Source: a virus | Lineage: Duplodnaviria; Caudoviricetes | Virus record (IMG/VR): IMGVR_UViG_3300037512_001279 | Span: 57,657 to 121,656 of that record | Length of the DNA stretch: 64,000 nucleotides | Direction: 5' to 3' (one strand) | Shown: piece after piece, positions 1 through 64,000 of the stretch | Layout of the letters: each line of letters starts with the position of its first letter | Position numbering within the stretch: position 1 is the first letter of the stretch | The notes under the pieces: generated by a model | The model's input: only the letters and a program-made list of their open reading frames with translations | The model's database searches: none | What the model was told of the DNA's origin: nothing | Made by a program: the position numbers and the translations under genes

Positions 1-2
1 CT

Positions 3-365
3 CCTGCCCCTGCAAGCAACACCGTAACAATACCGTTTACGGCAAGTTTGGACAATTGTGACTATCTGTACTTTTGTTACAACGGTCTTGACGGCGGGAG
101 CGGTCACACTAGCGGCGTACATTACGGAACGAGTTATGCAAAGCTGATCATTAACAGTACGGAATACATACTTTATGATTACAGCTCTCAGCAGAGTTAC
201 CCAAGCGATCATGTTGAGATAGTTAAGAAGATAAACGTTACTTCCATCACGGGAGTGCCTACGATTCAACTTTATCTGTATGCATCGTCTTCATCTTCTT
301 CACCTCATTACTGGGCTAACGCCGATGTGAACGTTAAGCACATATATGTTCATGCAATTACATAG
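3..365 (+). CDS. C-terminal part of a probable tail/baseplate-associated protein (partial, begins before the window)
   Basis: Frame is open from position 3 to TAG at 363-365; beta-rich Ser/Thr/Tyr composition; upstream of tail-fibre-like genes. Confidence 0.55.
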   Translation, partial: PAPASNTVTIPFTASLDNCDYLYFCYNGLDGGSGHTSGVHYGTSYAKLIINSTEYILYDYSSQQSYPSDHVEIVKKINVTSITGVPTIQLYLYASSSSSSPHYWANADVNVKHIYVHAIT

Positions 366-421
366 AGTTTCTAAGCCTGTGTTACGCGGGCTTTTATATA
401 TTTAAAAGGAGGAAATTTATA

Positions 422-634
422 ATGGTTAAATTGAAAAGTATAAGCAGTGGTACTCTTCAAGCTCCTAACTGCGTGACTGCAAAACTTTTTGCGGATCAGA
501 AATCCGAAGTAACCGCAGGCATGACGATCGTTGGACTTCCTGTAGGATGTACTTTAGACATTGGAAGCAGCGTAATGACGGCTGCAGGAGACATTGCATT
601 CCTTAAATCTGACGGAACATGGAATTGGGTGTAA
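422..634 (+). CDS. small phage tail-region protein
   Basis: Strong AGGAGG RBS; 70 aa ending in SDGTWNWV; operon context. Confidence 0.7.
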   Translation: MVKLKSISSGTLQAPNCVTAKLFADQKSEVTAGMTIVGLPVGCTLDIGSSVMTAAGDIAFLKSDGTWNWV

Positions 635-646
635 GGAGGTGTTTAC

Positions 647-3031
647 ATGGCAAATAATAACATGGGCTTGAGCGGTGAAGAAGCTCTTGCCATTGCGATA
701 AAGAAATCTAATTCATATACAGATCAAGAGATTTCAAAAGTCAGAACCAAATTTCAGGTAGTTGCTTCTTATTCAGACCTTCCTGACCCTGGAAGAACTG
801 ATACGATTTATTTGGTTCCGCAGTCAGGGCATCCTGGCGTATATGACCAATATATTTACGAAAACAACCAATACGTTGACATTGGAGATACCGAGCTTGA
901 TTTAGCTGAGTATGCTACCGACGAAGAACTTCAGCAAGGTTTGGCGCTTAAAGTCGACAAAGTTCAAGGAAAAGGACTCTCCACAGAAGATTATACTACC
1001 GTAGAAAAGACGAAACTTTCCGGAATTGAAGACGGCGCTACTAATACTGTTGTAGACAGCGCACTCTCCACTTCTAGCGAGAATCCTGTTCAAAATAAAG
1101 TTGTAACAACAGAAATTAACGCAATCAACGCTACTTTGGCTAACAAGGCCAATACGAGCGGATATTATGAAGATTTTGTTGCAGGAAATGCCGAGCAGCT
1201 TTTGTCTAGCGTAAACGAACAAGACAGTACGCCGTATTTATTTAGAACAACTGGCGGTTCCATTGATGTTGGAAATCGTGAGACTAACACAATCGTTGGC
1301 GGCACTATCGCGTGGAATCAACTTGTGCCTGCAATAACGTCCGGAGAAATATACAATAATAATGGTATTACTTGTTATTCAAATGGTGATGGAAGTTTTA
1401 CGCTAAATGGAAAAGCAACAACAACGTCTAATTTTGTTTTAGTTAATGAATTTATGACTCCAATTGATCATATTTTTTATGTTTGCGGATATGTTAAAGA
1501 CAGTGCAAATACTGCAAGTGCCTTAAGTTTTCGCGGCACTAAGGTTGATTATGGAAATGGTGCGATATGGAAAAATACTTCGGCATATTCAAGCATGAAC
1601 GTTAGATTAGACTATATTATAAATGCAACTTACTCGAATACAATTATTAAACCGCAAGTATTTGACCTCACGCAAATGTTCGGGCCAACCATTGCAGATT
1701 ATCTGAATACATTGGAGTCTGGCACACCAGGTGCTGGGATTGCGAAACTGAAATTGTGGGGACTCTGCACAAAGTCGTATTATGCATATAATGCTGGAGA
1801 GCTTTTGTCAGTTAAGACTAGTGCTCATAAGATGGTTGGATTTAATCAGTGGGATGAAGAATGGGAAATTGGCAGCATTGATCCTGCAAATGGTTCAAAT
1901 ACAGTAACAACAAATACAATTCGTTCTAAAAATTATATTCCAGTAATTGAAGGATTGATTTATTATATTAATTCACCATCGAATAATAATGGCATATATC
2001 AGTTGTATTTATATGATGAGAATAAAAACTATATAGGTCTTAAAGATTTTAATTCTATTACTAACAAATTATATACAATACCATCTGGTTGTCATTATTT
2101 AAGATTTAGAACTTATGCTTCTTATGGAACAACATATAACAATGATATTTGTATTAACATTTCTTGGGATGGTGAGAAGGATGGAAACTATGAATCTTAC
2201 GTTGAGTATGAATATCCGTTAGATTCAGACCTTGAACTCAGAGGTATTCCTAAATTAGATGTAGATGACAGACTCTATTATGACGGGGACACTTATGAGA
2301 GTGACGGAACGGTGACAAGAAAATATGAGATTGTTGATCTTGGGACGCTAACGTGGACAAGAACAGGAACTGGATTGTTTAACACGGAATCGTTAAAAAA
2401 TGAAATAAGAAAACCGTCAACAAGTCTAACCGTGGCAACATGGATCATTAGCCCAATTTATACTGCCATGAATAGCAATGACATAAGCGGGCCTAACGGG
2501 GCAAATCCGTCACCAGATAAAGTAATGGCAGTAAATCCGCAAGGAGCCATGTATTTTAACAACGTTGCATATACGGATGCAGCAACGTTTAAGACTGCAA
2601 TGAGCGGTGTTTACCTTGTTTATGGATTGGCAACGGAAACCACAGAATCCGCAGATCCATTTACTAATCCACAAATTTGTGATGATTTTGGTACTGAGGA
2701 ATACATTGATACTAGAACTATTCCGATTCCTGTAGGTCACATTACTGAATATACACAGAATCTGAAAGCAAAACTTGAAATGGCGCCTGATAGTCCTGAT
2801 TCAAATGGTGATTACATATTGAGGCATCAGAACGGAGTTAACGTATACGTACCTCACACTGGCGGTGGCAGTTCGTTACCAGAAACTCCGCAGAACGATG
2901 GTGAGTATTATCTTAAAAACACCGTTTCAAGTGGATCGCCAACATTAAGTTGGGACGGCGACATACTTGCGTCGCTTGGACTCAGCATCGTTAACGGTGA
3001 ACTGTGCGTGACGTACAGTGAAAATGAATAA
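647..3031 (+). CDS. tail fibre / virion-associated protein
   Basis: 794 aa; KVDKVQGKGLSTEDYT..EKTKLSGI and VDSALSTSSENPVQNKVV segments typical of Firmicutes phage fibre proteins; RBS AGGAGG. Confidence 0.75.
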   Translation: MANNNMGLSGEEALAIAIKKSNSYTDQEISKVRTKFQVVASYSDLPDPGRTDTIYLVPQSGHPGVYDQYIYENNQYVDIGDTELDLAEYATDEELQQGLALKVDKVQGKGLSTEDYTTVEKTKLSGIEDGATNTVVDSALSTSSENPVQNKVVTTEINAINATLANKANTSGYYEDFVAGNAEQLLSSVNEQDSTPYLFRTTGGSIDVGNRETNTIVGGTIAWNQLVPAITSGEIYNNNGITCYSNGDGSFTLNGKATTTSNFVLVNEFMTPIDHIFYVCGYVKDSANTASALSFRGTKVDYGNGAIWKNTSAYSSMNVRLDYIINATYSNTIIKPQVFDLTQMFGPTIADYLNTLESGTPGAGIAKLKLWGLCTKSYYAYNAGELLSVKTSAHKMVGFNQWDEEWEIGSIDPANGSNTVTTNTIRSKNYIPVIEGLIYYINSPSNNNGIYQLYLYDENKNYIGLKDFNSITNKLYTIPSGCHYLRFRTYASYGTTYNNDICINISWDGEKDGNYESYVEYEYPLDSDLELRGIPKLDVDDRLYYDGDTYESDGTVTRKYEIVDLGTLTWTRTGTGLFNTESLKNEIRKPSTSLTVATWIISPIYTAMNSNDISGPNGANPSPDKVMAVNPQGAMYFNNVAYTDAATFKTAMSGVYLVYGLATETTESADPFTNPQICDDFGTEEYIDTRTIPIPVGHITEYTQNLKAKLEMAPDSPDSNGDYILRHQNGVNVYVPHTGGGSSLPETPQNDGEYYLKNTVSSGSPTLSWDGDILASLGLSIVNGELCVTYSENE

Positions 3032-3048
3032 GGGAAGGAGAAATAAAA

Positions 3049-4644
3049 ATGTCAAATATAACAAAGCCCATGGTGCTGAACGAAACCGTTCAGGCACTAA
3101 ATGGAAAACTTGATACAATGAATGCGTTTTTGGAGAGCATCGCTACTAGCTTAGAGCCTTCTCCTACTCCTACTCCATCTGTCGGTGGGGCAGAAAAAGA
3201 CGTAAATTTCTACGATTACGATGGTACTTTGGTTACATCTTATACGGCTGAAGAATTTCTGGAGTTAAGTGAAATGCCTACTAATCCTACACATAATGGT
3301 CTTACAGCACAGGGATGGAACTGGACTTTAGAAGACGCACAGAGTTATGTAGAAGATAATGGAATGCTGGACATTGGCCAAAACTATGTAACAAGCGATG
3401 GAAAAACTAGAATTTATATTCATTTGGATGCCGGAAGACTATCTATTCAATTAAATTTTAAGGTTCATGGCACGTGTGTTATTGATTGGGGCGATGAGCG
3501 TTCTGATTCAGTAACAAATGATGAAGGTAGTTATTATTATCCTTGCAGCGTAAATTCTACTCATGTATATGAATCTGCTGGCGATTATGTCATTACACTA
3601 GACGTTACCAATGCCAACTGTATAGCGTTTGGTGACGATGATGATCACGAATATGCCATAATTTCTAAATGGGATGATAATGAGTATAATAGAGAAACAT
3701 CAAATGCGAACTGGGGATTTTGTAATTCCATTAAGAAAATAGAATTAGGCTCTAAGTATTATGAATTATTGGATTATGCGTTTATTGGATGCAGGAGTAT
3801 GGAAAGCATAACAATTCCTAATACTGTGTATGATGCTGGCTACAGTAGTCCTTTTGATTTTTGCTATAATTTGAAATGCGTTGTAATTCCAGACGCTGTT
3901 CCGTTTGAGGATTGGAGCGAAGGTGGCGCAGAACCGGTAATATATAACTATAAAACAACAAATATTGATTTTGAACTGTGCGATTGTCGGTCATTAAAAT
4001 ATTTACTACTTCCTAAAAGCGTAACATCTATTAACTTGGAGTCTTCTACTACATCTATTGAAAAAGTTATATTGCCTCCTGATATAGAAGAGTTTAGCTA
4101 TTCAACAGATGATTATGTAGCAAGTCAATTAAAAACAGTTATTATTCCGGAGGGTGTTGAAATTATTCCACAAGAAGCATTTTATGGCTGCGGTAAACTT
4201 TCGCATGTAAAAATACCAAGCACTCTAACGAGTATTTATGATGCTGCTTTTTGTGCTTGCCAATCATTATCCTCTATAGAATTGCCAGAAACAATATCAT
4301 ATATAGGTGAATATGCTTTTATGTCGTCTGGAATAGAATCCTTTACTATTCCGCCTTTAGTAACTTATATAAGTTCTGGGACATTTAGTTACTGTGATAT
4401 ATTAACAACTATCAACATACATGAAAACGTGACAACTATAGATACGCAAGCATTTAATTATTGTCATAGCCTTGGCGGTATTATATTTGCTGGTGATACT
4501 CCTCCGACAGTAGATAGTAGTGATACTTTTGATGAACTTCCGACAGATTGTGTGCTTCATGTCCCAAATAATTCGTATACGTATGCCGAGAATTATCCAG
4601 ACCCAAGCGTATATGTGTATGATTATTCTATAAATCCAAAGTAA
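3049..4644 (+). CDS. BspA-type leucine-rich-repeat (LRR_5) protein with N-terminal Listeria-Bacteroides-repeat-like and PKD-like segments
   Basis: Repeated LxSIxIPxxVTxIxxxAFxxC units in the C-terminal half; VNFYDYDGT...GWN and IDWGD...HVYESAGDYVITL segments. Confidence 0.8.
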   Translation: MSNITKPMVLNETVQALNGKLDTMNAFLESIATSLEPSPTPTPSVGGAEKDVNFYDYDGTLVTSYTAEEFLELSEMPTNPTHNGLTAQGWNWTLEDAQSYVEDNGMLDIGQNYVTSDGKTRIYIHLDAGRLSIQLNFKVHGTCVIDWGDERSDSVTNDEGSYYYPCSVNSTHVYESAGDYVITLDVTNANCIAFGDDDDHEYAIISKWDDNEYNRETSNANWGFCNSIKKIELGSKYYELLDYAFIGCRSMESITIPNTVYDAGYSSPFDFCYNLKCVVIPDAVPFEDWSEGGAEPVIYNYKTTNIDFELCDCRSLKYLLLPKSVTSINLESSTTSIEKVILPPDIEEFSYSTDDYVASQLKTVIIPEGVEIIPQEAFYGCGKLSHVKIPSTLTSIYDAAFCACQSLSSIELPETISYIGEYAFMSSGIESFTIPPLVTYISSGTFSYCDILTTINIHENVTTIDTQAFNYCHSLGGIIFAGDTPPTVDSSDTFDELPTDCVLHVPNNSYTYAENYPDPSVYVYDYSINPK

Positions 4645-4669
4645 ACTAAGTAAAAGGAGGACATGAAAA

Positions 4670-4834
4670 ATGGATAATAAAGAAAAAACACCTTATTCTT
4701 CTATGACTTTCAAAGAGCGCATTGAAGCTATTAGAAAACAAAGGAAAGAACGCATTGAAGATTCTGCAAAAAAGCGCCATGAAGAAATAATGGCAGAAAT
4801 TAAAAAGCGTCGCGAAGAGAGGGAAAAGAAATAG
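4670..4834 (+). CDS. 54-aa highly charged coiled-coil peptide
   Basis: AAGGAGG upstream; ORF MDNKEKTPYSSMTFKERIEAIRKQRKERIE...REKK (below ORF-track cutoff). Confidence 0.55.
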   Translation: MDNKEKTPYSSMTFKERIEAIRKQRKERIEDSAKKRHEEIMAEIKKRREEREKK

Positions 4835-4940
4835 GCTTCTGCTCTTCCATTTTGCTCAAATTTCAATCTAAAACGAATTTTACGAATACTTTTATGCCCG
4901 TAAATTAAAAATCGATTTAAGGGGCAAATACGCAATCATG

Positions 4941-4972
4941 TGGGGAATGGCTTCGGCTGTTCCCCATTTTTT
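4941..4972 (+). terminator. intrinsic terminator ending the tail operon
   Basis: TGGGGAATGGC-TTCG-GCTGTTCCCCA hairpin followed by T-tract. Confidence 0.75.
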
Positions 4973-5150
4973 ACTTTTGAATTGTATACACCGTACGTAA
5001 AAAGTGCAATCCTGCAAAAGCAAAAAAACGGAGCAGGCGACCAAACCTACTCCGTGACGTAAACTTATTAAGCGACATATCCTTTCATAATATTTTATGT
5101 GGATATTTTGTAAAATCTTTAATTTTTTAACCATGACAATTTTTGATTAA

Positions 5151-5356
5151 GTGATTACAAAGTGATTACAACTCTGTTTTTGAGGAAACTATTTTAATTT
5201 AATATACTTGAGAATTATTATTTTTATTGAAGTTTTCAGAAACCGAAACAATAAAAAAATAGCGAAGGGGGGACTCGAACCATTGTCTTTTGAGCTTTTT
5301 TGAACTAGAAAACTAGCCGTATTTTCTCACTTTTTGGTGATTACAACTGATTACAA
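5151..5356. other. attP: tRNA 3'-end core (5260-5281) flanked by arm-type repeats
   Basis: Minus-strand GGTTCGAGTCCCCCCTTCGCTA (T-arm + acceptor 3' strand); (G/C)TGATTACAA repeats at 5151, 5162, 5337, 5347; adjacent to the integrase 3' end. Confidence 0.8.
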
Positions 5357-5374
5357 CCGCATAAAATAAGGACT

Positions 5375-6565
5375 TTATGATGACAATGCTTTTTTGATTT
5401 GGGCTTGAGCCTCCTCAAAAGTCTTGTCAGAATAGTAGTAGTAATCACGTGTGCAGTTAATATTCGTGTGTCCCATTTGTTTGATGATGAGTCTTTCGTC
5501 TACCCCGCCGTTAATAAGTTTCGTGGCATACGTTTTTCTGATTTTATGCATTGACCTTGGAGGTATTCCAAGTTTTTTACACAGTCTTAGAAGTCTCAAC
5601 GTAAAACACCTGCTTAGGATTCTTTCTCCATTTTTCATAAACATGTATTCACCGAATGGATTTTTCTTCCGTATTGTCGCAAGTATTTTTTTAGCCTCGT
5701 CATTTAATATGATCGTTCTGTTACCGGCTTCGGTCTTAGGAGACTCTCTAACCTGGAATACGTAGCCACCATCTTTGTCCTTGAACCGTTCCTCTGTCTT
5801 TGTGATGCTCAACAAATCCCCAGTGACGTCGGAGTGCTTCAATGCAGAAAGTTCTCCTACTCTCAACCCTGTTTGAAAAACCAATAGAATTCCAAGGTCA
5901 ATTAAGCTAGACCTCTTCCACAATTCGAACTCAACAGCATCGATTTCTTCTTTTGTGAAAACCGAATCTTCATCTCGAATAACCTTTTTCTTAAAGGCTT
6001 TTCTTGACAGTTCGAGATAATCACCGAAGAAATCTTTTGCACTTATGTCCGTGTATCCCCGTTTTTTGCCATACTTTAAAACGCCTATAATTAAGGTTCT
6101 TACACCATTGTAAGCCTTGTAAGACAGATTAAAGTCGGAAATTGTTTTCTTAATAAAGTCTTCAAGCTCTGACTCCGTCAGTCGTTGCAGTTCTACCTTG
6201 TCGAAACCAGTTTTTACAAAGTATCTTGTAAAGTCCGTCCTGTAACGATCATATGTTTGTTTTTGTATTTCATTATATTCTAGTTTCCTGTCCACCCATT
6301 TGTCAAAAATTTCTCCAAACGTGTTCACCTGACTATGTTGGAATATCAGGTCTTCAATTTCTTCTTTTGTTTTCTTTCGCTGCAACGCCCTCCCTTTCCT
6401 TGAATCATCAATGTACGTGTACCAATAACCGTTTTCTCCTTGCCAAATTTTGTGATTGTGTTTTTGCAGTGCTTCTTCTTTTTTCTTCATATCAATTTGG
6501 TCGCTTAATAAGTTCGCGTCTATTATACCATTCTTTAACGCGAAATTCAATGTACTTTCATTCAA
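5375..6565 (-). CDS. int: tyrosine integrase
   Basis: TGLRVGEL, HKIRKTY, MGH and distal Tyr catalytic motifs; N-terminal arm-binding-like segment; next to attP. Confidence 0.92.
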   Translation of the reverse strand: MNESTLNFALKNGIIDANLLSDQIDMKKKEEALQKHNHKIWQGENGYWYTYIDDSRKGRALQRKKTKEEIEDLIFQHSQVNTFGEIFDKWVDRKLEYNEIQKQTYDRYRTDFTRYFVKTGFDKVELQRLTESELEDFIKKTISDFNLSYKAYNGVRTLIIGVLKYGKKRGYTDISAKDFFGDYLELSRKAFKKKVIRDEDSVFTKEEIDAVEFELWKRSSLIDLGILLVFQTGLRVGELSALKHSDVTGDLLSITKTEERFKDKDGGYVFQVRESPKTEAGNRTIILNDEAKKILATIRKKNPFGEYMFMKNGERILSRCFTLRLLRLCKKLGIPPRSMHKIRKTYATKLINGGVDERLIIKQMGHTNINCTRDYYYYSDKTFEEAQAQIKKALSS

Positions 6566-6682
6566 TAAGCATCACCATCCTTTCCTTATAATATGTAATT
6601 CTCCAAAAGCAAAGGGAAAAAGGTGAAAACAGCAACAGTAAAGAACGGTAAAAGATTTAAGAACAGTAAACAAAAGTAAAAA

Positions 6683-6718
6683 AATGGGAATGGCATAGAC
6701 AGCCGTTCCCATTTTTTT
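6683..6718. terminator. bidirectional intrinsic terminator after dut
   Basis: ATGGGAATGGC...GCCGTTCCCAT hairpin flanked by A- and T-tracts. Confidence 0.7.
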
Positions 6719-6768
6719 CAAATGTGTTTTAGTAAATTTTATTTGAGTAAACCATTTTGGTTTACGAA

Positions 6769-7275
6769 TCAAATTCCCGTACTGCCAAATCCACCAGTTC
6801 TTATCTCTGACACGTCATCATCTTCCGTAATGCCGTAAGGAATGAAAATGCCCTGTGCGAATCTGTCACCTTCACACAGATATAAATTATTGCATCCGTT
6901 ATTCACTATCTTAATCATAATGTGTCCTTCGTTATCAGCAACGTAATATGAGCTGTCGATTATTCCAATAGTGTTCGCAAGTGCAACGTGGTATTTGAAT
7001 CCAAGACTGCTTCTTGGAACAATCCCCAAAAACCATCCGTCTTCAATCTTGCAACGGATTCCCGTTGGAATAATAACGCTTTCTCCCGTACAAACCGTAA
7101 CGTTATTTGGAATATAAAAGTCATATCCGGCACTTCCAATCGTCGATCTTTTCGGCAATTTTATCAAATCAAATTGCTCTTTTATCTGATCAATATCATC
7201 ATCAGGAAATTGTCTAAGATAATCCTGAAGGAACTGCTCAAAGCTAACCTTCTGAAATTTCGCTACTACATTCAT
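6769..7275 (-). CDS. dut: trimeric dUTPase
   Basis: SAGYDF, PRSSLG, GIIDSSYY, GDRFAQG, RTGGFGSTG motifs. Confidence 0.95.
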   Translation of the reverse strand: MNVVAKFQKVSFEQFLQDYLRQFPDDDIDQIKEQFDLIKLPKRSTIGSAGYDFYIPNNVTVCTGESVIIPTGIRCKIEDGWFLGIVPRSSLGFKYHVALANTIGIIDSSYYVADNEGHIMIKIVNNGCNNLYLCEGDRFAQGIFIPYGITEDDDVSEIRTGGFGSTGI

Positions 7276-7305
7276 GTTTTTTACCTTCCAATCTTTTTTT
7301 TAACA

Positions 7306-7488
7306 TTATTCTTCTTGCAATGTTTCGTAATGTTCACTTCTTTTCTTTTGCTTATGATCACACGGAATACACTGCCCGTAAAAATATTCTTTCTCCTTGT
7401 ACATGCAGCGCACTTTTTCTATCTTGCCGACCTTGAACAATTCGCCGTACACGCAATCCTCACACTCTGCAGTGATAATCATTGACAT
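7306..7488 (-). CDS. small Cys-rich hypothetical protein
   Basis: CxxC plus further Cys; packed in operon. Confidence 0.6.
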   Translation of the reverse strand: MSMIITAECEDCVYGELFKVGKIEKVRCMYKEKEYFYGQCIPCDHKQKKRSEHYETLQEE

Positions 7489-7786
7489 CTTGTATACCCA
7501 ACCTTTTCAACTCTCTGTTTATTGATACTTGACATTTGTCAAGTATTTCCGAAAAGTTACCATAGTACCGATTGTAAAACGGGGCGTATATTGTTTCGTG
7601 ATTCGAATCATATACCTTAACCTTTACGACGCCTTCAGTCGCGTTATATATTAATTCTCCAATCAGTGTTGACTTTCCGGAAATTTCATCCTTCAGTACG
7701 GTAAAAGTATGAATGTAAATTTGGTTGTCTGCATCGGAAAAATCACGACTAAAAGACCATTGAGATTTACGTTGTGAAGTTTTCAT
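7460..7786 (-). CDS. hypothetical protein
   Basis: Start overlaps nrdD stop; 108 aa. Confidence 0.65.
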   Translation of the reverse strand: MKTSQRKSQWSFSRDFSDADNQIYIHTFTVLKDEISGKSTLIGELIYNATEGVVKVKVYDSNHETIYAPFYNRYYGNFSEILDKCQVSINRELKRLGIQDVNDYHCRV

Positions 7787-8256
7787 TACATTGAAACCCT
7801 TTCTGCTATTTCTGCATTTTTGGCAGGATTATATCTTGTTTCACCATGAACTCTTGTAAATCCAAGATATCCATTCATTCTATCTATCTTTGTAAGTCTA
7901 GTGCTTCCACATTTAGGGCAGGTAGTCATCTCAACTTGCTGATATCCGCAATCTTCGCAATAACACATTGCAAGATTTACGCCCTCATAAAAGCCCTTCT
8001 CCATTGCCCTTAACACCAAACTTTTAATTGCTTCAACATTATAACCGAGATTATATCTGCAGTATTGTATTTTACCGCCATTAAAATAATTCCAAAACCT
8101 TTCTTCTTTATCTTGCTTTTCAATTGGTGAAATCTTTTCTGTTACATGGCAATGAAAACTATTACTTACATAGGCCCTGTCTGAAACATTTTCAATAATT
8201 CCATACATTTTACGGAATTGCTTTACTTGAAGACCGCAAAGGCTCTCTGCAGGAGT
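7786..8256 (-). CDS. nrdD: anaerobic ribonucleoside-triphosphate reductase, exon 2
   Basis: TPAESLC, Zn-ribbon CEDC..CPKC and glycyl-radical RMNGYLG; joins exon 1 in frame (YAIYG|TPAESL). Confidence 0.92.
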   Translation of the reverse strand, partial: TPAESLCGLQVKQFRKMYGIIENVSDRAYVSNSFHCHVTEKISPIEKQDKEERFWNYFNGGKIQYCRYNLGYNVEAIKSLVLRAMEKGFYEGVNLAMCYCEDCGYQQVEMTTCPKCGSTRLTKIDRMNGYLGFTRVHGETRYNPAKNAEIAERVSM

Positions 8257-9106
8257 CAACACAGATGTATATTTCTATACTGGTTACTGTGTTGCAACAT
8301 ATCTTCATGTTTGCTAAACATGCCATCAGTTTCGAATAAGTGCTAATCTCTTATTCTACTCTACTCAGTTATTCATATAAAACTAGCTTATGTTTTATAT
8401 TATCCTTTCGATGTCCTCTACATACTCATTATAATATTCAAAATGATAACCATGCGAACTTTTAAATCCATATTTATGTTTACATATTTCTGAAATATGA
8501 GAATTTTCATATTCAATATTTAAATCATCACATGCTTCTTTGATGGTTTCATATATCTTATTATTTTCTTTACAAATTATTCTTTTTCTGTTCCCTATTT
8601 TTAATATTTTAGATCTGTGTATATTTTGTTCTTCTCTTGTCATATATTCTAAATTTTCAATATTATTATTTTCTTTATTACCATCAATATGATTAACTGT
8701 CAGTTCGCTTATGCCAACAAATGCATACATTATCAATCTATGAATTCCGATTGTAATTCTTTTATCGTTATACCATATATGACATTTAATCCATCCACGT
8801 TTAGATTTGTTTTCTGCCACATATTTATCAAGTACGGAATCATATACATGTCCGTCATTTGTTGCATAATATCTGTTATTTGTATTTGGTATTACTTTTT
8901 TAATTATTTCCAATATGACTACCTCCTATTAATTTGATGTTCGATAGTCATATTTTGAATATTATTAATGAGACACGGTATTGCCTTATCCACAATGTGG
9001 ACTTAGGTTCTCTTACCACCTTAATCTTTCGATTTAGTTGACCGTTAGCCCGAATATATCAGACACCCCTTAGCTGGGTTTGATGGTTTAAACACGGCAA
9101 TCATTT
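8257..9106 (-). mobile_element. group I intron in nrdD (850 nt) carrying an HNH homing endonuclease
   Basis: Exon ends ACGGU, pairing with intron GCCGU (P1, U.G pair); intron ends in G; removal restores YAIYGTPAESL. Confidence 0.88.
8395..8913 (-). CDS. intron-encoded HNH homing endonuclease (NUMOD4/HNH/NUMOD1-like)
   Basis: IHRLI..AF, VNHIDGNKENN..ENLE HNH motif; C-terminal HTH-like YETIKEAC. Confidence 0.88.
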   Translation of the reverse strand: MEIIKKVIPNTNNRYYATNDGHVYDSVLDKYVAENKSKRGWIKCHIWYNDKRITIGIHRLIMYAFVGISELTVNHIDGNKENNNIENLEYMTREEQNIHRSKILKIGNRKRIICKENNKIYETIKEACDDLNIEYENSHISEICKHKYGFKSSHGYHFEYYNEYVEDIERII

Positions 9107-11920
9107 ACCGTATATAGCATACAAAACCTGATCTTCTTCTTTAATTCTGTCAACATACTTTTGAATGTATTGCATAACTTCTAGTGCAAAATCACCATCT
9201 TCACGTATAGATTTACCGTTATATAGCTCTTGTAATTCGTTAAGTGCTGTAATTCCATAGCTGATAGTCATGGGTTTTAGGATGCTCTTGATTTTTTCAT
9301 TTGGCTGAAGGTGTCCACCATAAAAACCACCTTCACAAAACATCACAGGGTTTGTCGATGCTTTGAATTCTCCAATATAATCAATCGTTCTAAGATGTAG
9401 TTTTCTAATTAGCTCAAGGTAATAATTCAAAACCTCATAAAAATCCTTGTTTTCCTGTCTAGATTTTGCAAGTATCATTGGAAGATTTAATGATACTACT
9501 CCCATATTAAACCGCCCCTCAAATACGGGCTTGTCATCATCATCTGCCGGATGCATACCACCTCTCTCATACCAAGGAGAAAGGAAGGCCCTGCAATTAT
9601 GACTATATAATCCACTTACTTCAAAATGTTCACTGTCAGTTGTTACATCGTAACTATATCCAACCTTGTCTAGCCTTTCTACTTCAATTAAATTCGCTTT
9701 AACATTGTAGTGATCAGATACCGTTTCAACAAACTTGCTAGTTTTCTTTTCACATTGTATGTAATTCATAAGTTCTTCTGTAGGATAAAACTCTACCCTA
9801 TATCTAATTGCATTATAATTCTTTTTGTTATAATGGTTATAGTACATTTTTGCAGGCATACCAAGTGTTTGTGCAAGTGCCATCTGTTGTAATGCAAGTT
9901 CTTTATTTGTAGATCCAATCTGAATTACAGACCCACCATGAGAAATTCCATTAACTCCACCATCTGCATCAATCATACCGGCTAGGAATGATAATTTCGC
10001 ACTATAATTCCAAGAGAATACTTCGTTTGGAATATGTCTATTAATTTTATTCATTCCACCAAACATTGATGTGAAGTAATTTATATTTTTTACAATCTCA
10101 TTATTTGATGTTGAAACTGCACAAATATCCTTATATGTCCCTTTAGACCCACGTTCTTGAAGTTTTACTTTTGTACTAAGGTCAAAATATTTTTTAGCAA
10201 CAAATTGAAATTTATTTACAATTTCGTCTTCCCCAAATGCAGCAACTGATGCATATATGTGGTCAGACTGATAGCAACCATCACACAACATGAAACCTAA
10301 AAACCAAGCCTTGTCATCATTAAACAAAACATTTTCTTGACAGAACTGATTTGAGTTAATTAATATTTCATCATCTTTTATTAGATCGATTGCATGTTTT
10401 GTAACTCCATTTGTAAGAGTAATTGGATGGTCTTCTGTACACACTAACCTTCTACCGTTTGTAAAATGTAAATCCACCCATTTATCTGATACATTTCTAA
10501 TAATTCTAGTTGTGTTAACAAATCCTTTTTCTGTATCATAAATTTCAACATTATTTAAATCCATGTACAAATGTGGTTGGCCTTTAATTTGCTCTTTAGG
10601 TTCAAATGAATCTGTTAATCTATCCCACATTCTTTCAAAAGATTCTACAAAAAGTTGTCCTTTATATTTGTATGTTACAAGTTCTTTACCATCTACACAG
10701 CCCATGGGAGAGATAACTCTGCCATACTTTTTATACATTTCAGGGACATAGCCTTCTCCAGTAAGACTTAACCAATCAGGATACATTGTTTTACTACTGC
10801 ATTCTATGCCTGCATTGAACACGTCTGCACTTGGATAATCAGAAGATCCGTCGCCATGAAGGTTTTTATCATATAAAAATACAATTTTGGGAAATAAAAC
10901 AGGACGCTTAAATCCGTCCTTACCTTGTCCTTCCTTATGCACCTCTAGTAATGTAATAGCTGCCATCTTTCCAAATTTATCAGTAGCCAATCCTATAGTT
11001 ACTGTGACAAACGGGTAATCACCTCGAGAAGATCCGACAGAATTCAACTTTATTTCTAGCCCCTGCCAGCCTTGTTCAAAATCGCGTTTAACTTTTTTCA
11101 TGGCATATTTGTCTGCAAGCTCTTTTAATTTTTCAAAATCAACTTTGTATTCATTAGTGCATTCGCTAAATATATCATTACAATTAACAAAATATTCATC
11201 ATAATATTTCTTATACGACTTTTCTGCATATGGTGCTAATATTTTGTCGATTTCTGGAATTGTATATCCGCCGTATTGCTGCGCAGCAGTGGCAAGTATA
11301 ATATCTCCGATCACATCAAATACAACATCTAGAGTGTGCGGTTCGTTATACCAAAGATTGCCCATTTCGAATCCGTCTTTTAATATATGTCCAACTCTAC
11401 TAAGGCAACAATTTATCGTATCTAGTCTTGCGCTTCTGTCGTGTATGTAAATATATCCATCCTTATCTGCTTGTATTTCTTCTAATGTTAAAAAGAATTT
11501 TTTATACAACTCAGAACTAAGGGAATTATATATTAAACTTCTTTTTGTAGCTACTAAAGCAGAATCTGTATTCGCATTATTCTTGTCACCAATATATCTA
11601 ATTGATTGACTTTGTTCATAAACATTATCCATCATGTGTATAAAATCTTTTTTGTAGTTCCTGTATTCTTTATACATTTTTGCAATCTCAGGATAATCTT
11701 CTTCCAATACAGATTCAACAATATTATGCATGTCATAAACTTCTATCTCGCCGTCTTCATCATAATTCTCTTCGATTGTTTGCCAAACATCATTTAGAAT
11801 TGTAAGATAATCCTCATCTTTTAATGTGATCATTGCTCTTCTAGCAGCTTTATTACATGCATCAATAATTTTTTGTTCTTTGTAGTCTTCAATAGTTCCA
11901 TCCTTTTTTACGACTTTCAT
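9107..11920 (-). CDS. nrdD: anaerobic ribonucleoside-triphosphate reductase, exon 1 (contains intein)
   Basis: N-terminal ATP cone (VVKKDG), YIHD, NCC, QQYGG, FPK, PMGCR (after intein removal), GRFNMGVVSLNLP. Confidence 0.93.
9596..10699 (-). mobile_element. intein (368 aa) with LAGLIDADG endonuclease in NrdD
   Basis: Starts CVDGKELV, block B CTEDHP, FLGFMLCDG / FLAGMIDADG, ends YDVTT...SHN followed by Cys; splicing restores SPMG|CRAFL. Confidence 0.93.
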
Positions 11921-11973
11921 GGCAAAACCTCACTTTACATGTTTATCATAATCTCTCCAATCTCTCGATTTTT

Positions 11974-12216
11974 TTATACTCGAAATTCCTCCATGGCAGC
12001 ATTGAATCTAATAATCTCATCCTGATCTTTTGTCAAAATTTCAACATACGTATTCGTCAAATCCGGCGCTATATCTATCACGCCAAATAGGGATTTAGCG
12101 TCGAATACGTTACTGCCCTTGATAATGTTTACGTCACTGTCAAACTGACTTACTTTAGAAACGAAATTTCTAAGCGTATTAATGTCTCTTACGTCCACCC
12201 TTATTCTGTTGCTCAT
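11974..12216 (-). CDS. HPr-like protein
   Basis: FDAKSLFGV (Ser46-type motif); no His15 motif; start at MSNRIRV. Confidence 0.75.
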   Translation of the reverse strand: MSNRIRVDVRDINTLRNFVSKVSQFDSDVNIIKGSNVFDAKSLFGVIDIAPDLTNTYVEILTKDQDEIIRFNAAMEEFRV

Positions 12217-12376
12217 TTTTGTCACCAACCTTCTTGATCTTTACGCGACATTCACCGTAATATATAGGGCATACGTAACCGTTATCTTTGTCGCTCCAAT
12301 AAGCGAACGGACATCCTGCGCAGTCCATTTTGTGAAAATCATCGTCAACCTCAAATTCTACATATGCTATCTTCAT
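12179..12376 (-). CDS. small Cys-rich hypothetical protein
   Basis: CAGCPF..CP..C; translationally coupled. Confidence 0.6.
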   Translation of the reverse strand: MKIAYVEFEVDDDFHKMDCAGCPFAYWSDKDNGYVCPIYYGECRVKIKKVGDKNEQQNKGGRKRH

Positions 12377-13119
12377 TATTCTTGCTCCTTGTAAAAATGA
12401 TGAACCGCACTGTCACTAAAGTGATAAACCCACTTGCCCCACTTCTCAGGTCTTCTGTCGCTCCTAAAAGCTATGCATCCTCCTGTAGTGTCACCAATTT
12501 CGTACGCAAATTCGACGGCAAGTACTGTAGTTTCCGAGACGCTCTTTTTGCCATATGCAAACTGCCCTGGTCTAGTTATCACGTCCTTAACACTATTGCC
12601 GAACCTGCCGTCTTTTATCCTATTAAATATAACGGATGCTACGTTCACCTTTGAATCAAAACCGCATTGATATGTCTCTGTCTCAACTACTCTCTGTATA
12701 AGATATATCTCTTCATCAGTAAAAACATCATATACGGTTTCAGGAGTTTCCAGATATTCCCCATATTCTTCTACCAATTTCTTATAGCTTTCATACCATT
12801 CCTGTTTACTGATTTCACCGCAATCTAGCTCCAACATCTTAAGAAAATACTCGCTTTGAGCAGAAGTCCGTATGTCAATCTCTATAGGAACGTACTCTAT
12901 TTTCGCATCATATTCAATTATTTCTATTACTTCTGATGCCTCTTCCGTAATGAATTGTTCTTCTTCCGGTGGAAATTCATCATTTGGGAACCCTGCAATT
13001 ATTGCCATAAGCACAAATCCAACAAACAGAAGCATTAATGTTATAATCAACAAAAGACACTGTCTTATAAGTGATAATGCATATTTCTTAACATCAGACA
13101 TCTTTATCACCGCCACCAT
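12376..13119 (-). CDS. SleB/CwlJ-like cell wall hydrolase (Hydrolase_2) with N-terminal membrane anchor
   Basis: RVVETE, VASVIFNR, VITRPGQF, HHFYK motifs; hydrophobic N-terminus. Confidence 0.85.
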   Translation of the reverse strand: MVAVIKMSDVKKYALSLIRQCLLLIITLMLLFVGFVLMAIIAGFPNDEFPPEEEQFITEEASEVIEIIEYDAKIEYVPIEIDIRTSAQSEYFLKMLELDCGEISKQEWYESYKKLVEEYGEYLETPETVYDVFTDEEIYLIQRVVETETYQCGFDSKVNVASVIFNRIKDGRFGNSVKDVITRPGQFAYGKKSVSETTVLAVEFAYEIGDTTGGCIAFRSDRRPEKWGKWVYHFSDSAVHHFYKEQE

Positions 13120-13306
13120 TACAATATTCTCTGAAATATTCCAACATCTTTTCCTCTTCAGGGAAGAAACAGTCTATCCCTTTTTCTGAATATAACCATC
13201 CAAAAAAGTTACAACACAATTGCCCAAAGCGAATGTCTGCCATATACTTTTTATGAAGCAAACAAAAATCTTTATAAAATTCGTCCAATCTATTTGGATC
13301 TCTCAA
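13094..13306 (-). CDS. hypothetical phage protein (MRDPNR...D.RFGQL type)
   Basis: RBS, ORF track, recurrent phage N-terminus. Confidence 0.7.
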   Translation of the reverse strand: MRDPNRLDEFYKDFCLLHKKYMADIRFGQLCCNFFGWLYSEKGIDCFFPEEEKMLEYFREYCNGGGDKDV

Positions 13307-13417
13307 TTACAATCACATCCTTTCTAAATGGGTTCTGCATAACGGGAGTTGTCTGACAATTTATATATTGCTTAAATGTCAATGACTATAACACCAGTTA
13401 TTTTTAGTAGTATCACG

Positions 13418-14770
13418 GTGAACCACTCAGACTTATAGAAGTCGGAGCTTCCTGCTTCAACCACTACTGCGTTCCTAACAAGTTACCTTGTCGGCTCGTC
13501 TTACACAGTGTCCACAGGCGTTGATTCGGATAGTTCCTACCCTATTGTTTATAGTTACGCTGATTCTAAGATTCTCAATCCCTCTACCTTGATATTGATA
13601 GCAGAGTTCCAATCTCTGTCTATTCCTTTGTGACCGCAATGAGGGCAATCCCATTTACGGATTCTAAGGTCTTTGAGATTTTCACTTCTATATCCGCACC
13701 AGTGACAGAGTTGAGAACTTGGGAACCACTTGTCTACTTTTATCAGATACCCGCCACGTTCTTTTAGTTTGTATTCTAAGAAGTTTACAAACATTCCGTA
13801 GCCATTATCCAAAGTAGCTTTACCATTTCCGAAGCCTTTATTTGCCATAGACCTCATATTAAGATTTTCCACACATACGCAAGCGTACTGATTGGCTGTC
13901 TCAGTTGACTTCTTATGTAGAAAATCTTTTCTTTGATTAGCTATGTGTCTATGTATCTTAGCTATCTTCTTTTGTTGTTTTCGATAATTGTTACTTCCGA
14001 TAATTTTATGTTTTAGCTTATGTTGAGCCTTTGCCAGTTTATCTTGTGATTGTCTGAAATAATGCGGCATATCACAATTATTGCCATCGCTATCCACATA
14101 AAGACCGTCTGACTTATAATCCAAACCCAGTGTATTCATACTGGTTACTGGAGCATATAATTCTTTAGTTTCATACTCAAATAATATAGAAACCTGATAA
14201 GTACCATCTCTATTTTGAGTGATAGTAGCTGATTTAAGTTTCCAATCTTCATTAGGTTTCCTATGTATCTTAGCTTTTATCCTACCTAACTTTGGCAGTT
14301 TGATATAATTATCGCCTATCTCTATATTGTTATTGGTATAATTCGTTGTATAACTTTTCTTTGCCCTATGCTTATTCTTATACTTTGGATAACCGCCTTG
14401 CTTTTTGAAGAATTTGTCAAAACCATAAGCTAAATGAAATACTGCATTACTTAAAGCAAACTTATCGACTTCATTTAAGAAAACAAACTCTTTCTTTAGA
14501 TGTTGAGTGCAGTAATTATTCGCTGATAGTTTGGATAAATGTTTTTCTCCATTCTTATATCGTTCTTGTTGTACACTAAGCATCTGATTATACACAAACC
14601 TGCAACAGCCAAAAGTCTTTTGGCATAATTCGGCTTGTTCTTTATTTGGGTATATAGCGTAAATATAGGCTTTATTTGTCATAAGACTTTTCCTTTCCGT
14701 AAGATTATAACTGTTGATAGTACTAACTCCTCCCTACTTCGTTGAGGAAGTGGTTGCGCACCTGTTTTAT
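13418..14770 (-). mobile_element. non-autonomous IS200/IS605-family element (tnpB only)
   Basis: Right-end hairpin ending TTCAC at 13418; left-end hairpin near 14727-14751; exact left boundary uncertain. Confidence 0.7.
13555..14682 (-). CDS. tnpB: RNA-guided endonuclease TnpB
   Basis: HTH_OrfB N-terminus, GLDYK / VENL / DRDWNSAINI RuvC D-E-D, CxxC..CPxC zinc finger. Confidence 0.93.
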   Translation of the reverse strand: MTNKAYIYAIYPNKEQAELCQKTFGCCRFVYNQMLSVQQERYKNGEKHLSKLSANNYCTQHLKKEFVFLNEVDKFALSNAVFHLAYGFDKFFKKQGGYPKYKNKHRAKKSYTTNYTNNNIEIGDNYIKLPKLGRIKAKIHRKPNEDWKLKSATITQNRDGTYQVSILFEYETKELYAPVTSMNTLGLDYKSDGLYVDSDGNNCDMPHYFRQSQDKLAKAQHKLKHKIIGSNNYRKQQKKIAKIHRHIANQRKDFLHKKSTETANQYACVCVENLNMRSMANKGFGNGKATLDNGYGMFVNFLEYKLKERGGYLIKVDKWFPSSQLCHWCGYRSENLKDLRIRKWDCPHCGHKGIDRDWNSAINIKVEGLRILESA

Positions 14771-14922
14771 CGGTGAACCCTAAATCTTATGATCGCGCCG
14801 CCAAACGGTGGGATAATTGTAACTCCCCAATTTTCTTTGAAGTGTAATTGTGGCATCAGTCTCTCCCATTCATGCCATCTTTCCTGAGACTCGACCTGAT
14901 ATCTATCATCCATGCCGTTCAT
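14767..14922 (-). pseudogene. truncated phage gene abutting the IS left end
   Basis: MNGMDD...IIPPFGGAIIRFRVHR stops at the element boundary; no clear continuation on the other side. Confidence 0.45.
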
Positions 14923-14925
14923 TTT

Positions 14926-15315
14926 TTATACCCCCGAATCGTCTTTAGTATTTACTTTAGCCTTATATCTCTCGCCATCATGTAGAGATAACATGTTACA
15001 ATATTCTGAAATTTCAGAACCATTAAGCTCTAAATAACTCATGATGTCATAAACCAATTTTGCTTCAAGTTTATCAATTCCATAATCAGCAACAATGTAT
15101 TTTTCGCGATACTCCTTATCAGGAATGTATGCGAACTCAACACATGTATCATATACGATTGTTAATACTGTTTCTTCTTTACCAAATTCTTCAGAATTCG
15201 AAGGGTCATAAATAAGCTCAACCTTAATCTCATATGAATCAACAGTAATTCTCATCTCATGCTCGTTATCTTTGTTGTTATACAAAATTTCTTTCAGATC
15301 AAATAATAAATTCAT
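14926..15315 (-). CDS. hypothetical acidic protein
   Basis: AGGAGG RBS; 129 aa. Confidence 0.7.
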   Translation of the reverse strand: MNLLFDLKEILYNNKDNEHEMRITVDSYEIKVELIYDPSNSEEFGKEETVLTIVYDTCVEFAYIPDKEYREKYIVADYGIDKLEAKLVYDIMSYLELNGSEISEYCNMLSLHDGERYKAKVNTKDDSGV

Positions 15316-15384
15316 TGTGTATCTCCTCCTTTTTATGTGAAATATATCTATCTATTAATTCTCCAAAAATCTTTATAAAATAAG

Positions 15385-15413
15385 AAAAACGCCACCGATT
15401 TCTCGATGACGCC
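15385..15413 (-). terminator. intrinsic terminator
   Basis: Minus-strand GCGTCATCGA-GAAA-TCGGTGGCGT followed by T-tract. Confidence 0.7.
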
Positions 15414-15441
15414 TTCCTTTTGGAGGTATTTTATGAAATAA

Positions 15442-15576
15442 TCAGGTCGTGCGGAGCCTCTCACTCCTGCAGCACCACTGCATGGTTCAGATACTCCACA
15501 TATTGGAGCCGATTACCCATCTGATTGGTGGCAGTGCATTGTCTTAACACCGTGTTTATCTTTCACCAACGACCTG
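15442..15576 (-). ncRNA. candidate tRNA-like structured RNA with expanded central domain
   Basis: 8-bp closing stem CAGGTCGT/ACGACCTG, D-arm-like and T-arm-like hairpins, nested internal helices; non-coding; upstream of a terminator. Confidence 0.5.
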
Positions 15577-15581
15577 CAGTT

Positions 15582-15784
15582 TTATTTATTTTTCACTATA
15601 AGTATTATAAACATAATAAACACAAACAACATCTGCAATCCTATCCAAATCAGTATTGGAGAAAACACCCATAGCCATGGACAATTTATGACTCCACTAA
15701 GCCTCAATGCAATAAATACAATTGTCAGAGATAAAAATAATCCAATGCCGCCATTATTTGAGTTATTTTTTGTTCGTTGCTCAT
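15582..15784 (-). pseudogene. small two-TM membrane protein with a frameshift in an A6 run
   Basis: Adding one A gives MSNEQKNNSNNGGIGLFLSLTIVFIALRLSGVINCPWLWVFSP...KNK. Confidence 0.6.
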
Positions 15785-15802
15785 ATACTCTCCTAATATT
15801 AT

Positions 15803-16006
15803 TTACCTGAAAGATTGACTAATTGGCATATAATCATCTGCAGACTCATAATACCAATTCTTCTTGTCGTAATCATAAAATAAAAAAGTAACTTCATTCG
15901 TATCAAAATTCTTCTTTACGTCATAAACGGTTTTGAAATTTGAGAAGAACAAGTCATCCATTAAGTTACAATGATCTTTATGAACTACCTGAAACATCAA
16001 TCCCAC
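15803..16006 (-). CDS. hypothetical protein
   Basis: Coupled to upstream ORF; VYDV...TFLFYD. Confidence 0.6.
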   Translation of the reverse strand: MGLMFQVVHKDHCNLMDDLFFSNFKTVYDVKKNFDTNEVTFLFYDYDKKNWYYESADDYMPISQSFR

Positions 16007-16260
16007 TCTCCTTTTTCCACGACTGTTAATCCGTTTTTAATTCCCAATTCTTCATCTGACCACTCTTCCCAACGAACCAGCTCTTCATCCATATCATAAA
16101 TATCACCATCATCAGGAATCAATTCACCGTTAATGCTGTGACATGATCCGTAAAACTCCGTTGGATCTTCTTCCTCAAGATACGGGAAATTAGGTGGCCC
16201 CGTAACTCTAAATGATATATAGTCATAATCCTTCTTGCTTATTAATTCTCTAACGGTCAT
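15997..16260 (-). CDS. hypothetical protein
   Basis: Coupled start, GAGG RBS. Confidence 0.65.
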   Translation of the reverse strand: MTVRELISKKDYDYISFRVTGPPNFPYLEEEDPTEFYGSCHSINGELIPDDGDIYDMDEELVRWEEWSDEELGIKNGLTVVEKGEWD

Positions 16261-16710
16261 TTAAACCTCTCTTTCAGACAAAACGATAAAATCTTTGCCG
16301 CCAAAATATCCAAGTTCTTTTAACAAATCTGATATAAATTCATCATCATGATCAATTCTCTTGAATACTAACTTATATCCCTGATCTAAGTATTTCAGAC
16401 ACTCATTATATTTTTTCTTTTCGTATTCATTCCACTCATCATTTAGCCATTCTTCCAACGTGTCATACCGGCTACACTGAACGTCTTCATTAAATTGTGC
16501 ATCCAGTTGATATTTTGATACTACTGAAATTCCTTCTTCAGTCTGGTAGGAAGAACCCCTCGCATACATAAGTCTCTCTACGAGATTATTGAAGTTGGCA
16601 AGAAATGGATATTTTTTGATAGTCTCCTTATCAATCTTTGGGATTTCTTTATAGGCAATGATAAACGAACTGCTGCTTGAATTAGTGACGAAATCTGTTC
16701 TAATCTTCAT
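16261..16710 (-). CDS. MKIRTDFVTNSSSSSF-motif protein 3
   Basis: Start at 16710 with GAGGAG RBS; N-terminal motif. Confidence 0.8.
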   Translation of the reverse strand: MKIRTDFVTNSSSSSFIIAYKEIPKIDKETIKKYPFLANFNNLVERLMYARGSSYQTEEGISVVSKYQLDAQFNEDVQCSRYDTLEEWLNDEWNEYEKKKYNECLKYLDQGYKLVFKRIDHDDEFISDLLKELGYFGGKDFIVLSEREV

Positions 16711-16711
16711 T

Positions 16712-16999
16712 TTATCTCTCCTCAATATGCATAATTCCAATGTCATTGCTTGTATATGAATCGCCATGGCTCCATGCGCCCGCAAAATTGTCAATCAAAT
16801 ACTTGTCAAACAAATCTTCCCAATCATCAGTACATTCTATTTCTATCGATTTTCCTGATGTAAGGACAAACTTATCTTTAGCGTCTCTGATAATTCGATA
16901 AAATAGATTCTTCGCAAACTCTTCGCTAGTCATGTTGCTTGCGGTATTGTTCGTGATTATAAATTTGTGCTTTTTACTTTCTGAATAATAGTCGTTCAC
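16712..16999 (-). CDS. paralog of motif protein 1 lacking the NSSSSS motif
   Basis: Aligns by eye with 17506-17808 (FI.TNN...SEEFA..L..RIIRDAK..F.L..G.SIE.EC.D); AAAGGA RBS, GTG start. Confidence 0.75.
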   Translation of the reverse strand: MNDYYSESKKHKFIITNNTASNMTSEEFAKNLFYRIIRDAKDKFVLTSGKSIEIECTDDWEDLFDKYLIDNFAGAWSHGDSYTSNDIGIMHIEER

Positions 17000-17026
17000 A
17001 ATAAGTAACGTCCTTTCTTGATTATT

Positions 17027-17497
17027 TTAGTCGCAATATCCCCACACGATTGGGACATCCGAAAATGCGTTTTCAACAGAATAAAAATCGTACCGGCAGC
17101 ATCCTTTATTATCAATTAGATAATGATGATCTAGTCCTTCCCATTGTTTGTCTTTTTCTAAAGCTTCATTGTAAAGTTCAATTGCATCTTCTTCCGTATA
17201 ACCCCACTCCAAACGTGTTTTTATATATTCATCTCTAGTCTCTCCTCCGGTATATGGAGTGTATGGGTGATCTTTTGTTATAAAGCTTATATAGTAGTTC
17301 CCAACAGAAATTTCTCCTACTTCTTCATCATAAACGACATCTTTCCACCTTATTTTGTCGGAGTAACCAAAGTCTTTACAATCTTCCTGAGCCAATTCCT
17401 TTAGTTTTTTTAATAATTGCCCGAAAGTGCAATCCTTGCGATCAATAATAAAAGAGCTAGAGCTACTGTTAGTAACAAAATCCGTTCTAATTTTCAT
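17027..17497 (-). CDS. MKIRTDFVTNSSSSSF-motif protein 2
   Basis: AGGAGG RBS; N-terminal motif; ends WGYCD. Confidence 0.82.
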   Translation of the reverse strand: MKIRTDFVTNSSSSSFIIDRKDCTFGQLLKKLKELAQEDCKDFGYSDKIRWKDVVYDEEVGEISVGNYYISFITKDHPYTPYTGGETRDEYIKTRLEWGYTEEDAIELYNEALEKDKQWEGLDHHYLIDNKGCCRYDFYSVENAFSDVPIVWGYCD

Positions 17498-17505
17498 AAT
17501 TCCTC

Positions 17506-17808
17506 CTAATGGTGAGACTCCTTGAACTCAACTGAAATATCATTATCCATATAATAGTTGCCACTTCCGAACCAACTTCCTCCACATTCATTATGAATAT
17601 ATGTCTCAAAATAATTTTCATAATGATCTTCGCATTCAAGTTCAATTGATTCACCTGGTTTTAATTCAAATAATCCCTTAGCATCCCTGATAATTCTGCC
17701 AACCAATTTTTCAGCAAATTCTTCTGATGACAAAGTTTCATTAGAATTGTTTGTAAGAATAAAACTACTTGAAGAACTGTTTGTCACAAAATCTTTTCTA
17801 TACTTCAT
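17506..17808 (-). CDS. MKYRKDFVTNSSSSSF-motif protein 1
   Basis: Start at 17808 (AAAGGAG RBS) overlapping the rSAM stop; ends ESHH. Confidence 0.8.
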   Translation of the reverse strand: MKYRKDFVTNSSSSSFILTNNSNETLSSEEFAEKLVGRIIRDAKGLFELKPGESIELECEDHYENYFETYIHNECGGSWFGSGNYYMDNDISVEFKESHH

Positions 17809-18880
17809 TCTGAATAAATCTCCTTTCATTTCTATTGCATAATGTAATCCCATTCATAAGCGGGCAACCACCACCGCACATTGCCCTATTGGGACAACCA
17901 GGGCAAGAATGATTTAATGAATACCTAAATCTGTCGAACATTGCACTATCCCAAACTTCCTGAATAGTATGATCTCTCAGGTTCATGTGCCATTTTGGAT
18001 CTTGATTTGCAAAACTGCATGGCATCATATTCATATTTGCATCAATGTATGCAGAAAATCTACCGCCTTCACAGAAGTCAAGACTGTTCAGATCAATGTT
18101 GTGCGAGTAGTTAATAATACCAGCACAGGTACAACTGTCAAATCCAATCTTGTGGTGGAAATTTTGTTTGCTAACCAATTCAAAAAATTCCTTCACTTTT
18201 GGATCGTCTGGTTTAAGTACATTTTCTGAACGACCAAGCGGTAGCACGTTCTTGTAAAGCAAAAACACAACCGCATTTAATCCTTGTTTGAAACTGTCAT
18301 TCCTTAATCTGCTAATGGCTTCATCAATGGAATTATTTCCGAGAACATAATGAAGACTTGTCTTTACTCCGGCATTCATTAACATGTCAAGTGCCTTATT
18401 CGTGTAATCTGTATTATGCTCTGACACTGCAACCGCGCCGCAATATTCCTTACAAAGTCTAGCCTTCTCAGGAGTCATCATAATTCCACTGGTAGTAAAG
18501 TTCGGAACCATACCATACTGTCTTGTTAACTTTAAAAGCTCTTCAAAGTTCTCGTGAGTATCAACATCACCTGCACCTCCAAGGGCAATTTGCAGGCACT
18601 TACCCTCACACTGTTTCATAATGGATTCATAGTCTTTAACAGACATGTTTGCACCGCATCTTCCAATGGCATTTTGATAACAATCTACTTTACATCTATG
18701 AGCGCATACGCATGTCTGCATTACTCCAATATCCAATAACTCAGGAAAGCTTGCCATAAAAGGATCTACGCCAGTATCATTACCATTCTCATCCAACACG
18801 CCACTTCTCATGTAAAACCCTGTGTCAGTATTAAAAATTGATACAAACTTATTCTTCTTATCATTTTTTCCGATTAACAT
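17798..18880 (-). CDS. radical SAM enzyme with SPASM domain
   Basis: CVCAHRCKVDC cluster motif, IALGGAGD, NFTTSG; SPASM CEGG..YIDANMNMMPC..CPGC.....CGGGC. Confidence 0.9.
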   Translation of the reverse strand: MLIGKNDKKNKFVSIFNTDTGFYMRSGVLDENGNDTGVDPFMASFPELLDIGVMQTCVCAHRCKVDCYQNAIGRCGANMSVKDYESIMKQCEGKCLQIALGGAGDVDTHENFEELLKLTRQYGMVPNFTTSGIMMTPEKARLCKEYCGAVAVSEHNTDYTNKALDMLMNAGVKTSLHYVLGNNSIDEAISRLRNDSFKQGLNAVVFLLYKNVLPLGRSENVLKPDDPKVKEFFELVSKQNFHHKIGFDSCTCAGIINYSHNIDLNSLDFCEGGRFSAYIDANMNMMPCSFANQDPKWHMNLRDHTIQEVWDSAMFDRFRYSLNHSCPGCPNRAMCGGGCPLMNGITLCNRNERRFIQNEV

Positions 18881-18909
18881 TCCACATACCTCCAAATTTA
18901 TTTTGTAAA

Positions 18910-19365
18910 CTATTTCAGTTTACAAATGAGAATCTCAACATCTAATTCTCCAAAAATTTCCTTGATAATTTCAGAAACTTTATCCCACTGTAACTTATCC
19001 AAGCCACATCCGATTTGTGGCATTGCGATTTTCCTAACATCAGGATTATTGATTACCATGGTTCTCATTGCTTTAAGAGCAGATTTCAACGTGTCATAAG
19101 TCGGCTTAAACCAATATTTCTTTTTAGTTATTAGATTATACACGCGACCTTCCAACAAACATGTTCCATGCTCATTGAATATATCCCATCTGTCCTCAAA
19201 ACTGTGACCATATTTGTTGATTAAGCGATTCTTTATGTCAAAATATCTATTGAATTGAACCGCAATACCAGCTCCCATTGCAAAATCTGCACTAATACAT
19301 TGTGCAAAATAGTAATCATCAGATACGGAGAACAAATCTCTTATCTCTTCTTTATAGAGCATCAT
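18910..19365 (-). CDS. macro domain ADP-ribosyl hydrolase (TARG1/DarG-like)
   Basis: CISADFAMGAGIA, YNLITK, IAMPQIGCGLDKLQW. Confidence 0.88.
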   Translation of the reverse strand: MMLYKEEIRDLFSVSDDYYFAQCISADFAMGAGIAVQFNRYFDIKNRLINKYGHSFEDRWDIFNEHGTCLLEGRVYNLITKKKYWFKPTYDTLKSALKAMRTMVINNPDVRKIAMPQIGCGLDKLQWDKVSEIIKEIFGELDVEILICKLK

Positions 19366-19691
19366 TCATCCTCTTCATAGCACAAAAATTGGTAACTTGC
19401 CGGAACCTGAGACATCAGCAAAGATTTCATTATCAAAACCACGCTTTCGCCGTTAGTTTCATTTTCAAGGCAAACTAAAACCTGATCATAATTATTTTTG
19501 TTTGTGTATAATTCATAAATTGCCATTTTTTCAACAATCGTTCCGTCATACATAATCGCTTTGTTTCTTCCAGGAATCAGTATCTGTTCTTCATTATCCT
19601 GCAAAAATCTTCTGTAAAAGAACTCTGCAGAAGCCCAATCATCTGCAATAAGTGCAACCTTTAATGTTGATTTTTCTTTTTCTTCGTCCAT
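19362..19691 (-). CDS. hypothetical protein
   Basis: GGAGG RBS; overlaps next start. Confidence 0.65.
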   Translation of the reverse strand: MDEEKEKSTLKVALIADDWASAEFFYRRFLQDNEEQILIPGRNKAIMYDGTIVEKMAIYELYTNKNNYDQVLVCLENETNGESVVLIMKSLLMSQVPASYQFLCYEEDE

Positions 19692-19731
19692 ATGAAATCA
19701 CCTCCATAGTTATTCATTCTCCAAATGAAAT

Positions 19732-19761
19732 AAAAAAAGAGCGAAATTAATCGCTCTTTTT
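19732..19761. terminator. bidirectional terminator
   Basis: AAAAAGAGCGA-AATTAA-TCGCTCTTTTT. Confidence 0.7.
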
Positions 19762-19762
19762 A

Positions 19763-19823
19763 AGTAACATATTTTTTTTGATAGTAACATTTAAAATGTT
19801 ACTATGTAATTTTTTGTGTTACT
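19763..19823. repeat. symmetric array of four AGTAACA sites
   Basis: AGTAACAT at 19763 and 19783; ATGTTACT/GTGTTACT at 19796 and 19816. Confidence 0.7.
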
Positions 19824-19859
19824 ATATATAACACGGAAAGTATTTATGTTTTTCTAAAT

Positions 19860-20510
19860 TTATATTTTAGTTCTTTTAGTATGATTTGCATATGTCTTCC
19901 AGTCTGGTTCATATTCGTCGTTAGCCTGATTTCCCCACATAGCCCAATTATCTCTGTTGCCACGTGCAAATAATTCTATATAAGGCCCAGGACTACATGA
20001 TTCTATTAATGGTATGAATTCATCTGGCTTACGACTGTGTTCTCTCTTCATTGCCCTTATAAGATTTACTTGAGATCTTCCTGGTTGTAATGTGCGAAAT
20101 GTTTTTCCTTTCTTATTTGTTTTAACTCCAAACAGTATTATTTCAGTTACATTCCTAAAATAGAATCCAACACCCCTTCCATCAGGCATTCCATCTTTTC
20201 TAGTTTTTTCCCATATGATATTTGTCTTATAAGTGAATCCCCAAGACTTTAATACTTCAATTCCCTCTATTAATAAAGCGTTTGGAACCCACATATATAA
20301 ATGAGCATCGTCTGCTGTAATTTCATTTACAGGCAAAGATTTTATATCATTTAAAGCCATTGTTGGATATCTTTTATTCTTCATATTTTCAGGAGCAATT
20401 TTACCAGTTCTGTTGCTAAATTGCCATGGTGGGTCTGCATAAACTGTAACAAATTTTTTATCTCCACAAAATTCAAGTAAGTTTTTTGCAGTATCATTCA
20501 TTTCTAACAT
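19860..20510 (-). CDS. MT-A70 family adenine methyltransferase
   Basis: YADPPW, HLYMW, WGFTYKT, GFYFRNVTE, HSRKP, IELFAR. Confidence 0.92.
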   Translation of the reverse strand: MLEMNDTAKNLLEFCGDKKFVTVYADPPWQFSNRTGKIAPENMKNKRYPTMALNDIKSLPVNEITADDAHLYMWVPNALLIEGIEVLKSWGFTYKTNIIWEKTRKDGMPDGRGVGFYFRNVTEIILFGVKTNKKGKTFRTLQPGRSQVNLIRAMKREHSRKPDEFIPLIESCSPGPYIELFARGNRDNWAMWGNQANDEYEPDWKTYANHTKRTKI

Positions 20511-21147
20511 TCTCCTTACATATGCCTATTGCAAGTATTGGACATCCACCTTGTCTTCTACTATCAAGTCTGTATTTTAGTTTTCCAATCCATGTAGTAG
20601 AAGACCCATATTTGCTCTTTACACCAAGCCTCGTGAATATTTCATTTAGGTTTTCTGCTCTTGTTACTATAACGCCAACATCAATTATACCACATTCAAA
20701 ATATGTGCGCATTGCTAATATATCTCTATCGAATGTCTGATCTTTTGAATTCCATTCTAAATCAAGAGCCACTTTTCCTTTTATAAAATCAACATTATGA
20801 CCATCTATAAATTGTTTAATAACTATTTCATCAGTAGGTGTTTCTTCAAAATTACCTTTATGGCATCCACGATTACGTTGATATGATCTAACATGAAGAT
20901 CTCCAGAAATCCTTATTTCTCTCCATCCATAAGGATAAAGTACATTATCAAATTTTTTTGGTATTGCTGATTCTGACCCGCCTGCGTCAGTAATATCAGA
21001 ATGTACTATTTTAAATTTTCTCAAACATTCCTCAATCTCTGACCATTGCTTAGGATATCCTATAGAAATAATCTCCAATGCATGCCCATAGTTTAAAAAT
21101 TCATATCGAGGCAGAAGTTCTGGCCATATATAGTCTTTTAATTCCAT
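20494..21147 (-). CDS. BglII/BstYI-family type II restriction endonuclease
   Basis: HNVDFIKGKVALDLEWNSKD..FDRD PD-(D/E)xK-variant core; paired with MT-A70 MTase. Confidence 0.8.
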   Translation of the reverse strand: MELKDYIWPELLPRYEFLNYGHALEIISIGYPKQWSEIEECLRKFKIVHSDITDAGGSESAIPKKFDNVLYPYGWREIRISGDLHVRSYQRNRGCHKGNFEETPTDEIVIKQFIDGHNVDFIKGKVALDLEWNSKDQTFDRDILAMRTYFECGIIDVGVIVTRAENLNEIFTRLGVKSKYGSSTTWIGKLKYRLDSRRQGGCPILAIGICKENVRNE

Positions 21148-21310
21148 TAAACCACCCCCCAATAATATATTTTTATAATTTAATATATCATAAAATGAGG
21201 ATGTAATGCAATAAAAAGACAAATTTAACCATTCAAACTGTTGTAAATGTCGTAGTCATTAGGCACTTTTAGACGGATAATATATATACTTTTTCTGATG
21301 AATTACTTGT

Positions 21311-22242
21311 TTATACCTGAATGCTGTTGCAAATGTCGTAATCAGTAACCCACCATTCCTTCTCGTCCGTGTCAGTCCATTTGCCGTTAACCATAACCTT
21401 TTTATTCTGTTTCGCCTGATTCTTAACCTTGATGATGTCACCAATTCGGATCGGATTGTTTTCAAACAACTTCTTTGCAATCTTAACCGGAATGGTATTG
21501 CCATTCGCCATGGCATATAGCTTAAGTTTTGGCGAATATTTTGTATCTAAATCAGTAACATAGCAATATCCTGCATACTTCTTGTCAACTATGTCAACAT
21601 ATCCAAGGTTTTCCATTTGATACGCTATTTTTTGTTTAGTAGTAGTCCTGTATGTCCTGTATTTATCAGACAGAATCTTTACCAATTTAGCGCCGTCCAA
21701 CTCCATAAAAGTCTTGGGAGTCTCTTTACTGCAACACGACCTGATTAATTCAAAATCAAGACCACTCTCCAAAGCCTTGTCTTTTTTAATCTGCTTCTTT
21801 GAATAATATTCAGAAAAGTATTCGTTGCACTTCAACAAATAAACAATATCGCCAAACTCCTCGAAGAAATTCAACTTTATTAGAATATCAAGTTTCCTAC
21901 TGTCAACCTTCAGGTCGCCAATTCTTGCCAATAAATCAATAAACGAATCAAATGATTCTTCTCTAATGGAATACAGATCATCTGCCGCAGTTTCGTTAAG
22001 GAATTTTACAGACTCAATTCCTTTATAAATTCCAGTTTCGTCACACGAATATTTTGCGGTTGAGTGCCTAAATTTAATGCTATGAATAGGAATTCCAAGT
22101 TGTTTTGCCAATTGAGTACCCATCATAATGTCGTCTTCGTTATTGGCATTATTAAGGTACGCCGTGATAAATTCCTTCGGATAATAATAACGCAAGTATG
22201 CGCACATATATCCAATCATTGAATAACCAGTGGAATGATTAT
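21311..22242 (-). CDS. dnaE: DNA polymerase III alpha subunit, exon 2
   Basis: NHSTGYSMIGYMCAYLRYYYPKEF; HhH and OB-like regions; joins exon 1 in frame. Confidence 0.88.
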
Positions 22243-22555
22243 CGTTTTACCCATTATTTCTAATGGAACAGACTATATCATCAACTTAATTACTTAAGTT
22301 GTCTTGCACTACCGGTGGCAACTCATCTTCCACCGTCTTATACATAATGTATGTTTAGTCGTTTGACCTTATAAACTAAAATTAGTTTATCTTGGCACAG
22401 GATTGACACCAACTTTACTTGCTGTGCTTTCCCTGTTAGCGCAATTTTTAGCCATCATTTCCTATGGTTACTAAACGTAAATTGCACACCCATGAGTAAT
22501 ATGGTTCACAAGATTATTCAATATACGTCACCGTATAAGGGGGCTAATCATCCTA
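22243..22555 (-). mobile_element. ORF-less group I intron in dnaE (313 nt)
   Basis: Exon ends GGGU pairing with GCCC (P1); P7 GACUA/UAGUC with GAUAUAGUC S-element; terminal G; splicing restores YQFGYNHSTGY. Confidence 0.88.
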
Positions 22556-24848
22556 ACCCAAATTGATAACTTGCACTGTCTTCAATGATTTGTAAGAACG
22601 CTTTGGCTTCTTTCTCAGCAACGTCTCTCGTCTTATCAGATTTACTGCAATATCCTTCAAGGATTGCAGGTAATGCAGCTTCAAGTCTATCCTTTTGTTT
22701 TCTACCTATTGCACGACGAATGTTGTCTGCCTGAGATCCACTAAGACCACATATGTTTGTAAGAAATTTGATTGTATCCTCCTGGAATACCAAATATCCA
22801 TCGTTTTCTTTTAGAAGGTCGTCGATTAATTTTGACGGATTTTTATTTGGAATTTTGGCAAGAAGCCTATCTCTATAACTTTCACCTGACGGACGCAATG
22901 CTGCATTTACCAAAGACAAATCGTTAACACAAGCACACTTAAACTTTTTCATTAGATCGAATGCATACCTGCCTTCAAATTGAAACACGCCTACTGGACT
23001 ATCTCCAATATGATCCCACACATTTTTATCTAGCCAATCTACAGTGTGAGACTTAGGATACGGAATGCCTGCCAAAATACAAGTATCCTTAATAATCTCA
23101 ATGTTCTTCAATCCCAACAAATCATACTTTACAAGGCTTACCTCGTGGATTTCCTCCATGTTAATCGACAGAATTCTTTTGCCGTCCTTCGCCCAGAAAG
23201 TGCCGTAATTGTCAGGAAGTGTTACCGGACTAACTATAATTCCTGCAGGATGCATGGATTGTGCTATTGTAGTTCCAACAAGTCCGTCAAAATAATAGAA
23301 TACTTTTGGATATTCAATTTCCTTCAGTCTCTTCAATGCCTTTTCTGCATTTTCAATCTTTTTCTTGCATTCTTCTAAGTCATTCTGAAGCTTTTCCGTC
23401 TGAACTGTTTTAAGATTTTCCTCAATCTTCTTCATCTTTTCTTGCGTATCTGCGATTGTTGACGTGAAGTTTGAGTATAATTCCTTAATGTTCTTTACTT
23501 CATCTAAAGGAATGTCAAGTGCCCTGCCGATTTCATCAATCGTTCCTTTGTCAGAAACCGTAGTCATTGCAAGCACGTATGCGGTTTTGTCAGCACCAAA
23601 CTTCTCAATAATGTGATCATACACAAGCTGTCTCTGTGACGGAGAAATGTCAAGATCAATGTCGCCAATTTCTTTACGGTCTTCGTTAGCAAATCTTGAG
23701 AATACCGTATTCCATACAATTGGATTAACGTCTATAATGTCAGTCAAATATGCTATGGTCGAACCGCCAACCGAACCCCTACAGAACCCCACCGGAATGT
23801 CGTTATCCCAACACCAGCACACAAGCTCTGACATGAACAGCATAAATCCAATCATTCCAATCTTTTTGAAAACTCTAAGCTCTTCCTGGATGTTCTCTTC
23901 ATATCTTGGATCAGGTTGAATTATTCCTTTTTCAAGCTTCTCGTGGTACATTCTGTATATTCTTTCAACAAAAACTTCTTCTTCGTTGTCATACAGAACC
24001 GGATATTTAAATGCCGTGTCAAGTTCATAGTCTTCAACCATGTCTGCCATGCGATTAGTATTCTCTATGGCTTCTAATACAACGTCCATTGGCAATGAAT
24101 TTTGCTGTCTAAACATTGCAACAAGTTCATCATAAGACTTGTAAGTAAGATCAAACTCGTCTTCATTTGAGAATTCAATCTTCTTAGCCTTTTGAAGGAT
24201 GCTTCTGCACTCGGCCTTATATTTATCAAGGCTATGCGTATCCGTCGCTGCAATCAACGGTTTACCGTATCTTTTAGATGCCTCCCATAATGCCTGATTG
24301 TACTTGATTTGTTCAAACGAGTTAACGTGTGGCTGAATTTCGTAATAATCATACGACCTAAGCAGTTTGTCATACGTTATCCTTGCGGTTTCATCATCAA
24401 CGGTTTCTTTTACAAATGCAGGATACCTGCTTAATGGAGATGCAAGACATGCAGAAATCTTAATTATGTTATCTGAAATGTTAAAGAACTCATCAAACGA
24501 AATTCTAGGCTTGTAATACATGTGATCTTCTCTAGTCGATGTGTCTACGAGTTTGTTTAATTCCTTGATTCCATCTTTGTTTTTTGCTATAAGGATGGTA
24601 TGGTAATTATCCCTGACCTTCGGCTCAAGCTCTGCCGTTAGGTAAATCTCAACGCCATGCATGTACTTTAAACCTTTTTCGTTGGCATACATTTTCTTTT
24701 CGATATTGTTATAAATATTGCCATGTTCCGTAAAACATATTGCGGTTTGTCCAAGCTCTGCGGCTCTGTCTACATACAATTTGTAGTTCGTACAACTATC
24801 TAGCAATGAATCTTCCGTATGCAAATGATAGCAAACATAATTCGGCAC
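22556..24848 (-). CDS. dnaE: DNA polymerase III alpha subunit, exon 1
   Basis: PHP HLHT..SLLD, TEHG, RGSVGGS, DIDLD, HPAG, KYDLLGL, GVFQFE, VFQE. Confidence 0.93.
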
Positions 24849-24859
24849 AATCTCACCTC

Positions 24860-25699
24860 CTAAAATCCATTAGGGTTGTAGTAATCGTCTGACGGATCAT
24901 TTTTAGTTATTGGCATTGGCTTGAATTCACAGGCATTATTTCTTTGCGAACACAGGTAATTGCAATAGAAGAAGTCAGGATTACAAGGAAATTCTTTCTC
25001 TGCCTCAATCAATTTGATTGTATCTTCTGCCCATTTGATTGATTCTTCATACTCATCTTTCTTGAACGGTATCTTAATCCAGGTTCTTTCCTTAAACATG
25101 TTCCACCACAGTTCGTCAGCCCTACCATATTCAGCAATAACCGCAATGGAGTACAAATAAAGCTGATGCTTGAATTCAGTAAAGTGTGTCTGATCAGCTT
25201 TGCTTACCGTCCCGTTCTTCAATACCTTCATTGATGCACTCTTATGGTCAAGAATAATAATCTTTCCCGTTTCTTTTTCTTTTAGCAGCAAGTCAATAAA
25301 CCCAACAAATGGCTTTCCGGCAATCTCAAAATGCACTTCTTTCTCAACGCCAAGGATTTCAAATTCATCTAAATCCAAATCAATGTTGTCAAAATAATCC
25401 AAACCCTTGTTGTAATATGATTCCATAAGGTCGACATATTTGTTTGGCGGTGCGTCATGTACTACGTCTTCAGAAAACTGCTTTTGATATTCATCTGAAA
25501 CTTCAAAGATTGATATCTCGCCTTTAGCATACTTTTCTAGCACTTTATGGCATGCACCGCCAAATTCGCCAAAGAACCCATTCTCTCCACGTTCGTCATC
25601 AATGTACTGCCTGTACCATTCGTGTGGGCAATTGTAAAAACTGTTTAGACGCGAAAAACTCCAAGTCATTGTATCTAAAATAAATTGTTCAGATTCCAA
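24860..25699 (-). CDS. PD-(D/E)XK exonuclease (Cas4/RecB-like)
   Basis: WSFSRL..CP, FGGACHKVLE, GFIDL..ILDHKS, QLYLY, C-terminal CxxxC..C. Confidence 0.85.
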   Translation of the reverse strand: MESEQFILDTMTWSFSRLNSFYNCPHEWYRQYIDDERGENGFFGEFGGACHKVLEKYAKGEISIFEVSDEYQKQFSEDVVHDAPPNKYVDLMESYYNKGLDYFDNIDLDLDEFEILGVEKEVHFEIAGKPFVGFIDLLLKEKETGKIIILDHKSASMKVLKNGTVSKADQTHFTEFKHQLYLYSIAVIAEYGRADELWWNMFKERTWIKIPFKKDEYEESIKWAEDTIKLIEAEKEFPCNPDFFYCNYLCSQRNNACEFKPMPITKNDPSDDYYNPNGF

Positions 25700-25764
25700 A
25701 CCTATACCTCCTAAATAAAAAAAATTAGTGGGCAGATTTTTCTACCCACTAATTCATTCTCTAT

Positions 25765-27672
25765 TTATTGGTCAGGAAATTGATCTTTGTTGTCTAACGG
25801 ATACGGAATTTTGTCTGCATACTTCTTTCTATCCCATCCGTAAATCCTGTCGAACTCGTCATAATTCGAATAAAAACGCCTGTCAACGGTGTCATAATGC
25901 ACCGGAATTTCTTTCTGTGAACCAAAAATTCTGTCCTTTATTACAGAAATAACAACATCATAGCCGAAGTATTTTTCTTTTGGATTCCGTTTTATTTCCT
26001 CACGCACTCTCTTAAGACCAATTGTCCTAGTAGCAAGGTTAACAATATTCTGTGATCCTGCAATGTCAAACAAACCAATGTCATAACCACTCTGCATCTT
26101 TCTAGGATGAGCAACCATGACTACGGCAACGTCATATTTCATGGAAAACTTAATTAGTTTATTTACAAAATCAGTTTGAGCCTTATTGCCGTCCTGCATG
26201 TCATGCAACTGTACGGTCATCAAATTATCTATAATAAACAGCCTTAGCCCTTTTTTAGTGGCACACAGTTCCATACTTTCGAATAGTTTATCTTCTGAGT
26301 TTTCTTCTTCGTCTCTATAAATAAAGAAACTGTCATCATAATATTTCGTAATCTGTTCTTTTGCACTATTGTCAACAACGTAGAAATCATTGCCGTTAGC
26401 GAGCTTTATGGATTTCATGTTACGACGGCCTGCAGCCACTTGAGCAAACCAACCTTTTGACATGCCATTTAGAAGCTCTCTTGAGAACAGGAACGTCTTA
26501 TATCCACTGTCCATGGCACTAAGGACTATCTGATTCAAAAACGTTGTTTTTCCTGCACTTGGAAGTCCAGTAAGGATCGTAACGCCACCAGTAAATATTT
26601 TCATTAACTCTTTATCTAATTCCTGAATTCCAATTTCAAATCCGTCCATCTCCGTAGGATTTAATTCCTTAATCTCTGACAACTTTGCAACGGAAGTGAT
26701 TGGAATGTCTTTTGCTTCTAGGATAAGGTCAAGAAGAAATTGCTTTCCTTTTGCTTGCAGTATTTCGTTGGCATCCTTTACCGGAACCATTTGTCCGGTG
26801 TTCTTAAACTCTAATTCTTTTGGTATCTCAACATACTTACACCTGATTGCACCGAGGCGATTGATCACTTCATTTCTCATCTTAATGCCAGGTTTGTCGC
26901 CGTCACTAAATACGATGATTTGGTCAAACTCCTGCAGCCAATCCCACAGATTCTCAATCCATCCCATGGATTGACAACCTTTAAGAATTGAAACGCAATT
27001 AAGATATCCTGCTTCTATCACTGACGCACAATCAATCTGCCCTTCAGTAATTACCAAAGGCTTTGTGGTATTTACTCTGTTCATGTTGAACAGGATGTCT
27101 GCAACGTCTGCATCCTTCTGAAACCAACACTTATTTTCGTCAGGTGCGGTCTTATATGACTTGCGGTAGTTTACAACTGTCAAAGTGTCATACTGATCAT
27201 AAGTGTGGAATGCAACGTTGCCGTGTTCATCTGAACGAATGTCAAGGTAATCAATTGTATTTTTACTAAGTCCTCTAGCTCCGAGATATTCATACACCTT
27301 TGTCATGTCATTCCAATTGGCTTCTTCGTGTGGATATTTGTATTTGTGAAGAACCTTTACGTGCTGTTCAGGACAGCTAAATTCTTCACCTGCTTTCTCA
27401 CACATGTATTTAACTGAATCAATAAACGTGCTTCCCTTCTCCATAAGCACGTCTATAAGATCAACGGTCTTTCCACATGAAAAACAATGGAAATATCCCT
27501 CTTTTTTATTATAAATAAAGCTCGGCGTCTTCTCGTTGTGATACGGACAGCATGCTTTAAGATTTTTCTCATCAAACTTTTCAAGGTCAAGAAGTTCTGC
27601 CATTAAAAAAGCATTTTTATCTCCAAGTTTTTCCTTGGCTTTTGTTATAAGTTCTTTTTCTATGACCGCCAA
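25765..27672 (-). CDS. bifunctional primase-helicase (CHC2 zinc finger, TOPRIM, SF4 helicase)
   Basis: CPYHNEKTPSF..CFSC, ITEGQID, DGD, GLPSAGKT, IIDNL, VAHPRK. Confidence 0.9.
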   Translation of the reverse strand: MAVIEKELITKAKEKLGDKNAFLMAELLDLEKFDEKNLKACCPYHNEKTPSFIYNKKEGYFHCFSCGKTVDLIDVLMEKGSTFIDSVKYMCEKAGEEFSCPEQHVKVLHKYKYPHEEANWNDMTKVYEYLGARGLSKNTIDYLDIRSDEHGNVAFHTYDQYDTLTVVNYRKSYKTAPDENKCWFQKDADVADILFNMNRVNTTKPLVITEGQIDCASVIEAGYLNCVSILKGCQSMGWIENLWDWLQEFDQIIVFSDGDKPGIKMRNEVINRLGAIRCKYVEIPKELEFKNTGQMVPVKDANEILQAKGKQFLLDLILEAKDIPITSVAKLSEIKELNPTEMDGFEIGIQELDKELMKIFTGGVTILTGLPSAGKTTFLNQIVLSAMDSGYKTFLFSRELLNGMSKGWFAQVAAGRRNMKSIKLANGNDFYVVDNSAKEQITKYYDDSFFIYRDEEENSEDKLFESMELCATKKGLRLFIIDNLMTVQLHDMQDGNKAQTDFVNKLIKFSMKYDVAVVMVAHPRKMQSGYDIGLFDIAGSQNIVNLATRTIGLKRVREEIKRNPKEKYFGYDVVISVIKDRIFGSQKEIPVHYDTVDRRFYSNYDEFDRIYGWDRKKYADKIPYPLDNKDQFPDQ

Positions 27673-27748
27673 AACTGAACCTCCCTTCTAAAGTTAACCA
27701 CGGCTAAAGATTGACTAAAGCCGTGGTTTTGTGAAATCAACTAGTTTT

Positions 27749-28153
27749 TTAGTTGAAAGGAAGCTCCTCCGTGATATTGTCAGGAACATTCATAAAAGCA
27801 TTGTCTGCCCCTGCAGGAGCACTGTTGCCGTCTCCCTTCTTCTCTACGAATTCAACACTCTCGCAAGCAACCTCTGTTGTGTAAACCTTTGCCCCGTCCT
27901 TGTTGGTATAGCTGCCAGTTTGAATTCTTCCGGTAACTCCAATTGCCATTCCCTTTTTGAAAAACTTCTCAAGGAATTCTGCAGTCTTTCCGAATGCCAC
28001 GCAATTGATAAAGTCTGCATTCTGCTCACCCTCTTTAGCAAATCTTCTATTGATTGCTATTGAAAAACGAGCGATTGCAACGGGCTTCTCGCCTTGTGTG
28101 TAACGAATTTCAGGATCTCTTGTTAATCTTCCAACACCATTAAAACTATTCAT
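27749..28153 (-). CDS. ssb: single-stranded DNA-binding protein
   Basis: GRLTRDPE, ADFINCVAFG, acidic tail EELPFN. Confidence 0.95.
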   Translation of the reverse strand: MNSFNGVGRLTRDPEIRYTQGEKPVAIARFSIAINRRFAKEGEQNADFINCVAFGKTAEFLEKFFKKGMAIGVTGRIQTGSYTNKDGAKVYTTEVACESVEFVEKKGDGNSAPAGADNAFMNVPDNITEELPFN

Positions 28154-28172
28154 AATCTATTCTCCTCACGTT

Positions 28173-29117
28173 TTACAATGGCTTAACAGCCTTAATCTTT
28201 TCAAGACACTCTTTAGCTTTGTCTAAATCCTTAATGGCTTTAGGATTACCATTTGAAGCATATTCCTTAAGAGTGTCCATCAATTCTGCATTCTTTGTGC
28301 CGCCTGCCTTCTTACAGTAATCAATGATTTCGTTGTGTACTGCAGTAAGATCATCAACAGTCTGTTCTACAAGTTCTTCTTCCTTTCTAACTACTGGAGT
28401 ATATCCTTCCCCAGAGTTAGCCCACTGAATAATTTTCTGACCATGCTTCTCGGTAAGTAATGTCGGCCCTTCATTCTCAAAGATGTGAGTATTGTCCTTC
28501 TGAGACTCTGCACAGCTAGACTTCTGATCAATAAGGAAAGTGCAGGTAAATTCATACTCAAAACCATCTCTCTGCTTAGCGCCAACACCCAACTTTTGAA
28601 CGGAAGCCTTACCTTTCTCATCCTTAATCATCTCATATTGATCCTTACCACGCATGGTTGCAATGATATGGATGGGTGAATCTGCAATGGCGTTAATAAA
28701 CTTCTGATGACGAGGTGAAATTGTCTTCCAGTTCTGATACTGTCCACCTGCCTGCTGATGGAGTTCAAGACATCCGCCCTTGCCCTCCCATTCACTAGAA
28801 GACGAGTCGATTATAAGTATGTCGTACTTTTCTTCTACTGCAAAATTTATGAGGTCAACATATTTCTCAGGATTGTGAGGGGCATCAATATCAACAATGT
28901 CATACTCGAACTCATTGGCGTAATAATATCCACGCTTAGACTCCGTGTTCGCCATCAAAATCCTCGCATCTCTACCAGTTTCTTTCTTAATTTCTTCTGC
29001 CATACCAGTAGCAAGACGCAAACTACTGTATGTTTTTCCGCCACCTGACGGAGCCATGAGAGCGATCTTTACGTAGATTTTCTCTCTCTTTGCTTTCTTT
29101 ACTTGAAAAGCAGCCAT
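28173..29117 (-). CDS. Sak4-like AAA_24 ATPase / recombinase
   Basis: APSGGGKT, IIDSSS.EW, HIIATMR, EYEFT; start MAAFQ after AGGAGG. Confidence 0.85.
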   Translation of the reverse strand: MAAFQVKKAKREKIYVKIALMAPSGGGKTYSSLRLATGMAEEIKKETGRDARILMANTESKRGYYYANEFEYDIVDIDAPHNPEKYVDLINFAVEEKYDILIIDSSSSEWEGKGGCLELHQQAGGQYQNWKTISPRHQKFINAIADSPIHIIATMRGKDQYEMIKDEKGKASVQKLGVGAKQRDGFEYEFTCTFLIDQKSSCAESQKDNTHIFENEGPTLLTEKHGQKIIQWANSGEGYTPVVRKEEELVEQTVDDLTAVHNEIIDYCKKAGGTKNAELMDTLKEYASNGNPKAIKDLDKAKECLEKIKAVKPL

Positions 29118-29148
29118 CTCTTTTCCTCCTATTTTATTTTTTATCATT

Positions 29149-29263
29149 ATCTCATGCCCTTGGCGGTACACCTCATGCTGAAAGGAGTTTAAGCACATGA
29201 AGTGTACCTTATATATCTATGGAGGGTACGATGGAGGTAGATGCACCACCAAAGACACGAGAT
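29149..29263 (-). ncRNA. structured RNA / leader upstream of the replication operon
   Basis: 25-bp continuous helix with 6 G.U pairs that form only on the minus strand; alternative 13-bp helix. Confidence 0.6.
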
Positions 29264-29319
29264 GTTACACTATTACATTCTCTTTTTATTTCATCATTTT
29301 TAATGAAACTTAATGAAAC

Positions 29320-30108
29320 TTAGATCCTATCCCATTGCGAATCAGTATATGATTTAATCTCTGCCTTGCTGTAAGGCAAATTAAATTTCTTGCACCACTT
29401 CCTGATCGCATTGTCGGATAAATGGAATTGCTTTCCAATTTCAGTAAATGATTTTGTTCTGATTAATCCCTTAAGTTCGTCCCTTGTTACCGGAAGTCCT
29501 TCTTCGTGCCGTTTTCTTTTAGCCTTTCCAGCGCACTTTTGACAAAGGTCTGCCTGTTTACTCATTAATCTGCCACATTGTGGGCATCTAATCTTTTGCC
29601 TGTTGTTCTTGTCATGAGTATCAACAATAGGGACTCTCTCGCCTTTAACAGGATTACCAAACTTGTCATACTTTCTAATGCCGTGATATCCTGTAGTAGG
29701 AAGTTGGCTGTTGCAATTTGGGCAAACCCACCGCAAGTTCTCAACTACGTTATTCTGATGGTCGCCGTCGACATGATCCAACATTAATGTGAGCTGCTTG
29801 CCATGCCACTCAGGTGGAAGACCGCAAATAGAACACTTATATTCGTCGCAAACATCATGAAACCTTGTCCGTAAAGTTGATTGTGAAACCAATGACCCGT
29901 ATCTAAATATTTCTTTATTTGTTTTTCTTTTAGAACCTCGCCTCTGCTGGAAATGACTTGTGTCAATCCCATACCGTTCTATCAGTTTATTAAGTTTTCT
30001 AGGATTGTCGCCAGACGTGCCGTACCCCATCATACGCAAACAATCACTCGTCGTATAGCATTTGGCAACTATCTTCTCTAGCTGCTCCTTCGTCCAGTCT
30101 CTGATCAT
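29320..30108 (-). CDS. free-standing HNH endonuclease with zinc ribbons and terminal HTH
   Basis: CSICG..LDHVDGDHQNN..ENLRWVCPNC; CPQC..CQKC; SDNAIRKW. Confidence 0.85.
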   Translation of the reverse strand: MIRDWTKEQLEKIVAKCYTTSDCLRMMGYGTSGDNPRKLNKLIERYGIDTSHFQQRRGSKRKTNKEIFRYGSLVSQSTLRTRFHDVCDEYKCSICGLPPEWHGKQLTLMLDHVDGDHQNNVVENLRWVCPNCNSQLPTTGYHGIRKYDKFGNPVKGERVPIVDTHDKNNRQKIRCPQCGRLMSKQADLCQKCAGKAKRKRHEEGLPVTRDELKGLIRTKSFTEIGKQFHLSDNAIRKWCKKFNLPYSKAEIKSYTDSQWDRI

Positions 30109-30367
30109 GCACACACCACCGCGATTTTTTTGGTCACTCGAAATTTTACAGTTACAATTTTTCATCAACATTTTGTCGTTGGAATTTAATACTAGATTTT
30201 CAGATGTAAAAGAATTATAAAATAACGCTTGTTATTACAGTTTTCGAACCAATTACTTTTTTCGATTTTCGAACAAGTTCGGAGTTTTACATCCAATGTA
30301 AATACGCAAATATTATCTTTGCGTATTTATCATGGAACTATATGAAAGGAGATTCTAATGAAAATTG

Positions 30368-30589
30368 TTACCACATAATCAAAAGTCCGTTCTGTATTTC
30401 ATAAACAAGATATCCGTTGGAAACTAACCACTCCTGCATGATCGTGATAATTTCAATGTCATCATATGTCCATGAGAATTCATGTTTGCCAGCGAATTTT
30501 AACTCATCAATCCTTGTTGCAAGAAATGATTTTATGGTTTCGATTTCGTTTTCTCTTATAGTCATACATTCTCCATTTTTTAGTCGCAA
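30368..30589 (-). CDS. hypothetical protein
   Basis: ORF track; likely start at 30565. Confidence 0.55.
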   Translation of the reverse strand: MRLKNGECMTIRENEIETIKSFLATRIDELKFAGKHEFSWTYDDIEIITIMQEWLVSNGYLVYEIQNGLLIMW

Positions 30590-30777
30590 CTGCTGCCAAT
30601 TGTATGAATTGCATAATATTTATCATTATCAATGTCGTGCGTTACTGCACAGCCGTAATAGCCATAGCCACACTCCCACTCAATCGGAATGTCGAAAAAG
30701 TTTTTTATCATAGGATACGGAACATCCTTAGCTTTGTCATAGAGTTCTTTTGTAATTTCTTCTCTTACATATTGCAT
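30580..30777 (-). CDS. hypothetical protein
   Basis: GGAGG RBS; ends IGSSCD. Confidence 0.65.
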   Translation of the reverse strand: MQYVREEITKELYDKAKDVPYPMIKNFFDIPIEWECGYGYYGCAVTHDIDNDKYYAIHTIGSSCD

Positions 30778-30792
30778 AGAAAAACCTCCTTC

Positions 30793-31041
30793 TTATGCAT
30801 CATGTTGCAGTTGCTTCTTAACAGCATTGATAATTATTTCGCCATTCGCCTGGATCGTAATGCTAAAACCAGCTTCCTCAATGGCCCGTAAAATATTATT
30901 CTTAATTGGATAAGGAATATCAACGCGACCAGTTTCGCCCCAGCGAATGTCTTCGTTAAAACTAATAACGCCAACCTCATACATTCTAGGATGAACCTTT
31001 TTAATTTCCTGATCGCTTACAGTTTTGATTTCGTCTGCCAT
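30793..31041 (-). CDS. hypothetical protein
   Basis: RBS, operon packing. Confidence 0.6.
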   Translation of the reverse strand: MADEIKTVSDQEIKKVHPRMYEVGVISFNEDIRWGETGRVDIPYPIKNNILRAIEEAGFSITIQANGEIIINAVKKQLQHDA

Positions 31042-31046
31042 GGTTA

Positions 31047-31352
31047 TTAATTCTCCTTTTCTTCGTCAATTTTTATTTCGTAGTTTGAAAGGCTTTGATC
31101 TATAAGTATTTTTATTCCCTCGAACTTTGCAACAACATTATCACCAAGTTCGTGTTTTTCTTTATAATATATGATTTCATCAGTCATCACAGTCTCAAAA
31201 AAGTAAAATGTATGAGTATTCATATATATGACATACTCACCATCGCATGGCTGGCATATATAACATCTCGCCATTCCTTCTCTAATTTTACCAAGAAACA
31301 CGTCACGCAAATTTATCTTCACGATTATACCTCCTACATTGTAATTCTCCAT
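31047..31352 (-). CDS. hypothetical protein
   Basis: Operon packing. Confidence 0.6.
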   Translation of the reverse strand: MENYNVGGIIVKINLRDVFLGKIREGMARCYICQPCDGEYVIYMNTHTFYFFETVMTDEIIYYKEKHELGDNVVAKFEGIKILIDQSLSNYEIKIDEEKEN

Positions 31353-31556
31353 TTATAAATCAATTTCCGGCATTTTTGCAAGCCGATCCTGATATTCTTT
31401 ATCAAGTACAACTTCACATTCTGGACTGCAAACAAAATCCTCATAATTCATTTCTACAATTCGTGTTGGCTTGCCACACACGCAGCACTTCCCTTTTTGC
31501 TTTGCAATAATGTAATTCCCAACGCATTGTAATTTGCTCATATTTTGTCCTTTCAA
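31353..31556 (-). CDS. small zinc-finger-like protein
   Basis: CCVCGKP..CSPEC. Confidence 0.6.
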   Translation of the reverse strand: MKGQNMSKLQCVGNYIIAKQKGKCCVCGKPTRIVEMNYEDFVCSPECEVVLDKEYQDRLAKMPEIDL

Positions 31557-31570
31557 ATGAAAAATAACTT

Positions 31571-32083
31571 TTATCTGAAAAAATCATCCAACTTATCATT
31601 TACTACAACATCGTCAGGATCTAATACAATCTTCTTTTCTCCGGTTTCCTTATTTACGTAATAAGTAAACCATCCGTCACACATCTTAACATACTCATTT
31701 GATACAGTATTGTGGCCACCAACTGATACAATATTTTTCGCGGTGAAAATTCCATTTGTCATCATTATGTCTTTGTAATATACCGACACTTCCTGTCCTA
31801 TTTGCAACCCTGGGACGTCATCAAGTTTAATTACACCTTCTCCATTATATCTCTCATAATTATTTATTTTTTCTATAACTTCTGATGCAGAATAAAAGTC
31901 AATACAATTTGCAATACTAATATTTTCTCCAAAAATATTCTCGAATTTATCACGAGGCATTTTAATCATTTCTCTTAGACAATCCCACGCCTCATTACGA
32001 CCTCTCTCAAGAACTAATTCATCCACGATCAATCTCCCCCCCCTCGCTGTCCTCATCAACAAATAAGCACATTTGCCCGTCAC
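31571..32083 (-). CDS. hypothetical protein, partly paralogous to 33433-33987
   Basis: Shared G.N.AW...IF...SASE.IEKI..YE segment. Confidence 0.6.
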   Translation of the reverse strand: MTGKCAYLLMRTARGGRLIVDELVLERGRNEAWDCLREMIKMPRDKFENIFGENISIANCIDFYSASEVIEKINNYERYNGEGVIKLDDVPGLQIGQEVSVYYKDIMMTNGIFTAKNIVSVGGHNTVSNEYVKMCDGWFTYYVNKETGEKKIVLDPDDVVVNDKLDDFFR

Positions 32084-32288
32084 AATCCTTTTGTCTCGGC
32101 TGTCTCAGCTTGTATCCGTTTGTCTCACCGAATGCATCTTGATTCTCTGGCTCAACATTCGCGAATACAAAATCCTTACAATTATTCGGACGCTTGCAAT
32201 AACTTTCTGAAAGACATTCATTGCGTTCCATGCAATACGGAACATTGTTTACGCATAAATTGATACAATATCGGCAATACTGCTTCAT
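32019..32288 (-). CDS. Cys-rich hypothetical protein
   Basis: QYCRYC..C..C. Confidence 0.6.
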   Translation of the reverse strand: MKQYCRYCINLCVNNVPYCMERNECLSESYCKRPNNCKDFVFANVEPENQDAFGETNGYKLRQPRQKDCDGQMCLFVDEDSEGGEIDRG

Positions 32289-32473
32289 GGTAAATCACCG
32301 TCCTCGTCTATCAATTCTTCAAATTCTTCGCAATCCTCAGATTCTTCCAAACCCTTCTTGCACCCCGACACAAAATACTGTCTCATTGTCGTGCCGTAAT
32401 ACTCTTCGTAATCAATCACGGCAAATCTACAATTCCCACAATTTGTCATTCAATCACCATCCTTTTCGGTCGG

Positions 32474-32698
32474 TCATTCTGCATCCTCCTTGTCTGCCGG
32501 AAATACAGTTATTGTCTCTATCCTAAACGAAGACTTAACAGCTTTTTCTTTAGCATATCTTTCTAATGCCTTAAAAATATCTTCATGAGTAAATCCAACG
32601 AATAAATCCGGGGAAAGATTAAAACCAACAATGTCATTTTCAATATTTCGAACAATCCCATAATTATGATGATTATCAATCGATCCCATCTGCTTCAC
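32474..32698 (-). CDS. hypothetical protein
   Basis: Operon packing. Confidence 0.5.
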   Translation of the reverse strand: MKQMGSIDNHHNYGIVRNIENDIVGFNLSPDLFVGFTHEDIFKALERYAKEKAVKSSFRIETITVFPADKEDAE

Positions 32699-32990
32699 TT
32701 CCTTCCATCTTCACGCCACAATGACAATACGGCAAATTTTCAATTTTCCCCCTTGCTCTTCTGCCACATACAGAACACTTCCAACTATCTCTTCCGCTTG
32801 ATACGGTCATTGGAATCCACTTCCCAAACTTCTGTGTTAACAAAAGGATTTGATAATCTTTCAGCCATTCCACAAGCTGTCTGAAATCCAAACAACCTTG
32901 CAAATTACCGTGAGTGCGTTCATATTCTGCATTATGTTCCAAAATAGTAATCTGTTCGTCAAGTGTCATTTTCTTTCCTCCATAAGCCAT
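32676..32990 (-). CDS. zinc-ribbon hypothetical protein
   Basis: GKWI..CSVCG..YCHCGVKM. Confidence 0.65.
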   Translation of the reverse strand: MAYGGKKMTLDEQITILEHNAEYERTHGNLQGCLDFRQLVEWLKDYQILLLTQKFGKWIPMTVSSGRDSWKCSVCGRRARGKIENLPYCHCGVKMEGSEADGID

Positions 32991-33163
32991 TCCATAATAT
33001 CTTCTGAAATATCTTCCATAAACTCCTTAAGTTCTTTGTCCGTGAAAGATATAATCTTTGATTGTTCTAGGTAGCCGGCGATGCAAAATGCAACCATGAC
33101 AGACATTGCCATTGGACTCTCTTTTGCTTCTTCAAATCTGCTCATTCCTTATCCCTCACTTTC

Positions 33164-33433
33164 CTATGACTCAACCAATAAATAATCCATTATGTCAAAC
33201 TTTTTGATTGCATAAAATTGTGTAGGACTTACAATATAAGGTGAACATATAATATTTGCTCCCTCTGGCAATGCTTCTATTAGTTTGTACTTACACTCTT
33301 CTGATCCAACAATAAAATCATATTTAGTAATGATTTCTGCAAGTGTCTTCTCTTTGCGTTCTCTCTGCCAACGGGCAAACTTCTCTATTTCTTCAACCAT
33401 ACTGTCAATACTATAATTGAAAGTTCTTGTCAT
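33164..33433 (-). CDS. hypothetical protein
   Basis: Coupled start. Confidence 0.6.
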   Translation of the reverse strand: MTRTFNYSIDSMVEEIEKFARWQRERKEKTLAEIITKYDFIVGSEECKYKLIEALPEGANIICSPYIVSPTQFYAIKKFDIMDYLLVES

Positions 33434-33987
33434 TACTCGCCCTCCTGCAACTTCTTCAAGACTTCCGCGATTTCCGGAAATGTGCGGCCTGTTTTTACAA
33501 GATTCTCACTATCTGCTCGTATCATCCAGCCACCATTTGCACTCATGACAGATATAGCTTTTCCGTTATTTGCCACAAGAACAACAACCCCTTTGTCATC
33601 ATGATAAATCACTTCATCCCCAACCTTTATGCATTCCTCTTCCTGCTGCTTCTTCTGCTCTTCATATGCTTTGATTTTCTCAATAGCTTCTGATGCAGAA
33701 AATTCTTCGAGAACATCAGTTAAATATCTAACATCAAAAATTTTCCTTATTTCATCAGTGTGTAATGCTCCATTCTTGATGGTTGAGTAAATTTTCTTTG
33801 CAGTTTCCCATGCCATATTCAAGCCCAACTCATAAGATGATTTTCTGTCATCTTCCGTCTTAGCGTGATAATCATTTTCTGCTTTGGAGTATCCTGCCGT
33901 GTATCCTCTCTTATATGCTTGCTCAATCAACTCTTGTGCTTGCTTTTTCATACCTTCTGTTCTCTGTTCCATTGTCCATAAACTCAT
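33433..33987 (-). CDS. hypothetical protein with C-terminal SH3/KOW-like IKVGDEV segment
   Basis: GAGGAG RBS; 184 aa. Confidence 0.65.
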   Translation of the reverse strand: MSLWTMEQRTEGMKKQAQELIEQAYKRGYTAGYSKAENDYHAKTEDDRKSSYELGLNMAWETAKKIYSTIKNGALHTDEIRKIFDVRYLTDVLEEFSASEAIEKIKAYEEQKKQQEEECIKVGDEVIYHDDKGVVVLVANNGKAISVMSANGGWMIRADSENLVKTGRTFPEIAEVLKKLQEGE

Positions 33988-34015
33988 TCACTCGTCCTCC
34001 TCTGTCTGATATTTT

Positions 34016-34375
34016 TCAATATTTTCTTCTTACATTTTTTAATTTGAAAAAGTCATCCCCAATAAAAATGTAATCATCGTTTATACATACACCATCTAAA
34101 TAAACATCACACGCATATTTTGTTCTAGGATCGCGGCAATCATTTATATTTATAATGACTACTTCATATTGTTTTCCATATTCCGAATCTAAAATAAAAA
34201 CATTTCCAACTTTAATTTCATTTTCATTATCCGTTGGATTGTCAACGTCTGGTTCATTCCTTAACAATGTAATAGCCATATCTAATACTTCCATATATTT
34301 TGAATTATATTGATACATGGAATCATCTATCTCTTTGACTTCCTCAAGGATTTCGATCGCTTCTTCCCTCGTCAT
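34016..34375 (-). CDS. hypothetical protein (MTREEAI type)
   Basis: RBS; common phage N-terminus. Confidence 0.65.
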   Translation of the reverse strand: MTREEAIEILEEVKEIDDSMYQYNSKYMEVLDMAITLLRNEPDVDNPTDNENEIKVGNVFILDSEYGKQYEVVIININDCRDPRTKYACDVYLDGVCINDDYIFIGDDFFKLKNVRRKY

Positions 34376-34644
34376 TCGTTCTCCTTTCCGTCCACAACTC
34401 TTTCTGTCGTTATGTTTTCCATTCTGTCAGCACATTTCCATACCAAATGCCGAAACTCAATCGTGACATACCACTGCTTTGTGTAGAAATCTATGGTGTC
34501 CGGAGAAACCATATAATTGAGTCTATCTATCATAGGAAACTGCTTATAGTTTTCTAACACTCTGCCTGTATCACCATCAACAATTCTTGCCTCAACTATC
34601 GGAGTCATGATTCTCGCCTCCCTTTTATTTCGTCCCATCTCCAT
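34372..34644 (-). CDS. hypothetical protein
   Basis: Operon packing. Confidence 0.55.
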   Translation of the reverse strand: MEMGRNKREARIMTPIVEARIVDGDTGRVLENYKQFPMIDRLNYMVSPDTIDFYTKQWYVTIEFRHLVWKCADRMENITTERVVDGKENE

Positions 34645-34802
34645 GCGTCGGAAACGCAGCCGTCCTCGCCTTCGCCAATGAAATTGTTATAATCAATTTC
34701 ACTGTAACCAAGGTATTCTACGACTACGCTAAATGTCCCGACGTCAACTATTAGCATATCTCCCTTGTCATACCCGTGATCCATAACGCCCATAAAAACC
34801 AC
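34605..34802 (-). CDS. hypothetical protein
   Basis: Operon packing. Confidence 0.55.
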   Translation of the reverse strand: MVFMGVMDHGYDKGDMLIVDVGTFSVVVEYLGYSEIDYNNFIGEGEDGCVSDAWRWDEIKGRRES

Positions 34803-34991
34803 CTACATTCCGAACTTGTCTTCATAAATCGTAACGAATGCGTTAATCTTTTCTCCCTCAATTTTTTTGAAAACAATCTTGCCGCACTTCTGGCACTGCA
34901 CTCTTGCTTCAATATATTCAGTTGGCTTTCTAAGATTTACGTATTTCCATCCAAGAACTTTATAATCTTTGTGACCGCAAAATAAAAACAT
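34803..34991 (-). CDS. small zinc-binding hypothetical protein
   Basis: FCGHKDY..CQKCGK; GGAGG RBS. Confidence 0.6.
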   Translation of the reverse strand: MFLFCGHKDYKVLGWKYVNLRKPTEYIEARVQCQKCGKIVFKKIEGEKINAFVTIYEDKFGM

Positions 34992-35033
34992 AATATTTAT
35001 CCTCCCTTTTTACATAATAGCCGAGACAGCGCC

Positions 35034-36170
35034 TTATGCGGCACTGTTCTCGACAACATCAAGATATCTGTTCATAAGAGTAACAATGTGATTTATCTTC
35101 TTAGTTACAAGACTCTTGTCTTTAGTAGACTTGTTGCCTTCAAGCTCCTTATAACTACATTCTTCTATTTTAATTTCATTCATGTGTTGAGTAACAAACG
35201 CCCTTATAAAATCTCCGAACCTGTCGTCATCAATATTAAGAGACTTAAACTTGTGAAATACAGTCATCCAAATGAATGACTCTTTATTCGTAAACAGTAC
35301 TTCGCTGTCTCCGTCAACAATGTCTTCAAGTCTGTCAAGGGTGTTCTCAACATCCTCAAATTCCGTTAAATCTGCATTTGCCTTAAGGTAGTTGCACATG
35401 TATTCAAGATTATTACCAGCCCAACTGTCAAGATGATTCGACGCCATTACGGTTTCACAAATGCACCTGTCAATGTTTCCACTAGTCTTTCCGTTCTTAC
35501 CAAAGTCTGCGCAATCAGTAAAGAACGAGTGATCAGACAGTTTTTTAACTTCGCCTGCATACTCTTCGCCAAGATTAACAACGCCCTTCTGCACCTTATT
35601 CATTGGTTTTCCGTCATTATATCTTGCGATGTGGTACACAATGTCTTCAGACGAACAGTCAAGATACAGAACTGCGTCAAAGCAATATTCCAAAATCTTG
35701 TCGCGAAGTTCTTCAGGTAACTGTGAAAATTTCTTATTAGTAATGTCAAACTCCTTTACTTCAACAACAGGGACTCCATGACCGTCAAGAACTATCTTGC
35801 CTTTTTCATCAGTTACGTTTGCCTGATAATATATTTTGCTTCTTCTTACCTGACCGGAAATCTTAAATCCGTCATGAACGTAGCTGTAAACGTTCGTGCA
35901 TCTCTGCTTTCCGTCAATGTTCCAAACAATCGAAACTCCGTTAATGATCTGTTCTGCCAATATAATGGACGGAATTGGATTTCCTTGCAGTATGTCAGAA
36001 ATCATGTTGCTTTTCATTTTCGTGTTCCACTGATCAGAACATCTCTGAGACGGATGATCAAACCTAATCGTGTGTTTCTCAATCTTTTTGCAGATTGCAG
36101 CTACGGAATATCTTTCCAATTTGTTTTCAGATTTTTTCGGCATCATCATAATATTTATCCCTCCATACAA
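35034..36170 (-). CDS. DUF262 (ParB/GmrSD N-terminal-like) protein
   Basis: QR..QW...I.DIL.G.PIP, IDGKQR, RYNDG motifs. Confidence 0.8.
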   Translation of the reverse strand: MYGGINIMMMPKKSENKLERYSVAAICKKIEKHTIRFDHPSQRCSDQWNTKMKSNMISDILQGNPIPSIILAEQIINGVSIVWNIDGKQRCTNVYSYVHDGFKISGQVRRSKIYYQANVTDEKGKIVLDGHGVPVVEVKEFDITNKKFSQLPEELRDKILEYCFDAVLYLDCSSEDIVYHIARYNDGKPMNKVQKGVVNLGEEYAGEVKKLSDHSFFTDCADFGKNGKTSGNIDRCICETVMASNHLDSWAGNNLEYMCNYLKANADLTEFEDVENTLDRLEDIVDGDSEVLFTNKESFIWMTVFHKFKSLNIDDDRFGDFIRAFVTQHMNEIKIEECSYKELEGNKSTKDKSLVTKKINHIVTLMNRYLDVVENSAA

Positions 36171-36233
36171 ATATCACTAGATTACTAGAATCAATATTAA
36201 GTTTTTAGAATACCCGCCCCTCATATAAGAAAA

Positions 36234-36827
36234 TCAAATACGTTCCAATAAAATCCGGTTTTCAAAACGTCTCATTTCGTCAACACAGATGTTATACCTT
36301 TTCTCCGACATGTTTAATTTTGCCTTAATGTCGTTTTTGTCATAATCTTGGATTATTAATTCTACAATTTGTTTCTGTTTTGATGACAATCCCTCAATAA
36401 AAGTTTCAAGCCCATTATCTTGTAACTCTTCAATGTCATCAGTTATGTCGTAACCCGAATCAATAATGTCTGCATAAGTTTTGTCGCTGTCGTAAGAAAG
36501 TTCAGAATCAATGCTTACACAGTTTTTTACAGGAATCCTTTTCTTTCTGTTCTTCTTTGACATCATTGATTTAAATCTGTTTGTAATGCATCGCCTTACA
36601 TAGTTGTCAAAAGAATCATTTATTTCTTCATTAAACATCATGGCTGCCTTCCATACCGTCAAGTTGGCCATGGAATAAAAATCGTCGTATTCAAAATCAG
36701 CAATCGCACTCCCAAACGTACTGCGAATAATCTGATCGCAAATCTTTTTTAAATTTGCCATCTCATTTCCACAATACTTCAAACACATTTTTTGAACGTC
36801 TTCATCTCGCATACGCAATACCTCCAT
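36234..36827 (-). CDS. phage-encoded sigma-70-family sigma factor
   Basis: EYDDFYSMA..VWKA..F..SF.NY..RCI.N region 2; LSSKQKQIV region-4-like HTH. Confidence 0.75.
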   Translation of the reverse strand: MEVLRMRDEDVQKMCLKYCGNEMANLKKICDQIIRSTFGSAIADFEYDDFYSMANLTVWKAAMMFNEEINDSFDNYVRRCITNRFKSMMSKKNRKKRIPVKNCVSIDSELSYDSDKTYADIIDSGYDITDDIEELQDNGLETFIEGLSSKQKQIVELIIQDYDKNDIKAKLNMSEKRYNICVDEMRRFENRILLERI

Positions 36828-36972
36828 AAAATTTTTGCGACCAAAAACAAGACTTATGGGGAAATTTATTTATGTCCCAGAAGTACATTCTCCATTTTTT
36901 ATTCAGTTTTAGTGTTTTTGTTGGATAACAAAAAAGATTTGACTAATTCTTGAATTTTGATATTATAGAATT

Positions 36973-37050
36973 AGGCATGGCTCTTTTGAGTTATGTCCAA
37001 CGTGGGGGCTTCCAGGAGGTGTTGGCGCACCGTTGATCGGAAGCTCTTCT
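36973..37050 (+). ncRNA. candidate small antisense RNA in the switch region
   Basis: TTGACT / extended TGnTATTAT promoter at 36939-36966; two hairpins with G.U pairs on +, one capped by GGTG-TTGGCG-CACC. Confidence 0.4.
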
Positions 37051-37114
37051 CATATGTCTTGTTTCAATTCTTCTTTATTATACCATCATCACCACCTTCC
37101 GTCATTAGACAAGT

Positions 37115-37128
37115 AGAACAAATGTTCG
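37115..37128. promoter_or_regulatory. LexA (Cheo) SOS box
   Basis: AGAACAAATGTTCG matches Firmicutes GAAC-N4-GTTC; lies in the divergent intergenic region. Confidence 0.7.
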
Positions 37129-37311
37129 AATATAATTTCGTTAATAATTTTAGTTCCGTTTTTTATTGAGTCCTGTTTATGGAAAATTATTGACAATTTA
37201 TTTCCATAACAGTTATAATTGTGCCATACCACTTTGTCTCTTTAAAGTGTTAGTTTGTCGCATTTTAAATTACTTTCTGATACGAACTTACTCAAACTTG
37301 GAGGATATAAG

Positions 37312-37887
37312 ATGCTAACACAAAAGGAACAAATACTTGAATTAAAGGTAATGAGAGAAGAAAAAGAACTTACTATCCATAATATCTGCGAACTAATTGA
37401 GAAATCAGGTAAACAACTTTCCAAGAGTTGCGTAGCTAAAATATTTCAGGATGGATCAGAAAATCATAGTTTTAGACAAGATTCAATAAAAATCATTAAA
37501 GATGCAATTTCGGACGAAACTTCCGTTGCGAATGAACGAATTAAAACAATTAGAGAACAACATCAAAAAGAAATAGAATATCTTAAAAATTCCATTGCAG
37601 ACCTGGAAAACAAAATAGAACATGAGAAACGCAAGGCCGACGAGCGCGTAGAACGAGAACGCAAACATGCCGAAAGCGAACGAGAACAATTCAATTTGCG
37701 TATACAACAATTGAATGATCATATCAAATTCCTTGCCGGACAGATAAATATAAAAGACGGCAGGATGGATCAAAAGGATAAGCGTTATGACAGATTGTTT
37801 GAACGTTTTGATAAAAAGGAAGAAGGTTTTGATAAATTAATAGAACAATTTCTTAACAGGTGTGAAAACTGTAGTATTAAGAAATAG
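37312..37887 (+). CDS. divergent HTH + coiled-coil regulator (probable repressor)
   Basis: Only clear + strand gene in the arm; XRE-like N-terminus; GGAGG RBS; long coiled coil. Confidence 0.65.
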   Translation: MLTQKEQILELKVMREEKELTIHNICELIEKSGKQLSKSCVAKIFQDGSENHSFRQDSIKIIKDAISDETSVANERIKTIREQHQKEIEYLKNSIADLENKIEHEKRKADERVERERKHAESEREQFNLRIQQLNDHIKFLAGQINIKDGRMDQKDKRYDRLFERFDKKEEGFDKLIEQFLNRCENCSIKK

Positions 37888-37914
37888 GGAAGGCAGACAA
37901 AGCCTTTCCTATTT
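37884..37914. terminator. bidirectional terminator between convergent genes
   Basis: AATAGGGAAGGC...GCCTTTCCTATT. Confidence 0.7.
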
Positions 37915-38961
37915 TTAAAATATTGAAGATGATATTAATTGCGCAGCCATAACTTTATCATCAATACTACTATCGTCAAGATAAATTTCAGTTGTATCAG
38001 GCCTTTCATGACCCATTAGTTGTTTTACCAAGTGTAAATTACCTGTCTTATTAATCATAATATTTCCAAAAGCAGCACGAAGCTTATGTGGACTAATTTC
38101 ATATCCCAATGCATCATACGCATATTTTCTAACAATTTTTGATATTGAAGAAGAAGTAATTCTAGTTCTTGTAGAAGATATAAATAATGCATCCGTTTTA
38201 TTGTATCCAATCAAAAATACTTCTCTGTGATAAATCCATTCCTGTATAGCAATGATTAATTTATCACTTAATGCATATACATGTGTTTTATGGCCCTTAT
38301 CAATTATAGTTATAGTTTTATCTTCAAAATTTACATCTTCCACATTAATTTCTGCAAGTGCAGTTTCTCTCATGCCGGTCTGCATAAACAACATTAAAAT
38401 TGCAAGATCTCTTTCTTTCCATTCTTTCTGCCTGTTAATCATTCTTTCAGTACCAGCGCCATATTCAACAGAACTAAGCATTTCCTTAAGGTCATTTTCC
38501 TTTAAAAAAATTCTATGTGGATGATCCTTTCTAGTTTCTCTTTCAATAAGTTCCATCGGATTTACATCCACATATTTTTTCTTGTATAAATATTTGAAAA
38601 AACTATTTAATATTGTGTGATTTTGCTTTCTGTAAGAAAAGCTGGTTTCTTTAATTACTCCATCCTTTTCAGTTGTTTCAAGCTTCTTCATATATTTTGC
38701 TATTGATGTTTCTGATATGTTTTTCAGATTTACATTTTTTATGTCATTTGGACTAATAAATTGTAAAAACTTCTTAATTTTTCGAATGTATTCAAGACAG
38801 CTTTTCGGTTCTCTTTTAGAAGATAGTGCGTAATAATATTCAGAAACATATTCAGGCAACTGCTCAAGCAAAACATCAATATTGTTTTCAGTTTTAATGG
38901 CGTTTTCTAATCGTCCTTTCATTTTATCAACCTCCGTTCTTAAATACTCTTCTAAAATCAC
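37915..38961 (-). CDS. second tyrosine recombinase (XerC/D-like)
   Basis: TGMRETAL, DKG, PHKLRA, MGH, TTEIY: full catalytic set. Confidence 0.88.
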   Translation of the reverse strand: MILEEYLRTEVDKMKGRLENAIKTENNIDVLLEQLPEYVSEYYYALSSKREPKSCLEYIRKIKKFLQFISPNDIKNVNLKNISETSIAKYMKKLETTEKDGVIKETSFSYRKQNHTILNSFFKYLYKKKYVDVNPMELIERETRKDHPHRIFLKENDLKEMLSSVEYGAGTERMINRQKEWKERDLAILMLFMQTGMRETALAEINVEDVNFEDKTITIIDKGHKTHVYALSDKLIIAIQEWIYHREVFLIGYNKTDALFISSTRTRITSSSISKIVRKYAYDALGYEISPHKLRAAFGNIMINKTGNLHLVKQLMGHERPDTTEIYLDDSSIDDKVMAAQLISSSIF

Positions 38962-39418
38962 TCAACATTTCGTCATGTATTAACTTAAATCCGTTTTTCG
39001 AAATAATAATACTTTCTATCATATTAATATTTAATATACTTGAAAATGCATTAATATTTGAAGTCATCTTTATGTCATCATCACTAATTTCCAATTGTCC
39101 GTCCGGATGATTATGAGCAATAATATATTGGTCTGCACCTGTTAACAATAAAAAAGTATATAATTCCTTATTAGTAATACTTGTATGTCTAGTAGTTCCG
39201 TGAGATAGCTCAAAAACACCAAGGCAATTCAATACAGTATCAAATGAAATAACATATGCATATTCTTCGTTTAATTTATCCATGTGAAAACATTGATTTA
39301 ACATTGATACAATATTTACGTATGATTTTAAGTCTTTATCCCAATTATAAGAATTACTTTCCATTAAACACGGATGACCTTTGTCGTTTTTACATACCTT
39401 ATATTCCTTTATTTTCAT
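38927..39418 (-). CDS. radC: RadC-like JAB/MPN domain protein
   Basis: EE..., S.GT, AHNHPDG..SDDD JAMM motif. Confidence 0.82.
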   Translation of the reverse strand: MKIKEYKVCKNDKGHPCLMESNSYNWDKDLKSYVNIVSMLNQCFHMDKLNEEYAYVISFDTVLNCLGVFELSHGTTRHTSITNKELYTFLLLTGADQYIIAHNHPDGQLEISDDDIKMTSNINAFSSILNINMIESIIISKNGFKLIHDEMLSDFRRVFKNGG

Positions 39419-39615
39419 TCTATCTCTTCTCCATTTACTCTCTCTACTAATTTACCATTTTCGAATATCAAAACATCTGCAAATACATCCGGTTCTTCTG
39501 ATTTAAGGTGATATGTTATCATTATCGCAATATCAAAATACATATCATCCTTATTTTCAAATTCCCTTTGACATCTGTATCCGTCAGAGAAACCATATGT
39601 CCACATAGAAATCAC
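39415..39615 (-). CDS. hypothetical protein
   Basis: Overlapping start/stop. Confidence 0.55.
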   Translation of the reverse strand: MISMWTYGFSDGYRCQREFENKDDMYFDIAIMITYHLKSEEPDVFADVLIFENGKLVERVNGEEIE

Positions 39616-40187
39616 CTCTTTCTTTTATAAGGTACAGCCGTGTGTCCACCATACTTTAAAAACTCATCTTCTGTTATTCTTTTAGATCCTAAATATTTTT
39701 TTGTACTTTTTGTTGTATCATAATAATGCTTAAAATAATATGTAGAATCTTTGCTTAATTCATAATATTTTTCAGTGTTTAATTCATAATGTCCACATCT
39801 TTTGTCAAGACTATTTAATCCACCAACATAAAAAAATAACTTTCCATTTCTTCTTGCGTAATCATTTGCTTCATTATAAATTCTACAGAATTCTTTTTCT
39901 TCATTTAGTTCATTTTCTTTGGTATAATCTTTTAATATAATATTATGATCAGATGCATCACTTAAAATATTATGACCGTTGTTCAAGTTTTTTCTTCTAT
40001 CACATTTAATATCATTTCCATTTTGTTTTATATACCATTCCCCACCACGATTGTCATAATATGTATCAAATCCATTAGCAATTGCACGACGCCTGTTTTC
40101 TTGCTTTGATTTTTCTAGGTTTATACTGAAAATAGTATTACCAATTAAATCTACTATTCCAAATATAATACCAAACATTATTATCAC
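39612..40187 (-). CDS. hypothetical protein with N-terminal hydrophobic segment
   Basis: 191 aa ORF. Confidence 0.6.
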   Translation of the reverse strand: MIIMFGIIFGIVDLIGNTIFSINLEKSKQENRRRAIANGFDTYYDNRGGEWYIKQNGNDIKCDRRKNLNNGHNILSDASDHNIILKDYTKENELNEEKEFCRIYNEANDYARRNGKLFFYVGGLNSLDKRCGHYELNTEKYYELSKDSTYYFKHYYDTTKSTKKYLGSKRITEDEFLKYGGHTAVPYKRKR

Positions 40188-40406
40188 TTCCCTTCATTAA
40201 ACACCAAATATTTCTCCCACCTATAGTCACGAATCGGCATTGGTTTATGATTGTCGAAATACAAAACCAATGCCGGTGATATCTTGTTCCATTTATTCAA
40301 TTCCCATTTTTGTCAGATGGCCTTCGTTAATGAGTTGCTTTGCTTTTGCGTGATAGTTATAATACATTTTATCACCATCCAATCAAAGTATCATTTTATC
40401 TGATTA

Positions 40407-40790
40407 TTAGAATCCACAAAACTCTCTGATTTTTTGTTTCTGTTCATCGGAAAACTCGCAAGTTTGCTGGTAATCGCAACCGTTCAAAAAATCGCCATCG
40501 TCATCCGTGTTATACATTTCAACGAAGGTCATCGAAAGGAAAATAAATTCGCACCCTTTATTGGTGAATACTTCAACGGTGCATCCATCGTTCATGCTCA
40601 TATCTGCTTCGCTTGCTGCCTTTTCACCTTTAAATTCCTTTCCTCCGTCAGGCTCCAGATCATTCAGGATCGCGTTCGTTACTTCGTTCAAATCATTCAG
40701 TCTGCTCGCCTGCTCCTTGCTAAGTTCTACGCTGGCCAAAATCTTTCTTGCGGTATTGTATCCATTCATCATCATAATCTTTCCCTCCAT
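40407..40790 (-). CDS. hypothetical acidic protein
   Basis: ORF track; start probably a few codons later after GGAGG. Confidence 0.65.
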   Translation of the reverse strand: MEGKIMMMNGYNTARKILASVELSKEQASRLNDLNEVTNAILNDLEPDGGKEFKGEKAASEADMSMNDGCTVEVFTNKGCEFIFLSMTFVEMYNTDDDGDFLNGCDYQQTCEFSDEQKQKIREFCGF

Positions 40791-40799
40791 TTCCCTCTA

Positions 40800-41360
40800 C
40801 TAAATTGTTTTGTATCCTTTTTGTCTGAAAAAATCTCTCAGATCGTTGTAATCCCATTCATATGGGGCCTTTTCGTCCTTTTTTAAGAATTCTATAAACT
40901 CATCGTTGAGATCCCCTTCAACAACCATTTTTTCTGCATCTTCCGCACTAATGGTTTTAATTCTATTATCGCCGTTTTCGTCCAGTTCTTTTGTGCATAC
41001 GTCGTTTCTGATAACTGCGATATACCAAAATCTTCCGCCATCATTCTCTTCGTTGAAATCGTTAAATTCACGGCACTTTCTCATGGCTTCCTTCATTTCA
41101 TAACTTCCGGTTCCCCAGTCATTATCTTCGATTGTCCCGTCCATAACTGCGTACCACTCAGACCTGTTTCTAATTTCTTCCATAACCCATTCAATTTCTT
41201 CATCAGACAGATCCTCACTATATTCTGCGCCGTCATCAATAATAATATCTCTAAGCTCTCCGTCAGTTAACTTTGCAACATCTGCAGATGCCATTGCATT
41301 AATATATCCTTCATATTTATTAACAATATCTCTTTTCGTCATCATACTCTTTCCCTCCAT
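40800..41360 (-). CDS. hypothetical acidic protein (DNDWGTGS motif)
   Basis: ORF track; shares leader with 40407-40790. Confidence 0.65.
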   Translation of the reverse strand: MEGKSMMTKRDIVNKYEGYINAMASADVAKLTDGELRDIIIDDGAEYSEDLSDEEIEWVMEEIRNRSEWYAVMDGTIEDNDWGTGSYEMKEAMRKCREFNDFNEENDGGRFWYIAVIRNDVCTKELDENGDNRIKTISAEDAEKMVVEGDLNDEFIEFLKKDEKAPYEWDYNDLRDFFRQKGYKTI

Positions 41361-41393
41361 TTATTATATTATTATATTTCACTCCATAGTCCA

Positions 41394-42904
41394 TTGACGT
41401 ACCCATCGGCTAAAGCCAATGGGATTCCGAAGAAGTTTGTCATTTAAGTTTCCACCTACGAATAGGCAAACCTTATTCTTCGAGGACTCGCCAAAAGTCC
41501 AATACACAGTTTCTCGTAATCGAGATTCTGCTTACATTTACGCATTATATTTGCACTACCGTTGACATCAGCGTTGATGGTAGTGCCTTTTTTAGTTTTG
41601 TAAAGACCACGATGTACACGAGAGCCACTAAATTTACCCATGTAAGGTTGTTCAGGTTTGTATGTAGGCAATACATCGTTATCAAAAAAACTACTCTTAG
41701 ACGTGTAAGATTCTTCTTGTTCGATATATTCGATACCATATTTCCAACACAAAAACTCTAATTGTTGTCTTAAATCGCCAAGAGGTATCTGAACGAAGTT
41801 CTGATTAGTTACCTTACCAAGGTTACTATCTCTCTTGAAATCAGCATTGTAACCAACAATTATCGTTCCAATATCATTGTTAATACAATAATTTACGATA
41901 TATCTTGCAGTCTTTTTGATTGCATCGTTGATTTGATTATTACGCTTTGTAGTAATTTTTTGTATTTGTGACGTAGTTTTTAAACCCTGTTTCATAGAGA
42001 CAGAGCGTAATCTTGCCATTTCTTTGTTCCATTGGTGGTTGATTGATTTTAATTTACGACCATCCATTATGAACGGTGTCCCAACGGTAGAAACACAAGT
42101 CGCTAAATTATCTATTCCAAGATCAATAGACAACATATTATCTTTATTAAGATTTAAGATGTCTTGTGTCACTTCATACACATACTGTATCTTAAAGAAT
42201 TTGCCATTATTGTAAGGTAAAATGCGTACTTCCTTAATAGTGGCATTTTTAAGTCTTTCAGGGAATGGTACTGCTATTTCTTTTATATCGGGATGTAACG
42301 CTCTAAAAGCACGACTCATAGGAACATAGAACATACCATTTTTAATAGCAATAGCATTAGTAGACAACACAAGATTAAACAAACCGCCTTTTTTACGATA
42401 ATGCGGTATCTTTACATCGTGGTAACGATAATCGCCAACCTTACATTTCTTTAATAGATTGAAAAAAGACTTAAAACTACGGTCTACTACTTTCATCGTC
42501 TGTTGTGCTACACCTGCTTGTAAATAGACATAGTTCTCATTTTCTTTACACTCGTGATAATTACTCTCATACGTCAGAAACTTTTTGGTATTAAAATAGT
42601 GCTGTCTTATATTGTATAAGGCAACATTATATAGACTATTTGAGTATTGGCACATTTCTTTAAGCAGGGCATACTGCTTTTTAGATAGCCCACGAATGAC
42701 GTTACTTTGTACTGCGTAAGTAGCCATAAGTTGTTCTCCTTTCTTTATTATTTGCCATATCTACATTATATACCAAGACTCTGAAACAATATATCGAAAA
42801 CCAAGGCAAGAAATAAGCTGTCACTTAGGGGTGACGGCTGCGGTGAGTCCATCGGGCTTCATCCCATCAGCTAAAGCTAATGGGTTTTCGCCCGTGAGCA
42901 ATTT
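41394..42904 (-). mobile_element. IS200/IS605-type tnpB-only element, copy 1 (1511 bp)
   Basis: TTAT target motif 5' of left end AAATTGCTCACGGG; right end hairpin ending TCAA; near-identical to copy 2. Confidence 0.9.
41456..42727 (-). CDS. tnpB: TnpB (rearranged RuvC-II, no zinc finger)
   Basis: SIDLG, IVGYN with Glu shifted to QEESYTS, NADVNGSANI. Confidence 0.9.
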   Translation of the reverse strand: MATYAVQSNVIRGLSKKQYALLKEMCQYSNSLYNVALYNIRQHYFNTKKFLTYESNYHECKENENYVYLQAGVAQQTMKVVDRSFKSFFNLLKKCKVGDYRYHDVKIPHYRKKGGLFNLVLSTNAIAIKNGMFYVPMSRAFRALHPDIKEIAVPFPERLKNATIKEVRILPYNNGKFFKIQYVYEVTQDILNLNKDNMLSIDLGIDNLATCVSTVGTPFIMDGRKLKSINHQWNKEMARLRSVSMKQGLKTTSQIQKITTKRNNQINDAIKKTARYIVNYCINNDIGTIIVGYNADFKRDSNLGKVTNQNFVQIPLGDLRQQLEFLCWKYGIEYIEQEESYTSKSSFFDNDVLPTYKPEQPYMGKFSGSRVHRGLYKTKKGTTINADVNGSANIMRKCKQNLDYEKLCIGLLASPRRIRFAYS

Positions 42905-42971
42905 ATAAACATCACTCAACAAATTGTTTATACAATATCTATTTCTGTATACATTATATTATAAATATTAC

Positions 42972-43185
42972 TAATTTGCAACCACTGGTTCTTGCGGTTC
43001 TATACCATTTGCCCTACAAATTCCAGAGACTTCGTCATTTGACAGAATTCTGTTTACTTTGATGGAGCCTGAGATATACCATGGTACGGTGGCAAGTGGG
43101 TTCGTTCGAAATTCATAGTAGCCAGAAACTGGCACTTCCTTTAGGCAGCATGCAGGCTAGTGATACCGTATGGTGTGAGATTGAG
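42972..43185 (-). pseudogene. C-terminal fragment of a phage gene between two IS elements
   Basis: ACCLKEVPVSGYYEFRTNP..WYISGSIKVNRILSNDEV..C...* with no start; in-frame stop upstream. Confidence 0.55.
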
Positions 43186-44477
43186 TTGACACTCCACACG
43201 ACTAAAGTCGTGGGATTCTTGTTTCGACGACCACTACATTGCTACAAGAGCTTTAGTTTTACACGATCTCCACAAGCGTAAATTCCCGTATGCCCTACGG
43301 TACTGTTTATACTTTAGACTACTGATAGCCCTTTGTTCAGGATGTTAATGCTTGCATTAGTATCCCTGTCGTGTTTTGTATGACACTGAGGACATTCCCA
43401 ACTGCGTACAGCAAGATTCTTTACAAGCGGATTTTTATAGCCGCAACAGCTGCAAGTCTGACTGCTTGGGTACATAGTTGGCACTTTGATTACTTCACTC
43501 CCGTACCATGCAGCTTTATATTCAAGCATTGTAAAGAACTTACTCCATGATGCACTTGCTATAGATTTTGCAAGTTTATGATTATGTATCATTCCCTTAA
43601 CATTAATGTCTTCTATGCAGATAGTTTGGTTTTCGCTAACAAGCATAGTTGACTGCTTTTGAAGGAAATCATTACGCTGATTGGTTATTTTCTCATGGAC
43701 TTTAGCTACACGGATACGTTGTTTGTTACGGTTATTTGAACCTTTTTGTTTGTGTGATAGTCTGCGTTGCTCACGAATGAGCTTACGCATAGACTTTTCA
43801 AGGTATTTAGGATTATTTACAGTATTACCGTTGCTATCAGAGTAAAATTCTTTGATGCCTACATCTATACCTACCATACATCCGTTGTTTGGACGCAGTT
43901 CAGGCTCAAAGTCCACGTTGAGGACTACGAAATATTTACCTGTAGGAGTCTTCTCAATGGTGACGTTATTGATATGTCCGACTTCCATAGATTGTTTGAT
44001 TTTTACATATCCAAGCTTAGGGAGTTTGACATACTTGCCGACTATGCGGATGTTATCACCTTGATTGATAGTTCTGTAGGATTGATGGTTGTTATGCTTG
44101 CTTTTGAACTGAGGATGCCTTGCACGTTTCTCAAAGAAGTTTTTGAATCCACGGTCTAAGTCTCTGAGAGACTGTTGCAAAGCGATAGAATCCACATCTT
44201 TGAGAAATACAAAGCCTTCCTGTTTCTTGAGTTCGGTAAGCATAGCAGAAGTCTGCGTGTAACCGACCTTTTGACCGTTTGCAAAGGCATCGTTACGCAT
44301 AGCGAGGCCTTTGTTGTAAATGAATCTACAGCAACCAAGTGTCTGATTTATTAAGTTTTGCTGTTCTTTATTAGGATATGCCCTAAACTTAACGCCTTTA
44401 TTCATATGAACACCTATGTTCTTGTTTTTTGGGTATCCTCACGGTTGAAACCGTGGGTTTTCTCGCCAGCACAGGTT
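43186..44477 (-). mobile_element. IS200/IS605-type tnpB-only element
   Basis: TTAT then left end AACCTGTGCTGGCGAGAAAACCCACGG hairpin; right end ...GGAGTGTCAA. Confidence 0.85.
43314..44405 (-). CDS. tnpB: RNA-guided endonuclease TnpB
   Basis: [20 protein letters not shown]; CSCC..CPQC zinc finger. Confidence 0.93.
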
Positions 44478-44865
44478 ATAATCAAATACACAAAAATCTT
44501 CTTTATTCATTATTATTGTTCTCCTTTCTATCACCAAATATCAAAACATAAAACACATAGAACGTTGATATCCAAAACATAGTTCCGTATACAATAAGAG
44601 ATATTACAGACAAAGTTTCTTCCATAATTATTCCTCCTTCGTGTTATCTAAAAATACGTTACTGTCAATAATTTTAATTCTCTTAATGTCACACTTGTGC
44701 TTCATTGCCAGCTTGTACTTTGCCGATCTCAACTTATCAGATACAACAACCTCACTAAACTCATTGTCATTAACCGAATACTTAATTTGCCATGCCTTCA
44801 TAATATTATTCTCCCTTCTACTTTATAGTTTTATATTCCGTTAACTTATGTGTAATAAACATCAC

Positions 44866-45579
44866 TTAATGCGCTTTAAAGATAACCGACTCACCGTTCT
44901 TTAAAGTCCAACATCCTTCGCTCTGCCAATGACACATGCTGCAATTTCCATTACAATAATAGCTGCCGTAATCAGGAGCAGTGGTCGTTCCATCTTCATA
45001 AAGCACATGAGATTCAGGAAGATTATGTTTGTTATAACACTCAACGCCACACCAACGACTGATAATTGGTTTTACATTAGAAGGAAAACTATCTTCATCT
45101 AAAAATCTGTTAATGTCATCGTAGGACTTTGTAAAAAATAAGATATCCGTTTTTGTACATCTCTCTGCCATTGCCTTTACGTAACCAAAATCTTCGTAAT
45201 TTAAATCGCCGCCAACATTAATTCTCAGTTCCTGTACGCAATCTTCTCTTACACACTCCTCTACCTGCCTCCAATACTCTGCAGGATTTAACTTATGGAT
45301 TGCAGAATTACGAGCACGATCATTTTTTACTGGATCAAATCTGCAGTCATTTCTTAAGTCATGACAATCAAACATGCACTCACCACAGTTATAGCAATCC
45401 ACAATTGGAATAAATGAAGTAGTCCTGCAGTTCTTTCCAGTTTTTGAATTGCCTTGCTGAAGAATAACATGAACACTTTCTCCAGCCTGGATTCTCTTAA
45501 TCCATTCATCTCTTAATGCCAACATTTCATTTACTCGCTTTCTGATAGCATCTGAACTAAAACTTCCCTTCATAATCAA
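44866..45579 (-). CDS. GP88-like protein
   Basis: GNSKTG, C..C..C, LRINVGGD, FTKS, C-terminal CxGxCxxC. Confidence 0.7.
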   Translation of the reverse strand: MIMKGSFSSDAIRKRVNEMLALRDEWIKRIQAGESVHVILQQGNSKTGKNCRTTSFIPIVDCYNCGECMFDCHDLRNDCRFDPVKNDRARNSAIHKLNPAEYWRQVEECVREDCVQELRINVGGDLNYEDFGYVKAMAERCTKTDILFFTKSYDDINRFLDEDSFPSNVKPIISRWCGVECYNKHNLPESHVLYEDGTTTAPDYGSYYCNGNCSMCHWQSEGCWTLKNGESVIFKAH

Positions 45580-45761
45580 ATCTCCTTTTCATTTGTTTAA
45601 AATTAAAAGAGAGCCTGTTCACTTCAGGCTCCCTTAGTTACAAATATTCAGTTTTCGTATGCTTCTATTGCCTTTTCGTAATCTTCCTGCCCGCCATAAA
45701 ACTTAACAATCTTATCCATCAGCATTTCTTTACTTGCTTTTGTTATTTTTATTTCTTCCAT

Positions 45762-47273
45762 TTGACGTACCCATCGGCTAAAGCCAATGGGATTCCGAAG
45801 AAGTTTGTCATTTAAGTTTCCACCTACGAATAGGCAAACCTTATTCTTCGAGGACTCGCCAAAAGTCCAATACACAGTTTCTCGTAATCGAGATTCTGCT
45901 TACATTTACGCATTATATTTGCACTACCGTTGACATCAGCGTTGATGGTAGTGCCTTTTTTAGTTTTGTAAAGACCACGATGTACACGAGAGCCACTAAA
46001 TTTACCCATGTAAGGTTGTTCAGGTTTGTATGTAGGCAATACATCGTTATCAAAAAAACTACTCTTAGACGTGTAAGATTCTTCTTGTTCGATATATTCG
46101 ATACCATATTTCCAACACAAAAACTCTAATTGTTGTCTTAAATCGCCAAGAGGTATCTGAACGAAGTTCTGATTAGTTACCTTACCAAGGTTACTATCTC
46201 TCTTGAAATCAGCATTGTAACCAACAATTATCGTTCCAATATCATTGTTAATACAATAATTTACGATATATCTTGCAGTCTTTTTGATTGCATCGTTGAT
46301 TTGATTATTACGCTTTGTAGTAATTTTTTGTATTTGTGACGTAGTTTTTAAACCCTGTTTCATAGAGACAGAGCGTAATCTTGCCATTTCTTTGTTCCAT
46401 TGGTGGTTGATTGATTTTAATTTACGACCATCCATTATGAACGGTGTCCCAACGGTAGAAACACAAGTCGCTAAATTATCTATTCCAAGATCAATAGACA
46501 ACATATTATCTTTATTAAGATTTAAGATGTCTTGTGTCACTTCATACACATACTGTATCTTAAAGAATTTGCCATTATTGTAAGGTAAAATGCGTACTTC
46601 CTTAATAGTGGCATTTTTAAGTCTTTCAGGGAATGGTACTGCTATTTCTTTTATATCGGGATGTAACGCTCTAAAAGCACGACTCATAGGAACATAGAAC
46701 ATACCATTTTTAATAGCAATAGCATTAGTAGACAACACAAGATTAAACAAACCGCCTTTTTTACGATAATGCGGTATCTTTACATCGTGGTAACGATAAT
46801 CGCCAACCTTACATTTCTTTAATAGATTGAAAAAAGACTTAAAACTACGGTCTACTACTTTCATCGTCTGTTGTGCTACACCTGCTTGTAAATAGACATA
46901 GTTCTCATTTTCTTTACACTCGTGATAATTACTCTCATACGTCAGAAACTTTTTGGTATTAAAATAGTGCTGTCTTATATTGTATAAGGCAACATTATAT
47001 AGACTATTTGAGTATTGGCACATTTCTTTAAGCAGGGCATACTGCTTTTTAGATAGCCCACGAATGACGTTACTTTGTACTGCGTAAGTAGCCATAAGTT
47101 GTTCTCCTTTCTTTATTATTTGCCATATCTACATTATATACCAAGACTCTGAAACAATATATCGAAAACCAAGGCAAGAAATAAGCCGTCACTTAGGGGG
47201 TGACGGCTGCGGTGAGTCCATCGGGCTTCATCCCATCAGCTAAAGCTAATGGGTTTTCGCCCGTGAGCAATTT
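45762..47273 (-). mobile_element. IS200/IS605-type tnpB-only element, copy 2 (1512 bp)
   Basis: Same ends and TTAT motif as copy 1; boundaries supported by ORF restoration. Confidence 0.9.
45824..47095 (-). CDS. tnpB: TnpB, protein identical to 41456-42727
   Basis: Identical translation in the ORF track. Confidence 0.9.
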   Translation of the reverse strand: MATYAVQSNVIRGLSKKQYALLKEMCQYSNSLYNVALYNIRQHYFNTKKFLTYESNYHECKENENYVYLQAGVAQQTMKVVDRSFKSFFNLLKKCKVGDYRYHDVKIPHYRKKGGLFNLVLSTNAIAIKNGMFYVPMSRAFRALHPDIKEIAVPFPERLKNATIKEVRILPYNNGKFFKIQYVYEVTQDILNLNKDNMLSIDLGIDNLATCVSTVGTPFIMDGRKLKSINHQWNKEMARLRSVSMKQGLKTTSQIQKITTKRNNQINDAIKKTARYIVNYCINNDIGTIIVGYNADFKRDSNLGKVTNQNFVQIPLGDLRQQLEFLCWKYGIEYIEQEESYTSKSSFFDNDVLPTYKPEQPYMGKFSGSRVHRGLYKTKKGTTINADVNGSANIMRKCKQNLDYEKLCIGLLASPRRIRFAYS

Positions 47274-47313
47274 ATAACTAACTTCCGTTAGATCTAACAT
47301 AATCAACACCCCC

Positions 47314-47668
47314 TTATCCCCATTGATTTGCAAAAGCTCTTGCAATTCCAGGAAATGTACGACTTCTTACCTTAGCTCTTTCCTTTGGCGGCAACTTGAA
47401 TGCTTCTGCATACCACTTAGGTTGTCTTTTTACCTTTCCTGTCTTACCGTCAACCCACTCAAAGTAATCAAGTTCCGGCTGTTCAGTTACATCAGGAACC
47501 AAAGGAGCAACTCCCTTAATCCATAGACAAGTGTGCTTCTCAAAATTATCACCGATCAGGATGACCACCGCTCGGTTCAATGATGTCACAACTAAATGCG
47601 TTGTGTCCATTTTCTCGGAATGCCTTGCAAACTTCTTGTGATTCTTCACAAGCTATCAAAACGTTCAT
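47314..47668 (-). pseudogene. internally deleted DNA cytosine methyltransferase
   Basis: MNVLIACEESQEVCKAFR..GH.AFSCDI..SGGHP fused out of frame to GD..K.TCLW.KG...RSRTFPGIA.A.A.QWG; catalytic middle missing. Confidence 0.75.
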
Positions 47669-47949
47669 AAGCCATACCCCACTTTCTTTAAAAAAATTAA
47701 GAGAGCCTCTGTTCGAAGCTCTCTTAAATACATTCTCTATTTACCTGATCAAAAAGTTATTTTATTTAACATATTCCCAATGATCTGAATTAATAATATT
47801 ATCTATTAACCATGCTTCAATAAAATCATCTAAATTTTTTACCCAGTCTGGTGTTTGAATCGCCACCTTATATGAACCATATCCAAACGAAGGATATATT
47901 CTAATCGTTGTAATATTCATTTGCTTTACCTCCTATCAAAGTATTTTTT

Positions 47950-48216
47950 TTATCTATACCAATATCCATTTTCTTCGTCCCAATCTTCTGTGTCACTTGT
48001 TTCACTACCGCAAACATATTCTTCTCCATCAATTGTTACAAACTCTCTGATAAGAATGTCGTCATCTACGTTTACATCAGATTCCTCAATATCAAACACC
48101 TCATGTGTTTTCATGTTTACCTTGCATCGTGTTGTAATCTCACCATATTGATCCCAATCGCTTGTAAATGTAGCATCTTTAATAAATAAATTTTCCATAC
48201 CAATGTCTCCTTTCAC
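47950..48216 (-). CDS. hypothetical acidic protein
   Basis: RBS; ITTRCKVN..T.EVFDIE. Confidence 0.65.
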   Translation of the reverse strand: MKGDIGMENLFIKDATFTSDWDQYGEITTRCKVNMKTHEVFDIEESDVNVDDDILIREFVTIDGEEYVCGSETSDTEDWDEENGYWYR

Positions 48217-48225
48217 TTAAAAAGA

Positions 48226-48408
48226 TTATTTTATTTCCACATCAAATTCATTTAAGTCATAATCAAATATTACACCCCTATGATCTGTAATCCACATTGT
48301 GTTATCATCTACCTTATAATTCAATCTCATAACCTCATGCTGCTTAACTACAAGTGGAGAATTCTTTTCTTTAACATATGCTATTAAAGTTGCCTGATAC
48401 ATACTCAT
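48226..48408 (-). CDS. hypothetical protein
   Basis: AAAGGAG RBS. Confidence 0.6.
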   Translation of the reverse strand: MSMYQATLIAYVKEKNSPLVVKQHEVMRLNYKVDDNTMWITDHRGVIFDYDLNEFDVEIK

Positions 48409-48563
48409 CTCTCCTTTCTACTCTTCATATACTTCAACAATGTCAGATGTCTTAACACCCATATACTCTCGGCACATCTTTTTTGCTTCCGTTTTGTTCT
48501 TATCACTGCATCTGTATCTGTAATGTATTCCACTTTGTGACAGATAAACTACACAATACTGTT

Positions 48564-49007
48564 TCATACCGTACATTCTCCTTTCTCTAAGTGAATAACA
48601 TAAGCGAATACACCATCAGAACCATCAATCAAATCCATTACATCGTTGTCATCGTTCCAATCAGGCATATTTGTCTTAAACCATTCGTTGCGAACTTCCC
48701 ATGCCTTGTCGTGTGACCTACCATGATAAATTGTTGCAATGACGTCTCCGGTTTTTCTGCTTCGCAAATCAACTGCCCACCAATCTCCGTCATAAATAGA
48801 ATCGTTTAAACCAATCACGCCATAATCTGGATCATCAAGTTCATTCATGCAAATAATTGCTTTAACGGAATCATCACAGTATTTGCTTTCAACTCTGTCT
48901 ATTGCTTCACAATAACTGTCTGCTCGAACAATTCCTACGATTCCATTTTTGGTACTGAATCCATACACATAATCAAATACGTTCATCTTTATTCTCCTTT
49001 CTACCAT
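48564..49007 (-). CDS. hypothetical protein
   Basis: RBS, packing. Confidence 0.6.
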   Translation of the reverse strand: MVERRIKMNVFDYVYGFSTKNGIVGIVRADSYCEAIDRVESKYCDDSVKAIICMNELDDPDYGVIGLNDSIYDGDWWAVDLRSRKTGDVIATIYHGRSHDKAWEVRNEWFKTNMPDWNDDNDVMDLIDGSDGVFAYVIHLEKGECTV

Positions 49008-49303
49008 TCATACTTAGGTAATTCATCAATTGCATCATAGTCGCAGTCCATGTTAATCCAAGTGCAACCCACCTGCCTTGCAAACTTAATGCACCTTGCA
49101 AGATCCTCCGGAACATCATTATCTTCATCTAACACCTGTTCCGTATAGATAAAGTATCCATACAAAGAGCCATCTTCTATTTTCTTGTAATAGAGGTCGT
49201 TTATCTTGTTTGTTTCCATTAAATAGTTCGTCTCTTTGCTGATGTGACAGGTTGACATATATAACATTTTGCAAATTTCTAACATATCATTTTCTCCTTT
49301 CAA
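49001..49303 (-). CDS. hypothetical protein (STCHIS...PEDL..C..FA...GC.W type)
   Basis: Recurrent phage small-protein pattern. Confidence 0.65.
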   Translation of the reverse strand: MKGENDMLEICKMLYMSTCHISKETNYLMETNKINDLYYKKIEDGSLYGYFIYTEQVLDEDNDVPEDLARCIKFARQVGCTWINMDCDYDAIDELPKYEW

Positions 49304-49348
49304 ATGTTACATTCTCTTTTAGATTAAAAGGACGGCTGATTGCCGTCC

Positions 49349-49648
49349 TCAATCTTTATACCAAGCTCCCATATTCCAAGTGTCTGCAACATAATTTGTT
49401 TTAGTTTGCTCACTCAACTCAATAATTGTCTGTTCCGTTTTAGTAAGCAAATCATCAAATGTCATGCCATATAATCTTGCCTCGTCAGGATCACCAGTTC
49501 TGTCGTCATCCGGAATATCAATATCCTTTTCATCAAGCATGTCCTCAAAATAGTTAAGAATTGACATAGCAACTTCCTTTGTGTAAACAATCATTTCTTT
49601 TCTCCCTTCATTAAAATCTATAATTATAATTACATGGATGCACTCCAT
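49349..49648 (-). CDS. hypothetical acidic protein
   Basis: FEDMLDEKDIDIPDDDR..ARLYG. Confidence 0.6.
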   Translation of the reverse strand: MECIHVIIIIDFNEGRKEMIVYTKEVAMSILNYFEDMLDEKDIDIPDDDRTGDPDEARLYGMTFDDLLTKTEQTIIELSEQTKTNYVADTWNMGAWYKD

Positions 49649-49937
49649 AGATTGCCTGTTCTTTATCAGCTAAGAATCCGTGTAGTCCGAAAGAATAATG
49701 CTCTTTGTAATAATCAATTACGTCGAGCAATTCTTCTTCACAATAGTTATTGTACGACTCACAGATAAAACCAATGCTTCCGTTATGCACAAGCCATGAC
49801 TGGCTCACAAAATATCCGGACGGGCATTTCTCTTGATAAATACCAAACCCACCGTATTCCTTAATCAATATGTACTTCTTGTTGTTTAATGAATCTTGAA
49901 CATACATTACTCGCTTCATATCATTATCTCCTTTCAA
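49611..49937 (-). CDS. hypothetical protein
   Basis: RBS, packing. Confidence 0.6.
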   Translation of the reverse strand: MKGDNDMKRVMYVQDSLNNKKYILIKEYGGFGIYQEKCPSGYFVSQSWLVHNGSIGFICESYNNYCEEELLDVIDYYKEHYSFGLHGFLADKEQAIYGVHPCNYNYRF

Positions 49938-50189
49938 ATGTTCATTTCATTGAGTTAATAAATATAACTTGCGTCTCCTTTTATCTTAAATATTTTCTAA
50001 CAAAATTCCGTTTCTCCTGTTCTGACATATTCATCCATCTGTCTTCATCAAAATTTATAAGCATTCTCTTTATTTGATACATGCCGAATTGTTGAATTAT
50101 GTCGTCACATTCTTCCATCATCAAACTCATTGCATCTACCATTTCATCCGTTACCATGTTAATATCTCCTTTCTAAATCAAAACATTTT

Positions 50190-50456
50190 TCATCTGCAAT
50201 CCATCATCATTTCAACTTCGAGTTGCTCTTCCGCAAGATTATATACAGTTTCCTTTTCATCTTCCGTACAGTCTCTGTAACCATCATCCGCATCTCTATA
50301 TACTTCGTATCCGTTTCCGGAATACATGATATACATATATCCGTCTTCCTTAACTTTTACGTCGCACATACCATAATCATCAAGCTCAAACGTCATATAC
50401 TTTTCATTCCCTTCACCTGACAGGTCATCCCAACGAGCAATGAGTTTAATGTCCAT
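50190..50456 (-). CDS. hypothetical acidic protein
   Basis: GAGGAGG RBS. Confidence 0.6.
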   Translation of the reverse strand: MDIKLIARWDDLSGEGNEKYMTFELDDYGMCDVKVKEDGYMYIMYSGNGYEVYRDADDGYRDCTEDEKETVYNLAEEQLEVEMMMDCR

Positions 50457-50458
50457 AC

Positions 50459-50902
50459 CTATTCCTCCTCATCAGCTTCTACAAAATTATCACATCCACA
50501 ATATTTGCATCCAACAAACTCCCAATTTTCATATGGGTCAAAATGTCTAGCATAAGCATGACCACATTTACATTTACGATTATCACCGAAATCTGGATCA
50601 TATACAATTTTAACTCCGTTCTCAACCTTGTAGAATTCCGTATCAAATAATTCCTCAACCATGCAGAACTGAATCAACCTTATTGGGTCGTTTTCTACAA
50701 TCTTTGCAATTTCTCTTGCAAGTCGTACAATCTCTTGGCAAAACAACTGAGTCATAAGTCCGTTTCCCTCAACTTTTTCAATCTGTTCGTCAGTAATTTT
50801 TGCTGCATTGTTAATCCCAATGCTAAGTAAGTGAGAGATTGCCATGATAAATACTGTTCCGTTTTTGTAATAAAGGTCTACTAATTTTTTGTGCATAATC
50901 AT
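50459..50902 (-). CDS. hypothetical protein with C-terminal CxCGH..H..C..C zinc motif
   Basis: CKCGHAYARHFD..CKYCGC. Confidence 0.65.
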   Translation of the reverse strand: MIMHKKLVDLYYKNGTVFIMAISHLLSIGINNAAKITDEQIEKVEGNGLMTQLFCQEIVRLAREIAKIVENDPIRLIQFCMVEELFDTEFYKVENGVKIVYDPDFGDNRKCKCGHAYARHFDPYENWEFVGCKYCGCDNFVEADEEE

Positions 50903-51043
50903 TCCTCCTTTACTGTTCTATTACTCTTACATTCCACTCGGGATGTACTTCAAGAATACATTCAATCTGTTCCCATCCCTGTAACTGATCGCACCAAAAC
51001 ATTACCCATCCAGTTTCATCAACAATTGCGGTTCGAAATTCCA

Positions 51044-51367
51044 TTATTCACCATTCCTTTCTCTCCATACTAGGCAATCCTTTCTGTTACAGTTGTGACA
51101 TAAACCATGTTCAATGTCATCTATATCCATTGTCATTGGATTCCAAAACTGTGGCCCTACCTCCTCATAGTGTTCACAGTTCACGCAATCATATGCAAAC
51201 CATACGGTAATGTCTTTGTTATCTTTCAACTTCTGTTCATTTGCCTTACATCTTTCGTTCCGTTCTTGTTGCAGCTCCCATTCATGAGCTTCATCTTCTG
51301 CTCGTGATCGGTTGTATTCTGCTACAGAACCATAACATCTTTCAATTCTGCTTAAATCATCATACAT
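51044..51367 (-). CDS. hypothetical protein
   Basis: RBS; Cys motifs. Confidence 0.6.
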   Translation of the reverse strand: MYDDLSRIERCYGSVAEYNRSRAEDEAHEWELQQERNERCKANEQKLKDNKDITVWFAYDCVNCEHYEEVGPQFWNPMTMDIDDIEHGLCHNCNRKDCLVWRERNGE

Positions 51368-51620
51368 ATCTTATTCCTCCTCTACACTAATGATTTCATA
51401 TTCACAATCAATTCCAAGTCCGTACAACTTTATGCATTTCTGTTTTGCCTGATAAACATCGGCAGCATACAAATGACATTCCTGCCTTCTCCATTCATAG
51501 TTGCTCAATGAATCTGCATACCTGAATTTAATGTGGTATCTCTTTTCCATTTCTTTTACCTCCCATCAAAGTTTAGTTTCATTTGTAACAAAGGGCGGCT
51601 GTTACACCGCCCTGCCTTCC

Positions 51621-52298
51621 TTACCAACTAGAATGATAATATACAATCCAATTATCAAAATCCGTTTCCGTCAGTATCTTAATTAACTGGTCAATTGTGT
51701 CAGTAATATCTTTCAAGTACCACTCGTCATATCCCGTACTGCCAAAGAAGAATCCGGAAGCCGTTGGCAACAAAGCTTCTGCAGTAGATGTGTCAGCAAT
51801 AACTTTCCCGTCTATCCAATGTTCAACCTCACCTTCTTCTTTGCTCCAACTCGTTCCGTCATAAATCTTTCCGTTAACAACCCTACTGTCTTTGATAACT
51901 TTAATACATCTGTCAAGAAGTTCTTCTAATTGACTTTTAGTAACCTGATATTCTTCACAGTTATCAATTCCATCCTGTACTTTTTCAACAAACCATTTGT
52001 GAATTGCATTTGCCTTACGCCAATATGCAACATTCTGTAAGATTGTTTCGTACCCATACTCTTGTTCCTTGTCCCATGCAGAATATCTCTTAATGTAATC
52101 TTTACTAATCTCCTCAATCAGATCGTGTCGAACGTAAGTCTCATCACAGCCACACCATTGTTCCGGAGTGCAATCTGTATATTTGTCCATCGGTCGCTTC
52201 ATCCAATCAACGTAATTTCCTGTCTCAATGATCTCCTTTAAAGTTGCGTTTCCGTATCTCTTTACTTTGTACAAATACATATCTAATCCCATACTCAA
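51621..52298 (-). CDS. conserved phage protein (MGLDMYL...YWRKANAIH..W...GFFFGS type)
   Basis: Recognisable recurrent phage motifs. Confidence 0.75.
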   Translation of the reverse strand: MSMGLDMYLYKVKRYGNATLKEIIETGNYVDWMKRPMDKYTDCTPEQWCGCDETYVRHDLIEEISKDYIKRYSAWDKEQEYGYETILQNVAYWRKANAIHKWFVEKVQDGIDNCEEYQVTKSQLEELLDRCIKVIKDSRVVNGKIYDGTSWSKEEGEVEHWIDGKVIADTSTAEALLPTASGFFFGSTGYDEWYLKDITDTIDQLIKILTETDFDNWIVYYHSSW

Positions 52299-52330
52299 TT
52301 CCTCCTTTTCCTATCAATGAAACTATGCCT

Positions 52331-52573
52331 TTATTTGGCCAACTCATCCCACTCATCATTGCTTATGTTTGCAAGCTGCCATTGCGAGTTCTCACTTAAC
52401 GTCTCAAGCACTTCAACAACGGCATCTTCTTTTGTGTATCCTTCCTTGTCCTTGCCTTCCTTCTGCATCCATTTCCATTTTGCGTTTACAAGAACAGGCA
52501 AATCTTCCTTCTTGTTTTTGCAAGCACAAAGTCTGTTATAAATATCTTCAGGCACAAAACTTAACCAGCTCAT
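52331..52573 (-). CDS. hypothetical protein, tandem paralog
   Basis: Similar to 52638-52904 (YT..A...VL..L..N.Q.QLANIS..EW.EL). Confidence 0.7.
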   Translation of the reverse strand: MSWLSFVPEDIYNRLCACKNKKEDLPVLVNAKWKWMQKEGKDKEGYTKEDAVVEVLETLSENSQWQLANISNDEWDELAK

Positions 52574-52637
52574 ATTTCTCCTTTCTGAAAATAAAAGTGA
52601 GCTAAATTTCTCAGCCCACTTTTATTTCCGTTACCCG

Positions 52638-52904
52638 TTAATCTTCATTTGTTAATTCTTCCCATTCTGCACTTGAAATGTTTGCAAGTTGCTGTTGATA
52701 ATTCGCCATCAGTACGTCGAGTACGTCGATTAGTGCTTCCGTTCTAGTGTAATTAGGATTCTGTTGCTTCATGTATTTATATCTAGTATGCACCAGGATT
52801 TTCAAGTCTGCCTTGGTGTTTCTGTATTCAATCAGTCGTTGTTCAACTTCAACAGGTAACCACTTTGTCCAACTTAATCTCATTGTTTTTTCCTCCTTAT
52901 ACAT
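52638..52904 (-). CDS. hypothetical protein, tandem paralog
   Basis: Similar to 52331-52573. Confidence 0.7.
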   Translation of the reverse strand: MYKEEKTMRLSWTKWLPVEVEQRLIEYRNTKADLKILVHTRYKYMKQQNPNYTRTEALIDVLDVLMANYQQQLANISSAEWEELTNED

Positions 52905-52942
52905 TTATATTCTCCATTTGAAAGAAAAAGTGAGCTGTTTTA

Positions 52943-53581
52943 TCAGCCCACTTGTTTCCACCTCGTTTGACGTATGATTCCATCTGATACGTAAACATGC
53001 GTTTCATCCGGATTCAACGAATATCTTTTACACAACTCTTCCTTAAGAGTCCCTTTATTATTTAGTTCCCATAACTCGTCGTCTAAAATAAAATCTACAT
53101 AATCATCTTCGTTATCTTGTACATAAATTTCTGCCATTTTTCCAAAGTAAATTGATTCAACATAATTCAAATCAACCGTTCCGTCATCAACGTAAATGCA
53201 ATTATTCCAATCTCCCTGGCAATATCCACGAATCGTTGCTAAATCGAATTTCGTTTCAGGATGCAAAATTCGTACAACCTTTAAGATAAAATCGCTGTCG
53301 TCAGAATTTCTGCAATTGTCGTATGCCTTAATGATTTCCATTACTTGTTCGTGTGAAAGTTTACTCCAATCGTAATCATAATCTCCCCAATAATCTTCCA
53401 CGGTTCCGTAATAGTCCATATCTGATATGTAATTGATTGCTTCGGTAAACCACTTTGCATTTTCAAATTCCTTGTAGTCTCTATTGTCTCGTACTACTAC
53501 TTTTTGTAAATCAATGTATTCTTCAAACTCTACAAAATCAGGACATTCTTGCGTGTTAATTCTAATCTCGCTCATAATCAA
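52943..53581 (-). CDS. hypothetical acidic protein (IRGYCQGDW motif)
   Basis: 212 aa ORF. Confidence 0.7.
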   Translation of the reverse strand: MIMSEIRINTQECPDFVEFEEYIDLQKVVVRDNRDYKEFENAKWFTEAINYISDMDYYGTVEDYWGDYDYDWSKLSHEQVMEIIKAYDNCRNSDDSDFILKVVRILHPETKFDLATIRGYCQGDWNNCIYVDDGTVDLNYVESIYFGKMAEIYVQDNEDDYVDFILDDELWELNNKGTLKEELCKRYSLNPDETHVYVSDGIIRQTRWKQVG

Positions 53582-53961
53582 TCCTCCTCATCGTCGTCAT
53601 CGTCGGTTTCCATTTCAATCTCAAAGTACTCCTTCTCGTAGTCTTCCATTTCAAGATCATCAATGGCATACTCAAGCCCGTCATAGTCAAGGTTATCCTT
53701 GAATCTAGTGGCAATCTCACTCATGCGTTCCCTTGAAATATATTCAGGATCAATTTTGGAATACAAATACTCAGACGCTTCCATTAAAGCAAAAACGTTG
53801 TCACTTTCGTAATGCGTGGTTGCATTGAAATAATGACCATATGCCCAAGTTCCATCTTCTTCGTTATAGTAGGACGCCACGACGTAGTTCGTCAGCAATT
53901 CACCTTCGATTTTGATAAGTGCATAAGTTCCAACTCGTAACAAAACCTCTCTGTTTTCCAT
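53578..53961 (-). CDS. hypothetical acidic protein (W..GHYF motif)
   Basis: RBS; acidic tail. Confidence 0.7.
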   Translation of the reverse strand: MENREVLLRVGTYALIKIEGELLTNYVVASYYNEEDGTWAYGHYFNATTHYESDNVFALMEASEYLYSKIDPEYISRERMSEIATRFKDNLDYDGLEYAIDDLEMEDYEKEYFEIEMETDDDDDEED

Positions 53962-53962
53962 G

Positions 53963-54235
53963 TTAATTCTCCTCTCTTACTAATCTGCCTAACGGCATCT
54001 CATCAGCATCACAAACAATCTCACACCAACCTTCACCCGTCCAATCTAGGCGAATGATTCCTGCATATTCAGGCTTGATAAAACATAACCTTCGCGTCAG
54101 AAAATTTATGATCTCTCTGTCATTTTCAGGAATCTTAAGTCCACACCATTCAACACATACGTCGTTTACGTCCCAACCATCTTCTTCGTTTCCCCATACG
54201 TCAAAGTAATTCCATAACGTCCACGTTCCTTCCAT
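53963..54235 (-). CDS. hypothetical protein (DVWGNEEDGWDVND motif)
   Basis: RBS; recurrent phage motif. Confidence 0.7.
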   Translation of the reverse strand: MEGTWTLWNYFDVWGNEEDGWDVNDVCVEWCGLKIPENDREIINFLTRRLCFIKPEYAGIIRLDWTGEGWCEIVCDADEMPLGRLVREEN

Positions 54236-54250
54236 TTGCGTTACCCCCTT

Positions 54251-54631
54251 TTACCATTCAATGTTTAGGTTGTCTGTTGCAATAAGTCTGTGTCTAAGAA
54301 CTTCCTTTACGTCATCTTTTGCCATGTATCTCCAATCCTTTTGATATCCCCACGAACCGTCTGCTCCAAATTCTTCAGGCCCATAGTAATCAATGCAATC
54401 AATTGCAAAGTGGATTGGATTAAAATTTTCTTCCGTCATCCCACCAAACTTCATTACGGCATCCTTATCAATCCATTTGTCGGTTATGTCAACCGTAAGC
54501 TCTGCGCATTGATACAAATCATCCTCGTCATAAGGTCGCAAATAAATAACGTTATATTCCGTGTCGGTTCTTTCTTCAATAAGGCATCCACCGTATTCCA
54601 AAAAGTTTACATCTCCATAATTGATATACAT
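54251..54631 (-). CDS. hypothetical protein (NYGDVNF.EYGG motif)
   Basis: RBS. Confidence 0.7.
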   Translation of the reverse strand: MYINYGDVNFLEYGGCLIEERTDTEYNVIYLRPYDEDDLYQCAELTVDITDKWIDKDAVMKFGGMTEENFNPIHFAIDCIDYYGPEEFGADGSWGYQKDWRYMAKDDVKEVLRHRLIATDNLNIEW

Positions 54632-54931
54632 GGCATTTACCTTCCTTTCTATATCTCAACCAACTCTGCAAGTTCTTCCATGAAGTCTTCATAAATTGCT
54701 CACGGCTGGAAACCCCTTTGCTTTAGCAGAGGGGAGGAAAGCCGCCCTCCCTAATTCCTCACGCCGTCTAAACTGCGTGTTTCCTGAACTCAAGTGAACT
54801 GCTCACGAGGCTAAAGCCTCGGAGCTTCTTGCTTCGCCCTTTACTGCCTAATATCAACCGAAGTTAATTTAGGTCTTACACAAAGTCCACAAGCGTAAAT
54901 TCGGGCTATTCCATCCCTATTTTATTTGCTC

Positions 54932-56026
54932 TTATGCTATTTTTAGCATTTCTATTCCTTTATTCTTTATATTTATGGCTGCATTATAATCTCTATCTAT
55001 CACATTCCCACAAGAACACTTATATATTCTTTCAGAAAGTAATAATTTGTGTTGATTACCACACTTACAACAAGTCTGTGATGATGGAAACCATTTATCT
55101 ACTTTGATAAAATATTTTCCTCTGTCATTTAGTTTATATTCTAACATATTAAGGAACATACCATATCCATTATCTAAAGTAGCTTTACCATTTCCAAAAC
55201 CTTTGTTAGACATAGATTTCATATCTAATGTTTCTACACAAACCGCATCATACAGATTGGCTATCTCTGTTGATTTCTTATGTAGAAAGTCTAATCGTTG
55301 ATTTGATGTGTGTTTTTGTAACTTTGCAACCTTTAATCTTGCTTTATCTCTATTTTTACTACCTTTTTGTTTTCTACTTAATTGTCTTTGTAATCTTGCA
55401 AGTTTCTTTTGTGATTTACGATAGTATTTAGGACTACCACAAACATTACCCTCACTATCTGCATATAAACCATCTGATTTATAATCTAAACCTATAACTT
55501 TATCAACTGACTGCATTTTTTGAATATCTTTATCATAAACAAAAAGAACTGAAACATAAAACTTACCATCACTATCTTGCGATACCGTTGCTGATTTGAG
55601 TTTCCAATCCACTTTTGGTTGTTTATGTATGACTGCTTTTACTTTGCCTATTTTTGGTAGTTTAATAGCATTATTTAAAATGGCAACTGTACCATTTTGA
55701 TTGTTTGTTGTATAAGTTCTCCTACTTGTTTTTGCACTCTTGTATTTTGGAAATCCTATACGCTTATCCCTAAAAAAATTAGCATAAGCTGTTTGTAAGT
55801 GCATTTGAACATTTGCAAGTGCAAGACTATCTACTTCTTTTAAGTATGGATAATCTTTTTTATATTGTGCAGGAGTTGTTTGTAATGATGTTTTGTTCGC
55901 TTGATAATATGCTATCTTATCAGCAAGCATCAAATTCCAAACTTTACGACAACAACCAAAAGTTTGTGCAAATTTTTGTTTCTGTTCTTCATTCGGATAA
56001 AGTCTGTATTTTATTGCCTTGTTCAT
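54932..56026 (-). CDS. tnpB: RNA-guided endonuclease TnpB
   Basis: GLDYK, VETL, DRDYNAAINI; start MNKAIKYRLYP overlapping the tnpA remnant stop. Confidence 0.92.
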   Translation of the reverse strand: MNKAIKYRLYPNEEQKQKFAQTFGCCRKVWNLMLADKIAYYQANKTSLQTTPAQYKKDYPYLKEVDSLALANVQMHLQTAYANFFRDKRIGFPKYKSAKTSRRTYTTNNQNGTVAILNNAIKLPKIGKVKAVIHKQPKVDWKLKSATVSQDSDGKFYVSVLFVYDKDIQKMQSVDKVIGLDYKSDGLYADSEGNVCGSPKYYRKSQKKLARLQRQLSRKQKGSKNRDKARLKVAKLQKHTSNQRLDFLHKKSTEIANLYDAVCVETLDMKSMSNKGFGNGKATLDNGYGMFLNMLEYKLNDRGKYFIKVDKWFPSSQTCCKCGNQHKLLLSERIYKCSCGNVIDRDYNAAINIKNKGIEMLKIA

Positions 56027-56187
56027 CAATCTTTCCTTCCAAGTTTTTGACAAATTTCATTTGATAATCTCTTTACATCATCTGCTATGTTTTTACTAAC
56101 AAGTAAGTGTTTTCTATATTTACATACATATATCAAATGATATTGTAGTAAGTATTTATTATGACTTGCAGAGTTCCAACCACTCAT
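56026..56187 (-). pseudogene. tnpA: truncated IS200 Y1 transposase
   Basis: MSGWNSASHNKYLLQYHLIYVCKYRK... 53 aa; HUH and catalytic Tyr missing. Confidence 0.8.
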
Positions 56188-56661
56188 AAGTTATCACCTC
56201 CTGTTAGTATATCAAAATCTAAACTAACAAAAGGTATAACTAAAAAAATTAGTGAAGCAATTCATCTCACGAACCTAAAGGTTCGGAGAGTTCTTGCTAT
56301 GTAAGGGCTATTAAACTTGGGATATAACAGCCGAAGGCTGTCAAAATCCCCGATGCTTTAGCATCGTGGGTAGTTTAAAGGTTCCGTTGCTGTTCCTGTA
56401 AATACTTCTCAGTTCCTTTGTCGTAAGATACCGAGGCCATGCGTAATAGCTGTCAGGATATACAATCTTAATGACTTTCATTGTGCCTGTTGTCATGTCG
56501 TAATCCTCGTCATGCATAAATACGTTTCCAACCTTAATTGAAAACTCGTTTGGAGTCATGCTTTCAATAACAGACGTATATCCCATTTGCTTTACTCGTT
56601 TGTTGATTGCGTCATTCATTTTCTTCGTTACCGCAACTAACATCCAATCACCTCCTTCTTC

Positions 56662-57024
56662 TTATAACCTTACAAGCTGATTCTTCCAATAGCTTGATTC
56701 ATACCACTCCCTACTGTTCTCGTACAGTTTTGCCTTCAAACTTTTCGCAAAATTCAAACCGTCCTTCTCAAGCTTTTCAAGTTCTTCACGATTTATTCCA
56801 TAGTACGAATCGTCATTGCACGAGCATCCACTTCCATTTTTGCAGCAAGGTATGTATGCAAACGTGAAATGTACGCCGCCAAAGTCTCCGCTATTTACCA
56901 CAAGCACGTTGTCTCTTGGCGTGATAACATAACCAAATGTGTCGTAGCCATTCACGGCATATGCCTTGTATCCATCATAGGTCGCAATTTCTTCTAAGAA
57001 CCTCGTTACGAAACTCTTTTCCAT
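56662..57024 (-). CDS. hypothetical protein
   Basis: AAAGGAG RBS; Y.P...NGSGC. Confidence 0.65.
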   Translation of the reverse strand: MEKSFVTRFLEEIATYDGYKAYAVNGYDTFGYVITPRDNVLVVNSGDFGGVHFTFAYIPCCKNGSGCSCNDDSYYGINREELEKLEKDGLNFAKSLKAKLYENSREWYESSYWKNQLVRL

Positions 57025-57039
57025 TTGCGTGTCTCCTTT

Positions 57040-57276
57040 CTAATATTTAATGCTTCCTAAACTGTTTGCTACCTTGTGTTCAAAGTCTTGCATTTGCTTG
57101 AGCAACCTCTTTGCCAATGGCCCATTGATTGTCTTAGAATTTGTTGGTATGCTGATTGTGTCCTTTATTACTACTTCCCTTTCATAGACAACGTGGGAAG
57201 AACCGCTACTTCTTACCTTCTTGTAGTCATACTTTTCTAATGCCTTTTGCATTTCCCTTGTGTCCATGTTCTGCAT
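57040..57276 (-). CDS. HicA-like (dsRBD-fold) mRNA interferase
   Basis: RE..KAL...Y..VR..GSSHVVY...ISIP. Confidence 0.6.
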   Translation of the reverse strand: MQNMDTREMQKALEKYDYKKVRSSGSSHVVYEREVVIKDTISIPTNSKTINGPLAKRLLKQMQDFEHKVANSLGSIKY

Positions 57277-57310
57277 AATCTCACCTACCTTTCTAGTAAA
57301 GAGAAGTGGC

Positions 57311-58168
57311 TTACGCCACCTCTCCCTTGAATACGTATGCATGGTTACTAAGCTGTTCCTGTGCGTCAACCGTTTCAGTATTTACTTCTCCAACCATTCC
57401 GGTAAGATTTTCCTCGTCGTCCGTGGTTCCTACAACGATTACCTCGTGGATGCTCGACGGAAGAACGGTGTATCCGTTCGGGAACTGTCTGCACAACTCC
57501 CTCTTTGCGTTCAAAACAGAAATGGCTCCGTACGTTCTTTCCGTGTTGGTGATGGCAAGCATCTTCGGCTCGTCATATCCAAATCCCAACAATTCTGGAT
57601 CATCAACGCCAATCAGCTCCGCCAACATTTGAGCCGTGGACTTAATAACAATGTCTTCCTTTACGTTTTCCATTGCCTGTCTGATTACTTCTGCCTTTGT
57701 TACTCCCCACTTTTCAATAAACTCAGGCCTTACAAGGATGCTTCCCTTGCCCTTGTCTCCAAGGTCTACCTTGATTCTTGCGGTAATGATGAGATCGTCA
57801 AATCCATACTTCTTTGCGGATTGATGTACGGGAAATGCTTCTGCGTTACACTCGTTGTAAAGGCAGGCCACGAGTTTTCCCTTTACCTGCTCGTAATCCT
57901 GAACCCATTCAATGTCGATGTTTACCTTGTTTTGGTAATAAATCTCAATGGCTCTGTTTGCCGCGTCATATGCGTCAACTTCCTTGTCGTACCACTCGTC
58001 AACGTACAGATTTGGAGATGCGTTTACTCCTTCCTCACGGATGTTGATTCCGGTAAGTACGACTCCGTTGGGCTTGTTAACTTCCTGTACTTCTGCTCGA
58101 ACGGCATATCCCTTTGCGTTGATCTCGTTTGCGATTTCCTGTGCATACTCTCTCTTGTTCATCTTCAT
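57311..58168 (-). CDS. DUF5688-like protein
   Basis: V.KPNGV.LTGI, SPNLY, TN....GA, VLPSSIHEVI, V.EVN...V..E.LS..Y. Confidence 0.8.
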   Translation of the reverse strand: MKMNKREYAQEIANEINAKGYAVRAEVQEVNKPNGVVLTGINIREEGVNASPNLYVDEWYDKEVDAYDAANRAIEIYYQNKVNIDIEWVQDYEQVKGKLVACLYNECNAEAFPVHQSAKKYGFDDLIITARIKVDLGDKGKGSILVRPEFIEKWGVTKAEVIRQAMENVKEDIVIKSTAQMLAELIGVDDPELLGFGYDEPKMLAITNTERTYGAISVLNAKRELCRQFPNGYTVLPSSIHEVIVVGTTDDEENLTGMVGEVNTETVDAQEQLSNHAYVFKGEVA

Positions 58169-58285
58169 AGTTTGTTCTCCTTTCAAAATTAGGGTTAATA
58201 GTTTCCACGGCTCTCGTTTAAGGTCGTTTTCCGTTGACCGTGTGACCATAATTTAATTCTCTTTTGCCACTAAAAAAGAGTGGAA

Positions 58286-58477
58286 TTATTCATCCCACTC
58301 TTCTTCGGGGTAAGGGTCTGCGTAGCTTTCCCTTTCCTCTCGTTCCCATTCTTCGTCACATGGGGCTTTTTCCCAATCTCCGTGTCCCCATTCGTTGAAA
58401 CAACAATGTTCTTTTCCGTTCCAAAAAGGATCTTCCGTAACGTCAAAGTAACAACATCTCTTACACTCGTCCATCAC
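58286..58477 (-). CDS. small Cys-rich acidic protein
   Basis: Coupled start. Confidence 0.55.
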   Translation of the reverse strand: MMDECKRCCYFDVTEDPFWNGKEHCCFNEWGHGDWEKAPCDEEWEREERESYADPYPEEEWDE

Positions 58478-58683
58478 AGCACCCCCTTTACGAAATCCTT
58501 TTCCGTAGGTAAGTATGGCAACATTATGTTAAACGCAGCTCGTACAAAATCCTTCTTGCTAGTAAACAAAGCCGTTTTACCTTTGCGTTGAAACCGCACG
58601 TCATTTGCCACAAGGATCTTCTCTTCTTTTGTTGTGAACGGTTCTATTACGTAGGTTCTCATATTAACCCCCTTTCTACGCAC
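58474..58683 (-). CDS. hypothetical protein
   Basis: Packing. Confidence 0.55.
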   Translation of the reverse strand: MRRKGVNMRTYVIEPFTTKEEKILVANDVRFQRKGKTALFTSKKDFVRAAFNIMLPYLPTEKDFVKGVL

Positions 58684-58907
58684 ATTTCCGTTAATATGCG
58701 TATCTGTCTGTCATTCATTTCGTCAAGGTCAACAATCTGTTGCGATGAAATCCGGCCTGTTTTCCTTACGTTATTGTAAAGGTCTACGTTGAAGTTGTAG
58801 ACTTCCATTATCTCGCAATAGTGACTGTCGGTTTCTGATTCCTTGTTGATTAACATTCCAACAAGGATGATCGTGCGTTCCATCATCCTCATAATGTCGT
58901 CCAACAT
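58659..58907 (-). CDS. hypothetical protein
   Basis: GAGG RBS. Confidence 0.55.
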   Translation of the reverse strand: MLDDIMRMMERTIILVGMLINKESETDSHYCEIMEVYNFNVDLYNNVRKTGRISSQQIVDLDEMNDRQIRILTEMCVERGLI

Positions 58908-58911
58908 ATAA

Positions 58912-59214
58912 TCACCTCGCTTCCTTTATGATCTTAAACCACTCAGTTTCGTTTCCGTATTCCGACACAAAACCTATGTTTCCGTCATTGAACCTTACAA
59001 TATCCGCACCGTCCTTTACTGCGAGGTATTGCAGTCCGTCAATTACGTACTCAAACCGTATGTATCCGTTGGAATATTCAAGCAAGTATTGTTTGCCTTC
59101 CGGTAATATCAGATTATCTTTGAGGTATTCCATTTGTGACTCAAACAACTTGTCATAACATATTGCGTCTTTTGCTCGTTCCATGACGTATCTCCACGTT
59201 ACCTTCATTTGCAC
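58912..59214 (-). CDS. hypothetical protein
   Basis: Packing. Confidence 0.6.
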   Translation of the reverse strand: MQMKVTWRYVMERAKDAICYDKLFESQMEYLKDNLILPEGKQYLLEYSNGYIRFEYVIDGLQYLAVKDGADIVRFNDGNIGFVSEYGNETEWFKIIKEAR

Positions 59215-59585
59215 ACTCTCCCTTCCTCAATCTCCACAAACAACTCCGTATAACTGGAATATCTGTGGGCTATGATTGCGTCGTCGGTTACGTTCTTTGG
59301 CGTAAATCCGTTAAAGAACGTTACGGAAACAAGGTCACCTTCAAAGTTATCCTCGACTCCGTAGAACTGATACAGCAAACCCGTTGCAGTTGATACTGTT
59401 ACAAGGTCGTTTGCTTCGTCAATTTCCGTTACTATGCATGTCTTGCTGTAGATCGTTTCCGTTTTGAACAAAAGCCATACGCCAATAATGAACAGAGCCA
59501 TAATGCCAAGGATTGCGTTCGCGGTGTTTTCTATCTTCATAATCATTCCCTTTCCTTTGCTAGATTTTTCGTGTGGAGTTTCCAC
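59205..59585 (-). CDS. membrane-anchored hypothetical protein
   Basis: N-terminal TM; TP..VTDDAII. Confidence 0.6.
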   Translation of the reverse strand: METPHEKSSKGKGMIMKIENTANAILGIMALFIIGVWLLFKTETIYSKTCIVTEIDEANDLVTVSTATGLLYQFYGVEDNFEGDLVSVTFFNGFTPKNVTDDAIIAHRYSSYTELFVEIEEGRVCK

Positions 59586-59996
59586 GCATCCTCAAAGTTG
59601 TCAATCACTTCCTTTTCGGTGTCGAATACCCAATAGAAGCCACAACCGTAGACTTCCCATTTTTCAGTATCTTCGTTATAGTCGATGTATACCATTTACT
59701 TCACCACCCTTTCCCTTGTGAAAATAACGTAAATGCCAACAGGCACAAAGATCATGCCTAGCGTCAAGTCCTGTAACAGGATTGCGTCTAAAACTGACAG
59801 TATTATAAAAATTACTCCGTACAATTTCTGCTTCCTCAATCCCACAACCCCCTCTCAATTTCCCTTATTCTCTGAACTTCTTCCTCAATCTCGTCAAATT
59901 GCGGCTTCATTACAACGTACAATGCAACGCCGCCAAGTGCCATTAAAATGATGCAGATAACGTTATAGATAATCCACAACATAATCGTTCCTTTCC

Positions 59997-60326
59997 CTAC
60001 GACAACCTTGCGGTGCGCAGTATGCGTGTGATTTCCGTTTCCGTTAGTGCGTTCATGATTGCGTTTATTACTTTTTGTGGGTAATATAAATCCTTCGCAA
60101 TCTTCTTTGCGTCTACCTTTGCCTTTTCAAGGTACGCTTCCCTTGCGTCACGGATAATGATGGCATCTTCCGTGTTTGCATCAATTACCTTCTCGTTGTC
60201 AATGACAACGTAATAGGTGCAGCGAGGGTTGGCGAGGAAGTCTTTCATTTCCCTTCTAGTTGCAATTCTCTTATCAAAACCGCTCTTGTGGCGTGTTCCG
60301 TTTGCGTGGTATCTGTATGCGTTCAT
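59997..60326 (-). CDS. hypothetical protein
   Basis: Start MNAYRY after AAAGGAG; AKDL.Y...I..A.TE.EITRIL..AR. Confidence 0.65.
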   Translation of the reverse strand: MNAYRYHANGTRHKSGFDKRIATRREMKDFLANPRCTYYVVIDNEKVIDANTEDAIIIRDAREAYLEKAKVDAKKIAKDLYYPQKVINAIMNALTETEITRILRTARLS

Positions 60327-60615
60327 TTGCGTTTCTCCTTTCATTGTTTCCGTGTTAATTAAATTCTCCGTTTCCGTATAAATTTGCATAAAAATAAAGC
60401 CTAGGAGTTTTCCGTTACGTACTCCCATGCTTCATTTTCCGTTGGAAATGCAATATTACAGTCAGGTAAATACCAATTTCCGTACTTCATGTATGGCAAT
60501 CTTTATCACCTCGCTTTCCGTTTGCATAAAAATAAGACCTACCCCGTAGCCGTGGCGACATCTTGTCGCCTATCCGGAATAAGTCCGTTAATTTTGCGCA
60601 TAAAAAAAAAGAACC

Positions 60616-60846
60616 TCAGTTTTGAGGTTCTTCGTCAATCAATTCTTTTATTACTTCGATTAGCTTGTCTTTGCTTCGTATTGATATGTCCGTTCCACGT
60701 ACACTAACCGTTCCGTGTTTTGTCTTAACTACGTATTTCATAAATTCAGGATTGTCAATCACGTATCCAATGTCATTATTTTCCGTTCTTACAACATCTC
60801 CGACTTTAGTAATCATCCTTCTCACATAATCACCGCCTTTCACCAA
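60616..60846 (-). CDS. small SH3/KOW-like protein
   Basis: KVGDVV...GYVI. Confidence 0.55.
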   Translation of the reverse strand: MVKGGDYVRRMITKVGDVVRTENNDIGYVIDNPEFMKYVVKTKHGTVSVRGTDISIRSKDKLIEVIKELIDEEPQN

Positions 60847-60865
60847 TGATTATATCAGATTTGCG

Positions 60866-61036
60866 TTACCTGCACAATCCACAGAACTTAGCGTGCGTTG
60901 CTCGTGCCGAGCTTGCGTCAAAGTCAGTCCATGCTCGTACGGTTTTTCCATATCTGTTTACAATGATCGTCTCAAATACCTTGCCGTACTGATTGGTGCT
61001 TACCGTGAATCCCTTAATGCTCTTTCTTATGCTCAT
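60866..61036 (-). CDS. small hypothetical protein
   Basis: AAAGGA RBS; start MSIRKS. Confidence 0.55.
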   Translation of the reverse strand: MSIRKSIKGFTVSTNQYGKVFETIIVNRYGKTVRAWTDFDASSARATHAKFCGLCR

Positions 61037-62175
61037 ATTATTCCTTTCTGCCCTTAACCCTAGGCGCAGGGTATTTAATAATGCGTGTGTCGGACTTGAA
61101 CCGGATGGCGTCCCAAGATATATACGCACACGCAACTTGTAGGACTGTTAGTGGGATACACATATCATGCTCCCATGCCTCGTCACTCCATACGGATTTT
61201 ATTTTTTCAGACGGGATTGCACCGTCTGTGACTACCTGCCATTAACTGCAAACAACCAAGCAATAATGCTCTCACGGTTGAAGTCGTGGTCTTTGTGCTT
61301 ACTGATCGTCATTTGTCATGGATGATTATGGCGTTTACTCGTCAGCTTTTATTGCTTGACTCGTTATACCACAATCACCCACTTCAAATGCTTCACCCTG
61401 TTCACTACGTACCGCATACCTCAAACGCATTGCCGCTAAGCATCGCATACATACTGAGCTGTCGCACGTTGAATGGTTTTTATGACGACTCCTTGTGTCA
61501 ATCAGTTGTCGTTTTTGTACTAGGATGGCAACCACTTTCTTTCGCTCGTTTGTGGATATGTCTACTTTAGGGCCACCACTTTCTTGCGCCCTTATCCTCG
61601 ACTTTACTGTGTTCGTAAGAAACACATTGACCTGCCCACCTAGTCAGGCTCCTACCTGCTTGTCGGCCTATGGCAACTTCTTCCGGCATTTACGAAACTT
61701 GAAACATGGATTCTTACGACCATGGATCGTTGTTTCAACCACGTCTGTCGTACTTTCATTACGTAACGAACACCATCCTTTCTCCGCATATTTGCAAGCC
61801 ATACATACCGTTTGTCGGTTTATCAAACGTATCATTGGCATGACTTGTAGTGCGTGTTGTTCTCGTATGCACGTAATTCATCGGCACGATTTGTTTGGGA
61901 TGCCTGTCACCCGTGTCTTATCAGCCTATCACGGTTTTATTTGTGTGTTTTTGGGATATGAGTAGTTGATGACTTGCTCAGGTCAGAATGGGGTAATCTT
62001 ACGTCTTGCCCCTTGGACGTGACCTAGGACGCTTTTAATTCGCGTCCTAACGCACCGAGCTTAACACCTGTTTATACACGCCCGGTCGTGTTTTCATCTC
62101 GTGTCTCCTCTCTCGCGCCTTTTAAGACGCGTCTTTTTGTTTTCGCCGCTAAAAAAAATTGCTTTATGGCGCGTA

Positions 62176-62212
62176 AAAAAAAAGAGCAGAGGGGATTTTA
62201 CTCCCCTCTGTC
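62176..62212 (-). terminator. intrinsic terminator after the first early gene
   Basis: CAGAGGGGAG-TAAA-ATCCCCTCTG followed by T-tract on minus strand. Confidence 0.7.
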
Positions 62213-62217
62213 TGCGA

Positions 62218-62727
62218 TCACTTCTGATTCGCCTTTGCATATGCCTTGCGGGCCTTGATGTACTCGTCCGCCTTAGCCTTGTTCGGAAATGCCCAAAAGA
62301 GATCCTTCGCGTCGTAGTCGCCAGCAAACTTCGCGCCCAATTCCTTCGCACTCGCCTTGAGTGCGTAGCGCATCTTCTTGCCCTTTTCGCCGCCAATGGG
62401 GCAGTTGATATACAGGCGATACTGCTTTTTGCCGTCCACGTCAACCGACGTTACGGTCACGAAATCCTCTTGCCACATGGGCTTGCCAGGAACGGTGGTG
62501 GAAGCCGTAGGCTTTTCGTCGGGGAGGTGAAGCTGCTTGTCGGGTGCTAAAACCGTAGGCTTTACGGGAGCGGTTACGGGAGTGCTTGCCACGGGCGCAT
62601 TTACCATGCCTCGTACGATGTCGAGGATCTTTTGCGCGTTGGTGTCGTCAAGGCGTGCGATTTCAACGCCGTTGATTGCGATAATGTTGTCAAGTACGGG
62701 TGCAGATGCGAGATTAAGGTTTAACAT
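62218..62727 (-). CDS. hypothetical early protein with Pro/Thr/Ala linker
   Basis: Start MLNLNL after AAAGGA; GC-richer codon usage. Confidence 0.7.
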   Translation of the reverse strand: MLNLNLASAPVLDNIIAINGVEIARLDDTNAQKILDIVRGMVNAPVASTPVTAPVKPTVLAPDKQLHLPDEKPTASTTVPGKPMWQEDFVTVTSVDVDGKKQYRLYINCPIGGEKGKKMRYALKASAKELGAKFAGDYDAKDLFWAFPNKAKADEYIKARKAYAKANQK

Positions 62728-63187
62728 AAGCCATTCCTTTCTCCCCTGTTGCGGTGGGGAACCGTGTGTGGTTTGATTGTTTCGCTCGGCGGTGGAGCTG
62801 TCGAGCTTGATTCCACAATACTCAACCAAAAAATCCGTGCAGAACGCACAAAAATGCTGATTTTTGTGACTTTACTTGTGGCGAAAAAATTGAGATCATG
62901 GGGGTGGCAAAAACTATAGAGTCCCTGGTTTTTTGAATTTGGGGATGAGTACCATCATCAACACACCACCTAAAATTTTCAACAGTAACAATTCAGGAAT
63001 AACAACTTTTACCGCATAAAAAATCAACATATTTTTCTCTCTTTAATAACCAAAACCCAGTAAAATAACGACTCCTGAACATATCTGCCTGATTATCGCG
63101 ACAATTATTTGATTGCTATTTTGTTATGTTCATATGAGCATTAGTTCATATGTAATAATATGATGCTGCCATTATTCCGCCATTATA

Positions 63188-63275
63188 TTATCCACAATCC
63201 AGTAAAACTAAAATCTTAGCATATAATAATCGACAATTTGAGTTATCCACACATTTATCCACATAGATATCCACA
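63188..63275 (+). promoter_or_regulatory. DnaA-box cluster
   Basis: TTATCCACA at 63188, 63243, 63255 and ATATCCACA at 63267. Confidence 0.65.
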
Positions 63276-63479
63276 TAATAATTATGTTGAGTGGGGCGAA
63301 CACGGAATTATCCGCCAGATAATTATGTCAACAATACCAGAACGTGTATAAAACAACAGCCTCTAAAGGAAAAATCTTATCACTACCACCACGCGACCAG
63401 AATCCGCAATCATTAACACAAAAATCCTGCCACCGGATCACTCCATCCGGCCAGCAGGACTACACTCTTGCAACCACTA

Positions 63480-64000
63480 TTAAATAATATAATATACTCT
63501 ATTATTCATTCATACATAAAGACTATGAACTAAATATTATTTATTCCAACCATATAACTATTATAAATATATATAATAATATCTTTTCTCTTTACAGGCT
63601 AAAGAAAAAATATATATATTGGCTACACGAAGTGTAGCCCACTAAAACTATAAATTGGAATAATTATTCCCAGAAGAATATGTATTCCAATTTTAAAATT
63701 ATAATTATAATATTGGAAACACATTCCATAAAAGAAAGTATATTCTAACATATAGATTATTATTATTGTTATGGAAAGACATTCTACTCAGGAATATATA
63801 TTCATATATATAGATTTATTATTATTCATACCATTAGTCTTTCTACTCAGATTAATATATTCATACCATTAGTTATAATTTATTTTTATTTTTTTATTTA
63901 TAAAGTTATAGTATAAGGACTAAAGATATACAATAAGGTATAACTATAGTATATATACTGTTAAAGACATAATTACATGTTATAGTTATAATTACTTGTT
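63480..64000. repeat. very AT-rich non-coding tract with short direct repeats
   Basis: TTCTACTCAG x2, TATTCATACCATTAG x2, TATAGATT(T)ATTATTATT x2; no ORFs. Confidence 0.6.

Follow-up and report, generated by a model that had tools for sequence, protein, structure and literature searches.

A radical SAM/SPASM enzyme linked to a portable N-terminal tag on unrelated proteins of phages, bacteria and archaea

The window, i.e., the whole stretch of 64,000 nucleotides analysed here, belongs to a 121.6-kb Caudoviricetes virus record and contains a gene for a radical SAM (rSAM)/SPASM enzyme, followed by short genes most of whose products begin with a common serine-rich tag (Table 1). The enzyme ORF extends over 17798-18895, and its start was placed at the ATG by comparison with homologs; a TTG at 18895 represents an alternative start. 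The first tagged gene begins at 17808 and overlaps the stop codon of the enzyme gene (17798-17800); the coordinates, all on the minus strand, agree with the overlap described in the initial annotation. The product of the gene upstream of the enzyme matched Pfam Macro at 6.3e-4, below the cut-off. Of the two hairpins, the upstream one probably ends the preceding transcript, and the downstream one is the likely 3′ boundary of the unit. By blastn, the DNA of this region matched none of 50,697 phage records.

Table 1. Features of the enzyme-tag locus, in the order of transcription.
Feature	Position	Strand	Details
Terminator-like hairpin upstream of the unit	19734..19761	-	consensus scan only
Upstream gene, weak macro-domain match	18910..19365	-	same apparent transcription unit as the enzyme
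Radical SAM/SPASM enzyme	17798..18880	-	360 aa from ATG at 18880
Tagged client 1	17506..17808	-	100 aa, ends ESHH; tag encoded at 17761-17808
Tagged client 2	17027..17497	-	156 aa, ends GYCD; tag encoded at 17450-17497
Untagged paralog of client 1	16712..16999	-	95 aa from GTG; homology along the whole body
Tagged client 3	16261..16710	-	149 aa; tag encoded at 16663-16710
Terminator-like hairpin downstream of the unit	15382..15419	-	consensus scan only

The three tagged products, here called clients, start with MKYRKDFVTNSSSSSF (100 aa), MKIRTDFVTNSSSSSF (156 aa) and MKIRTDFVTNSSSSSF (149 aa), and all these starts and lengths, first reported in the initial annotation, are present in the sequence. 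The tag is 16 residues long, with the consensus M-K-x-R-x-D-F-V-T-N-S-S-S-S-S-[FY], the last residue being Phe in this phage. A degenerate DNA pattern for DFVTNSSSSSF found exactly three matches in the window and none in 100 shuffles; the whole virus record contains the same three copies and no others. The serine runs are written in mixed codons, as had been observed, and the choice between TCN and AGY differs in each copy. The bodies that follow the tag had been judged unrelated, and this holds at the profile level; likewise, the endings ESHH and GYCD were read correctly and are conserved within the respective families.

Client 1 belongs to a family of nine phage members with a conserved C-terminal His-His. 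Client 2 matched phrog_7397, a PHROG family of unknown function, at 1.8e-4 and client 3 at 2.5e-3, the matches to this family being mostly via the tag; a word-indexed search of a 5.8-billion-protein index found only three full-length relatives of client 2. Client 3 is a member of the largest body family, with 41 phage members, and its AF2 model has a pLDDT of 85, with values below 50 (disordered) for residues 1-10 and the first strand at residues 14-20; in this model, the tag is predicted to be an exposed, disordered tail ahead of the fold. Foldseek comparison of this fold with the PDB gave nothing at E ≤ 0.001, and the ESM Atlas returned unnamed phage clusters only. The array also has a fourth gene, missing from the initial annotation, which encodes the full-length paralog of client 1; here the tag has decayed to D-Y-Y-S-E-S-K-K-H-K-F instead of D-F-V-T-N-S-S-S-S-S-F. 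An RBS-like AAGGA lies 11 nt upstream of its GTG.

The enzyme passes the cut-offs of both Pfam SPASM (PF13186; 1.5e-6, 28.9 bits, cut-off 21.5) and the NCBIfam SPASM domain (TIGR04085; 5.5e-8, 33.1 bits, cut-off 27); its score for Radical_SAM (PF04055), 17 bits, is under the gathering cut-off of 29.5. It also matched phrog_7293, a PHROG family of unknown function, at 7.6e-23 (HMM). The SPASM domain is characterised by a C-terminal 7-Cys motif and two auxiliary [4Fe-4S] clusters; among 80 homologs of the enzyme, eight SPASM cysteines (250, 270, 288, 326, 329, 335, 339 and 348) are invariant or nearly so. The three cysteines of the radical cluster (Cys57, Cys63 and Cys67) are conserved, with a non-canonical Cx5Cx3C spacing followed by Y-Q that departs from the CxxxCxxC of the radical SAM superfamily, and G-G-A-G-D occupies the place of the usual GGE, the SAM-binding motif. 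A sister phage enzyme type has Cx8Cx6C, and a distant cellular clade of the same family has the canonical CxxxCxxC, and thus the family derives from true rSAM enzymes; SAM cleavage by the phage clade is assumed here, since its members lack the canonical CxxxCxxC and GGE motifs.

The AF2 model of the enzyme (pLDDT 93.7) consists of an rSAM core, the SPASM domain and an N-terminal beta unit of about 50 residues, with no extra substrate domain. Foldseek E-values against rSAM structures were down to 5e-12, the best PDB folds being SuiB, anSME, PqqE and CteB, and a profile search of the PDB retrieved SuiB (6.6e-9) and SkfB (1.1e-6). The enzyme is far below the cut-off of every named NCBIfam rSAM family: the named RiPP maturases (PqqE, MftC, SkfB, StsB, CbpB and ScmF) gave 13-41 bits against cut-offs of 265-625, and the anaerobic sulfatase maturase model TIGR03942 gave 15.3 bits against 349.

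The tag and the enzyme are linked well beyond this phage. With the tag alone as the query of a DNA scan, 86 viral contigs were retrieved, 79 of which encode the same enzyme clade; the opposite outcome, i.e., motif proteins occurring mostly without a linked rSAM, had been named beforehand as decisive against the system and is not what the contigs contain. At least 120 bacterial and archaeal tag loci were found, 98 of them with the enzyme within 8 kb, and, in an enzyme-first search, a tag was located within 5 kb in 75 of the best 80 viral loci. Nearly all tags (375 of 376) are on the strand of the enzyme, 323 are downstream of it, and the distance from its stop to the nearest tag is at most about 22 nt in half of the loci. 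The linkage spans phages, Bacillota, Bacteroidota, Desulfobacterota MAGs, a CPR bacterium and a methanogen; hundreds of phages, bacteria and archaea carry the enzyme-plus-tag pair, whose two parts change in concert, and a profile search placed it in up to about 19,750 protein clusters. The linkage between one SPASM-type rSAM and a portable N-terminal tag on many unrelated proteins is tight and runs both ways, in agreement with the original proposal; this had described a phage system, and the system is indeed present in phages, but it is not specific to them, being found also in bacterial and archaeal genomes. Across the loci, no recurrent neighbours were found besides the enzyme and the tagged proteins. 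A third conserved partner gene was considered and rejected, the macro-domain gene, the restriction-modification pair and the TnpB of the window being unlinked elsewhere.

The linkage also bears on whether the tag works independently of the enzyme, for instance to direct the clients to the capsid, to export or to degradation, while the enzyme gene is simply carried along in the same mobile cassette. T4 internal proteins carry an N-terminal targeting sequence, and arrays of diverse small proteins with a common N-terminal signal resemble the T4 internal-protein region; in addition, seven of the 86 tag-bearing viral records have tags and no enzyme, one of these records being 92% complete, and a profile re-search of five of the seven recovered no enzyme. 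However, the linkage is seen in both directions and across phages and all the cellular groups listed above, it persists at a chromosomal locus that has no genes for phage structural proteins within 10 kb, and the tag variants change with the enzyme clade; such an unrelated function is considered very improbable. Capsid targeting in particular is unlikely, because chromosomal, non-phage loci exist.

The bodies that bear the tag fall into at least 33 families, which show hardly any detectable kinship with one another. The possibility that the bodies represent one divergent fold was rejected, since hhalign comparison of the 14 largest families found two related pairs only. Clients number three in this phage and up to seven in others; their bodies are folded proteins of 80-900 aa, and the cellular ones include LRR, BRCT, HIRAN and TIR domains, as well as large folded propeller proteins. 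All 231 distinct phage proteins collected by a tag search have K2, R4, D6, T9, N10 and S11-15, although the search tolerated other residues at these positions. Because the bodies are otherwise unrelated, what the clients share is the tag, the next strand and, partly, a C-terminal His/Tyr bias: His is the last residue in 7 of the 33 phage body families (background 1.8%, P = 1.5e-6), and Tyr in 26 of 118 cellular clients.

Tag variants are common to every tag of a genome, and they follow the enzyme. In one phage clade all tags of each genome have Gly6, and the enzymes carry K173T and K244Q, two lysines otherwise at least 94% conserved; SSSTS tags occur in 11 of 11 loci of the clade with the canonical CxxxCxxC. 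Each variant corresponds to one enzyme clade, with 2 changes needed on the tree, each of the two co-variation events being a single, clade-level one.

On these grounds, the explanation tentatively preferred, at somewhat less than an even chance, is that the enzyme covalently modifies its clients in or next to the tag. The SuiB/anSME-like rSAM/SPASM enzyme would directly bind the exposed, strictly N-terminal tag of the co-transcribed clients, and a predicted 5′-deoxyadenosyl radical would then drive a covalent change inside or just beside it; candidate changes may be Ser oxidation or a crosslink, either an ether or a C-C bond, that involves Phe, Thr, Asn or Ser. In this way, one enzyme could serve many unrelated clients, ranging from phage proteins of about 100 aa to bacterial LRR, BRCT, HIRAN and TIR proteins. 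The nearest solved structures of the enzyme, which are peptide- and protein-modifying SPASM enzymes, argue for modification of the tag; the absence from the tag of Cys, the commonest SPASM target, argues against it, as does the usual role of the conserved leader in RiPP systems, which is that of a handle and not of the site that is changed. The co-folding of tag and enzyme suggested in the initial annotation pointed weakly in the same direction as the structures: the predicted complex scored 0.49 against 0.00 for the best control, with runs agreeing in at least 51% of contacts and a partner pLDDT of at least 50. Among 80 solved complexes, 58 attain this mark, as do 2 of 110 mismatched pairs; of those that pass, just seven of the 80 solved complexes and both mismatches lie in the range up to 0.60.

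The linkage and co-variation would fit equally well with a tag that serves as a handle only, as RiPP leaders do, the radical chemistry occurring elsewhere on the client: at the first beta-strand past the tag, at the C-terminal His or Tyr, or at sites in the body before it folds, while translation is under way or has just ended. The bias of the C-termini to His in phage families and Tyr in cellular clients agrees with this explanation, but it is not universal, and no site is detectably common to the bodies, which include large folded LRR and propeller proteins; moreover, ten consecutive invariant residues with exactly five serines, in phages, bacteria and archaea alike, are far stricter than typical leaders. 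A handle alone is held to be improbable.

There is a comparably small chance that the tag is a docking peptide and that the client remains unchanged, its body aiming, gating or sensing for an enzyme that acts on a third molecule, e.g., a nucleotide, a nucleic acid or a host protein. The co-variation is compatible with pure binding, and cellular clients have binding, sensor or effector domains; one cellular locus lies in a defence-island-like setting among genes for a protease-STAND protein, PRTase-CE and SocA_Panacea, and PADLOC detects a weak similarity to viperins (1.9e-4). On the other hand, the model suggests that the enzyme has no additional domain for such a substrate, the nearest folds belong to enzymes that modify peptides and proteins, not nucleotides, and docking motifs rarely need five invariant serines or a strict N-terminal position.

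A bolder form of tag modification, which is regarded as conceivable but rather doubtful, is that of a “radical stamp”: the 16 residues would make any fused protein a substrate of the enzyme, and T-N-S-S-S-S-S would be converted into a new group, possibly a reactive aldehyde, a macrocycle closed by an ether or C-C bond, or a cofactor derived from the protein, which may arm, anchor or protect putative effectors on both the phage and the host side. No model of the tag exists in Pfam, NCBIfam or PADLOC, and RefSeq labels the proteins of the system “hypothetical” or “SPASM domain-containing”. If the tag is modified, the system would constitute a new post-translational modification that comes with its own natural, portable recognition tag and acts on entire proteins of diverse folds; a large, unnamed radical SAM clade would also gain a defined substrate. 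Phage accessory-protein arrays and bacterial LRR, TIR, HIRAN and BRCT proteins would then be joined by one maturation step, and the tag could give a compact, genetically encoded means for enzymatic protein labelling.

Searches of the literature for the motif strings, and for rSAM/SPASM in combination with phage, defence or polyserine, returned nothing on this system, the nearest being FxsB; in the FxsB/FxSxx-COOH systems, which belong to the VMAP ternary conflict systems, an rSAM/SPASM gene likewise adjoins variable proteins with a short conserved motif, in the setting of a conflict system (Kaur et al. 2020, PMC7159879). However, the conserved piece is C-terminal there (FxSxx) and N-terminal here, and the vWA-MoxR, peptidase and other parts of those systems are not linked to the tag loci. 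Prochlorosin-type RiPPs also combine an invariant N-terminal piece with a hypervariable remainder, and a single enzyme gene lies beside the substrate array; in the present case, however, a folded protein replaces the short core peptide as the variable part, no genes for proteases or export lie near the tag loci, and the tag varies far less than leaders typically do.

Among the SPASM enzymes of known structure, anSME/AtsB (PDB 4K36-4K39) matches the fold with a TM of 0.62, is similar in size and also has no RRE; it modifies Ser or Cys of a full-length protein, using a short conserved motif as both handle and site. The tag does not contain its sulfatase motif, C/S-x-P/A-x-R, and anSME acts on one substrate family, as compared with at least 33 unrelated bodies here. 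SuiB/StrB with SuiA (streptide Lys-Trp crosslink; PDB 5V1Q/5V1T) differs in that identity to the window enzyme is just 14-17%, the latter lacks a full RRE domain, with just about 50 beta-structured residues ahead of its core, and its cluster motif is non-canonical; the Lys-Trp motif is absent, and whole folded proteins of many families take the place of one short peptide. Nevertheless, SuiB is the best match of the window enzyme both by sequence profile (E 6.6e-9) and by fold (TM 0.64-0.71), and it shares with it the combination of rSAM and SPASM domains, the two auxiliary clusters and a co-encoded polypeptide recognised via an N-terminal segment, as proposed here for the tag.

The radical SAM (rSAM)/SPASM enzyme of the window is followed by three genes whose products share the N-terminus M-K-[YI]-R-[KT]-D-F-V-T-N-S-S-S-S-S-F, hereafter the tag; proteins carrying it are referred to as clients, and the client minus its tag as the body. 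A degenerate DNA pattern for D-F-V-T-N-S5-F gave 3 matches in the window and 0 in 100 shuffles, and in the whole 121.6-kb virus record the only tag copies are these three. The initial annotation had described a three-gene tagged array with mixed TCN/AGY codons in the Ser runs: indeed, the runs are spelled differently in all three copies and the three tagged genes are present, but the gene of an untagged 95-aa paralog of client 1 had been omitted. In this protein ten tag positions are replaced, now reading D-Y-Y-S-E-S-K-K-H-K-F, and the body is still 43% identical to client 1; it is a natural tag-loss control. As judged from the nucleotide sequence, two terminator-like hairpins plausibly bracket the transcription unit.

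Features of the array and its surroundings in the window
Feature	Position	Strand	Remark
rSAM/SPASM ORF	17798-18895	minus	start placed at ATG 18880 by homolog alignment
Client 1, 100 aa	start 17808	minus	start overlapped by enzyme stop
Client 2, 156 aa	17027-17497	minus	tagged
Untagged paralog of client 1, 95 aa	16712-16999	minus	full-length paralog, decayed tag
Client 3, 149 aa	16261-16710	minus	tagged
Terminator-like hairpin	19734-19761		flanks putative transcription unit
Terminator-like hairpin	15382-15419		flanks putative transcription unit
Restriction-modification pair	19860-21222	minus	just upstream of operon
TnpB/Cas12f-like gene	13555-14682	minus	~1.6 kb downstream of array

The array lies within an accessory region of the phage, and the neighbouring genes include one weakly matching a macro domain, an MT-A70 methyltransferase (3.6e-31) paired with a BglII-like endonuclease (6e-40), and TnpB, which has OrfB_IS605, TNB and HTH domains and near which no tnpA was seen.

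The tag proved both widespread and portable. Scanning IMG/VR for DNA encoding M-K-x-R-x-D-F-V-T-N-S5-F retrieved 102 stretches from 86 contigs, and single loci frequently held 2-7 tags; when these loci were re-searched with a regular expression permitting alternative residues at several tag positions, K2, R4, D6, T9, N10 and S11-15 were nonetheless invariant in 231 distinct proteins. The bodies, already described as unrelated on first reading, proved so on a larger scale, the tag-stripped sequences falling into 33 BLAST clusters with only two related pairs among the 14 largest (profile-profile comparison). The same pattern, applied to bacterial and archaeal contigs at one genome per species, matched at least 120 stretches, mostly from Bacillota, but also from Bacteroidota, Desulfobacterota MAGs, a Kaiserbacteria MAG and Methanoculleus; the cellular clients are up to 919 aa long, and LRR_5, LRR_8, BRCT, HIRAN, TIR and beta-propeller domains occur among them. 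Searched against 1.84 billion representative proteins, a profile built on residues 1-34 gave 358 matches at E <= 1e-10 and 19,753 at E <= 0.001, an upper bound because the weaker ones may include poly-Ser noise; in nearly all of the best 150 of the 19,753 the alignment begins at residue 1. A sister form, M-K-x-R-x-G-F-V-S-N-S-S-S-S-S-F, also exists (database proteins P0036-P0043 and P0105), and several database proteins hold two tags within a single reading frame, a pattern suggestive of array read-through, by recoded stop codons or gene-calling fusions.

Tag and enzyme are linked in both directions. A close enzyme homolog is encoded near the tag in 64/86 viral contigs, and whole-record searches added 15, bringing the total to 79/86; in five of the seven remaining records a profile re-search found no enzyme, and the estimated completeness of the seven is 26-84% for six and 92% for one. 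Among the matches listed, 98/120 cellular tag loci of up to 8 kb contain the enzyme. Conversely, 291 viral stretches encode an enzyme relative, and a tag occurs within 5 kb in 75 of the best 80. The tag is on the enzyme strand in 375/376 cases and downstream of it in 323, the median nearest tag starting about 22 nt beyond the enzyme stop. Given this two-way linkage, motif proteins do not occur mostly without a linked rSAM, the outcome that the initial annotation had set against its own proposal. Clustering of all neighbouring ORFs across loci revealed no recurrent third partner gene; the unit consists of the enzyme and at least one tagged client. A phage clade with Gly at tag position 6 (Gly6 clade) has, around the enzyme gene, 3-5 tandem ~95-aa paralogs beginning M-K-V-G-Q-K-Y-K-V-R-S-W-D-D-M, as in L300:3900-6650 (+) and in 18 loci related to it (L297-L317 group); these paralogs form a second arrayed small-protein family, devoid of the tag, with 73 members in 19 loci.

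The SPASM domain of the enzyme scores above cut-off in both Pfam and NCBIfam and the Radical_SAM model below it; no named rSAM family in these databases comes close to its own cut-off, and PHROGs assigns the protein to phrog_7293, a family without assigned function. Across 57-80 homologs, the cluster loop conserves three cysteines with unusual spacing (Cx5Cx3C for the window type, Cx8Cx6C for a sister type, with Y-Q following in both), G-G-x-G-D occupies the usual GGE position and eight cysteines of the SPASM domain show little or no variation. A more distant cellular clade of the same family retains the canonical CxxxCxxC. The confident AF2 model (pLDDT 93.7) is closest in the PDB to SuiB, anSME, PqqE, CteB and SkfB, in agreement with a profile search of PDB sequences; fold and profile matches thus place the enzyme among the SPASM enzymes that modify peptides and proteins, outside all named families. 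Two phage homologs (L043:3782-6130, plus strand; L101, minus strand, a 789-codon frame) are split by an intein of ~420 residues with an apparent homing-endonuclease insert and boundaries, assigned by eye, of C...HN|C, exactly ahead of the conserved A-L-G-G-A-G-D motif; inteins prefer essential, conserved sites.

Enzyme and tag also vary together. Gly replaces Asp6 in every tag of a Gly6-clade genome, and the enzymes of this clade have Thr and Gln at K173 and K244, lysines at least 94% conserved elsewhere; at the sequence level, joint loss of the tag acid and two enzyme bases would look like a lost salt bridge. Similarly, every tag of the locus reads N-S-S-S-T-S in 11/11 loci of the clade with the canonical cluster motif. 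In the enzyme tree each variant forms one well-supported clade, with 2 changes, the minimum possible; since these are two events and not many, the co-variation is suggestive, short of statistical proof. For client 3, AF2 (pLDDT 85) models residues 1-10 as disordered and places the first strand of the fold at residues 14-20, which indicates that the tag is an exposed tail. Co-folding, proposed as a check at the outset, was performed with client 3 and the enzyme carrying three 4Fe-4S clusters and SAM: the score was 0.49 against 0.00 for the best control, with at least 51% of contacts agreeing between runs and partner pLDDT of at least 50. The mark is reached by 58/80 solved complexes and 2/110 mismatched pairs, but at or below 0.60 by 7/80 solved complexes and both passing mismatches; the support from this prediction is weak.

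Tentatively favoured is a covalent radical change made by the enzyme within or beside the tag, since clients share only about residues 1-20 and the tag is extremely invariant and strictly N-terminal. Comparable invariance is known where one motif serves for recognition and also carries the modification, the sulfatase motif being an example. As candidate chemistries, Ser might be oxidised, the reaction type of anSME, or Phe7, Thr9, Asn10, the Ser run or Phe16 might take part in an ether or C-C bond. There are two main rivals. The tag might act purely as a docking peptide, the variable bodies aiming or gating an enzyme that works on something else; we consider this rather improbable. That the tag is a handle only, the change being made elsewhere on the client, seems unlikely; it is kept alive by an unexpected C-terminal bias, with His in 7/33 phage body families (background 1.8%; P = 1.5e-6) and Tyr in 26/118 cellular tagged proteins (22%), which might mark a second functional element.

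As to the biological setting, phage arrays are located in accessory regions, and the domains of cellular clients are of kinds typical of immune sensors and effectors. On the Sporomusa sp. KB1 chromosome (L318:5190-14505), the cellular system whose rSAM has the canonical motif is embedded in a gene run: a metallo-beta-lactamase-fold protein, a 929-aa trypsin + STAND NTPase and a 133-aa protein precede the tagged protein and the rSAM, and a protein with an 'integron cassette protein' domain and PRTase-CE come after them, with SocA_Panacea also among the surrounding genes; by gene content, this region looks like a defence island. A role on both sides of the phage-host conflict is plausible.

No model in Pfam, NCBIfam or PADLOC covers the tag, RefSeq names of the proteins are generic, and full-text literature searches did not find the tag-enzyme system. 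Among published ideas, the FxsB/FxSxx system (PMC7159879) comes closest; its conserved motif, unlike the strictly N-terminal tag described here, is C-terminal, and its partners are different.
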